Origin: Camelus ferus
Taxonomy: Eukaryota
Direction: 5' to 3'
Length of the DNA: 64,000 nt
Assembly (NCBI RefSeq): GCF_009834535.1
Contig: NC_045696.1
Span: 88,662,001 to 88,726,000 of the forward strand
A program made the position numbers and the translations under genes. This document shows positions 1 through 64,000 of the stretch, piece after piece (position 1 is the stretch's first letter; each line of letters begins with the position of its first letter). The notes below the pieces were generated by a model. The model saw nothing but the letters and a program-made list of their open reading frames with translations, did no database searches and was not told where the DNA came from.

Positions 1-429
1 GTGTGAGGGAATGACAATTCTGAGGCATTATCCTTTACTGGAGATCTTTTTCCCTCCATTAAGTAAAGACAGATGATTTTTTCTTCCTTAAAAGTCAAAG
101 CTAAAAATCTTTCAATTGGTTTCTTGAATCCTAGAAATAAATTAAAGGTATATTAAAATATCACTGTTACTCTACTTTGCTGGCATGAATGGATTTCATT
201 AAATTATATAGCTGTAAAATGCTACGGGGGAGAAGGGTTCCTGCTAAGTGAGTGACTGCGTGGAGGTGGGATGCTGAGAATATTGTTATTAAAATATGCA
301 AACGTGAACGTTCACTAGAGGTAGTGTAGACTGGAGCGTTTAGCTCTGCCATTTCTCTGTACTCAGCTGTCAGTCTATCTAATTATCACAGTGCCATTCT
401 GGCAGATGAATTTTGATGAATTACAGAAT

Positions 430-600
430 CTTAGGAGTCAGAGGGATCTCTGAAATCACCTGATATAACCCACATATAACAAATCAGGAAAATGAAGTCT
501 GGAGAGGAGAAGTCATTTGCTCAAAGCTTTAAAGCTCATTAGCTTTCAGAACCAACGCTAGCATTGAGCTCTCTCTTGGTTTCTGCCCCATTCCACACTT
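430..600 (-). mobile_element. MIR/MIR3-like SINE relic
   Basis: Antisense MIR core-like motif 'caggaaaatgaagtctggagaggagaagtcatttgctcaaag'; boundaries approximate. Confidence 0.55.
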
Positions 601-1644
601 CTCTATATTAGGATTAAAGACTACCTCCACTCTAGAGGCACATGGCGGGGTCAGAGCAGAAGACTAGGAAAAGCAAAGAGGGACCATCTAGTCAGAGACT
701 CCAGAGGCATCATCTGATAATGAATCTCTACAAAAGTCAGTAATATTAGAAATGTCAGCCCCCCGTGAGAAGACTAGTAATCACAGCTAAAGAAGTGTTA
801 ATAGTCAAAAGAAGGACACACATATAGCTACACTTATTGTGAGACCCAAAGGTTAAAACACAAAAAATAAAGCACCATTTCTACTTGGTCAGAGAGCCAT
901 CTGATTATCTAAAATTGCCAAACGACCTTCTAATAAGGCTAGGCAAGACCATAATGAAGTGATTCCTATTAGTGTCAACCCGAGTTATGATTCTGTCAAA
1001 ATTTCTATCATAACTCCAGATAAAGCTATCAGAAACACAAGGCTCGCAGCCAATAAATACATTTTCTTTTTGACCATAATGTTGAAAAAGAAAAGATTTT
1101 TATCATTTTAAAACACTCTGGTAGTGGAAAATGAAATGTGAAGCATCATTGCTCACAATGGCTCCTATACTTGCTTTTTAAAGGGGATAGGAAGGTTAGC
1201 ATCTTGAACATGTTATCAATCTTTAGGACAACATGTTTTTATCCTAAGAATTGATTTGCTATGAGTAAATGGAAGTAAACTTCCTTTTAAGAAATAAATA
1301 TAATTTTTGAGGAATTATTTGCCCAAGACTCAGTTATTAATTTTGAATACTTAAATACGATCACTAGAGAAAAAAGAAAAACATGAATGGAAAATAATAT
1401 TTAAAAATTAAGCTTTTAATAAAAAAGATGGGCAGCTGAATTGATTTATAAAATAAACTATAATCTTCTAAAATATCACTTTTTCAATCACTAAAATTCC
1501 AGTTAACAAAAGAATATATACTGAAAGGCATGTGAAGTTAAAGATTTTTCCCCACACTATTGTTTAAACTCTAGGTAAATAACTCAAAGTAAAATTATAA
1601 GGGAGGAATTGAGAAACAATATTTAAAGATGTATTTCCCCTCAA

Positions 1645-1745
1645 AATCAATTTAACAAATATTATTGAGCAACTATAATGTGCAAGACTGTCTCCTGGAT
1701 GTTTCATGAGAGCAGTCCCTGAAGGAATTTTCATTCTAGTTCAGG
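1645..1745 (-). mobile_element. L2 LINE 3' end relic
   Basis: 'tcaatttaacaaatattattgagcaactataatgtgcaagac...ttcattctagt' is a typical antisense L2 3' end. Confidence 0.65.
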
Positions 1746-2734
1746 ACTAAGTAAAATAATAATAATAACTATGATACCCCATCTAACGTGGGAAGGGAAA
1801 GAGGAATCAGAGAAACTTAAAGAAGCAGCAGTGTTAGAGAGGGGACTTTAGGGAAGGGTAAGATGTTGAAAGATAAGAAAAAACAGCAGAATGGAGCAAT
1901 TGCTTGGTCCTAAGGTATCAAGAAAAAAACTTGAGGCGGCAGGGGGGTGTGTGTGCGCTGTGTTCCTAACGATATTAGACCACTTTATACTATCTTTAAA
2001 CTACATTTTTCAATTTATAAAACATTTTCTCCTCTTCCTTGTCGCCACTGTCTTCCTCCTCCCCCACCTCCTTTCTTCTTCCTTAACAGATATTGGGGGT
2101 GTCCCTATTGAGACAACATACCCAAAGGATCAAGAACCCCAAACAAAACAAAGCACTCTTTTAAACATTTCTCAGAAATGCTATGAGTGTCACATTCTAA
2201 GATGCAGAATGGACAACTATTATTCCTACTGTCTATCACAGAACAGTGAAGTTCAGCAGGCACAGTGATGACCCAGATGAAAATAGTAGGTGAAAAGTAG
2301 CCCTGCGGGAACTCAGGCAGATCTTCAAAAATGGTGCATTAAGAGCTTTTCCCACCAGGCTCACCAAAGTGAGGATGAAGCTCCAAGTGAGGCTGCACAC
2401 AGTAAAGTCCCAAGATACATCTAACTAACCCCTGTTCTTAAGCAATAATGTGAATGTAACACCAGACAGACGCTATGAAAATTGGTTTTTCTTCCCCAAG
2501 GCATAATGAAATAGAAGACATAGGAGAAAAAAATAGAAGACATGTGGTTTAGCAAAAAGAAATAAAAACAGATAACAATAAGTTAACAAGTCCTTATGAA
2601 GTGAATTAAAATATCATAGGAATCCAGAATTTCAAAATCATTAGATCTACACTTCTAAATTGATCATGATGCATGATTATGGGAAAATCAAATCTCTTGA
2701 AGGCAGATTTGTTGAGTATATTTTTATGCAAAGA

Positions 2735-2780
2735 AAGGAAGGAAGGAAAGAAGGAAGGAAAAAAGGAAGGAAGGAAGGAA
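2735..2780. repeat. (GGAA)n imperfect microsatellite
   Basis: Directly visible ggaa repeats with two interruptions. Confidence 0.95.
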
Positions 2781-2899
2781 TATATACTAACAAAATGAGC
2801 AAAGCCAACATGCTTTGTGGTTGTTCCCCTTGTTGCTAAATAAGATTCAACATCTCTTCAACTGAAGAATAAATAATAAGCCAGGGATCCAGAGATTAG

Positions 2900-3055
2900 A
2901 TGATTCCTGTCTCAGCTCTACCACTAACTGGTTATGTGATTTTGGGCAAGGTACCTCACCTCTCTAGGTCTTTGTTTCTGATCTGAAACAATGAAGCAAT
3001 TCAACTGAGTAATATTTATGAGTCCTTCTCTAAAATTATTAATTCTCAAGCTTTC
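2900..3055 (+). mobile_element. MIR/MIR3 SINE relic
   Basis: 'ctcagctctaccactaactggttatgtgattttgggcaaggtacctcacctctct' MIR core. Confidence 0.75.
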
Positions 3056-4893
3056 AGCTGAGAAGAAATCCAGAAGACTACATGAGCCATTTTCCCTTAA
3101 TAGAATATTATAAAACTTGTACAACTGGAAACCTAAAATGCACACAGGACAGATAAATCAAACTCCACAAAAGCAATACAACACCCAATACTTACATAGC
3201 ACTTTGATGTTTCAAAGTGCATTTTCACCTATCTTCCACTCCTTGAAGGCACATTCATAAGTACTTGCAACAGAAACCAATCTAAATCTTTCTTGCAATG
3301 CTGGAGATATTAAAATGGCAACAGTTTCAGTGTAGTATTTGTATAGGTTCTAGAAGTATTTGCTACAATGATTATCTAAGGCCCATCATAACTTCACTTC
3401 GGCAGAATTTGTAAAACAAATTACATAACTCAGCTGAAATGGCCTTCAAGCATGGTATGTTGTTTTAAACTACAATAAAGGTTAAAGATGACTTAGAAAC
3501 TCATAGGGTCAAGCCTTTACTTTGGGCCAATCTAATGGGGCATGGAGAACAGAGAGTAATCGTGGTCTACTGGTTTGATTTAGGGAGCTCTGTAAGTAAA
3601 AACAATTTCATTCCCTTTCACCTTCATATTTTGACATCTGGAGACTAGTTTGTGGAATCAGGAAAATGACAGATGAGACTGAACAGGAAATGCTATTTGG
3701 TTCATGTCCCAGGGATACTATTTAACAAAAATGCTGAGGGAGCTATTTCAATAGCTCAGCTAGAGGGAAGGCATTCACTATATGCTATTTATGATGCTTT
3801 CGGAAACATCTCAGGAGGTATAAATTTTGGCAACTTATACACATTCCTTTAGGCATTTACCTGTATTGGTTCCCTGCCTTCCATATCGAGAAAAATTTTA
3901 TCCATCACAAGAAAGGAGAGATGTTATAATTCCCAACAAGAAGTATATGCATTTTGATGATGAGAAGAAAGCAAGTTCAGTATATTTTGAGGTACTCAGT
4001 GAGGAAGTGAAGATGGCTTGCTTCTAAGAATTACTGAAGACAGCCTTTACTGGTCTGCTACCTGATACTACATTTAACAGGCACTCATTATATCTATATA
4101 ATTAATATACTGTATAATAATATAATATTATATATATAATTTTACCTGAAAACTATACAGAAAAAAATTATCATGGAAATCCCTGTCAAAATATCAAACA
4201 CTTAAGATTAAAATGAGAAATACAGCCAAAAGAATAATGATTTCTACTGAAATAAGTGATACCTATTAGCCAATTATAAATAAATTCCAGGACTCTAGTG
4301 ATTAATCGTAATCTCTCCTGCTTCCAGAGATGATGACATGTAGTAAAAACTCGAATTTTATCTTCTTTCTGATCTCTTTAAAAAGTGCTAACAATCTGAG
4401 AAACAAGTCCAAGAGAAGTAATAGCAGCTGCAGAGCGGATCCTTGATAACCATGAGCCAAATTATGAGTTCGCTTTTCTTAGATTTCAAAACATCAAACC
4501 CCAATCTGTAGCAGAAAGTTGTCTCCACACTGTATTGTTTAGTTTAAAGATATATCAATGTAGATTTAAAATATTCAGAGTGAAGTTAATTAGACTTTTA
4601 ATAAGCTTATAAATTCTAACATATATTTCCTCGCATGATTATAGTCCAGGCGTATTACACTCTAGTCCAATGATCTACTGCTCTCCTAGAGGTGGTCTAC
4701 AACCAACTTTGCCTTTGCTTACATGTTTGTATTTACATTTTTCTTCACAACTTTTTACTAAGGTTTTTCTTACAAAAGTTTAACAATTAGGGATTAGGAG
4801 AGTGAGCCTTAACTGTTCATGCAACTGACAGAATGATTTATGATCTCTTAGGCCAGGTCAAGGAAGGGGTGGGGATAAAAAGTGAGATGTTGA

Positions 4894-5034
4894 GGGGGAG
4901 GGTATAGCTCAGTGGCAGAGTGCATGCATCACATGCATGAGGTCCTGGGTTCAATCCCCAGTACCTCCATAAAATAAATAAACCTAATTACCTCCCCCAA
5001 AAAACAGAAAAAAAAAAAAAAAAAAAAAAAAAAA
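4894..5034 (+). mobile_element. Camelid Vic-1-type tRNA-derived SINE with poly(A) tail
   Basis: ggggagggtatagctcagtgg (A box) ... ggttcaatcccc (B box), then aaataaataaacctaattacctccccc and a long A tail; matches the camelid SINE as recalled. Confidence 0.9.
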
Positions 5035-5789
5035 GAGAGGGAGAGAGAGGCTCAAGGCATAAACAAGAGCTATCAGAATTGCCGGGGAGCCTACATTGTT
5101 CCTAGCTCTCTGAGTACCTGTCCTGCCCCTACCCCACCAAAAGGCTGATACACTGGAAGGGGATACAGGTAAGGAGAAGGGTAAGTAGATCATCTGCTTT
5201 TGACAAAGCTCCACAGGTAAAAAGAACCTGATGACTGGAAGAGAACGTCTTGGGGAGATGTTAATACAAACTCAGGAGAAAATGGGTTCTGAGGTCCCAT
5301 GAGCTTGGGAAACGCCACAGGCTAGATCGCCCTTCACAGTACTCATGCCGCACGTTAGCCCAGTAAATTTTCCGAGGTTAAGGGGGTTTCACCTTACTGA
5401 ATGGTGTTAAAGCCATACTCATCTCTTACACTTTCCCTCAACACTAATTTGGGAAGATAATTTAGAAATCCTGAAATATTTATGAAACTGGTCCTGTTCA
5501 CTGTATGGGGACTCTGTGCCATCTTATATTACTGGTCACTCTACTAAGTGTCCTGACACTTTAGTAGAGGGGCCAAATTTTTACGAACATCCAGCAAAAG
5601 CTAAATTTTATTCAAGTACAAGGTTATTTACCTGGTATAATGGTACCACAGTGATGATTAAATGCATTAGTCTACTTCAAAGCTACCGATACTGCCTGTG
5701 TTTACACCAGCACTGCTACAACTATCTGTACCACTAGGTCCCTTACAGCACATGGGCCACAAAGCAGAATGGCTTCTTAATCTCCACTG

Positions 5790-6190
5790 TCTCTGGAGAA
5801 ATAAGGCCACTTGCTATCCCTTAAATGTCCTTCCTTTCCTGTCTTCATATCTTTGCTCTTGCCTTTTGCTCTGCCTGGAATGCACTCCTCACTATTGGGT
5901 CTCCAAATGTCAGTCTTACTAACCCATGAAGACCTGCCTATCTAAATGCCAGGTCTTCTGTGAAGCATTTCCAGATTGTCCACAATTGGCTGGCTTCTAC
6001 TTCCTTTAAAATCTCCCAACCACTGTGTATATCTCTTGGCTGGCTTCCACCTCCTTTAAAAACTCTCAGCCACTGTGTATATCTCTTAAATCAATAATCA
6101 TATTCTTGTTATATGACTATAGGTCTTCAAGTCTCATCCTCCAATGAGATGGCAAATTCTTCAGGGATAGGAACTGTGTTTTCCTCCCAT
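5790..6190 (+). mobile_element. L2 LINE relic containing a 50-bp tandem duplication
   Basis: 'ctctgcctggaatgcactcc', 'tcttctgtgaagcatttcc' and 'ttcagggataggaactgtg' L2 motifs. Confidence 0.65.
5986..6087. repeat. 50-bp tandem duplication (2 copies, diverged)
   Basis: ttggctggcttc...ccactgtgtatatctc starts at 5986 and again at 6036. Confidence 0.95.
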
Positions 6191-7246
6191 ATAGGTAAAG
6201 AAAAATGTAGCCACCTAAGGTCACATAACTAGTACATGGCAGTGCTGGGCTTCACACCAGACCTGTCTAACCCCCAAACCCAGGCTCTTTCTCCTATCCT
6301 TCACCCCTCACCACCTCTTAGACAGCAAAGTCAACGGTTCCTCTGGCAACAGAAAGAACATAAGTCCCCTCCAATAGGAGATAGGCAGCATAAAAGTTCT
6401 GCCTTTCTGCCCTAACTCACTGCCTGGCTTCTGACTTAATATTTTAACTCTACCTTCTGCTTTTAAACCCTCATTTCTCCAAGCGTATTCTAGGGAATAA
6501 TAGTAATGAGAGGTACAATTTTTTTAAATAGATTTATGGGAAACTGTAGACTAAACAAAGTTAGACATGTTGGTTGCTTACTGCAGGGCTTTGCAGATCA
6601 TTTAATATGCTACTATGCAGCGCTGTATACAGTTTTTGTACATATATTTTATATCTTTAGAAGGTACTGGATTTTGTTATGTATCATGGAACAGAACAAC
6701 CCTTCATAAATTCCTCCTGATTCAAGATAGTCGTACCTTATTTTAATAGCATCATTTTCACAATATATTACATACCTAGCAACAAAGTCAATTCAAAACC
6801 ATTTAATAACACATATCTAAATAAGAAATCTCACAACCAATGATATAGGCTTTAATGTTATTGGATTTAAAACTAGCAACAATCTACTTTGTGCCAGTGA
6901 GTGATTAAGTGCTACACACACAATGTCTGACATTTAATGAGGGACTCACATGAATATAGAATATGTTTCACTCAATGATTAATACAGGTTCACTATATTT
7001 AGTTTGTACTTAAACATTTCATCTTTTCTTCCCCATCCCTGAACCTAGCTGAGGACATGGGAGAAATCTGATGACTAAAAACCAGGAAGTTTTGATGAAT
7101 GAAACAGATGAGAAAAAAAAATGATTCTTAAAGGAGAAAATGAGACTTTCCCCCATTATCACTTTTAGACTCATTGCTGCTATTTAAAATAACTAAAATA
7201 ACATTGCTAGCCTCTGAGTAGGGCAGCTGGGTGACCTGGGGACATC

Positions 7247-7663
7247 TGAATGGGTAGAACCGTGCCGCCCAAAAGAGATACGTTCGAGCGTTAACACCAC
7301 GCCCCACATCTATGAATGTGAGGTCGTAGGGGATTCAGGTGGGCCCTAATCCAATGACTAATGTCCTTATAAGAAGAGAGGAAATTGGATGCAGACACAG
7401 AGGGGTGCACAGGGAGAGCCCAATGTGATGACAAGGGCGGAGACTGGGGTGATGCAGCTGCAAGCCAAGGCTATCTCTTGACCAGTGGAAGCTAGAAGAG
7501 GAAAGGAAGAATGCTTTCCTAGAGCCTTCAGAGAGACCAGGGCCCTGACAGTACCTTGGTTTCAGACTGGTAGCCTCCAGAACTGTGAGAGAATAAATTT
7601 CTGTTGTTTAAATCCATCCACAGTTTGTGGTCCTTTGTATGGCAACCCCAAGAAATGAATACA
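7247..7663 (+). mobile_element. MaLR solo LTR (MLT1B/C-like) with perfect 5-bp TSD
   Basis: TG...CA ends; 'gggccctaatccaatgact', 'ccagaactgtgagagaataaatttctgttgttta'; ACATC at 7242-7246 and 7664-7668. Confidence 0.9.
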
Positions 7664-7729
7664 ACATCTTTTAAATTTTATACAATGTGACTATGCCATG
7701 TACTCAAAAATTAAAGTAAAATCAATTCA

Positions 7730-8850
7730 GCTCAAGGGAATGAAAATACAAGCCACAGGCTGGGAGAATATAATAGCAAAAGATATATCTGATAAAGGAC
7801 TTACCTAAAACATAGAAAGAACTCTTAACACTAAAGAATAAGAAAACAGACAACCTGATTTAAAAAAAAAATAAACAGGCTAAAGACCTTGATAGATACC
7901 TCACTAAAGATATATAGACAGCAAATTAGTATATGAAAACATGCTCCACAACACATGTCCTCAGAGAAATGCAAATTAAAACAATAAGAGGCCACTACAC
8001 ACCTCTTAGAATGGCCATAATCTGGGATACTGACAACACCAAATAAATGCTGGTGAGGATGTGGAGCAATATGGGAATGCAAAATCATACAGCCACTCTG
8101 GAAGACAGTGAGGCAATTTCCTACAAAACTACACAATCCAAAAATCACGCTACTTTGTTTTCACTAAAAGGAGTTGGAAACTATGTCTATACAAAAACCT
8201 GCACATGAATATCTATAGTAGCTTTATTCATAATTGCCAAAACTTGGAAGCAACCAAGACATTCTTCAGTAGGTGAATGAATAAATAAACTGTGGTATAT
8301 CCAGACAGCGGAAATTATTCAGCACTAAAAAGAGATGCGTTATCAAGCCATGAAAAGACATGGAAGGACCTTAAATGCATATTACTAAGTAAAAGAAGTC
8401 AATCTAAAATAGTTATAGACTATATGATTTCAACTACATGACATTCTGGAAAAGGCAAAACTATGAAGATAGTAAAAAGATCAGTGGTTGCCAGGGGTTA
8501 GGGTGGAGGCAAGGATGAACAGGCAGAGCAGAGGGTTTTTAGGGCAGTGAAATTGCTCTGTATGATCCTGCTACGGTGGATGCATATCATTATACATTTA
8601 TCCAAACCCACAGAAAAGACAACACTGAGGAGTGAACCCTAATGTAAACTATGGAGTCTGAGGGATGATGTGTCACACTGTAGACTCATCAACTGTAACA
8701 CACATACCAATCACTCTGGTGGGTGATGTTGATAATGGGGGAGGCCATGTATATGTTTGGGCGTGGGTGGTATATGGGAAACCTCTGTACTTTCCACTCA
8801 ATTTTGCTGTAAATATAAAACTGTTCTAAAAAAAAAAAGTCTAATAAAAA
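7730..8850 (+). mobile_element. 5'-truncated L1 (L1MC-like): ORF2 C-terminus and 3' UTR
   Basis: 'gaaatgcaaattaaaacaa', 'ttgccaaaacttggaagcaacc', 3' end 'ctcaattttgctgtaaatataaaactgttctaaaaaa'. Confidence 0.9.
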
Positions 8851-11187
8851 CATTTTAAAGTTATGAAGTAAACCAAAAGTTCTATCTTTTTTATAGTACA
8901 GTTTAGTAACTACCTTGAGCCCATGACTAAAATATGCATACTTTTCCTTAAAGCTTTCCATTTTCCTTTATTCATTAATTAATTAGTTCACTCAAACTTC
9001 AGTCAAGTGCTTACTCTGGGCCAGACATGGTAGCCTGGGAAAGGTTCAGGAGGATCCAGAAATCAGATCCTTCCTCTCCTTTTAGATGATGCCTACTCTT
9101 ACAAATAACTGTAAAGGAAACAGATCATACCAACTAGTAGTAAAAGCATTATTCATATATCTTGGGAATTAAGATTAAGATCAAATTTGCAAGTGTTATT
9201 CAACCATATATATGAGATGAATTATATTTCTCCTTCCCTCTCCTCAAAGATTAATGATATCAAATATATAGTCATTACTTGACTGTTTCGAGAAGCATCT
9301 TGGGAGATAAGACAAAAATTACAAGAGAGTAAGGTCACTGAATGTGCACCATGGCATGAAAACTCTATCAACTCTGAAAACAGAAAGAATAAATATTAAA
9401 AAAATAAAACAAAACAAAAAAAAACCACTCAAGAGAATAGTTAAAAATGGAAGCAGACTCCGAAATCATTAAAATTCTAGTGTTAAGAGAATGAAAACTG
9501 GAGATAAAAGAGTCTTGTTAGAGGATTCTACCATCTTAAGAAAGAAGAGGGGGAATGTCTTAAAATTATTCTGAAAAGATAGTGGTCAAGAACAGAATTA
9601 TGTACAAATCAGGCTCAGCTATCCTCTCCTAACCTGTTCCAATGCTATTTCCAAATTAAGAAAAAATTGGTAACTGTTTCCAGAAATTGATAGTACAATT
9701 CAGTTGTTTCCTTGTCATGACAAAACTTGGAAGAAAACATTTAGAGAAATGATGTCCTCTCTTGAAAACAGGTCCTCAATCTTCATAGAAGTAAAAATAG
9801 AACAAAAGTAATAGACATCATGTAACCTGCACTGTCACATCCAAAGGATTATTTTCGGATCCTGTAGTTAAAATCTTTGCAAAAAAAAAAAAAAAAAATA
9901 GTACCGTCCTCCTTAGTGCTTAATTATACATATGCACTGGTATGCTTCAAGATAGAACATTACCTTAGAGAGTGGTATTTTTTTAAATGCTGCTGAAAAA
10001 AGTAGGGGAAAAAAATAACAAGCTGCTCTCTATATTAAGAACCACATGCAAGCAAGCATTTGCAAAATTACCATAAAGTAAAACAAAGAACTACTGTCCT
10101 ATGAAATATACACCAAGTTTCACTAAACCCCTAAATCCTAGTATCACCGTATTTGGGGAGTTGAACTGTGTATCACTGGAAGAGAATAGAGGAAAGGGAT
10201 AAAGCTGCAAGATCTGGGTTGGAGAGGAGTAGGACTTGTGGTAACTTGTTCCTGCTCAAAATGTCCAGAATCAACTTGATTAAGTCAACATTAAGTTATT
10301 GGCAGATTAAGAGCTGGTTTCAGCAGCGGACAGAGATATTGTAGGAAAACTTTGTATTTTGTTTGTACTGGTATTTGATAGGAACTTCAGATGCATTTAA
10401 GTAAGGATTCAAGTGCATTTAAGTAAAGATTCCTTGCTTAAAAAAAATTTAAAAACTGCAGAATACTTTTCCCTAAGTAATACAAAGTAGCAGGAACACA
10501 TATTTAGGAGTAAAATCATCTGAATTGCTACTAACTTCATAGCAATAAAACCTCCCATTTCGCTGCAGTAAAACATTATGGCAAACCGCCTTCTAGGGGA
10601 TAGGAAACTTAATGCATTTCTTCTCTAGAAATGTATATATACTCAGTCAGCAAGTGTTCTTCTAAAAAGCACGAAATAACTCCTTCCAAGGAAGCTTGTT
10701 TTCTGAACTCTTCACCCTACATAATTTCTAAATGTTTCTCCTCTCCATTTTCCTAATTTTAACTTAATTGGTTGTGAATCCAAAAACACGTGTTTCCTAT
10801 TTGCATTTGGCTGCAGAAACAAATTCTTAATTTACTTTAGGGAATGTAGGGGTGAATGCTGAAAGTAAGAGAATGGTGAAAGAGAAAATAATAATGGCTA
10901 AGCAAAACCAAGAATATTGTTTCTCTCCTTCTACTGTTGCCAAGAAGATGGTATAAATTTCCTCTCCTTGTGGAGAATTACCTAATTATAGGAAAAAGCA
11001 TGCTCTCTGCTTATGATATCAAAAGTGGATATATTTTAGAGGGCTACAAGCTGTCCTCTTAAAATGGGGCCAGAAAACAGAAGCGTGGGTAACTGCAGCA
11101 CTGGGGGGACGGCAGGAGGTACCATCTCAATACATGTCAACCATACCTTTTGTCATCACCTCTCTGTTCCCTGATCTCCTTCCAAGA

Positions 11188-11360
11188 GCAGCAGTCAGCA
11201 ACTGTGGCCTCCGAATCAGCAGCAGCAGCAGCAGCAGCAGCACCAGCTGGGAACTTGTTAGAAATCCCGATTACTGGCCCCGCCCCAGACTGATAGAATC
11301 AGAAACTCGGGAGGGTAAAACCCAAGACTCTGTTTCAACAAGCATCCCATGGGATTCCAA
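11188..11360 (+). mobile_element. MER5A-like hAT-Charlie MITE carrying (CAG)8
   Basis: 'cagcagcaccagctgggaacttgttagaaat...ggccccgccccagac...gaatcagaaactc' MER5A motif; CAG x8 at 11217-11240. Confidence 0.8.
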
Positions 11361-12397
11361 CTCGATGAACCAAGTCCTCCAGAAACTATCTTCCAATTCA
11401 TTCTTGCTTTTAATCACATGCAGCCGAAATTGTTACTAAACATATTCATGTGTATACATTCTCCAGTTAATTTATCAGATCCTTGGGGCAAAAATCCCCT
11501 CCTCTTGTCCCTTTGCTTTCCCTCGCCCATCAGTACCTCATCTAGAGCCAGTGAGCCAAAGGAAACATAATGAGCATTCATGGTGACAGGAACAGGGAGG
11601 GGTCCTTGGGGAGAGCTCTCTCTTTGTGAGTCTGATACTCCCATCTACCTGAGATAGATCTAGTTTCCTTAATTAAGATCTAGGCATAAAAGGCTCTAGT
11701 TCTCCAATCTACAGTCTAGAGAGGATTCATTCATTCTTGGGATGGAACTGCTCAGCTTCAGAATGTGGCTAATCCAACTGAAAAAAAAATTAGAAGTTAC
11801 ACACAATATTTCCCCCCAAAGGCTGGGCAACCTTGAATAGAGAGGGGAGAAAGAAGAAGTAGAATGTTCTTCTCAGAAGCACACAATCAGGGCCACATAC
11901 ATGGGAATGCTCATTAGTCACCCCTGTGGCAGGATATAACCTTCCAAACCCTTAATATGAAGATGTGGTTCTGTTTGCCTTCTTTGCTACATTCAAAACA
12001 TAAAAGGCAAATACTTCCCCTCATACACAGGGTGTCCTCACTATCCTTGAGCAAAGTGGAACTAGTTGCTAATGATTCAGGTTCTGAGTTTAATAAACGT
12101 CAGAGCTTAGTGGTGGTTTCTGGGGAGGAATCTAACCACAGCGGAATTCCTCCACCTGGCATAAATAAATGAAATTTGTTCAGACATGCTGTTAGCATTG
12201 AGCACATATCCTATTAAATTGAATATGCAGAGATGTTCCACATTACGATGGAAAGGATCACCTGTGCCTCCCCTGTCCTGGAACTGATATTTTTAAGAAG
12301 TGTCTGCACGTTTAAGAGGGAGATGCTTCTCCTAGGTTCTTCTGCTTTTCCAGTTAACACATCTGTAGGTTCATCCAGCTGATCTGAAAAGGGACCC

Positions 12398-12765
12398 TGT
12401 TTCGGACTGAAATGTTTGTATGCCCTGAAAATTTACGTCTTGAAATTAACTCCAGTGGTATTTGGACGTGGGGCCTTTGAGGGGTAATTAGGCTTAGATG
12501 AGGTCATGAGGATGGGGCCCTCAGGATGGGATTGGTGCCCTCGTGAGACATCAGAGAGCTTACTCATGCATGCGCTCTCTCTCACTCCACCAGGCAAGGA
12601 CACAGTGAGGTGGCAGCTGTCTGTAAACCTGGAAGAGGGCTTTCACCAGGAATCAAATCTGCCGGCACCTCGATCTTGGACTGCCCAGAACTGTGAGAAA
12701 TAAATGTGGTTTAAGCAATCCAGTCCCATCATATTTTGTTACAGCAGCCTGAAGAGACTAATACA
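12398..12765 (+). mobile_element. MaLR solo LTR (MLT1A-like)
   Basis: TG...ATACA ends; 'gggcctttgaggggtaattagg', 'ccagaactgtgagaaataaatg', 'gttacagcagcctgaa'. Confidence 0.88.
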
Positions 12766-13479
12766 GGTCCCAACCCTGGAATTTCTCTTCCATGGCTTCT
12801 CTCTAGACCTGACTCCAATTCTAAGTAAAGATAAGAAAAGCTTTTGTTTGCATATGCCAATGCATGTGTGAGCTGAATCATCTGCATGCGGTCCAGCTGG
12901 GCCAATGTAAGGAATGACCTATGGAGAGGAGATGGCACGCAATGGGTGCCCAGCCTCAACAAACAAAATGATTTCTACGAGCCACGTACAGTCAGAAAGC
13001 AACAGAGAGCTGTCAGACGTTAAGAGGAAGTGCACACTGAGACAAGAGGCATCTCAGCAGAAATGACTGGGCATCCCCAGCTCGCCGTGAACTGGGAGTT
13101 GGGAAGAACTCTAAGGATGACAAAGGTCAGCTCTCTCTCCTGCCTGATGGGAAAAAAAAGGAAGACCCTCTGCTGAAAATAAAGCTATCTAAGAAGAATT
13201 TTTAAACTGTGAATATTTAAATTGTGAATATAATATTTGAAGATGGATTTATACTTATAACACACATGGCTCATAATAAATAGCCCTTAGAAGAGCATTC
13301 CAGTTAAATCTAGGTCCCTGCAGTGAAACACCAGAGCAAATATTAGACGTAAGAAATAAGGCAAAGCTGTGTCCTTGGCTGGATTCTTGCAAACCTAGAT
13401 GCCCTAGAATGTGGCAATGTCCCTTTCTCTGTGGCTAATTTGTAAAACTTCTTTTCCTCTGTAGTTGGGGGTCTTCAGC

Positions 13480-14110
13480 CTAGATGCAGACGTCATTCTC
13501 AAAGAATATAAAAACAGCAAAGGCTTTTTGTCGCCTGTTGGGCTCAGGTTGCTGTGTGCAAGATAAAAACAACATGAAGTCTTTTTTTCATTCCCTTCTA
13601 TGTCATTAGGGAAAATAAGACACGCCCACCTCCCCAATAAGACAACTTTGACCATTACAATCATGCCCTCACAAAGCCTCTATATTAAAAGGACTTCTGG
13701 TAACTCGATGCAGAGTATTAAGAAGTGCTGAGCTTCCAGGGGCTTGTTGTTTGCTAGGAAATCAATTCCTCTAAATATAAAACTCGGTGGTGCTGGCACA
13801 TGTGATAGCACAGGGTCTGCAGTAATGTAGAGGAGGACCTTCAGAGAGGAGATCTGGGCTTTGGTGAGGGGCCCAGAGGTGAATTTCTTCTAACATCTTG
13901 TTGACCAGTTTTCTCCCATAAATCATCTATGCTGAGGAAGCTAGGCGTGATGTACGTATTAAAAACAAGCACTACAGTCATCGGGACCTCACGCAACAGC
14001 AGTGTAATTTTCCTTGTTCTCCTTCGACTCCACGTCAGCATAGTTTGCTGACATCATCCCAGGTAGCAAGGGCGGCAGGGTACACATACACACACACAAA
14101 ACAACGGTCT
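13480..14110. promoter_or_regulatory. Putative enhancer (CRE-like, KLF/SP, MEF2, UPRE/CRE-MARE motifs)
   Basis: Repeat-free with locally more CpG; agacgtca 13488, cacgccc 13621, ctaaatataa 13771, ccacgtcagca/tgctgacatca 14030-14056. Confidence 0.45.
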
Positions 14111-14467
14111 CCAGGTTTTTCCTTCAGAAGCCCTCAGACCCTTGAATCACTGTCACAGTCACTCAAATTTGAAGTACTCGAGGTAGGAATCTTCTAGTTT
14201 AAATACTTAACAATTAGTGTCATCATGAAGGATAAATTATTCTGCATCATTTGGATACTTGTGCAATTCCTACAAAATAATAGAAGTGATTCTAAGGATT
14301 GGCGAACACAGACGCCACAGAGGCCCTTAAGATCCCCATAAAGCTTATGTTCTCAATCTTTTCCTAAAAACATGGAGCCCCTTAAAATACGTCAAGATCA
14401 GGGCTTATAGCAAATGGGAGAAGGTATGAAAAAATGTATCTTCAAAAGAGAAATGTGTGAAAAGGGC

Positions 14468-14468
<1 letters not shown>

Positions 14469-14511
<43 letters not shown>

Positions 14512-14525
14512 TGTGTGTGTGTGTA
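14469..14525. repeat. Compound (GA)n(GT)n microsatellite
   Basis: Directly visible. Confidence 0.97.
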
Positions 14526-14621
14526 GTCGTTGACAGTTAGGGGCCTTAAAGGTAATCTAGGATGAGGAAGAGGGAGAAGTGAACTAAAACACTGAAGCAT
14601 CACTCACAGCCACTCTGGCTG

Positions 14622-14865
14622 TACAGCATGGTGGTTACAAATACACTGACCCTGGACACACATACAGTCCTGGGTTCAAATCCCAGCTGCTAGCTATGTG
14701 ACCTGGACATTTACTTAAACCTAAATGTGCTGTCTCACCCATAAAACAGGGAGAGTCATAAAATGTACCTCATAAGATGGCTGTGATGATTAAATGAGAT
14801 GACCTGGAGGCACGCAGCATAGTGCCTGGCACATGGTAAATCCTCAATAACTTTTGGCCATTTTT
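14622..14865 (+). mobile_element. MIR SINE
   Basis: 'cctgggttcaaatcccagct...tgtgacct...gattaaatgag...agtgcctggcacatggtaa'. Confidence 0.85.
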
Positions 14866-15329
14866 ACTTAATTTCTAAAACTCCCTCTAAACCCCCTTCT
14901 GTTAAGTGGGACATCCAACCCAAGAGAAAAGTAGGGTTGTCATCTTGCCTCTTGAAAGATGTATTAGACTCTTACTGGAGGAAATAAATTTACAGTTAGC
15001 GATGACCCACACACAGGGCACTGCCAGGCAACACTGTGTCATGGTCATGGTGGAATCAGGTGTAAAGCTACCATAAATATTTGGGAAACAAATATTTTTA
15101 ACATCTCGATATTGAAGACAGCCACGATATTTTGTAAAGCTCTGTAATGCTATTCCAACCAAGTAATCTACAGAAGACCAAACGAGTACCTCTCAATCTA
15201 TAAAATGCAAAAGGGGGAAACTAGATCAGTAAGTCCATTCCATATCAGTAACTCTGCCTTTTAAGAATCTGAAGGCGTGATTCTATGCTAGGATTTGCAA
15301 CTCAGGTGTCCTAGTTTGCATGTTTATAA

Positions 15330-15915
15330 TAGCTATAGTTCCAGAAAGATAACTGCTGCATAATAAACCCAAAGCGGCTTCAGACAATAGCAATGTTTAT
15401 TTTGTTCATGAATCTGCAATCTGGACAGGGCTCAATGAAGATATTATTTCTGCTCCACTCAGCATCTGCTGGGCCAGCTCAAAGGCTGGGGCTGACATCA
15501 TCTGAAAAGCTTACTCACTCATATGGCTAAACGTCATCTAAACAGGGAAAACTTCGATCAGCTGGGAGCTAGAACAGCTGGGGCTCCTCTGGCACCCCCC
15601 CCCCAACCCCATGTAGCCTTTCCATGTGATCTCCCCAACGTGGGAGATTCAGAGCATCTGGACTCAGGGCTCACAAGGCATAGGCCACAAGAAAGAAAGA
15701 GAACCAGGAGGAAACAGTGTTATCTTTTATGGCCTCACCTTGGAAGTAACCCCTATCGGTAATTCCACCACATTCTGTTGATCCACCCAGGTTTAAGGAG
15801 TGGGAACAGAGATGTCCCACCTCTCACTGGAGGACTGTAAAACCACACTGTAAGAAGAGCAATAGTGTGGGAAACATATTGGTGGGATCATTTTTGGAAA
15901 ATGTAATCAGCCACA
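15330..15915 (-). mobile_element. MaLR LTR (MLT1F/H-like)
   Basis: 'tttattttgttcatgaatctgcaatctggacagggctca', 'gctggggctgacatcatctgaa' antisense MLT1 motifs. Confidence 0.75.
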
Positions 15916-15939
15916 ATTAGATTTCCCACAACGAAACAG

Positions 15940-16450
15940 TCAGAGTACTTGGTTAAAAGCAATAGAAACCAAGTTAGGGAGACTTAAAGAAGAAAAAAAA
16001 AGAGTTCATTTGAAGGGTGCTGAGAATTTTAAGCTCAAAGGAAAAGCTGAAAACCTGGCCTGGAAATGAGCCAGAATCAAGGGAGGATGGAGGGAGGCTG
16101 GGAAACAGGAGTCTGGGCCACAAAGAAGCTGGTTAATACACCCTTCTCACCACCACTGCTATGACTGGACAGTGGTGTTGCTGGGCTCTCAACACCACGA
16201 CTGCTAACAAGAACAAAATGTCAATGCTTCTTTGAGTCACACTCTCAAGATTCCAAATTCTGAGTAATTCTGATTGGCTTGGCCTAAGTCACATGCCTGA
16301 GACCTAGCATCCCAGGGACAGGAAGGAGGAGGATCTGGTCCCTTTTGGAGGAGAAATCCTGCCTCCCACAGGGGCCCATATGGAAAATAATTCACCCCAA
16401 GTAAGAACAGAGGTTCAGTAGCCAAAAACCCCAGCAGATGTCTGACATAC
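15940..16450 (-). mobile_element. Old MaLR LTR (MLT1J/K-like)
   Basis: 'cttggttaaaagcaatagaaacc', 'ctgattggcttggcctaagtcacatgcc'. Confidence 0.6.
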
Positions 16451-17200
16451 ACAGAAAACTAACAGTCCTCAACAACTTTGAAAAGAAAGATCATACCATT
16501 TTCTGGAAGCAAAGAGTAAGAAAAGAGCCTGGTTAATGACCAGGTTTCATCCTGGAATAAAGGCCAAATATTCATTCCATGATGTAAATTCCTCACAGTG
16601 AAGTGTATGAGGTTAACTAAGATCATGACTCTACTGGAGCAGGTCGAATTCTAACACAATGTATGCACATCCCAGAAGTAGAAATCTACCTGTTCTCTTC
16701 ATGGTGGATGGGCTTGTACACACCAGATATTTCAAAGTCTACCTATAGGTCAGGTGTTTTGAATTTAAAATAAAATTTTCCAAACAATGAATAAATGCAC
16801 ATAAATATCTAATTGGTTTTAAAATGTCTACAGCCGACTAGAGCTAGCAATATTGTTTACAAAATAAGAGCAGTATTTAGAACATGGCTTTTAAGGGAAA
16901 GGGATGCCCACATGCTCATTAGAACCTTAAACCCACCCTTGCCTTAGCCTGAACAGACAGACTTCCCTTGCTTCACCTGTACTAACAGCAGGAAAGGAGG
17001 TGCCCTGTTACGGTGGGACAGAAAACTTTCCATGCCAAGGTGACTGTTCCTATGGAAGGAAATTTTGCACATTAATTTTTTAAAAACCATGTTAGACACC
17101 ACCTAATATTAGGATAAAGGATCTATCTAAACCCCTCACAACCTTTTGAATGCAAATGTTGACAGATAAGTAAATGATTCTCTCCAAACCCCAAACAGTA

Positions 17201-17393
17201 CAGTAGACTTGCTGTACCTGCGGGTTCCACGTCTATGGTTTCAAACTATTGAGGATCAAATTTCTGAATCTGTGGATCCCTTCAAGGGCCTAGTGTTACC
17301 ACATCATTTTGTATGAGAAATTTGAGCATCCAGATTTTGGCATCCCCGGGTATCCTAGAAAAAATCTCCTGCAGATACCGAAGGACGACTTAT
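17201..17393 (-). mobile_element. MER2-like TcMar-Tigger MITE (internally deleted)
   Basis: Ends resemble MER2 TIRs: 'cagtagac...gcgggttccac' and 'gcagataccgaaggacgact'; TA-flanked. Confidence 0.7.
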
Positions 17394-17571
17394 ACCTAAT
17401 GCCTTTATACAAATTTCAGGTGTGTAAAACTAGTAGTATATTTAGTGTTTTCCTATATTACGTTAACAATAAATTAAAATACAGTTGAAATATTGACTAT
17501 GTGCTACATCTCAGGCACTAATTCTGGTTTACGCCTTGTCCTGTAAGTGAGCACAAAATAATGGATAAAAC

Positions 17572-17665
17572 GTCACCTCTATGAGGGCAAGGACCTGACC
17601 TGTTTTGTTCACCGTTATGTGCCCAGTTCCTACTATGCAGCAATATGGCAGTGCTCAATAAATAC
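17572..17665 (+). mobile_element. L2 3' end relic
   Basis: 'ctctatgagggcaaggacc...ttgttcacc...gtgctcaataaata'. Confidence 0.75.
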
Positions 17666-20394
17666 TGAGTTGTTGTTGAAGCTTTAAAGAGAGAGAGGAT
17701 AAAAAAGTAGAAAAAAGAAGAAAGAAAATAATAATGGATTATTTTAAAAATGTAATTCAGGCCAGTGACATCTTCTGTAAGGACTGTTCATTTCTTCCGG
17801 ACAGGTGGAAACAATAAATAACTCCCTAAACCATTTCCCTCCAAAATTAAGATGCCTTGTCTCTTAGCCTCACCCCTCACCCTGCAAAATGACAGAAAAC
17901 ACACACTTCTTAAACTACTGAGTCATTTCCAGCTGTTAGGTTCAGTGCATGCTAAAAGCCCGTACAGCCTTGCAGCGCTACAGGAGCATCTCATTTTGGG
18001 CAAAGACTTATTTCTCTGTAAATTATTGTTCTGAGGAAGATGGACAAGAGATCTGTGTTACATGTAACTTTAGTGTTCAAGGACTGCTTGAAAAAATGAG
18101 TAAGAGATTAAAAGGATGCTTTAGTTAGAACACAAAAGTGGACATTTCCTTCTCAATAAAAATGTTCTAATTACGATATCCAAACATACAACACAAACCA
18201 CAGTAAATGGAGCCACTTTAACATAAATTTCTTAAAATGACACCTAAATGTAAAATACTCCTCAATATTACACCCCCAAAAAAGAGGCAGAGAGGAACAA
18301 AAGGAAGGAAATAAGTACATAATTTAGCTACAGAGTCTGCTAAAATAAAATAAATCACTAAATCATAGAACTGGAAATAACTTTGAGACATAGCTAACCA
18401 TTCCATATTAGTTTAAAGGCCATCTAGGAAGAGTCAAGATTCTACAACCAAATCAGATTAACAGGGTAGCATTATTGGTGTTTTTAGTCTTGTTTAGAAG
18501 GTTGAGGTACTTAGTTTAACAAACGAGCATTTCTAAACAATTCTTTGTCTAACCTTGACCTCTTCATGTTTTGGTCTTAAAACCATTTCCTTTGATTTTG
18601 CCCTTTGCAGAGATGAAGAACAGCTAATCCCCACAGACTAAAACCAAACACTTCATATGCAGGAAGACCTTCACAATAATGTATCACCTTTCTAGCCTTG
18701 CTCCTCTGGAATAAATCAGAACTGTCCCTTCAATCTCTTTTTGTTTTGGTTTTTAGATCCCACTGTTAAATACTTCTCCCAAATCATCTCCTCTTCTCAC
18801 TCAAGTTCAAATCCAAAAAGGATTCAAACAAGGCCAATTATAAGAGAACAGTTTAGAGAAGTCTAACAGCAGACTTTAAAACTGAAGCCTTGACATTTAC
18901 ACACATTTTAAAAGCTGGGGTAAACAGGGAGTAAAATTTCTAAAGCATCCCGGAATAGGTCCTTGGATTTCAAACCAATTACTCTGAAGTTACCTTTTAA
19001 AATTTCCAGCTTTGGATTTAATCAAAGGGTAAAGCTATTTAATTTCTGAGAAATTACAAAGGTGTGCTCAATAGATGATGCGCATGTCCCACTTGTCTAT
19101 TAAAATTTAAAAATAACTACTCTTTCACCCAGCTACCTTCACTCTTATTTATTATTATTAATTATTATTATTATCATCACCATTTTTATTTCAGGATTTA
19201 CCAAGAGCAAAAACCATGCTACAATATTTGATTAAATGAAACATTACAAAAGACAAATTAAATAATTCCCTATTATTCTATTTTCATAAATTTTAAGGGC
19301 GTATCTTATGTGGGGGGACCTCAGTAAGTCTAATTATCAGCTTCAGACAACAAATTACAATCTTAAGCCTTTAGATTCAATGGCTGTAAAGACACCATTA
19401 CCTGCCAAAGCATAGACATGACAAAGAACTGTCACAATTCATGAATTACCACGGAGATGCAGTGTTCTGTGGGTGTCCCCCGCCCTGTCTGTGTTGTAGG
19501 TCTCAGGACACATGTGACATCATAAGCTAATGATTTGCTGGTGATTACTATGCCCTGCACCAGAACATGTAGCTCTTAATTATTACAGTGGCATGGTTTT
19601 TTAAAATGTATAATGCATTTAAAGTCCTTTTTGAACTATTTAGACACTTCTGGTGTCTTGACTCCCAAAGAGACAAACTTGTATTATAGTCTTATATTCT
19701 TGGATTACTTTAGGAGGACAGTTGCTTGTTGGCCTCAGTCCAACCTTGACTCATTTCTGGAGAGGAGGGCAGGACAACTTTCCTGCTGTGGTGAAGGAGT
19801 AGTCATAGCTCTCTGACTGGAGAGCCTTTACCTGGTACCTTAGCCTTCTACTTTGTGGCCTGCTTTACAGGGTTCAGCATCCCCCTCCCCTCCTTTCTCC
19901 TTAAGTTAGTGGCAGGTGCTGGCAAGCAATGCTAATCCAGTCCTCAGGGCAAATTCTGAGTTGTTGCCACCACAGAGATAGCTATCAGGAGGGACCAAGT
20001 TACAGTGACAGCTGGACACGCAGTATGTGATTATGGCCACAACAGACAAGGCAAGGCTAAATTATCCCACAGCAATACCAGAAGTACATGCCAGGGCTTC
20101 TGAGCTCTATGCAACTACATTCTTTCCAGAATTTTCTTGGCTAGAAAGAACATTCCCATACCCAGTCATGGCTGCAACATCTTTCCTTTAAGTCCTGAAA
20201 ATAAGCCCAATTTACATACATACAAACATTTGTATACACAAACGCACACATGCAACTCCAAAGGCAGGAACTATGAAAAAAAGATTAGACTTTACTCTAT
20301 TGAATACAACACTTTGTTTTTTCACATTTTGAGATATCTAAAATCCATGTATGCCACATAATCAATGGCTCTTATATCCGAAGAAAAACAACAG

Positions 20395-20600
20395 ATCTCA
20401 TGACATGAAAGCAAACCTTTAAACTTCTACACAGCAAAAATTACCATCTATACTGTTAAAAGGCAAAACAGAAAAAATATTTACAACATGTCTAACATAA
20501 GGTTTAACAGCTAGGAGCTTTTACGAATCAAACCAAAGATGAGCAAACAATAAGGAAATGGGTAAAGGATATGAATAGGAAATTCACAAAAGAGGCAGAA
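20395..20600 (+). mobile_element. Old L1M ORF2 3' fragment
   Basis: 'aaacttctacacagcaaaa', 'aaatgggtaaaggatatgaatagg'. Confidence 0.65.
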
Positions 20601-20741
20601 AATTTTATGTCTAAATAGTTATGTTGTCACTACGATGATAATGATCACTTTAAAGCCCTACCTCTACCCTAATGCTCCTAAAAGTCCAGTTATTAACGTG
20701 GGCTGGAGAGAAGGGAAAGAAGAAGGAAGCTCCTCCGTCCC

Positions 20742-20910
20742 AGGTGCTGTACTACTAGATTTCATGAGTTCGTGAAAACCTCACAACACCCTGGGGAGCA
20801 AGACATCATTGCACAGACGAGGAAATCTAGCATTAGATGAGCTGCGTGATTTAAGCATATGTTCTAAGGAAGTGTGTGGTAAAGCCCAGACTCCAAGTCC
20901 AGAGCTCAGA
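20742..20910 (-). mobile_element. MIR relic
   Basis: 'cctcacaacaccctg...cacagacgaggaaatc'. Confidence 0.6.
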
Positions 20911-22740
20911 TACAACTTCTGCTCATAGCACAGCTCTAGAAATTCTATTCAAACAAAAGATCCCCCTAGAGAACAAAGGGCTGAACCTCAGAGTTTTCAA
21001 CCCAAAGCTGTAACTTAAGGGCAAAGGTATTAAGTTTCATGAATCTGAAATGTTTCTATCCAGCTACACAAGAGATGTCCTTAAAGCCCTGTTTGCAATT
21101 TCCTCACTTTGGAAAAGAGAAACTAACTGTCATATTAAATATGTTCAGATTCAAATATTAAGTGTGTTTGATTTAAAGTATAGATAACTTTGTACTAAGA
21201 CTGAAATCATGACAATGTCACTAAACTTTGTCCATGTCAGTAAAATAAAGCAGTTGCAATTACTAGATCCCTATTCCTCAGATTTAGTCTTAGGTGGAAA
21301 AAAGCCAATGGGGGAAAAAAACAGATTTTTATTGAAACACATTCAAGGAAGAGGGGCCAGTGACAATTAGGTCCTGCTTTGGTGTCAGGGCTGACATGGG
21401 CTGACACAGGCCAGGACTCCTGGGGTTTCTGTGCTGGCCGTGCAGTGCAGGGGAGGCCTAAAACCTGACCCGAAGCCTCCAGCTCCCCCCACACTCAAGT
21501 CTTGGCAGGGCACCTTGAGGACAAGCCACAGTCCAGGAAGTCATCGATATTGTACCTGCTGCCAGCCACCTCTCTCCCCATGTGAAAAATGACAGAGCCT
21601 TCATTCTCTGACACCAGGGTTAGGAGAACAGAGGTGAACAGCAGTAAGTGTCACCTGAGTATCTGTCCACCTGTACACAGAAAAATAGGTCTCCTACCCT
21701 TTTAAAAGTATCAAGTTTTAAGAGTGCTCAGTTTGACGCATGTGGCTGGGTTACGAAGGATTAAAACAAGATGCCTCCAATTCCTCAGTTTTAGAAGCTC
21801 TTCTACAGTATCAGCCTAAGGCTTATATACTTCTCAACTTCCCTCCAAGACTGACAATCAAAACATAATCCAGTAGAAAATCAAGTGGTTACAGTTATTT
21901 GGCCTGAATTCTGATCATTTTTGAAAATATGTTAAATACATTAAAGAGTCACAGACATTCTGTCTTGAAGCTCAATGTCCAAGAAAGTGGCCGATTACAA
22001 GGACTAAACCAAAGTGACTCTTTCAGCACAGCTGCTTATTAACCTTCAGACTGATCGCACGCACCAGCTGCACCAGGTCAGCCGCATTTCACCAGCTGTT
22101 CACCAAAACAGTATCGTTATTTTTTAATCATAATAACAAAGGAGAAAATGAATCCTATTTTCAAGTATATCACCTACAAAGATGAGGTTGACAATTGCCT
22201 GTTTGCAATACTGACTAAAAAATAGTTTATTCAGGAGGAAAGTTTCTAGATTTAAACACCCAACGAAAAGAAAGGAAAGGGAAGACTAGGAAATATGATG
22301 TGTCAAGGAAAGTCACCTATAACGAATATAATTTTAGTTACATCCTAACAGTGTAAGGTGTAAATTGGAGAAGCAGGGGGAGACGGAAAACCTAGAGTAA
22401 CACTTAGATATATGTCCTGAAATAAAAGGATAGAAATGAAAAAAGCATATTAACCAGCTTGTCTGTCCTATTGTAAAACAAACAAACAAACAAACAAACA
22501 AAAAAAGAACATGAAACTGATTTTAGGCCAAAATGTAAATAGGAATCTTATTTTAAGATTCCTGCTAAATCAATTAAGGCTTAAGGTACTTTCAAAAGTT
22601 CACGAAAAATTCAAAAACAGTTCAGTAATTTCCAGTAACAATATATTATTTGCTGATCATCTTTTCTCTCAGTTACTTTAAAGAGTTGTAAGATAATTTG
22701 ATTCTAAGAGTCCAAAAAGACAATTTTAAAAAGCTTTTGT

Positions 22741-22947
22741 CAATGGGTCAATGATGAAATCAAAGAAGAAATTAAAAAATACTTTTAGATGACAATGAAA
22801 ACACAGCCACACAGAATCTATGGGATGCAGCAAAGGCAGTGTTAAGAGGGAAGTTTACAGCGATACAGGCCTTCCTCAGAGAATAACAATCTCAAATAAA
22901 CAATTTAACTTACCAGCTAAAAGAATTAGAAAAAGAAGAGCAAAAAG
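22741..22947 (+). mobile_element. Isolated internal L1 ORF2 fragment (region after the endonuclease domain)
   Basis: Translates, with frameshifts, to WVNDEIKEEIKKY..NENTATQNLWDAAKAVLRGKFTAIQAFL..SQINNLTYQLKELEKEEQ, a hallmark L1 ORF2 segment. Confidence 0.9.
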
Positions 22948-25900
22948 AAAAAACTTTTATTTGGGTATAAAATTGGTGTGAGAGATGATGAATTAGAAAA
23001 AGAGAGGTAATCAGAGGTCTTATTAGTTGCTCAAAATACCCAATGAATGAAGGTAAAGCACCTAAGACACAAGGGGGAATGAGTTCTCTGCCTGGGGACA
23101 GGCTGTTTTACCATCACCACCCTGTGTGCAGCACCATGGCTATCACCTCCAGCTCTTAAGACAGGCCCATTAAAGTGGTTTCAAGCTGAAAATCTTAGAC
23201 ATTCAATGTTTATATTATGTGGTGATATATATCATTATTCCAGTATTAATAGTCTCATCATGAGCACATCACCATCTAGAATAGTAAGAATCAAGTACTA
23301 CATGTTCGCTATTTCTAAAGGAGATGTAAGTCATAAAGTATGCACGGGACACGGATCCTTCCAACAAAGCAGAATGAAACTGTAAAGGTTGCCATGTTTT
23401 AATGAACTAAGTCCTCACTAGCTTGAGCCTATGTAGAATCTAGAAGACAACTCCACCAGCCTTTATAATTTATAAAACTAACGAAGTGAAATCATCCGAT
23501 TAATAGTAAAAGCCCAAAGAGTTTGTCTACATGACCATTCTGCACAGCACTAAATACAAAGGTGATGTTTTGTCAGTAGAGCTTTACTCTCTGGACATTC
23601 AAAAGAGCGTTAGCCAAGTAACTTTCTGGGCATGGAGAGGGAAAAAATTCCATATGTCTGACGGGGGAAAAAAAAGCCCCAGCAGCTGTAATAGTTCAGG
23701 ATAATATAAGAGATGGTTTATTGAATGAGACCAACTGTTAACTTGGTATTTGGTCTCTGACAGAAATACCAAAACACATTTTAAGAAAAAATACATTGGC
23801 TCTCCATGACAACTTCTCATGCTAAGACATACATTTTTAACATTATCCGTTTTTTTAATAATCCACTACTTAATAGGTATTCATTTAATAAGTACTTATC
23901 ACTACTGAAATAAAGAATTTCCTTAGATCTGAAAATCTGCTAAAAGACTCATTTGCCTTGTAACTAAAATCAAAAAAAAGGCAGAACAATTTTGAAACTA
24001 ATCCAAGGGGGGTGCTAATTACTACTGCAGCAAAAGGTATTTCTCTTAAAAGTGGTTTCACCTTAGGTAATCTTACAGCTTCGATGTTAAAGTCAGCAAT
24101 AAAATACAATCCCCATGACCTTCCATCCACCCTGAAAGTACTTTTCCAAAGCTTTAAAATGTTTTTATAATTTGATGAACAAGTTCATATTTGTCCTATT
24201 CACATACTTTATGATTTCATAGACCGGATTATGTCTCTTCTGAGACTTCATCTTTCTGGAAAGTCAGTCTTCCTGGTTAGTCATTATACTGAAGCTACTC
24301 TAAAGACTCAATTATTGATTTTTCCAGCACCTGAGCTCTCTGCTTTCTGACATTTGGCATCAGAACTGGATACATTAGAAATAAATGATGGCTACAACAA
24401 AAATACTAGACTTTTTTTTTCAAAAAACCTTTCTTTCTTTGGCTGGTTTTTATTATCCTGTATAAACTGCTAGATTGGGCTGTCTTCACCTGCAGACAAC
24501 ACTCGGTGAAGTACTGGTCTTTAACCTGAAACACTTGACTGATTAGAGCCTATCTTTTTGGACTTTTTAGTATATGCATTTCTTTAAACTTGCAACTCTG
24601 AATTTGTTAACCAATTTTTCTACCCACTCATAAGATAAAAACGTCCTAGATAATCTTGGCTAATACTTTATCCATAAGTTTCTGTCACCTCCTACCCTTT
24701 ATTTCCTCTTGAGAATAAAACGTTCTAGTTCCCCCCATGAAGACTCAGCCTTAAGCCTTTCCCTGGGGATAGGAAGGGTCTCTTCTGGAAATGGCATCAT
24801 GTCTGTGGTGGTGGTTTCCATGAGGACAAGGCTCAGGTCTTCTTCATCTGTTTATGCCCAGCACCTGGCCGATAGTAGCTATTCAATAAAATAACTGCTG
24901 AAAGAGTTGATCAAGATTTGAAATCAATTATGATGAAGTGGAAATACACAGATTACTCTGGCATTCTAATTTTACTTTATATATCGTTTGACACCCATCT
25001 TCTGGGGCAGTAGCAAATGTGGTCAAAAAACATACATACAGAAGGAGGAAGTTCTAAGATCTCCTAAGGACATGATTTTTAAAAAGAATCAGTGGGACTC
25101 CTACAGGGCAGTACAGAGTGGTAGCAAATCTAGTGGAATTCTGAGAGAGGGAGGTAGAGACTGAGCCAGTCTGTCAGGTTACTTTCAGGCCATGCTGAAA
25201 TCAGCTCCTTTACCTACCCAGGACTCATCTCCCCACAGCCACCCAGCTGGTTTTTCCAACTCAAATATTGCCATTAGATTAGTTAACTTCCTCATAGAAT
25301 AAACATGCTCATCCTGCGTTCTCCATGGGGGCTCTCAGGGGACTGTGAAATCCCCAGAAGTGCACCCTTGACCCCCGGAAGAGATGAGTGGTCAAGGAGA
25401 AGAGGGGGACGTGAGGGTTTCAGGCAAAAGGAAGAACCGCTTACTGGAAGAATTAGGCTTGTGTGATCAAGCCTAATTATAAATTGTTATAAATTCGATT
25501 ATAAATTGTTAAGGTTCAAACCGCAGCAACATACTTGATAGCTTTCCAATCTATACAGTGCTCCTTCCAGTCCGCTAACTTCAGAGTCACACTTTATGCA
25601 GGTACTGGACACTCTTCCCAAAAGCACATGACCTAGATCAGGGCTGAGACTGGGGGTTGTGGCTTTAAGGAGAAATGTTCACCTATTTCACTGCAGGGTG
25701 TAGAGAGCACAGCTTTCTCCAGATGGCAATAATGATGAAGTTAAATTTCTGCAGAAATAATAATTTAATAATAAAGGCATTTAGTGAGGTGAAGGGGAAT
25801 ATACCATTGCCAAGCAGAAAGGAGTGAATTTAGCTGACTGGTAGACAACACTGGGTATCCCAGGAGCTGAGAAAGAAGGCTACAGGGCTAAGGCAGGACC

Positions 25901-27073
25901 AGATAACTGAGGGCCTCTGGGTTGCTAGGAGTGTTTTGACTGTGGTCTCCAAGTTTGCATTTTTTTAATGTTACAGACTTCACTTTAAAAAATCACCATT
26001 TTAATATGTGGTATTTTATCTGAAGTTAAAAAAATTCTAATTTACACTTGTCATAAATTAACAAAACACCTGATAAGTGAAATTGTATTCGTGGAAGCAT
26101 CTGGAAAAATAAAAGCCACACAGGTATTGTGTCTAAGAAAGGCAAGTAAATGAACACATTGAGTGACTGTCAAAATTAGCGGAGTATCCTCCTGCTGTGT
26201 AACAATTTGATTTGTGTTTTTAAAGGAAATGACAGTCTGCTCTTTACTTTTCTCCTTAGCAGACCTGTAATTTATAATAAATTAGAAGGACTATTAAAGC
26301 AAGAGGTATTCTTTACGCTAGTGTTTTTTAAAAGCCAATCATCATTTCATTCTATAGCCACTTCCTTCAATCTTTTTTTTTCTTTTACTAATTCCCCAAA
26401 CATGACCTTTTCATTTTTATGTATAGCTTTTCCTGAAAACTAAGACTCATTTAGGAATTTGCAGTGTTATGTTTTGAGAATTCTGTGTGTGTGGTGCATT
26501 TGCGCACATGCACGTTGTCTATAGAAGCAGGGATAAGACTAAAACTCTCTGTGCATCTTCTGTGTAAGACTATCCCTTCTCCAGGACCTAAGCCAAAAGG
26601 GTTGTTCAATATTTCAAGTATGATTATTGACCCTCTGCTATGAACAATTATTTTAGAACATTCTAAATCAAAATCCACCTCTTCTGTTTCACGTCTCCTT
26701 AGCACCTCATTTGATTTTCCAAATAGTCACTTGTGCTAGACTGATAGTTGGTTTCTTTCCAGAAGACATAATTGCATTTTGCTAGCCTTTCAATGCCTGA
26801 ATCAAAAGGATAACTAATGTAAACATTCCATGGGCTTCCAGGCAGCCCTGTAAAAAAAAAACAAACCCATTTTTGACTGCAGGGCAAGGAAGCTTTTATC
26901 AAATCAGAAGCTCCATCCCCTTATTAAGCCGGCCTGGCTCTCCACACGTGTTTTGGGATAGAAGACCTTATTTTCTTTGATGAAATACTGGAAGTAGTTT
27001 TGGAAGCAATTGAAATATTAATAGTAGTAGTTACTATTCCTCATCGTCTTCCTTAGAATCATCATCATTGGTA

Positions 27074-27544
27074 TGAGAGGCAGAATAATGGTCCTCAAAG
27101 ATGGCCAAGTCCTAATCCCTGACACCTGCGTATGTTACTTTACTTAGCAAATGGGACTTTGCAAATGTGATGATGTTAAGGATCTTGAGATGGGAGGATT
27201 ATCCTGGATTATCTGAGTGGACACGATGTCATCACAAGGGTCCTTCTAAGAAGGAAGCAGGAATGTCAGAGGAAGAGTGATGATGGATACAGAAGTCAGA
27301 GTGATGCCATTGCTGGAAAGGGGCCATGAGCCAAGGATGCAGGCAGTCTCTGGAAGCTACAAAAGGAAAGAAGCAAATTCTCCTTTATAGCCTCTAAAAG
27401 GAAGAAAGTCTTGCTAACAACTTGATTAGCCCCCTAAGATCCATTTTCAGAAGTCTGACCTCCAGAACTAGAATAATAAACTCATGAGGCCTTAAACCAC
27501 TAATTTTTGGTAATGTATTACAGCAGAGACAGGGCGGTGATGCA
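27074..27544 (+). mobile_element. MaLR solo LTR (MLT1D-like)
   Basis: 'ggcagaataatggtcctcaaagatg...gtcctaatccctg', 'gagatgggaggattatcctggattatc', 'ctgacctccagaacta'. Confidence 0.88.
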
Positions 27545-28157
27545 ATCATCAGTAGGTACATCAACTCTACGAGGCAGGTGTTATTATCCCCACTTTACAG
27601 AGTAGGAAACTGAAGCTAAAAAGCACGTCAGACAGGAAGGAACACAACCAGCAATAGAATGCAAGACTGTTCAGCATTGATACTCACATTCTAAATACAT
27701 AATTATACTCTAATGCATAAAAGTTCAGTTGGCAGGAGAAAAAGGATGAGTTAATATTTCTTTATGTCAGTCGCTAAGCACCTGATAGGCCAGCTTATCC
27801 CAGTCAGCCACCCCATCTAAATGGTCCAACATCTTGGCTTTTTCATGTCAAAGCTACCAGTATCTTCAGAGTTGTATCCAGCCAAGAGTAGGGAATTACA
27901 CCATATTCTGCCTAGTACATAGTTAGTTCTCGTTTTAATCTTTACTCTATCATTAAAGCTTCCATTGTTATCTCTGGGTTGATGGCATGAGAAGGCTATA
28001 TGATGGAGAAGAAAGAACACAGTTCTTGGAGTCAGCAAATAAACTTTCTATTCCTAGCTGTGCCACAAACAATACACTATGTGACCTTCCACTTTGATTC
28101 AATCTCTTTTCTGGGAAAAAAAAACAAACAACAAAGCCAAATGATGTCTCAAGGACC

Positions 28158-28510
28158 TGCTGTTGACTGAATATTTGTGTTTCTGCCCACCAAATTCATA
28201 TGTTGAAGCCCCAATCCCCAGCGTGTGGGCACTTGGAGGCAGGGCTTCGGGAGATAATTAGGTTGTGATTGTGGTGCCCTCATATGTGAGATTAGAGCCC
28301 TCTAAAGGGTCACAAGAGACCTTGCTTCTTCTCTCACTTTTTCTGCCACGTGAAGCCATGGCAAGAAGGTAGCTCTCTGCAAACCAGGAAGAGAGCACCC
28401 ACCAAACATCCAATCTCCCAGGACTGCCCAGCTTCCAGCACTGTGAGAAATGAATGTTTGCTGCTGAAGCCATCCAAGCCTGTGGCAACTCTGCTACAGT
28501 CAACGACTTT
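28158..28510 (+). mobile_element. MaLR solo LTR (MLT1A-like)
   Basis: 'caaattcatatgttgaagcccc', 'tgcaaaccaggaagagag', 'cactgtgagaaatgaatg'. Confidence 0.85.
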
Positions 28511-29291
28511 ATAACATCTAGACCTATACAGGGACTCCACTCCTTCCACTAAGTGCTATTCCTAAATCTGCAACTTGCTATGCAATGATTCCAGCTGGGT
28601 GTCTTATCACCTCATCCTGAGCCCCTTATCAATCTGCCTCCTTCTGTTAACAATACCACCACTGCCCCAGTCTCTCAGATATCTTTTTACCCAATCCTAT
28701 CGTTCATTCTCTGTATCCTATCATTCAACACATCCAGCTGTCCTCTTCATGTAATTATGGTATATTATTTTCAGGAAGATAAATGTGGCAACAGGATGTT
28801 GAATACAGAATAGACTGGCATCCACCAGGTGAGTTAGGAGTTTGTACCGATTGTGGGAATGAAGAGAAAAGAACACAGTTTAGGAAATGATCTGGAGGAA
28901 GAAACTTGGAAGTGGTAACTAACACTTGCTTCTTTAAACAAGTTTAAACTCCTCAGGCTGGATTTCAAAATCTGAAACTACTACCTTCATATCTAATGTT
29001 ATCTCTGATATTTCCCCATCTGTTGCTTCTGTCATAAATCATCAATGAAACTCACTGAATAAATTAGGCTCACTCATTCCTAAATGATCTCAGCCATCAT
29101 CAGCTTTTATACAAAAACGGCTTCCACACACATTATATACCACATCATCCTCAGAAGAACCCAAACACCTGAAAGATGAGGGACATTTACACAACTGGAT
29201 CGAGGCTACCTGGGCTTCTGCAGCCAAGTTCTCCCCTTTCCAGTTCACTAGCTTCCCACATGAGCCCTCTCACTAATGCCTCCTAATTATT

Positions 29292-29308
29292 CACGTGTCC
29301 CACACGTG
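29292..29308. promoter_or_regulatory. Tandem E-box CACGTG-n5-CACGTG (ChoRE consensus)
   Basis: cacgtg tccca cacgtg read directly; function not shown. Confidence 0.5.
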
Positions 29309-29789
29309 TTCTCTTTTTCTTCATTCTCATGCAGAATTCTTAAAAAGTCATCATCACAAAATGCACATGTTAACCCAGGAGTGGCAAGGCTCAGAATGAT
29401 ATCATTTGTGCATGTGATTCAGGAAGGGATAATTTCTAATATCAAGCAGAGTTGCTTTCTTTTTTATTTGTTTTGTTTTACAGGCCCTAGTGAATACAAC
29501 TGGACCAAGGGTAGATTAGAGGCATGGAAGGTGAAAATAAAGATAAATGAGATAAAAATATACAACTACTACTCCTGACCTTCTGCTGATACTTCTCAGA
29601 CAAAGAAAGTACTTCTCCTGAGAAAATCCAGTTATTATTTGTCTAGCTTCAACTGATCAAAGTAACCTAACTTGCACGTGATACAGGAAGGCAGAGAATC
29701 ACACAGTGTGGAAATGGGAAGGCTGCGGAGGTGAACTAACCCAACTGAACTAGCCTGGACCTTGCCATCTGCATGTGACAGAAGAAAGG

Positions 29790-30230
29790 ACAACTCAAAC
29801 GCTTAAAAACAACAACAAAAGCCTTTATTGGTCAAATACCTGAAAAGGCAAGTAGGTCTAGGGATCTACCGGACCCCTTTCCTCTGTGCAGGCACCACCT
29901 CTAGCGCCCCTCACATGGAAGCTCCCCACAGTTCTAGCTTTCCAGTCTCCTCAACTTAGGAACCTTATTGAAAAGTAAGCTTCTTCTCAACAGTTCCAGA
30001 CAAAGCCCAGAAGTGGGTTCTGAGTCATCCAGCTTGGACCGCCTGTCGACTCAACCCATCCACCATGGCCAGAGAAGGCAGCGATTAATTGACTGGGCCG
30101 GGTCACATGCACATCTCTTAGGGATTGGACTGGATTGGAGTCATCTTTGTGAGGACCAAATCTGGGAAAGCAGCAACTCCCTAAGAATAGTGAGGAATGG
30201 AAGCTAAGCAGAAAAAACAAATGTCTACCA
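29790..30230 (-). mobile_element. Old MaLR LTR (MLT1J/K/L-like)
   Basis: 'aactcaaacgcttaaa...tttattggtc', 'tgactgggccgggtcacatgc'. Confidence 0.55.
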
Positions 30231-31019
30231 TACCAACCCCTTATTATAGACGGGAAACTAAAGCTCCCACGGTCAGAGAGAATTACACCTCACTCAGTAA
30301 TGCATTCAGAATTTAAACAGATAAATTAATACCACCCACACAGACAAGGTTGGATTTTATTTACCTGTGCTTCATTATTTAGCAAACACTCTCTTAAGCC
30401 TGTATTGTTACTCAAAATATAACTAATGTGAAATAAAGGGAGAGAGCCCCCTTTAAGGGTAATGTATTTCCTTTCATTATAAAAACAAACATAAAAATAA
30501 AGAGAGAAGACTCTACTATGAATCATTACACTTGAAGCTGCTTTGAAAGTTATTTGCCCTAAAATGGAGGCACGGTTCTTCTTAACTGTATATATGTGTA
30601 CGTGTGTTTATACCTTTATAACTGGCTCCATATTCTATAAATAGTTGACACTATATAACATAATTTACTTTCCTTTTAGGACTGTAGGTTCTGCCATTTC
30701 TCATACCGACTGCAACACCCTAAATGCTCCAACAATAATGAGACACATTCTTTTTCACTCTGTTAGCACTTAAAGGCAAAGCCAGGGTATTGGAGAGGGC
30801 TACCAGAAGAGTCCGGAAAAGGAGCAGACGCAGGAAAAGGCTTATGCACCTAAAATGAGGAAACTTGGAGCAGAAAAGAATAAGCAAGCAATATGTACCC
30901 GAGTATCTGAAAGAAAGTTTGAGGGATAAGGAGAAAAGATCCACAGAAGAAAATAATCAGTTGGGGAACGTGGGCTTGAGAGTTTAAGCCACTAGGGGGA
31001 CTTTGTCTAAGCACTATAA

Positions 31020-31190
31020 TAGCATTTATTATTTTAGGCTGTAATTATTTGTTTATATGCCTGCCTCTCCCACAAGCCTGTATCCTCCTTTAAGAGCAAG
31101 GATCATGCCTTGCATTGCTGTATTCACAGGACTGGCATAGAGCAGACACTCAATATGAAAGAATGAATAAACAGAATATAAATGAATGAA
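31020..31190 (+). mobile_element. L2 3' end relic
   Basis: 'tgcctgcctctcccac...agagcaaggatcatg...ggcatagagcagacactcaata...gaatgaat'. Confidence 0.75.
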
Positions 31191-33126
31191 GTCTACACAA
31201 AAAAAGGACTGTTATACATATGAAGTTCAGAAAACAATATGGTCCCAGTTGCAAGACAAAAGACAAGGGATGACTGAGTTTTTGCATTATATTTTTAAGG
31301 CAGCCACTTTAATTATATCACTGAGTTATAGACTCTATCTAACCCTGATGATCCAACCAGAAACACAACCAAAACAATTTTAGTTGTATATCAAAGTAGG
31401 AATTCTGTTTTGTTTTTTTTTTTAATTCAAAACCTGTGATTTTACTGATAACGGTTTAAGTCCCAAGGACTGTTAAGGGGAAAGATGAAATGTGTTGAAT
31501 TTTATGAAAAGTACATTTAAGAGTTATGATAGTATAATTTTCAGGGTCCTCACTGTCAGAATTTTAAAGAATGTAATTAGAAAGAAGAAACCATGACCTT
31601 TTGGAAGCAAAATTTCCATATTTTGTTTGGAAAGAAAAGGCATTTTTTAAAAAAAAAAAAAAGTGAAACACCAAGAATATTGATCTCTTTTTTTTTTTAA
31701 GTGGTAGAAACTTTCAAAATTCAAAATTCAGGGTTTTTTGGTTTGTTACTTTTGGCCAAAAAAAGGTTGAAAATTTAGCATCAAACAGCAAAATACACTT
31801 TCAGAAAGGAGTTTCAGAAATTTATTTAAAATTAAAGAAAGGAAAATACTACTGAACAATTAACCACAAAAATAATCTAAGTAAATCCACTATCATCTAA
31901 GAGAAAGTAGAGAGAAAGAGATTATACAAGAGGGAGAGAAAAAGAAGAAAATCCACATTTCGAAGCCTGATATTCAAGGCTTCTCATGATTAAGATTATC
32001 TTTCACTGCTCCCTACAAATGCCCTCAGTGGTACCCAGACAGGTATATCCTAAAAACACGGTATCTTGTACATTTACCCCTGCACAGAAAGACTGGGAAA
32101 ACACGCCCCCCCATGCCCACCCCCACCCCAGCCAAGAGTCTAAGGTCAGACCCTAGAGATACACCAATTGGCTCTGGCTCCTTCAACATGAGTTCTCTGA
32201 ATTTCAGGTAAACATGAGTAACAGGACAACTGTTCCCCAGAACCAGTCTTCCTTTTTAAACTAACTGAACCACATAATCAGTGTCAAGACATCTATTTGG
32301 TTTACACATCTCAGACATTTCTACAGTCTGAAAGAAAGATCTCGCTAAATAACTTGGCACTGCCTGCCTAGCACGCCAAGACCACCTAAAAATTCAGTAA
32401 AACTTACTAGTTGGGTATATACTGACTTGACACTGCTGCCAGCAACTGATGTATGTGGATTCGTAATTATAAATACCTGTATGTATAGGGAAAGTCCAGG
32501 CATAGGCAGAGAGAGGTTAATTAAGGTTTGACATGATGTGCTCTCTTCTTTCTGAGTACTATAAAAAGGAGAAACATTTTGTTGGCATCTGTCAAAAATG
32601 AATTAAACTGAAAACAAATCCAGTGCAAACTATCTTTTGTTTCACAGATACTCTGTATCAAAATACTCCTGCTAACTTGCTCATAATGCATATGCCTTAT
32701 AGATTATTTCATTGACAAAATTTCAACCCCAAATAAATTATTTTCAGCACCCATTCAGCATAGCCCAGATGTACCCTTTATCACTCAAACTTTCCAGGTG
32801 TATAAATGATGGTAAAATGACTTTTTAGTATTTTAATGATTTTAATATTTTTATACCTATATAGTTGACCAAGATCAAATATAAATGCTCCTAGGATTAT
32901 CTTCCCTTTCATATTTTCTATTTTTTATTTCACTAATGTGCTCTATAGCATGAATAATTAAATCTAAGTTGATCACTGGGAAAGGTAAAAAGTTCCTATT
33001 TTCATCTTTATCTAGATTGACTCAAAATTTTAGGAAGATTATGATGATGTCTTCTTAATTTAGGTAGACTAGGTAGACTGCACATTCTAAATCTTACACA
33101 CCAGTAAGAAAGAACAAGGTACATTC

Positions 33127-33508
33127 TGTCTGAATATCAATGTCCTAACCCCTGGAACATGTGACCATTACACCTTGCATGAAAAAGGTGTGATGACAGA
33201 TTTTGAGAAGAGTTTTCCCTGGATTATTAGGGTGAGCCCTAAATGCAATCAGAGGGAATTTTCTGAGGAGCTGATGTAATCACGGAGGCAGAGACTGGAG
33301 TGCTGTTGCCACAAGCCAAAGAATGCCAGCAGCTCGCTGAAAAGGCAAGGGGTGGGTATATCCCTAGGGCCTTCATAGGGAGCGCAGCCTTGCCAGCACC
33401 TTGACTTCAGACCTCTGGCCTCCAGAACTTAGAGAGAAGGAATTCCTATTGTTTTAAGCCATCAAGTTTGTGATACTTTGGTAACAGCAGCTACAGGAAA
33501 CTAATACA
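33127..33508 (+). mobile_element. MaLR LTR (MLT1C/D-like)
   Basis: 'gtcctaacccctggaac', 'gccacaagccaaagaatgcc', 'gcagctacaggaaactaataca'. Confidence 0.85.
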
Positions 33509-34713
33509 GCACCCTAAAGAATATATTTTCAGTTAACTGGGGAAATGACACTGGTTTTGGCACACCCCAAAGAAAACAGAATATAGACACCACTGTATTA
33601 TCAACATAAATTTCACAGTAAACCACCTGAAGTACCTAATTATCCACAGAATACAATTGGAAAAATGATGATTAATTGCCCACAAAACACAACTGGAAAA
33701 GTACAATATTAAAATAGTAGTTGCCGACTGACAGTGAAAAGTTGGGACCCTTCCAACTAGTTTGTTCCAATGAGATGAGCTGGGTTTTACCGCATAAGGG
33801 TCTGACTTTTTGCATTCAGGTCATATGCTTCGTTGGATGAATAAGGTCAAGATAAGACTATCAACCCACTGTATCCTGAATCAACAGATTATTCAAATGT
33901 AAGGATTTTATCTGAGGAAAAAAATAATAAGACAAAAATTGAGGAAAGCTCTCTCACTGGAATTCCTTGTCATTGAACTGCATCTCTGTCAGGAGTTAAC
34001 TTGCTTCATCAAAACAGAGTATGCTTTTAAAGAATAAATATTTTCCTTAATCTCCTTGCGGGAAGAATACACAATTTTTAATTTTTATTTTTTTGGTAAG
34101 ACAGAAGACTGCACAAGAAAAATTTAGTTGTCCTATCTGTCCTTGATTGTCCTGAATGCTCAGATGCCCCAGCTTCTCTAGCTCCTGATACTGCCATAAA
34201 TCTTACTTCTCAAGATGGCTTCTTATCAACAATTTCCTTCTGAGGAGGGATAATAGCCAGCATCTTCCTTTATGAAACACTTGTCATGAACATTAAACTC
34301 ACAGAGTTTAATACATCCTAACTAATCTTCATTTGCCCTAAAGATTAAAGCTGAATTTCACTTGATGGTTCAGAAAATGCTCATCTATAAAACAGATTAC
34401 AGGACCTTTTTTTTTCATCAGAGAGTTCTAATTATCCATCCCTTCAGGGGGAAAAAATTGACACGATGTCAAAAACAACAATGAAATCACTGCTTTCTAT
34501 GAAGAGCAAAGCCAGGGCTTAGGAAGAGACTAGAAGGTCTTGGCTCGGAGAACACAGGCTCCGGCAAGCCTCACCCTAAGGAATGATGGCAGACTGACCT
34601 TTCCCTCTAGCTAACGAATGTCCTACTAAGCACCCTCCCCAAAATATTCTCTTTATAAAAAGTCTTGTTTTCTAAAATTTAGCTCTTTTCCTCCCCTATC
34701 AAAGCTTCAAGTT

Positions 34714-35104
34714 CTAGAGCTAGAAAATATTATACTTAGTGAAGTAAGGCAGAGAAAGACAAATACTATATGATATTATTACATGTGGAATCTAAAAAAT
34801 AATATAAATGAATCTATATACAAAACAGAAACGGATTCACAGAAAACAAACTTATGGTTACCAAAGGGGAGGAGGGGCAGGGACAAATTAGGAGTATGGG
34901 ACTAACAGATGCAAACTACTATACATAGAACAGATGAGCAACAAGGATTTACTGTACAGCACAGGGAATTATATTCACTATCTTGTAATAACCTGTGATA
35001 GAATATAATTAGAAAAAAATAACTGAATCAGTGTGCTGTATACCTGAAACTAACACAATACTGTAACTCAACTATATTTTTAATTTTAAAAAGTTTTTTT
35101 TAAA
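34714..35104 (+). mobile_element. 5'-truncated artiodactyl-type L1 3' UTR with TSD
   Basis: 'aacaaggatttactgtacagcacagggaa', 'acctgaaactaacacaa'; TSD aaagcttca(a/g)gtt at 34701-34713 and 35105-35117. Confidence 0.9.
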
Positions 35105-36589
35105 AAAGCTTCAGGTTAGATGCTCAATAAATGATTTCAATAGTTTAATACACTTCTTCTCAAAGATGAAGTATTTACCTCTTCCAGGAATATCTACTTT
35201 CCTAAAAGGAATAGTTTGCCTCTACTTGGAAAGCATTGTTCTGAATCAAATTACGCCTGCCAAGGAGCCACGGAATCTACTGTCAGAGGTAATTTACTTC
35301 TTAAAAACAAAACAGCATTTGAATTGCCTATTTTCACACAGGTTAGCCTCAAGTTTGGACACAGCCCTCAGCTTTGTGAAGAAAAGAATAGAGTCACTGC
35401 TTCGATGCCTTTTTTTCACCCTAGATGGTAGACAATCAAAACTACATCTACTTAAGTAAACACAGATTAATCAGAAGCAAGTACCATCTTTAATTTTTAA
35501 TCATCTCTGGTGACAGGAACCATACCTCGATTTTCTCAACGAGATTCCTTTACCCCACTCTGCTATTAGAAAAAAAAAAAAAGCTGCATAAAATTAAGTG
35601 AAATTTAACAGCTATCAGGTCTTACAGCTGTGTAATATTTTAAATCCTTTGTGACAGTAGGAGGAGAATAAAAGCAAATGTGCAAAATGACATACTGACA
35701 AGGAGGTCTCCTTATGAATGGGCACTGGAAGGATACAGGAATGAGTGGAGAAAGAAATTATTCTCTGACGAGTATGGGAGAGGACAGAGAAGGAACAACA
35801 GTAATGACAAAAAAGCAACCTTCCTTAAAGTGAAGTAAGCTCCCTCCTCCCATGGGTTTAGCAGTGAAGCTAAGACACGGAGCTACAGACTGATGGCCGG
35901 CCAGCTAAGCAGACCTGCTCCCTGAAGAGTCCAGAAAAAACTGAAACTGTCCTCAGTTCCAGCCCAAGCTCTAGGCTGGGCTTAGAGATTGTAAGCCTCC
36001 TGGACATCCCAGAGGCCTCTGCCTGCCACTCAAATACAGGGTACACTGAATGTGAGAGAAGATCTGGAGAACATTCCCTGTTGGAGATGCCGTGAGGCTC
36101 TGAAAAAAACTCAAGTCTTTCTCAGGCAGCCCAGGGAATTCTAGGGTGGTCCAGGCCAGGCAGTAAATCAAGACAGAGTGCATGGATAGGTGAGGAGAAA
36201 AAATAATGAGGGATTCCAGAAATATCAGGGCCAGAAAATAACACAGATATTTGTGTTTAACATCTGCCCCTATAACTGGTAAGTCTGGAATTCCTAACCT
36301 GAGGTAAAAATGAAGTCACTGGGCTGGACGTTGTCCATTCCTCTACTCCCCACGTGCACTCTCCACTCTGCAGCAGTACTGGAGTGAGACAGCAGTAGTT
36401 TTGGAATTATAAAATTAATTTGTAAAATAGCTGGGGCCAAAACTGAATGGTCTTCATGGCTAATGTGAAGGGGATAAGTGGGGAAGAAGGATCTTGAGTA
36501 GATGGTGCTTTCAACATACGAGAGAGAGAGAGAGATAAAGAAAGAGAGAGAGAGAGAATAGAGAATAGAGAAGAATTAATTCTGCAGGA

Positions 36590-37090
36590 AAGAAGGGGAA
36601 TTTCATTTTAGACATGTAGAACTTGTGAAGCTTTGGACTATCCTGGTGGCAATACTGAGGAGACAAGCGCAGTGGTTAGAAGGATGTTCACTCAAGACCC
36701 CAGTCTGGGGCATACGGCCAGAGAACAGAAAGAGAGAGAGTAGCTGGGATGCCCCAGTGCATGTACAAAAGGGCAGGAGCCCAAGATACAACTTGGGGAC
36801 ACCAACAAAAACTGAAGATGCAGTCAGAGAAACAGGAGCCTGTGGGGATGTGACGGCTGACAAGAGGAGATGGGGAACAGCACACTGATCCAGAAAGAAG
36901 AGAGTGAAGAGCTTCGTAAGTGGAGTAGCTATAATAGAGTCAAGTGTAGCAGACAGCTCCAAAAAGACAGCAATGGGGGGAAAGGCACACTGGGTTTGGA
37001 AACTGGGTCAATGTTGACCCAGCAAGAGCAATTTCAGTACACTGTCGGGGGCCAGAAGCCTAAACACAGTGCACTGAAAAGGGAATAAGA
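36590..37090 (-). mobile_element. L2 relic
   Basis: 'tcattttagacatgtag', purine-rich decayed L2-like body, 'ggggccagaagcc'. Confidence 0.55.
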
Positions 37091-37428
37091 TGTACAAAAA
37101 CACCATTTATCCTGAAGTTTTTAAAAAATCTACCAAGTCCCCCCAAAACAGACTTATCTGCACTACTATACTCCCCAAACTACTGTCATCCAGAATTCAT
37201 CAATTCATGAAAATATTTATTAAATATCTACTATGTATCAGAACATGATGAACCAGGATATAAAACTAACACAATACTGTATTAACTCACAATCGTGACT
37301 TCTGACTGTGAGAATCAAGAGGGAGTTTTAAAGAGGAAATAACTAAATCATATACTTTAAAAGGGTAAATTTAATGGTATGTGAATTATAAAACTGTATG
37401 CCAATAAATAAAATTCTTCTATTAAAAA

Positions 37429-37562
37429 ATTTTTTTTAATTATTTTTTTGGCTGGGGGAGATAATTAGGTTTATTTATTTTTAGAGGAGTTATATGGGGA
37501 TTGAACCCAGGACCTCATACATGCTAAGCATGTATTCTACCACTTGAGCTATACCCTCCCCC
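37429..37562 (-). mobile_element. Camelid Vic-1-type SINE (antisense)
   Basis: Reverse complement reads ggggagggtatagctcaagtggtag...gggttcaatcccc...aaataaataaacctaattatctccccc plus an A-rich tail. Confidence 0.9.
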
Positions 37563-38555
37563 AAGAAAAACCTCTTTAAAAGAGCACAGCAAAAGCCCTA
37601 TCTACACTGTCAATGTCAATGTCAAACATACTCTATAACTAACCTACTGATTTCACTGATAACTCACCTACAGTTACATGGTAATTCTTAGTTATCCAGC
37701 TACTCCAGATAACAGGAGGCTGTAGTTTGAAAAGCTTATCTTACATGTTATAATCGTTATATATCTTTCAAATTGAGCAACCCAATGATCCCAATTTTAA
37801 AGGAACACAAGAGGTAGTATCTAATGCATGACTGTAAAACTTAAGAGATGATGGGTAATTTAAAACAAATACAAGTATCTGCAGAGGTTTCCCAAGACAA
37901 AAAGGCCAGACTTCCATAAAACAGAAATTTGTCTTAAAGCAAAATAACTGAGAAAAAAAGAGGCAACAAAACCACATGGAAAATTTATATTCTATTAATG
38001 AGGTGTAACTCTACCGTATGTCCACCAGCTGTTCACAAACAACCTAATTAAGGACATGGATGTACCAAGTTCCAGACAAAAAGACTTACAATATGAAAAG
38101 CCAACTCTTTTTTTTTTTTTTAAATAGTAGTTCATTATTTTAGCCTGAACACCTTACAACTTTAAAAATAACATGTGTTTTCATCTTTAAGGAGAAACCT
38201 CCTGTCCACATTCTTTACTGGGAGATAACCTTATCAAATACTATTCCATTTGTAAGTGTTTTAAGTGGTATTTATAGATAAATGGACCTTTATAACGAGA
38301 AATTGGGATTTCTAATTTTACTCCTTATTTTTTTATTTTGACAAGAAGTATTACCTTCCTTTTGCAGATGGAAAAACTGAGGTGGTTCACCTTCTTCTTA
38401 GTCTCTTGAAACCTTTACTTCCTATTTATTTTTCTTTTTTAAAGGCTAATAAGTTGAAGATTCCATCTGATGTACTTCCTTCTCAGCAGAAAATCCAGCT
38501 TGAAGTCTAACTGTATATGAGACAGTTAAATTTTAACCTAAAAATTGTATTTGAG

Positions 38556-38658
38556 CTCAACAAATGGTACTGGCACAACTGGACATACCTTTTACAAAAA
38601 TTAACTCGAATGGATCACAGGCTTAAATATAAATGAAAAATTATAAAACTTATATAAA
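38556..38658 (+). mobile_element. Old L1 ORF2 fragment (host of a nested L1)
   Basis: 'tcaacaaatggtactggcacaactggaca...acaaaaattaactc'. Confidence 0.75.
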
Positions 38659-38673
38659 AAAGCATAAGAAATA

Positions 38674-38939
38674 CAATGACTAAGTTCTAGGGATCTAAAG
38701 CACAGCATGGCAACCATGGTTAACAATACTGTATTACTTGAAAGTTGCTAAGAGAGTTGATCTTAAATGTTACCACAACAAAGAAAAATAGTAATTATAT
38801 GAGGTGATAGAGGTATTAACTAACCTTACTGTGGTAATCATTTCACAATATATATGTGTATCAAATCATCATGCTGTACAGCTTAAACTCATACAATGTT
38901 ATATGTCAGTTATATCTCAATAAAGCTGGAAAAAATTTT
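38674..38939 (+). mobile_element. Nested L1MA-type 3' end with TSD
   Basis: 'acttgaaagttgctaagagag...ttatatctcaataaagctggaaaaaa'; TSD aaagcat(a/t)agaaata at 38659-38673 and 38940-38954. Confidence 0.88.
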
Positions 38940-38954
38940 AAAGCATTAGAAATA

Positions 38955-40515
38955 TTTACACCATACACAAAAATTAACTGAAAATGGACCACAGACTTAA
39001 ATGTAAGAATCAAAAATATAAGGCTCTTAAAAGACAACATTGGAGTAAATTTGTGATATTGGGTCAGGCAATGGATTCTTAAATACAACAAGAAAAGCAC
39101 ACAAGAGACAAATATATATATTTTTTCCCAATGGACTTCATTAAAATTAAAAACCTTTGTGCTACAAGAAAGTGAAAAAGAAAAAACTCAAAGAATGTAG
39201 AAAATATTTGCAAATTATATATTTGATAAGAGAATTATACCCAAAATATATAAGGAACTCTCATAGCTCAACAATGAAAAGATAAATAACTCAATTTTAA
39301 AATGGGCAAAGGATCTAAATCGACATTTCTCCAAAGAAGCTATGCCATATTCTCTTTGTGTGCTTACTGGAGATACATATATAGGGGGAGAGGGCAGGTA
39401 GAGAAAGGGATTCTCATTACAGAAATGCTTATCAAAATCTCGTTACACATCACTACACACGTTAAATTAGCTAAAGGTAAAAAAAGAAAGAAAGAAAGAA
39501 AGAAATACCAAATCTGGCGAGGACCCAGAGAATGCTGAGAAACTGGTTTTAACATTGCTTAGAGGAAGAGTATGGCAGTTTCTTATAAAACTAAACACGC
39601 ACTTCTTATACGACCTAGAAAAAGCACTCTCAGACATTTACCCCACAGAAAAGAAAACAAAAGAAAACTTATGTTCACACAAAAACCTGTACATAAATGT
39701 TCATAGCGGCTTTATTTGTGTTAGCCAAAAACTGAAAACAAAACAAATGTCCTTCCACCATGGAATACTACACAGCAATAAAAAGGAATGAACTACTGAT
39801 ACACACGACTTGGATGTATCTCAGGGCAATTATACCGAGTGAAGAAAGCCAATCTCAACAACTTAGATATATAATTATTTTAATAAAAATTTTAATTAAT
39901 AAAAAATCATGCATATCAGATTTATGTATTTTTATAAACATCTCTGTGAAGTAGGGAAGCTATCTAGAGTCTGGAGGACAGAGCTGTTGTTTGTCCTCTT
40001 TTCTGTGGTAAATGACTAAGACTTAAACAGTGGTTCCTAAGCCCAGAATGTTTACCAAAAATAAAAGGTAACATACTTCATGGTTCTATTTATGTAATGT
40101 TCTTGAAATGGCAAAGATGGAGAACAGACCAGGGTTGTCAGAAGTTAGGGAGGAGGAAAGAAAAGAAGTAACTGTGGCTAAAAAGAGTAACACAAAGGAG
40201 ACTTATGTTGATGGAACTGTTCTGTATCTTGACAGTGGTGTGATCACACAAATCTATACATGTTATAAAATTGTACAGAATTACACATGCATGCATACAC
40301 ACTCACTCACAAATGAGCACATGTAAAGCCAGTGAAATCTCAATAAGCACTATTATTAGATTATATTAAAGTCAATTTCCTCATTGTGATATTATACTAT
40401 AGTTATACAAGATGTTACTTTTGGGCGAAAATGTATGAAAGGTATATGGGGTATCTCTGTATTATTTCCTACAATTTCTTGTGAATCTACAACTATCTCA
40501 AAATAAAAATCTTTT
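38955..40515 (+). mobile_element. Fragmented L1MC/MD-type 3' region
   Basis: 'aaatgggcaaaggatctaaat', 'ggaatactacacagcaataaaaaggaatgaactact', 3' end 'gtgaatctacaactatctcaaaataaaa'; interrupted at about 39350-39420 and 39860-40070. Confidence 0.8.
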
Positions 40516-41069
40516 AAAAATTCAGGTTAAGGACCCCAAAAGATGGTGAAAAACAGAAAAAGTACAAGAGTGTTTGCAACAGCAGGTTTTAGTACACAAA
40601 AGGTTATTTTCAGATATGTGATAAGTTTTTTTTTTAATATTTGTTCTTACTGTGATTGTGGCATATATTTTACTGCGTCTGACCCTCAGAATTCTAGAGG
40701 TGATGACCAGTACAGAATCTGTGATTGCAAAGCAGAAACTAGCACAAAGTGTATATCAGTTGAGACTGAGGTGAGACTCTATTGAGATCAGATCCCCAAT
40801 TTTAACACTTCACTACAATAAAAAGAAATACTAGAAATACTAGACTGATTACAAACAAAACCTTAACTTTTTTAATGGGAAAGTCAGAATGCTTTATAGT
40901 AGATTAAAAACCAAGGGGAAACTATTCTACAGTTTCAGAATATTCTACAGAATATCAGTGAAATGAAAACATATAGAATATTTAAGATGATTATATGTCC
41001 ATGAGAAAAACATCACAATTAGTTTAGTTTCCATGGGGATGCTGGTCTAAGACACAGGAGCATATTGAA

Positions 41070-41260
41070 TGTCCTGGCAAAGGCTGTTGGCTATCCATCA
41101 AAAACAGATGTTCCCCTATTCAATGGTAATGGTTACCTGGGAAGACTACATTTCCCAGCCTCCACTGCAGCCAGGCATGACCATGTGACTAAGTTTTGGC
41201 CAATGGGATGGAAGGGTATTATGTGGCAGTTTCCTGGCACCTTCCTTAAAAGGTAACTCT
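41070..41260 (+). mobile_element. MaLR LTR 5' fragment (MLT1H/I-like)
   Basis: 'gactacatttcccagcctcc...ccatgtgactaagttttggccaatggg'. Confidence 0.75.
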
Positions 41261-41439
41261 GATCCCTATTGTTTTCTTTTTTTCTTATTTTTTCCTCTTA
41301 GCTCAAGATCCTAGGCTGTGAACACATCCATATCCTCTAGGTTAGTGGAAAGGAAATAAAATACAGGAAAAAGAGGGGCACAGCTAAAAAACAAAATTAA
41401 TTTAAACTAAACCCACTCAAATCCCAACAACAACAATAA

Positions 41440-41590
41440 CAACATCTACTATTTTACTGAGTGCCCTGTATAGACCTAGCATTGTGCTAAATCATTTATT
41501 TTTATCTTCATAATAACCTATAAGGTAAGTATTGTTCTCCAAATTAAAGATGAAGAAGCTGAGGCTCAGAGAGGATAAGGTCCTAGATTC
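41440..41590 (-). mobile_element. MIR relic
   Basis: 'ttttactgagtgcc...gcattgtgctaaa...gatgaagaagctgaggctcagagagg'. Confidence 0.75.
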
Positions 41591-42739
41591 TGAGAAGACA
41601 CAACCCTTAACTCCACTTTTTGCCCAGAGACTCTCTCCACATCCTCTAGTCTGTATCCCAACAAGTGTCAGAAAGATTTCAGGCTGAGATCCCCTTAAAA
41701 GTCTGTTTATGTTTTTATCCATATTCTGTCACTGTGAGTCTCAGAATAAATTCCACTTACATAGAGTGTAAGAATCTGCTTTAAGTTCCACCCATGGAAC
41801 TCAAAAAACGATGTGTGGTAACAGTAATACACTCAGGTCATCCAAACAGTGAACGGCAGAGGAAGGGCTTGAAACCAGGTTTTTCTGGCTCCAAAGCTTG
41901 TACTATGATCTACTTATACACAACTCCTGCTGCTAATATAAACACTGTCCTTTAGAACTTAATTTTAGATGTTTAAAAGTCTAACTTTTAATAATGGCTC
42001 ACACTTCAAAAAAATTAAATTCCATTTCTATAATTTGTGAGAGATGAAATAGGAAGGCCAGGAATAAAACATTTTTTGAGAACTATTACCTAATATTTGG
42101 AGAAATTCTTTTATAGGTATAACTTTTTAAGTATAGCAGAAGCCAAAAACTGCTCTAGAAAAAAAAAAGGAGTGAAGAGGAATCTAAATATTCTTGGCTC
42201 TGGGTTCTATGCCTTTTGAGTCTGAAACATCCAGACAAATATTTAAGCAAAGAAAAACACATATACTTTCAGTTAAATGCTGAGATAGAACTAGGCCACA
42301 TCTCATTTTTCTGTCCCAAAATGCTTAATTTAGAATCAGATTTTTAAAACAATCCTCCACAGGCCAGGTTTGGCCCTTCCAGTTGGCACCTGGACATCAA
42401 ACTCATGACAATCTGGAACAACTGAAAATAGCTCTGGGTATTCAAACTATCATGCAGCAAGGAAGGTCAAATTTGAATTAATGCATTTTAAGACTGAAAA
42501 AAAAAAGTTTTATACAAGCTTTAAAAGAGAACAGGGAAAATAAAGAGAAGAATGACAACTAAGCAGCCAACCCAGCCTACAATCCCATCGGCAGTGAAGT
42601 CGGAGCATGCTCATGGAGTTCACCACTGTCCCCGTCACAAGGCACCTTAGTTCACAGCTGTGTGCTGTGCTGCTCTAACTAAACAGCCATTTCTTGCATC
42701 TGCTACTTATTCTTGTCCAAGAACCTTCGCTGTTTATCC

Positions 42740-43210
42740 ATGTCCTACCGAATGAAGTCTAAATTCCTTTGTCATTAAAAGCCCTTTCTAATTTGAACTC
42801 AACCTACCTTTCCAGCTTTGTTTCCCATTATTCTCCTTCATGGGTCCCTCTATTTGAGCCAAACGGGTCTACTTACTGTTGAAAAGGTAGGCACCTTCCA
42901 GTCCAGCTACCTTTGGTAATGCCACTAGCATCCTTCCTACCTTTCGACCTGGCTGAATCCTTCTCATCTTCAGGGACCAGCTCAAGGCTCGGCTCCTGCA
43001 TGCGTTGTTCCCAACTACCCCAGGATGCATAAAAAGTCTCTCTCCCTCTGAAATCCTAGACCAGTTATTCAATATTCTAAACCACTCATGTGGGACTCAA
43101 CATAAATTCTCTCATGCTAATATTTATCTTATTTCTATGTCTTAAGTCCTCAGATGGATCTGAAGTTCCCTGAGAGAAAGGACTTCAGTCTTCTTTATCA
43201 CTGTATTTTA
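42740..43210 (+). mobile_element. L2 relic
   Basis: 'aagtctaaattcctt...caacctacctttccagc', 'tcttcagggaccagctcaa', 'aagttccctgag'. Confidence 0.65.
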
Positions 43211-45202
43211 TATTACCTCTAACCAGTAACAAATTAACATTACATGAACTTCAGCTAATGGTATTTTAAAGTATCCTTGCAAGAATGCTAAGCAAATTGC
43301 TATTTGTAAGCCAAAGAGGGGAATATATATCATCAGAAAACTTTAATATTTCATTGTTTCCACACTTCATGATACAAGACAATAGTTTCTTTAATCAAAG
43401 TAAAACTAAAGAAGTCCTGATATGTTATCAAGCCAGGAAAGTGTAACTACTGAAGACAAAGCTATTTGCACCTGCTGAAAAAAGCAGCAATAAATTTAAT
43501 TGCAGCAAGTAGGTTTCTCTGCTTGACTCCACATAAAATATGACCCTGCAGTCTATGGAAGAAAAGGATTATAAGAAAGCCTGTTCAAAGACTAATCAAT
43601 GTTTGGGCAGGAAATAATTTTCCTGCCGTTTTAAAAATACTAATCAATTTTTCTTTCAATGTTGTCATTACACACCAGGAATACACAATTGAGTTGTACT
43701 TGCAATCACCATTTCATGTTTAGAGTTTGGCATTCACTCTCCTAATTCTAGAATCAAAGAAAATGATATGACTGTTTATAAAACCACATTACTCTATAAT
43801 CTGACCTCTGATCTGCTGAAGGTAATCTCTATAAAGATAGTTAACGATCGTAGTCATCGTAGTCATCGAGTCCTCCCTGTGAGAATACAGCTGAGTTCTG
43901 GGATAGGGCTTGATAAGCAACCTTCCAAGTTCCCTTTTAAGAAGTGAGCTATCAGGAGAAGAAATACACAGATAAAGGAAGTCTTAGACTCTGGGAATTC
44001 CAGGCTGACTCACAACATGTAGATCCAAATTCCCAAGACCAGACTGCCAAATTGCATTTCTGTCCTGGGTCCACTGGGATAATTCCAGGTTCAAATGCCT
44101 CATAAGCAAATGGTCACAGTAGGCTTTCCTGTGAATTTCAGGAGACTCGGGTAGATTCTTTGGTACCCAATGCAAACTGGGGTTCAACAAAAATTCCCCT
44201 AACTCATTAGACACCTATCTCTCCCCCAGGAGAATTCCAGAAGTAACTCTATTTTGGTGCATTCTTAAAGCCATGCTTTGTAAATATTTTGTGGTGTTTT
44301 CCAAAGGCCCTGCCAAAGGAAACATTTTAAAGTTACCATTAGTAAATGAAGTCAGGAAACACTACTTACCATGTGTTCCTACTAGAGATCACTCATTAGG
44401 AAATGAAATGCTCTGAAAAAAGTCCTTGTAAAAAGAAACCAACCTACTGTTGCTTGAGCCAGCATTTCTCCAGCTCATCTGAAATCCCCTGAAATCTACT
44501 TTTATGGGGCTAGTCCTCTTCATCTCATGATTTTTATGCACTATATGTCTCATTTTTACTACTAAAGAAACTCAAATAGGAAAGATGCATACATTCAGGG
44601 CATATTTTGGGTGTCATTCAGGGAAAGGCCTGCCAAGGAGTCTCCCAAAGTGACATTCATTACTTTGGCAAATTTGCCATAGTATAGGGTCTTCGCAAGT
44701 TCAAAACTGCACAGCAGACCACCAGAGAGATTCCAAATTTCACTAGCAGATCGACAGTAACCATAGTCATAAGCATCACACCAGAATGTCAATTTATTAA
44801 ATTACAATTAACAATAGTCACAGACACACCTAATATTCTAACCTTCAGAACCAACCCATTCCCCTCTCTCTGGGGATTCATTTGGGAAGACAATTTAAAA
44901 AAAGAAAAAAAGATGAGCACACAATGGTGGGGGGGGGGGTAGATGAACTGCATTTTAATGGCATCAGACAAAGAAAGTCTGATGTCCAGTTCATAGTATC
45001 TTGTTTTAACAATAAACTATAACAGCGGGGAACCAAAGATTGTTCTAGGGGAGTGAGAAAATTTACTCCTCTTGAATGTGTAGCAGCCCTGAACCTCTTC
45101 TGTCCATTCCTAGAGATGGGCAGTTGCTGTCTTTCCAATCTTTCCGAAAGTGTGAGGGAAAGTATATATTAGAAAGCTGAATTAATTTTTATGACCTGTG
45201 TC

Positions 45203-45463
45203 CTAGAATCTGAGCAAAAACAGTGAGTTTGCTACGCAAACACAGCTCCAAAATAGGTCTCCCAAAACTGATCTCCCTTTTAATCCATGAGCTTCCCGAC
45301 ACAGAACATCTGGAGCTCCTTCTGTATCATAATCCTCAGCATCCACTGGCGACTCTTGCCCGAACTCCATCTCCTTACTAGGGATGGCCTCATCAAAGGC
45401 ATGCACATTAGGTCTATTTCTATGGCTGTCTGTCTCCAAAACAGTAATTTGGTCATTTTCCAT
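45203..45463 (-). other. Candidate exon or small ORF of unknown product (86 aa)
   Basis: Possible acceptor ttgttttctaaag 6 nt upstream of the ATG, strong Kozak AAACATGG, acidic ORF; no homology recognised. Confidence 0.25.
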
Positions 45464-46179
45464 GTTTACCTTTAGAAAACAAGTTTTTTTCTTTTTAATG
45501 TCTATTTAAGGATTGAAATGAATTCAATTGCACATGTTCTATTTCGTTCACACAGTATTTTTTTTTTAATTGGAAAATGTCACAGTCAAAAAAAAAAAAA
45601 AAAAAATCCAGGTTTCCAGTTCCTCCTAACAAACCCGAAGGATTTAGCCACACGAGACAAGGACATGGCTGAACGCAACACGACAAAAACAGGCTGAAGT
45701 AGAACACAGCTCTTCCTTACACAGGTCATGCCTCCTCTGATGTCCACCCTGACTGCTCCCCATTCCCTGTGGTCTTCACGGCCGCTCTTGATGGATATTT
45801 ACACGTGCCAGCCCCTGCTAGATCCACCAGGGGTTAATTTTACAATGTAATTCACAGAGACCAATCTTATTGCACACTTTTTTCAAGTTCTTAAGGGTGA
45901 GTTCATTGCATGGCCCAAGTTTTCCTCGTATAATTTGCCATTCCCTCTGTTCCTCTATAACCCTGAAAGGAAGACAGGAAGGCAGCCAGCCAGCCTAGGA
46001 GTTTAAGGCAAAAGGAATCCTGGAATCCATTGATTGGATCCCTTAACCTGTGAGCAGAGGTTAATCAAAAAGGATCCACCATGTAGTACGTGAAATCTCC
46101 TCTTTGCAACTCATTTCTAGTTTTCACTCTTCCATTTCTATTCCATGAAGCTTTCGATAAACACCTTCCTACCTTATCC

Positions 46180-46345
46180 CAGGAACTAACTACATTTGCA
46201 GAGCCCAGGGTAAAATGAAAATTCAGGACCCCCTTTTCAGAATTATTAAGAATTTCAAGATAGTGTCAGCAGAGCCCAAGTACATGGCCCTTCTAAACGT
46301 GGGAAGCTGCAACCACACAGGTCACGTGCCCCTGAAGCAGCCCTG
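46180..46345 (+). mobile_element. MER45A-like hAT-Tip100 MITE
   Basis: cagg...'aaaatgaaaa...aattattaagaatttcaaga...cagcagagc...cacaggtcac...gaagcagccctg' matches recalled MER45A, with CAGG/CCTG ends. Confidence 0.8.
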
Positions 46346-47537
46346 TCCACTCCCTTCATTTTAACCAAGCTCTCCAATCTGTTCTTCTGGCCTCCGAAGG
46401 TCCTGCCTTTGGCTGGGCAATCTGAACTTGACCTCATTTGCTTCTGCCTCTGTTTCCTGCAACAAGGACAAACATTCCTTTTCCTGGCACAAAGACTGGC
46501 CTTCTTGACAAGATGTACAGCGTAGCATTTACATTTATGTGGTCTATGACCCCAGTGCCATTCAATGAATAGGCATCAAAAAAAAAAAAAAAAAAAAGTC
46601 AAGCACTTAAGGTCCAAATGAAATGTCATTTTGTTAGACTTCCTTCTTTACATGCACAACTGTACCTTGACAATAACAGGGGCTTGAAGTCAAGGAATTT
46701 ATCACCTATATAATTTATATGCTTAAAACAGTATTATTTTAATTTATCTTTTTTATTCCTTCCTTCTTTCACCATTCAACCACTAGACCCAGATGGTCCT
46801 GAGTAACGTTTTCCAAAACACAGCACACATACAAGAGAAATTTTTAGATGGCATGAGGATCATTTTTTATACTTAGTTACTTACTTCAAAGAGAACTGGA
46901 AACAATACAATGAAACAAGTATATAATAAACAATCTGAACAAATATAATGAGCAATGTAATGAAATCAACCTGTGAGCTCACAGTTATTACCTTTTTTAA
47001 GTATATGTAGGTAAAATAAAGTCAATTTAATGAAAAAATATTAAGGTAATAACAGTAGGGACGGTAATCCAAAAGGAAAAGTGTCAAGATGGAACTCAAA
47101 TAATTTAATGTAGAAAATACTGCCTTAGATTGCAGGGTAAGAGAACTCTGATTCTTAAGATGAAATGAGCTATTGTGTCTTCTTCCTTCAGTGGAGTGAA
47201 GGTCTCTTTAAGAAGAGCTGTGGAATACCAATTTGCACTTAAAGGACATGATTTAGGGACTCCATAATCCTTAGCAAATGAGACTGGGAATAATCCACTA
47301 AGAGGTCAAAGCCTAAGAAACCTAAAAATGCTTGGAATGTACATGGTAATAGCTAAGAGTGCTTCATTGACTAAAGCTGGGCTGACCAGAGGAGTCCATT
47401 CAGAAAGCACAGAAGTCCAACCTCCACTAAGCTACTCTACTTTCCATGCACGAGGCAGATGCTACAGGGACACGTGCTGCACCACGACACTAGCATTCCA
47501 GGGCTGGCCCTGTCACGGGGAGTCATGTGACCATGAG

Positions 47538-47900
47538 TGCTATGGAGGGAATGTCTGTGCCTCCTCAAAATTCTTATGCTGAAGTCCTAACAAACTCCAG
47601 TGTGATGATATTTGGAGATGAAGTCTTTGGGAAGTAGTTTTAGACGAAGTCAAGAGGGTGGAGCCCCTATGGTTAAGATTAGTGTCCTTATAAGAGGAGG
47701 AGGAGAGACCCAGGCTTCCTCTCTCTCTGCCATATGAGGATACAGCAAGAAGGTAGCCATCTGCAATCAGGAAGAAAGCCCTCAGCAGACACCGGGTCTA
47801 CTGGCACCTTGATCTTGGGACTTCCCAACCTCCAGAACTGTGAGAAATAAATCTCTGGTGTTTAAGTACCTTGTTACCACAGCCCAAACTGACTTAATAC
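47538..47900 (+). mobile_element. MaLR solo LTR (MLT1A-like)
   Basis: 'tgctatgg...cctcaaaattcttatgctgaagtccta', 'cctccagaactgtgagaaataaat'. Confidence 0.88.
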
Positions 47901-48104
47901 CTGAAGACATAAAGCAACTCACTTAGCTTCTTTGCACCTGTGGATCACAGATACAAAAATCTGAGAGTTGAAAAAAACTCAACTTAGCCCCTGTCTTTCA
48001 CAAATTATGAAAAGCAGGTTAAATAACTTGCTCAAAGGCACACACTTTCTTGCTAGAGAGCCACAAGATCAGTACTAGAGCAGAGACTCTGAGTAGTCGG
48101 GCCA

Positions 48105-48475
48105 GCATTCCAGGCCTCTGCCAGGCTGTCTCCTCTGCCTAGAATGCCCCTCCACACCACCCCTTTCTGTCTCTCTGAACTACATCATTATCTCAAGGCC
48201 CAGTTCAATGACATCTCTGAGAAGCATTGCCTGGCCTGGGCTTCCTCGCCTTATCAGGCAGAATGCTGACTGTTCTCCTCCATCTTCATAATCCACAGCT
48301 GTGTATCCATTCAGAGAGTAAAACATTTCACCATATTGTACTCTGGTTAGTTAAGTTGTCATCCCTTCTCAATACGGTGTGAACTCTTTAAATAAAATGA
48401 AGACTTATTCATCTTTATATCTTTAATATTCCGTAAAGCCTGCTGCACAGAAGGTACTCCATAAATAAATGTAGA
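48105..48475 (+). mobile_element. L2 relic
   Basis: 'ctcctctgcctagaatgccc', 'tcaaggcccagttcaa', 'aggtactccataaat'. Confidence 0.65.
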
Positions 48476-48659
48476 TTAATTTATACCTGATCTATATGAA
48501 AGTAGTATATTTCAAACCCCAACCAATAGAAGAACTAGTGACTACCATTAACTACATAAATATTACTTGTAGAACAAAAAAAAAGTACCTTCTTAGCACC
48601 ATTTCCCAGCCAGGGATCACTAGGAGTTAAGGAGAGACTGCCAACATTGGCTTGGAACA

Positions 48660-48840
48660 TGTCAGGCATTCTGCTAAGTGCTGTGGATTTAATCTTCACA
48701 ACAACCTATCGATTTAAGTACTAATGTATCCATTTTACTGATGAGAAAACCAAACCTCAAAGAGCTTAAGCTTCATTAAAATAATACAGGTGGTAAATAA
48801 GACAGAGCTGGGACTCAAATATAGACCTCTTATACCTCTG
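48660..48840 (-). mobile_element. MIR relic
   Basis: 'caggcattctgctaagtgct...ttaatcttcacaacaacc...cattttactgatgagaaaac'. Confidence 0.8.
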
Positions 48841-51218
48841 CTCATTGCTTCATGCAGATGCTAAGCTTCTCACAAACAGCCTGTCTGACCCTAGAAGGTG
48901 GCCTAACAGATTATTGGTGGAAAAAACCAAAATACAAAATCAGTTCCCATGAACTAAGCAATGCAGAAGGCCTTAGTCACCTGGCCCTCATCCTTTCCAC
49001 ACCAGGCTTTGTGTAGCAGGGGTCACGATAGCTTGCTTAGATTAACTTGAAATAATATTTTAAACAGAATGTCTTATTACGTAATTTTGAGCTGTTTAAT
49101 TCCACTCAAATTAGATCGCGATACTGAGGTATCATAAAGGACTACTCCAAAAAGCAAATATATATAAACAAAGCCTCTACTGCTATCAACTCATATTTGA
49201 ACCACACCTAATACTGCCTTGCCACCAACTCATCACTGATTTTTATTAAAAAGTTAATTCAGACCCCACACAGGTTTATATTAAATCATGTGGCCACTAA
49301 TGAAAACCTGGATTCTTCCTGGCAACATAAGAACCACGTTTAAACAAGTGCATTCTGATGCATCTAATATCAAACCCTCTTGGGTGCTGTCCAAGGTAGG
49401 TGCAGGCTACAGCTGGTACAGTTCAACTGAATACTATCCCCAACACCTAACATGTTCCTGGCATGGAATAGGAATTTGGAAAACGTTTTATTGATTTATA
49501 ATCTGTGCTAAAGTGGGCAATTAGAAAGCTTCTTTAAATAGTTCTTAAATACTCTTAGGTTTGCTACCACTGTAACCTTATGCATATTTACAAGTAGCAA
49601 ACTTAAGGCTATTTTTAAACGATTTAAACTAGTTTTGAAATTGCGGAAGAAAATATAACATCAAGATTCATCAGGAAAAAAAATATCTGGAGTATAATTT
49701 TTAGGTCTTAATTTCCCCACTGCAGAATGTGCAATTGGAGACTGAGGACAGAATTTCACCTATCAATCTTACGTGGATCTTGAGGCCAGAAAAATTCATC
49801 AATCAATGCAAAGACCTTAGAGTCTAATTTTCAGAGCAACAAAGGTTTGAATCATTATTTGACTTGTTTCTCTTCTATGTGAATCCAAACTTTTCTAATC
49901 CATTTGGAACACAAAATACTAAACTTGCAGGGTGGCATAGCAGTACACAAAATCCTCTCACTCCCAGGAAAAAGTTTATAAATGACTTCCCTTCAGGGCT
50001 TTATCCTACCTCAAAAATATGTCTTCACAGGAAAATTTATATGGCTTTTCTTTCTGATCTAGTATCAGATTGTGATTTAAAGCTCAGATTCAGTCCTCCC
50101 TCGGGAAGGTTACTGGGGGATTAAATAAGCTAGTCTCTAAATCATATGGATCACGGCTATCTCAGAGTTGACAAACAGCAGCTATGACAATGACCAAAAG
50201 GATAATCAGGATGAGAATGATGATGAGAACAGAAGTTTCATTTTAAATTAATCTAAAAACCATTGTATTCAAAAGAAATGCTTAAACAGAGAGTAAGCTC
50301 AGCTCACAAAGCCAAGATTCATCACACCAAGCTTGTAAAATCCCTTCTTGTTTTCTCCACTGCCCTAGGGATTTCAGTCCTGTTAATGTGAGAGGCCAAT
50401 CCACCTGAGTTTCCCAGGGCTGAGAAGCAGCGGTCAGCCTGCACCTTAGCAAGTTGAGGTGCAGAATGTGTGAAGGACACCTTAATGTGTTAAGGAACAG
50501 GCCAGGAAAGGGGTGCCAATGGGACCCAAGCTTGAGATTTTCTGCTGTCTTTAATGAACTGGAAAATATCTGTATGTTCATCCTGTACCTCCCACCCCTT
50601 GATAAACCAAAGCTACTGCTCCCTTAATAACTCTACCTCCCAAGCCCCTCTTAACGCTCAACCGTAACTCTGCCAGCTGACAAGCAGAGCTGACAGGCTA
50701 CAAATGAAATCCTGTTCCAGCCTGTCTACCTGCAGGATGCAAAGGGAGGCAGGAGGGGAACAGAAGGCCCCTGATAAGGGATGATCAGCCATTTTTTAAA
50801 GGTAGATGGAAAAGGGTAAACTGCATCTGATGTCCACTTAGACAAAGGAAAGCAAAAGAGCCCCCCTCTCTGGTCATTGAGTTAGTTGTCTGGCAGCCTC
50901 CTTAACCACAGTTTTGCCTTGTTTCAATCACAAGAATATGAAAGGAAGGAGAGTCTAAGACAAGTCAGAGATGGGGCAAAGCCTGGAAATGCCACTTCTA
51001 ACAGCTATCTGTGGACTGAGAAGTCAGGCGAGTCAATGCCAGGTGTCCTCCCCTCTCATCCCATTCACTCGTGTATGTATTACACATTAATTGACCACTT
51101 ACGGATGCCAGATACCACAAAAGCTATTAAGGATACAGAGATAAAGAGCTGTGTCCCTGTCGTCCAGGAGATGGGTGGAGTTTTGATAAATCAAAACAAG
51201 GAGGGAGGGCATTCTGGT

Positions 51219-51221
<3 letters not shown>

Positions 51222-51250
<29 letters not shown>
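51222..51250. repeat. (CA)n microsatellite
   Basis: Directly visible. Confidence 0.97.
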
Positions 51251-51539
51251 ACTGATAGAGAAAGTAACACATACAAAGGGAGGCAGCAAGTGCACAGCAT
51301 GTTCCAGATGACTGAGGAGACCAGTGTCTTCTATTGCTCACTCTTCCTGGGCCAGTAAATGACAACAGGTATCATGTTCTTACTGTGTGATAACTTGCCC
51401 TGGAATTACTTTTCTTGAGGTCAGAAGGGGTTAATCTAAGGAAATAATGCAGGAGACTCAAGAGCTATGGTTGGGCAGAGCACATAGGTTGGCCAATATC
51501 GTACATCCCAGATATGAAAATGGCTCACTGCCTACCAAA

Positions 51540-51790
51540 AACTGCAATCCTTACACAGCTCCAGCCACACTTGGTAGCTCTTTTCTACATGCTGGATTTT
51601 CTCCCTAGTACCCATCACTATCTAACCTACCTTACTTTTTCCCCCCTTATTTATCTATTTATTGTCTACTTCACACACCAGAGGATAAGGGATTTTTCTT
51701 ATTTTATCACCATTGCATCCCTATCACCCATAAAAGTGCTTGGATATGCCACATAGCAGGCACTTAACAAGTGCCTGCTGAATGCATGCT
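51540..51790 (+). mobile_element. L2 3' relic
   Basis: 'tatttattgtctac', 'cacatagcaggcacttaacaag...gctgaatg'. Confidence 0.7.
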
Positions 51791-54224
51791 GTATGTATGA
51801 TTCTATGGAATAGTCTCAATTCTAAACACTTTGTCACACTGCCTCCATAAACATACCCCTACCTATATCATGTATCATGATTTAGAGTTTGGCAAATATG
51901 GTCAAGCAAGGCATGGAATACATACAATATGCAGGTAAAGTAGCTTAATATCTACTATTCAGAGTTCAGAGTATCTTATTACCTGCTATTTGTAGAGTTA
52001 CTTAAGTACCACACTTACATAGCATCACGAAGTACTAACCTACTAACCCACATGGTTTCTACACACATTAATCTACACTTAATTAATCACATTAAGTCAT
52101 TAGCCAACGGGATAAGGTACACAGGTCTATGTGAAAACACAGTCTAATAGCTATCCCTTTGTCAGCCGCTGTGATTTGGCCACAGGTATACTTTCTGTCC
52201 TACCTCTCCAACTGTCTTCTTTAAAAGTAGAAGTGTTTTTGGATACTACAGCATGCACGTATTTTCCCCAGTTCTGACACTCCTACTCTTGGAATTTAAA
52301 ACACACACACACACTTTATACTGAGACACTTTCCCAGTAGGCATTTTGTATATAAAGGCACACACACCCCTAAAAGGGGGGAAAGAGTGTAACAAGAAGG
52401 AATATTACTGCTGTATCTAAAGAAGCCTCTTTAAGCATTAAGATTATTAAAAGAAAAAAAAAATCAGCTCGTGAAAAAGAATCTCAGAGGATAAGAGGAT
52501 TTCTGCTGGAAGTCAGCCCTCACAGAGGCTGACCACATTTGCAGATGCAAAATTCCATTACTTCCCCAACAACCTCAGCAACATTAGTCTCTGGCCAAAG
52601 GGCCAGAGGGGGAGGGAGGGGGGCTGTCCTCCTTCTAAATGGGGAAGGAAAGCAGCCAAGCAAAAAGGGTTTGAGAAAGAACAATGGCCTCCTGGTGAGA
52701 AAGTGTGTTAAGTAGGTCGGTATTGGAACCGCATTTTGTTGCACACAAATCCATCATTGTTCCTTTGTATTTCCCTTTCCTTTTCTTTCCCCCTTCTTTT
52801 CCCTCCTCTGCCCTATTCACTAGTACTGTCATCTCACGTGAGTTTTTTTAAACCATGATATATTTGTTCAATTATCTGTAGACCTGCGGCCTCTTCATCA
52901 AATTAGTTGATCTCTATTTATAGCTGATAATTCTGCAGAAGAGATCTAATGAAAATTCCTGAGAGTGATCAAACTAAGTCAAATTTTGAATTGCTGTCTT
53001 CGACCCAAGGATTGTTGCCATTTTCCAAGACATCTTTTTCAATGAGTGTTGTAAATATACATTTTCTTTCAAAGATAATACTTTTCAATAAGAAAAACTA
53101 GGCTGAGTAGTATCAGGAGATAACATTTCCACGTTTTCCTTCACTCCCTACTCCAAGATCACATTATCTTAAAAAATGAACTTTGAGAGGCAAAAAAACC
53201 CCAAATAAATCTAAATAGACTTTGAATAATGATTCTGTCAGGGAGGGAATTCATCTGTACCTGGTAAGTATAATCACAGAAAATGTGCTGATATATTTTT
53301 AGCAATTAATATGTAAAACTGCCAAAGAAACTCATCTATAATACTCAGTATACAAGTGTGACTTTTTTGTTGTTGTTGTTAATACATTTCATATTCATTA
53401 ATTTCACCAAACATTATTTCACTTATATTCAATTCACCAACTGTCCTAATGGCCTCTAACGCTATTAAAAGCATAATGAAGAAAAAATTCAAACAAATAG
53501 TATCATTAACACAGGGTCTTAAAAACAAAGACCCCAAACCATAGTCTGAGCCATGGATCAAAATCCATTGTAAAGCCCAAGCTGCGGTTCATCATCTTCT
53601 TTCAACAATTAAGGTTAAAGCACCTGAATGCCAGTGCATTCCTATGTCCATCATAAGACTCAACTCAGGGGCAAGACTAATACTTTAACCTACAGTAAAA
53701 AAAAATGCCTGAAAACAATGGAATCCAAACAGTCAAGTCAATGCATGGTTAGCCAGGCTAACCAGGAGGGCCAAAACAAGAACCCTCTCACAGCACAGGG
53801 TCCAACACATACCACAAGACTAGGAAGAAAGTGACTGGATCCATGCAGATGAGCTAGGCAGTCAGGAGCAGCTGGGTTTCAAAAGTCGAAGCACAAAGGC
53901 AAACTCTCACCTAGATCAGTTAAAGGTTGGCAAATGCAACCAGAATGAGCAGTAATAGTAAACCCTGCTTGAATGGTAAAAGCAGGCTGCACTCTGCCCT
54001 GTTTTATAGAAGCTACTGGGGATGGAGTGTTCGGGGTTCATAAACATCGATCAGAGCCAGAAAGAAGCTAGGAGCCTTTATGCATTTCTCTTCTAATTGA
54101 TGGCAAAATTACTTCAACAACACCAATGGCTCAAAAAGCGTCAGAGCTGTTTTTGCAGTCAAATATTCTTATCTTCCTTCTCATCCTATTGACTCAGCAC
54201 TGGCAGCCAAAATAATGAGGGAGT

Positions 54225-54425
54225 TCAGCATGAGTTAAGGGTACTGCTCTAAGTGACTCTGAAAAAGTTACTTAACTTCTCTAACCTATTCCACTGTCTA
54301 GGAAGTGGAGGGGGGATATGATACTTGTCTCTTGGGGTGGCAGAATGCAGTAATGCATGAACAAGCTTAGGACAGTCCAGGCGTACAGTTCAAGCAATCA
54401 ACAAAAGGGATTGTGCTGCTATTGT
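54225..54425 (+). mobile_element. MIR relic
   Basis: 'aagttacttaacttctctaacc...aagcttaggacagtccaggc'. Confidence 0.65.
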
Positions 54426-54462
54426 TACCAGCATTTTAGGTTAACCATTAAAATGCCATTTT

Positions 54463-55564
54463 TTTGTACAGCTATGTGCAAAAGAATCAAACTGGACTAC
54501 TTTCATACTATATACAAAAATAAACTCAAAATGCTTTAAAGGCTTAAATATAAGACCTGAAACCATGAAACTCCTAGAAGAAAACACAGGCAGTAAGCTC
54601 TTTGACATCAGTCTTAGCAATTTTTTTTTTGAATATATGTCCTCAGGCAAGGGAAACAAAAGTAAAAATAAATAAATGGAAATATATCAAACTAGAAAGC
54701 TTTTGCACAGGAAAATAAACTATCAGCAAAATGAAAAGGCCACTTGCTGAATGGGAGAAGATATTTGTACTGGCAAGGATGCTGAGAAAAGGGAACCCTA
54801 GTGCACTGCTGGTGGGACTGTATTTGGTGTAGCCACTGTAGAAAACAATACAGAGGTTCCTTAAAAAATTAAAAACAGAACTACTGTGTGACCCAGCAAT
54901 TCCACTTCCGGGTGTTTTTCTGAAAAACAAACAAAAAAACCCCACTAGTTCAAAAAGATATATGCACCCCTATATTCACCGTAGCATTAGTTACAATAGC
55001 CAAGATATGGAAGCAACTTAAGTATCCGTCCATTGATGAATGGATAAAGATGTGGTGTTATGTATGTGTGTGTGTGTGCACATTTGTTTTGCTTTTTAGA
55101 TTCTACATATAAGTGAAATCATACAGTATTTGTCTCTCTCTGACTTACTTTACTTGACACAATACCCTCTAGGTCCATCCACATTGTCACAAATGGCAAG
55201 AGAGAGACAAATACTGTATGATTTCACTTATATGTAGAATCTAAAAGCAAAACAAATGTGCAAAAATAAAAAAGAAACAGATTCATAGATACAGAGAACA
55301 AACTGGTGTCTGCCAGAAGGGAGAGGGTGGGGGGATAGGTGAAGGAGATTAAGAGGTACAAACTTTCAGTTATGAAATAAATAAGTCATGGGATGTAACG
55401 CACTGCATAGGGAATATAGTCAATCATATTGTAATAACTTTGTATGGTGACAGATGGTAACTAGACTTATCATAGTGACCATTTTGTAATGTACAAAACT
55501 ATCAAACCACTATGTTGTTTACCTAAAGTAATATAATACCATAAGTCAATTATACTTCAATTTA
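54463..55564 (+). mobile_element. 5'-truncated laurasiatherian-type L1 with TSD, internal deletion and inverted duplication
   Basis: L1 ORF2-end and 3' UTR motifs; perfect TSD aaaatgccatttt at 54450-54462 and 55565-55577. Confidence 0.92.
55077..55262. repeat. Near-perfect inverted repeat (65/64-bp arms, 57-nt spacer)
   Basis: 55077-55141 is the reverse complement of 55199-55262 except for one A/T-run indel. Confidence 0.97.
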
Positions 55565-56609
55565 AAAATGCCATTTTATAGGTCAAAAATGGCCCAATAT
55601 TGGCAATTTCATATAGCCCAACCTAAAATTTATATCATTGACTATGATCAATTTATTAGTATTAATAATAGTAGTAGTCTTGACAAAGATTTTTGACCTC
55701 TTAAGGTCCTACTTTAGGTTCCCAGATGCTCTCATTTCAATTTGGAAATGCTGACAAATAGAAACTACTCCATTGCCAGCACCTCTCTATCGATCTATCT
55801 TTGTCTATCTTCCCATAAAGATGTGTCAAGAATTTGGAGAGTCATCCTACATTATGTACAAAACATTACAAAAGGCTGAGGTCACCTTTTGCTGTGCAGT
55901 TTAACCATTTGAAGACACTATCCTAGGACCTGGAGCAAAAGAATTCAAATTCAGGAAAGTTAAATTAAAATATGGATGTTTAGAGACCATCAAAGGAAGA
56001 ACTTCAAAAATAAGGCTGGGTTCAAAGAAAATAAAATGAGACCCAAAGCAGAAAGTGGAGTATAAAAATATGAGACTAAAAATATATATTTATATATTTA
56101 AAATATTTTAATATATTGTCTATAGAGTATAAATATGTATTATTTCACTGAGGCTTTAGCTAACAGAGTTTTGATGTGTAGCTATCATCTGAGTGATGGA
56201 GGTGCACTGATCTATCCCCATCCTCACATTTGGTGCCCCTGATGCCCAAATGCCCACTTTGTCAGGTGGGAACTAGGGTTAAAAGGGCAGACTCTGGACC
56301 ACAGAATGAGCAAGCTAATTGACACCCACAGGATTCCAGCCCTGACCTTTCCCTCATAAGGGAACTCCCTACCCTGATCACACACTAACAGTGCTAAAAC
56401 ATGCATTTAAAATACCATCAACTTTATGACTTAGTACTTTAACAAGCACTCATAAATAACCCTTTCTGAAATTCAGTGAGAATCTTATGTCTAGATATGA
56501 AAGGCATAATGAAAATGAGAGCTCTCCTGGTCTCTGAATATTATGTGCACAATGACTCAAATAAGCCAACTTTAGAGAAAACTTTAGAGTAAACCTGGTC
56601 ATCTACAAT

Positions 56610-56850
56610 GAATAGCATTGTTGTCGAGGGCTCCAGTGACAGCCTGCCTGGATTTAAATCCCAGGCTTGGTAGCTTTAGGAACTTAAATTATTTAACCCC
56701 TTCATGCCTCACCTTTGTCATCTGTAAATGGGGGGCACTATTATGGCTACCTCACAGTGTTCTTGTGGGAATTAAACGAGCTAATCTATGAAAAATACTC
56801 AGCAGAGTACTGGGCACATGGGAAATGTTGAAGAAATGGTAGCAGTCAGT
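56610..56850 (+). mobile_element. MIR SINE
   Basis: 'ctgcctggatttaaatccc...tcatctgtaaatggggg...ctgggcacat'. Confidence 0.8.
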
Positions 56851-57889
56851 ATTACTGTCATACTAATCACCTCTGGTTATATCTATACTAATAATGATGT
56901 TATAAATATAGAAAATGAATGATGAACATTACAGAGAGCAATCATTATATATGAAGATAAAAAGTATAATCATCCATCCATGCAACAGAAATAAAAGCCT
57001 CAACTTTACGTCTTACTAATATATCACGTCAACTATTTTTGAAAACTCCCTCACTCTAGCCATCTGTAATCAAGAAGAATACTAAGAAAGATCAAGGGAA
57101 TAAACTAGATAAAGAACAGAAAACAACATTAACTGGTTTCCTGTAAATTAGAACTCCCTTCAACTTTGTCTTGCCAAAGGCTACACTGGCAACCGTCCAT
57201 GCCTGTACAAATTATGCATACTAATTTATGTTAATCAGGCTAATTATTTCTCTTGAGATAACAGAAGACAGTTCCATCTTATTATTCTGAGCTGTGACTT
57301 TCATGTTAACTTTATCTTCTAAGCTTCACTTTTCGTATTCCTTTTGTCTCACAGATTTTTTGTATGTTTTTCTCCTTTGACCTCATGTTATTTTCCTTAA
57401 ATATAGTCTTTTACTGAAAATCTTCCCGTTTAGATATTCTAATTCAACTTTCCTTGATTTAGCATTCAGGTTATTTTATGTACCAGGGCTTGGGACAGTG
57501 CCTTAAATGTAATAGATACTTCAGCCAATGGTTAAATAATTATAGCAAAGTATCTAGGGTCAGATCAGCCATTTGCAATATTCTAGATCTGGGTGCATGA
57601 GTTTTCATGACTACTAATACATTTTCACCATCGTGGGATTACGTAAATTATCACTTGCAGTAGGGTAATTTCTACTTGACAACATCTAAAATTAAAATGT
57701 CTTCCAACCCAATTGCTCATAGACAATTATTACCATTATGCTCAATAAAGTTAGGAAGTTTATTTATGGAGAATAACTAGACAATTTTTCAAAAAGGCAG
57801 GCTTTTAACAATCTAAAGACAATGGCATTATATTAAATGTTAAATGCACTAATCAAAATTTTTGGACCTAGAAACTCTTATTATATACA

Positions 57890-57892
<3 letters not shown>

Positions 57893-57951
<59 letters not shown>

Positions 57952-57970
57952 TATATATTATATATATATA
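57893..57970. repeat. (TA)n microsatellite
   Basis: Long pure AT run, 57893 to about 57948, then an imperfect tail. Confidence 0.97.
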
Positions 57971-58356
57971 AAATATTTGAGGACTATAATCATGGCAAGA
58001 GTCCTGTAAGGAATAGTAATAACTAAAGAAGCAAAAATGAGAAAAGATAAATATATTGGTTTATTCAAATGATAAGAGTTCTTGAGTCCCTTCTCTAGAA
58101 CCAGAATCCTAGGACGAAGTCATATTTTCATTAAAAGAACGCTAATTTCTTCATACAAAGAATATCTCATTTAAAAGAAGCCAGCTTTTAGAAAGAGAAG
58201 CTAAAAGAAAACATTTCAAAAGAATAACAATTGTGTTGGGTGATTTCTTCTTAATCCTAAATAGCTTATAATTAACACTGCTATCAAAAAGTACAAAAAA
58301 TAAACACATACACACAGTACTATAAATCTTTTTCAAATTATTTTTTTTAAGCCTAG

Positions 58357-58540
58357 AGACTGTGTAGTACAATGGAATGAAAACAGGCTTTGCAGCCAGA
58401 AGACCCCAGTTCTAATTCTGTCTTTGCCTCTTTACTCCTAAAGCTATCAAGGGAATTAAATAAAATCACAGAGGTAATACATTTAGTGCAGTACCTGACA
58501 CATAGTAAGGGCTCCATAAATAATAAGACAGTTACTATTA
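58357..58540 (+). mobile_element. MIR relic (internally deleted)
   Basis: 'tgtagtacaatggaatgaaaacaggcttt...gtacctgacacatagtaagggctc'. Confidence 0.7.
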
Positions 58541-59089
58541 AAAGAAGGCACATTGAATATATATTTCATCTTATATCCTCCCAAATCCTAGGATGTAATA
58601 TGCCAGCTAAGCAAAAAAGTTTAAGATTACATATGAAACCTGCAATCATTGCTTCCAACAGTATATGACAATAATATTGGAGATAAGGATTCTAATATTA
58701 TATTCCAACTTTTTAAACTGTAGAAATAAAGAAAAAAAAAGCAAATGATTAGGATTGGGTAGAACAACCAAAAAACAAAAACAAACGAAAATGAGGGGTT
58801 ACAAGGGCTTTAGGGATAATAATAAGGCATTAAATCAATTATTCACTAAGTTGAAGGTTTTCAAAGAGCAAGAAGGCTCACCAACCTAGACTTCTTATAT
58901 CAATGTCCCAGTTTCCCAAACCAATAACACATACACACCAAGGGGTCAAAACCTAGAGAGAAACTGATGGAGGAAAAAGTGTGTGCTTTGGGAGGTGATT
59001 CTCATCCATCACATACTGCCTTGCCCCTGTTAAGAAGCACTAGTCTACAAAACACAGGCTCTCTTCTCAGCTGCAAAGTTCAAGAACAC

Positions 59090-59213
59090 TCTCTACAATG
59101 CATTATTGACGGGAGTGTAAATTGGCGGAACCAATCTGGAGAACAATTTAATAATATCTAGTAAAGTTTAAGGTGTGTACATCTTATCACCTAGCAATTC
59201 CACTCCTGCAAAG

Positions 59214-59244
<31 letters not shown>

Positions 59245-59800
59245 CCTCTTGCTTATGTACACAAGGAAGTATGTATAAAAAATGTTCATGGCAACGTTGT
59301 TTATAGTACCAAAGCAGAGGAAACACTGAAATGTCCATTAACGGGAAGAAGGAAGAGGTAAACAGAGCCTGGTATACGCACAAAATGGACAGCAGTAACA
59401 ATGCATGCTAGTGCATCAACATGAATCAATCTCATAAATAGCTCTGAGTTAAACAGAGCTGCCAAGGAATATATACAGCACAATACCATTCATATAATGT
59501 TTAAGACCATACACAACAACATGATTAAATTTCTAAGAGATACATACATATGTAGTAAAAGGTTTTGTTGATGTTTTGTTTTGTTTTAAAAGGGAATGAT
59601 CAACAGCCAGTTTAAATAGTGGAGTTACTACTGAGGTTGATGAGAAAGAAAGAAAATCAACGAGGAGAATACAGGGGCTAATGTATTTAACTTACACCAG
59701 GTAGTTGTGCATATGGGGATCCAATGCATTAAATTTTATATCCTTTTGCTTATCTTTTTATGTCTTAAATATTTTACAATAAAAATTTAAATTTCAAATA
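59090..59800 (+). mobile_element. L1ME-type 3' relic
   Basis: 'gggagtgtaaattgg', 'cctagcaattccactcct', 'atcaacatgaatcaatctcataaa', 'ataccattcatata'. Confidence 0.75.
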
Positions 59801-60439
59801 AAAATTCTCAGATTCTCTAGCTTCCTAGCACTAAATATTGAAAGTACAAAAGCAAATAAACCAAGGATGACTTCATCATCATGCACCTTATCTAAACAGC
59901 GGTGAAGAGTTGGTGAATAATAATCCAGTGCCATGATGACAATGCAATAATGCCTTCTCTTTTAAATCCAACCCCATCTAGCTCTGCCTTCCACTGTCAC
60001 TGCTATGGTCATATACGCATCATCACCTCTCACCTCCAACTGGTCTCCTCACCTAAATGTCTGCCCACCTCCTAACTGGACTCCACTTTGTCCCCACTGC
60101 CTGTCTTTTAAAAATCACTTTAAAATAAAGCACAAATAGTACTTACCTAGTAGATCAAAATTATCGTCCACATTCTAGTTCTTGGCATTAGTGGTGGGTT
60201 CATAGATTTTCCTTATGTCTTCAGTAAAAATAACAATAAAATGACCAATGATGCAGTCTGTCATGAAGCAAAGATTATGGTTAATCTAATTCTGTATAGC
60301 TAAGGTCTGTTTAAAAACCAGTGATGATGATGAGGCCAGCCTAGTTCTCCAAGCTCCCTTCCTTGCTGGATTCTACATACTAGTGGATAAATAAAGACAA
60401 TTGAACAATAAATACATAAGATAGACAGTATGTTAGACA

Positions 60440-60590
60440 GTGAAACTTATTTGTTTACTGACCAATTTCCCTCTCTAGAGTATTAGCTCCAAGAAGGCAA
60501 GAACTTTTTCATTGCTGTATCCCCAGTATCTAGAATACCACCTAACACATAGTAGGCAGTCAATAAATATTTGTTAAGTGAATGAACAAC
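60440..60590 (+). mobile_element. L2 3' end
   Basis: 'ctccaagaaggcaagaac...tcattgctgtatccccag...cacatagtaggcagtcaataaatatttgttaagtgaatgaa'. Confidence 0.85.
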
Positions 60591-61779
60591 ATATGGGAAA
60601 ACAAGTGTCCATTAAATGTTAACCGCTATCAGCATTATCACTGTAACACGGCCTTCCCTACTACACATACAATGATAATGAATGGAAAATGAATTTTGGA
60701 AAGGCAAAATATCTTGCCTTCAACAATGCTGGGATCCAAACAGAAATTTAAGTCTACAGTCTACCTCCACCAAGTGGTTCTTATGACCTGAACTACTCAA
60801 TTTCTTATGCTATATTAAATGAGGCTATGTAATGTCACTAAACTACACATCTCAGTATATGTTACAAAGCTCAGTTTTTAAAAAATTCTTCTAATTTAAA
60901 AGAAGAAATTTAGACCAACTGAGACTAAGCAATTTGTCTGGGGTCAGACCTATTAAAGACTGGTTTAGAATCTTAGACTCAGAGACACCATTTTACACTC
61001 AATGCTACCATCTATCTAAGTTATGATATGAAGTTTACATTATGGTACATTTCTTTTCAGCTGCTGTTCAACTTTGCCACCAGGTAGTTAAACAGAAATA
61101 TATCTATCACTTTTCACCAAACTCTATCAAGGCAAGACTTCTGGCAGCTCACCAAAAGAGACAGGGCAACAGAAGTTAGAACTGTGCACAAGTCAAAAAA
61201 AAAAAAAAAAAAAAAAAAGGGAAAGGCTTGTTTCTGCTTGTCCCAAAACATATTGGAAGATACCATAAAATGACAGCAAAAGAAAAGCAGTCTGACAAGA
61301 CAAATGAAGTTGAAAGACAAGGAGAATCAGATTTTTAATAATACAACTGTTTCATTTTTCTGAGGGCTATAATTATCAGAGTTTAAAAACTACCAATTGA
61401 TTATTATAGTCAACACTTTGATGTAGTAGGAATGCTACTAAATGGGATAAGGAATTGACAGAAATATAGGGCAGTGAGCTCAATAACTCAGTTGGACATC
61501 GGATCAAAAGCACTTCAGTTTATTAGAACTATGTCGCAAAGGCTTATATGGGTAGACAAAGGTTTTCAAATAAACATGCTATCCCAGAAATCTGTGTGAG
61601 GCACTAATTTCATACAAAACATGTCCTGGGCTATTCTTATTAACTTTGCTGGTTTCAACTTCACCACCAATCATTCTTAAGCTGCAGTTTTGTCTTTGTT
61701 CCATAACCTTTCCGTCATGCTTGATATCGCTTTTGGAGATTTCCAAACTTCTTGCCAAATCCAGTGTGCTCAGTTCACT

Positions 61780-62690
61780 TTGCCATCTTTGCAGCATGTG
61801 GCAATATTAAACTTTTTCTTTTTATTAAACTCTTTCCTCCTTGAACTTGTACATTCTAGTTTTCTCATACTATGATTTCTGACTTGTACATTCTGACTTG
61901 TACATTCTAGTTTTCTCATACTATGATTTCATCTCTCTTTAAATACTCCTTTTCCTTCCATCTGCTAACTATCCCTTGATGAACAGATTGCACTCCATGG
62001 TTTTAGCCAACAACTCCACATAGTTGATTCTCAAATCTCGAGTCCCATCTCTACTATCTATTCCAAGTTATAGCCAAGAAGATATACTTATCCGGCCAAC
62101 TATCTCCTCAACCTGAATACATGATGCCTAAAACTGAACTCCCTCTGCCAAACCATTGAACTCTCTCCCTCAAATCCAACTCCCTTTCTCAACTTTTCTA
62201 CCCTCAACAATGGTGCCACAGCTCTCCCGGTTACCAAGACACAGATATCCAGAGACACCTTTGCCTCTATGTCTTCATCTTTACTTAGCCAAAATTAGGA
62301 CACAATCTACAAAAATAAGAAAAAAGAAAAGTGGCTACCACAAAAGTAAAGCAATTAAAGAAAAATAGCTTTAATATTAAAATATTGGGTATTCCCAAAT
62401 AACACTAGTTTGAGGACAGAATATCTGAAGTATGTCCTATGTAAAAATCCACATACCCCATTACTGTCACACCTATTTTAGCAATTACTGTCTTCACAGC
62501 CATCTTTTCCTCTTTACTCACCAACACCACTGCTCTAGCTCAGGCTTTCATGACTTCCCATCTCAACAAGACTTGCCCCTCTTCCAATCCATTCTCCCCA
62601 TCAACCTCTGACATCAATCAGTGCCTAAAATGTATCATGCCATTCGCTTACCCAAAGATTTTCAACAACTCAAACTCCTCAGTTTGGCAC
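61780..62690 (+). mobile_element. Fragmented L2 relic
   Basis: 'atgcctaaaactgaactc', 'caccaacaccactgctctagctcaggc', 'ttccaatccattctcc'. Confidence 0.55.
61845..61930. repeat. Complex tandem duplication (35-bp unit x2 with an intervening 12-bp partial copy)
   Basis: acttgtacattctagttttctcatactatgatttc at 61845-61879 and 61896-61930; acttgtacattc at 61882-61893. Confidence 0.95.
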
Positions 62691-64000
62691 ATAATTTTAT
62701 ATTCCACTCTTGGTGGTAGGGTTGGGAAGCCTCTCCGCTTCAGATATATCCTCACAGTTCACAGACTGAAGGTATCCATGTAGGTATAAGACCAAGAAAT
62801 AACTGGTAGATTCAACTCATATCTACAACTTCCTTTTCATTTTCTTTCTCTCCTATTTTTCTCTTCATAACTTTTCCTCTTTTCTACTGCTTTTTTGTAC
62901 TTAATTTCTTTTTCACCTCCTTCTCTATGCTAATGGCTCCAACAGGAATTTCTAATCCCTAGTAACTCTAAGAACAAAAAATATTATTGATTGTTGTTTT
63001 AATCAACAGTTAATAATAAGAGATGGAACAGAACAGAGAGTGGAAGGAAGGAGATCTTAGCTCTGGCACAACTGTGTCCCCAAGGTTCTCACTGAAATTT
63101 TAAAATAAAGTCAGGAGTGAGGCCATACAAGCTCTCAGACCTGACAATGCAGGCCTCATTGAGTATGGAGAGTGTGGCCTGCTGCCCATTTATTCAGGAA
63201 TACAGAAGTAGCACAAACATAATTCCTCTCATTGTAGTTTTCCCCTATATCTCATCAAAAGCTAGACAGGGCCCTGGGTTTTCCCCCAGAGTAGATGAGT
63301 ATCAGATGGAAAGGAAATGAATTAAAATTAAGGAATCTTGGGACATTTTTATATTATCCCCTCACCCCCATACCCCAGTCCCCTACCCCCACCATCAAAC
63401 CAAGGATATCTTGTCCTTACAGAGCTTCCAATAAGTTGGGGTTGGACCTCCCAGCTCCCCGCCCTCCAAAAAAAAAACTTTCTCTGCTTTTCTTAAGTCT
63501 CACATTTTAATTGCATTAGGTCATATTTACATCTTCACAGCAAAATGAATTTTATTTCCCATTTCATAAAATACTCTGTCTTTCACAGAAATGAAATACA
63601 ACAAACAATTCTCACTGTACTCACACACATTTAAAGCCCCAATCTGAAGTCTATGGGTTTTACCCAAAGATGAAATTACTCTTGTTCACAGATATCCCAT
63701 ACACACCATTCAATTCTTTCTCCCTGCCCCCGACACTTTTTACTCTAAAGAAGGAGGAATCAATTTATTGACATCTAGATATTTTTAAACTTCTCCCTTC
63801 CTCTGTCTCTACTTTCATTGAAGGAAAAATTGGGGGCTCTAAGCAAAAGGGAAGGTCATCTGTATTCAGACAGCATATTTTTGCGAGAATGCAAAAAGCA
63901 GAGGAGGAGGAAAAGATGAATTGCAGGTAACTGAAAAGCAGTGTTTCCATTTAGGATTTCTCTTCCTTTCATTGCATGGCATCTAATTTAAACACACCAT

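Follow-up and report, generated by a model that had tools for sequence, protein, structure and literature searches.

A long hairpin in a decayed Camelus ferus L1 copy, probably formed by a short-range template switch

Within a 64,000-nt stretch of the Camelus ferus genome (hereafter the window) we characterized a near-perfect hairpin located towards the 3' end of an L1 copy. The hairpin is an ordinary, somewhat long member of a known, named and common class of mutation, and it probably arose through a one-step, inter-strand, short-range template switch of the type called 1-3-4-2 or its mirror. The parts of the locus, in window coordinates, are the following.

54450-54462, plus strand: 5' copy of the target-site duplication, 13 bp, AAAATGCCATTTT
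54463-55055, plus strand: segment A, a sense, 5'-truncated, decayed L1 ORF2 remnant
55056-55076, plus strand: (TA/TG)n microsatellite of 21 nt at the end of A, with the proposed switch point 1 at its end
55077-55141, minus strand: left arm D', a second, inverted copy of the ORF2 end (last codons and stop) together with the first part of the 3' UTR
55142-55198, minus strand: spacer C', inverted, 57 nt coding for the ORF2 C-terminus (about ORF2p 1242-1260)
55199-55262, plus strand: right arm D, in its native place, with the ORF2 stop probably at 55242-55244
55263-55564, plus strand: segment E, L1 3' UTR, sense, collinear with a paralog in the window
55565-55577, plus strand: 3' copy of the target-site duplication, a 13-mer identical to the copy at 54450

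The hairpin and its host L1 copy

The left arm (65 nt) and the right arm (64 nt) are reverse complements with a single indel, as the first-pass annotation had claimed: all 64 paired bases are identical, there are no mismatches, and the indel is a 5-base versus a 4-base A/T run. The inner 48 nt of the arms pair perfectly, the spacer has the 57 nt first attributed to it, and the left junction, on TGCA, does fall where a (TG)n run finishes. All of this, including the orientation of the spacer, is read from the assembled sequence. RNA folding, which the annotation had proposed as a check, gave a stable stem on both strands (z = -14.1 on the plus and -15.8 on the minus strand), with 0 of 200 shuffles on each strand folding equally well. 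When exact inverted repeats of at least 30 nt and at most 1 kb apart were sought across the 64-kb window, the hairpin alone was found; at a setting of 14-20 nt there was one further inverted repeat, a (TA)n run near 57900. The shuffles and the uniqueness in the window rule out a chance origin, and the hairpin is real as a feature of the assembly.

ORF2 homology, a 3' UTR, an A-rich end and a target-site duplication identify the host element, on sequence grounds, as an L1 retrotransposon copy. Translated, positions 54942-55076 match residues 1189-1225 of human ORF2p (E 8e-6), and a 13-mer shared like that of the target-site duplication (54450 and 55565) appeared in 1 of 5000 shuffles. The 13-bp duplication is itself a small inverted repeat, with 6-bp arms around one base, and both copies are perfect. 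Segment A is decayed, with 4 stops and 2 frameshifts counted by eye within 54602-55064 (~460 nt), and near 54770 some 275 nt of ORF2 that the paralog at 39076-39757 possesses are missing from the copy, a second rearrangement within one 1.1-kb element. Segments D and E together align to another paralog in the window (34751-34992) with 170 matches, 62 mismatches and 18 gap columns. That the arms are the terminal repeats of a DNA transposon is unlikely, because both consist of L1 sequence.

Segment order and class of template switch

The ancestral order was reconstructed from relatives of the element. Querying with the end of A yielded 28 L1-like proteins at 62-80% identity, 11 of which matched spacer C on the minus strand, while three (P0006, P0016 and P0025) matched D on both strands. 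With a pattern search, the terminus of A was located in 15 of these proteins, 10 of which also gave a position for the beginning of C. In four in-frame relatives (P0010, P0011, P0016 and P0022) the end of A is separated from C by 16-19 residues, a peptide that has no counterpart at the hairpin locus; after allowing for the 21-nt microsatellite, the corresponding segment B would measure about 28-40 nt. The paralog at 34717-34992, in the same window, has C, D and E contiguous. From these matches of the relatives and the paralog we read the locus as A-D'-C'-D-E with B lost, which bears out the conversion of A-B-C-D-E that had been put forward. Read on the minus strand, 55077-55198 holds C' contiguous with D' in the native C-D order. 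Segment order, loss of B, arm identity, target-site duplication and L1 decay are shown by the sequence and these comparisons. The locus also demonstrates that template-switch events can be read with L1 relatives in place of an ortholog.

The identity assigned to the spacer had to be changed. It had been described as inverted L1 3' UTR, but residues 95-116 of P0022 match it, and P0022 aligns to human ORF2p 1149-1273 of 1275; the final codons of ORF2 therefore make up the spacer, where they lie on the minus strand, and most of each arm. The 23-residue spacer peptide by itself had no match in PDB or Pfam, and was placed through the relatives instead.

Two relatives, P0003 and P0007, carry a dinucleotide run at the same L1 position as the microsatellite at 55056-55076. 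In P0007, an unrelated L1 relative, dinucleotide expansion is accompanied by the loss of most of B at this same position, which suggests from sequence comparison that this spot of the L1 may be mutation-prone.

In the four-point notation of PMC5453318, the order 1-3-4-2 denotes an inverted repeat with an inverted spacer produced by an inter-strand switch, and this type accounts for 23% of the 794 high-confidence human-chimp events given there. The locus has the corresponding features: the nearby 2-to-3 fragment is present in reverse-complement orientation (55077-55198), the 1-to-3 segment (B) is lost, the points run 1 < 3 < 4 < 2 with point 4 after point 1, and all of them lie within ~160 nt. 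Short identity at the switch points, which the type allows but does not demand, would be compatible with the locus, where a few bases may be shared at the junctions as placed from the relatives, namely TGCA (55077-55080) on the left and up to 3 nt on the right; according to the authors of PMC5453318, 2-3 identical bases are enough at switch points. Unlike the surveyed events of this type, the copied tract here (D' plus C') measures 122 nt and sits in an L1. In great apes the median copied tract is 12 nt long and the longest 128 nt (PMC7954356), and maxima for human haplotypes are given as 97-180 unmasked and 318 overall (bioRxiv 2021.11.26.470150). At ten times the median the tract is long, yet within the published range. 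Repeat DNA, including L1, is described as filtered out of the published surveys (PMC7954356, bioRxiv 2021.11.26.470150 and PMC10710096). By itself the hairpin is of little importance; it illustrates a known class of mutation cleanly and stands close to the upper limit of the published sizes.

In the path that we propose, a truncated L1 would have inserted and decayed and, long after, a single replication error would have rearranged the end of its ORF2. The growing strand would halt where the TG run finishes (point 1). Some 150-160 nt further on, it would pair through ~4 nt (TGCA) with the opposite strand at the end of D (point 2). It would then copy 122 nt backwards, first D' and then C', leave at the start of C (point 3) and rejoin the normal template at the start of D (point 4), with up to 3 nt of microhomology. 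The outcome would be the loss of B (~28-40 nt) and the doubling of D, and a mirror event on the other strand describes it equally well. The one-step path, its microhomologies and its timing after insertion are reconstructions, with switch points placed from the proteins of relatives rather than from a pre-event allele. The first-pass annotation had spoken of FoSTeS or MMBIR, and switching and returning on short microhomology is indeed common to these; the names are applied, in PMC5453318, to long-range rearrangements of kilobases to megabases, whereas the event at this locus is local.

Age of the event and alternative origins

If the arms were as old as the L1, the chance of finding 0 differences in 64 would be 0.0014 at 5% decay and 1.4e-6 at 10%. 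The duplication therefore appears to postdate the element, unless the arms have meanwhile been made alike by conversion. Inverted repeats are open to re-homogenisation of their arms (PMC8604942), which would make the argument on timing less clear. With a chance of 0.26 at 5% decay and 0.065 at 10%, the perfect target-site duplication of 13 bp hints for its part at an L1 that may be younger than its stops imply. For the arms, 0 substitutions in 64 sets a 95% upper bound of 4.6% on divergence. Assumed rates of 1-2.2e-9 per site per year would turn this into an upper age of 10-23 Myr. With a rate of 2.5e-8 per 5-year generation (PMC8605555), the same arithmetic gives about 4.6 Myr. The event had been called recent, and so it is relative to the decayed L1; in absolute terms its age may reach ~5-23 Myr, and it could be fixed in all Old World camels or be polymorphic.

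The geometry first reported as the signature of short-range template switching does match type 1-3-4-2, but it is not unique to a one-step switch. We allow a minor chance to a course in two steps, in which the growing bottom strand would fold back into a hairpin with a 57-nt loop, the same 3-nt match acting as primer, to give A-D'-C-D-E, and a later switch or recombination between the arms would invert the spacer. The same two junction microhomologies serve either path; simple inverted-repeat events (1-4-3-2 and its mirror) represent 31% of those in PMC5453318, and creation of a stem followed by inversion of its loop is reported for hsa-mir-4713 and mmu-mir-3086 (PMC10710096). However, two events would be needed while the arms kept 0 substitutions in 64 bp, loop inversions amount to only 4 among the miRNA loci examined in PMC10710096, and one step suffices and is common, at the 23% given above. 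A corollary of the two-step course is that both spacer orientations could still segregate.

The same product could be reached with no fork at all, through polymerase-theta-type end joining of a double-strand break at the TG run, with B deleted and the gap filled by an inverted copy templated from the downstream flank. A short deletion, a local inverted insert and microhomologies of 3-4 nt fit this pathway, but its inserts are usually much shorter than 122 nt, and the template needed here would be the strand that resection would remove. We consider this origin unlikely.

We also weighed an assembly artefact, either a spacer flipped between the arms or an inverted copy derived from a chimeric read. 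Up to k = 49, the observed allele and its spacer-flipped counterpart have every canonical k-mer in common, and the orientation of the spacer is therefore beyond the reach of a short-k graph. A sequencing-run index was queried with 252 words from window positions 53800-56400, 44% of which touch the L1. Fourteen DNA or unlabelled runs (7 studies, 2 organisms) contain 0.85-0.88 of these words, and the L1 insertion is therefore common to those runs. Words specific to the junctions make up 2-3% of the stretch, less than the shortfall of 12-15%, so the index cannot resolve the rearrangement; hairpin-touching words amount to 8.4%, and the ceiling common to all 14 runs could include their loss. Against an artefact stand the indel between the arms, which is not expected of a collapsed repeat, and the absence of B between flanks in correct L1 order within an intact target-site duplication, unlike a simple fold-back chimera. 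The locus is moreover on a piece of more than 80 Mb, which suggests a modern assembly, and a flipped spacer would alter the type of event while leaving the hairpin in place. Altogether an artefact seems quite improbable.

An origin during L1 insertion was the last alternative. In its simple form, twin priming is discarded: the inversion starts at 55077, and it is sense ORF2 (54463-55055) that adjoins the 5' target-site duplication. On this the earlier dismissal of twin priming holds, with the 5' sense L1 and the near-identical arms both disfavouring the simple form. What is left is a variant, very improbable in our view, in which twin priming with duplication was joined by an extra switch of the reverse transcriptase and the arms were later converted. 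Twin priming with internal duplication does give D'-C'-D-E, in 17% of inverted insertions according to bioRxiv 2024.08.27.596794, where variants with additional switches are also described; like the locus, its products contain L1 sequence in inverted orientation that overlaps with the beginning of the sense 3' part, within one target-site duplication. The perfect duplication and the second internal rearrangement of this copy could be counted in its favour. Yet the variants described in that preprint retain a 5' inversion, whereas here ~600 nt of sense L1 lie between the 5' target-site duplication and the inversion. The arms, besides, do not look as old as the insertion but much younger (0 substitutions in 64, while ~460 nt of the decayed element hold 4 stops and 2 frameshifts), and they share bases that differ from the paralog and, by eye, from P0016 and P0025.

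Function of the hairpin and its surroundings

A single template switch would make the stem perfect in one step, so a perfect stem needs no selection to explain it. Most likely the hairpin does nothing and will decay neutrally. With a 57-nt spacer, cruciform extrusion is less likely than in a tight palindrome. The suggestion that a transcript of the arms could be a substrate of ADAR, Drosha or Dicer found no support. The hairpin is a stable stem-loop, as a precursor of miRNAs or endo-siRNAs should be, but its 64-bp stem and 57-nt loop depart from the preferred stem of ~35 bp and short loop; the preferred stem of a miRNA precursor (Drosha) is given as 35 bp in PMC10710096. The base rate is also low, with annotated miRNAs at 57 of the 6,054 template-switch hairpins in human genes (~0.9%) in the same source. 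Rfam placed no family at the hairpin locus, its one match in the window being the tRNA-like head of a SINE (4898-4969), and a known RNA family was discarded on this basis. The hairpin resembles the template-switch miRNA hairpins of Monttinen et al. 2023 (PMC10710096) in its perfect stem from one event, its inverted loop and its possibly intronic position, and differs from them (hsa-mir-4713 and mmu-mir-3086) in the sizes of stem and loop and in the lack of an Rfam match. RNA runs were 6 of the 24 listed by the index, with word shares of 0.42, 0.29, 0.14, 0.11, 0.06 and 0.05, which are no evidence of transcription, as DNA carry-over is possible.

It is extremely improbable that the hairpin is part of a transcribed intron and that small RNAs are diced from it or ADAR edits it. 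If this were true, one replication error would have given the camel lineage a source of small RNAs which, since the two arms derive from the ORF2 end, would be antisense to an abundant L1 family; the spacer might even still be flipping between alleles. The locus would gain importance if camels turned out to carry the spacer in both orientations, or if the stem proved to be edited or to yield small RNAs.

A second, decayed hairpin is found at 49517-49644, with 44 of 59 aligned columns complementary and a loop of ~10 nt. It may be what is left of an old template switch or of a small DNA transposon, and may show the usual fate of such stems.

When the whole 64-kb window is divided into 32 bins, A is in excess over T in 31 of them and C over G in 23, and A-runs outnumber T-runs by 15 to 6. 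The A/T skew would fit an intron of a minus-strand gene, and the window is possibly one long intron; as a guess from synteny with IL12A, this could be PPM1L's long first intron. No convincing exon came out of a rough exon finder based on splice weights, and hence no host gene is shown; neither was there a CpG-rich block. Pfam searches returned 0 of 6 and 0 of 20 proteins above the cut-off, 16 of the 20 coming from the 39 long ORFs of the window. Other repeats were noted along the stretch. A tRNA-derived SINE with an A tail occupies 4894-5034 and contains the Rfam tRNA match; a second copy, 83% identical, is at 37430-37562 on the opposite strand. There are also a 50-bp, two-copy tandem duplication with a 90% match at 5986-6087, and a (TA)n run of 45 copies at 57882-57970.
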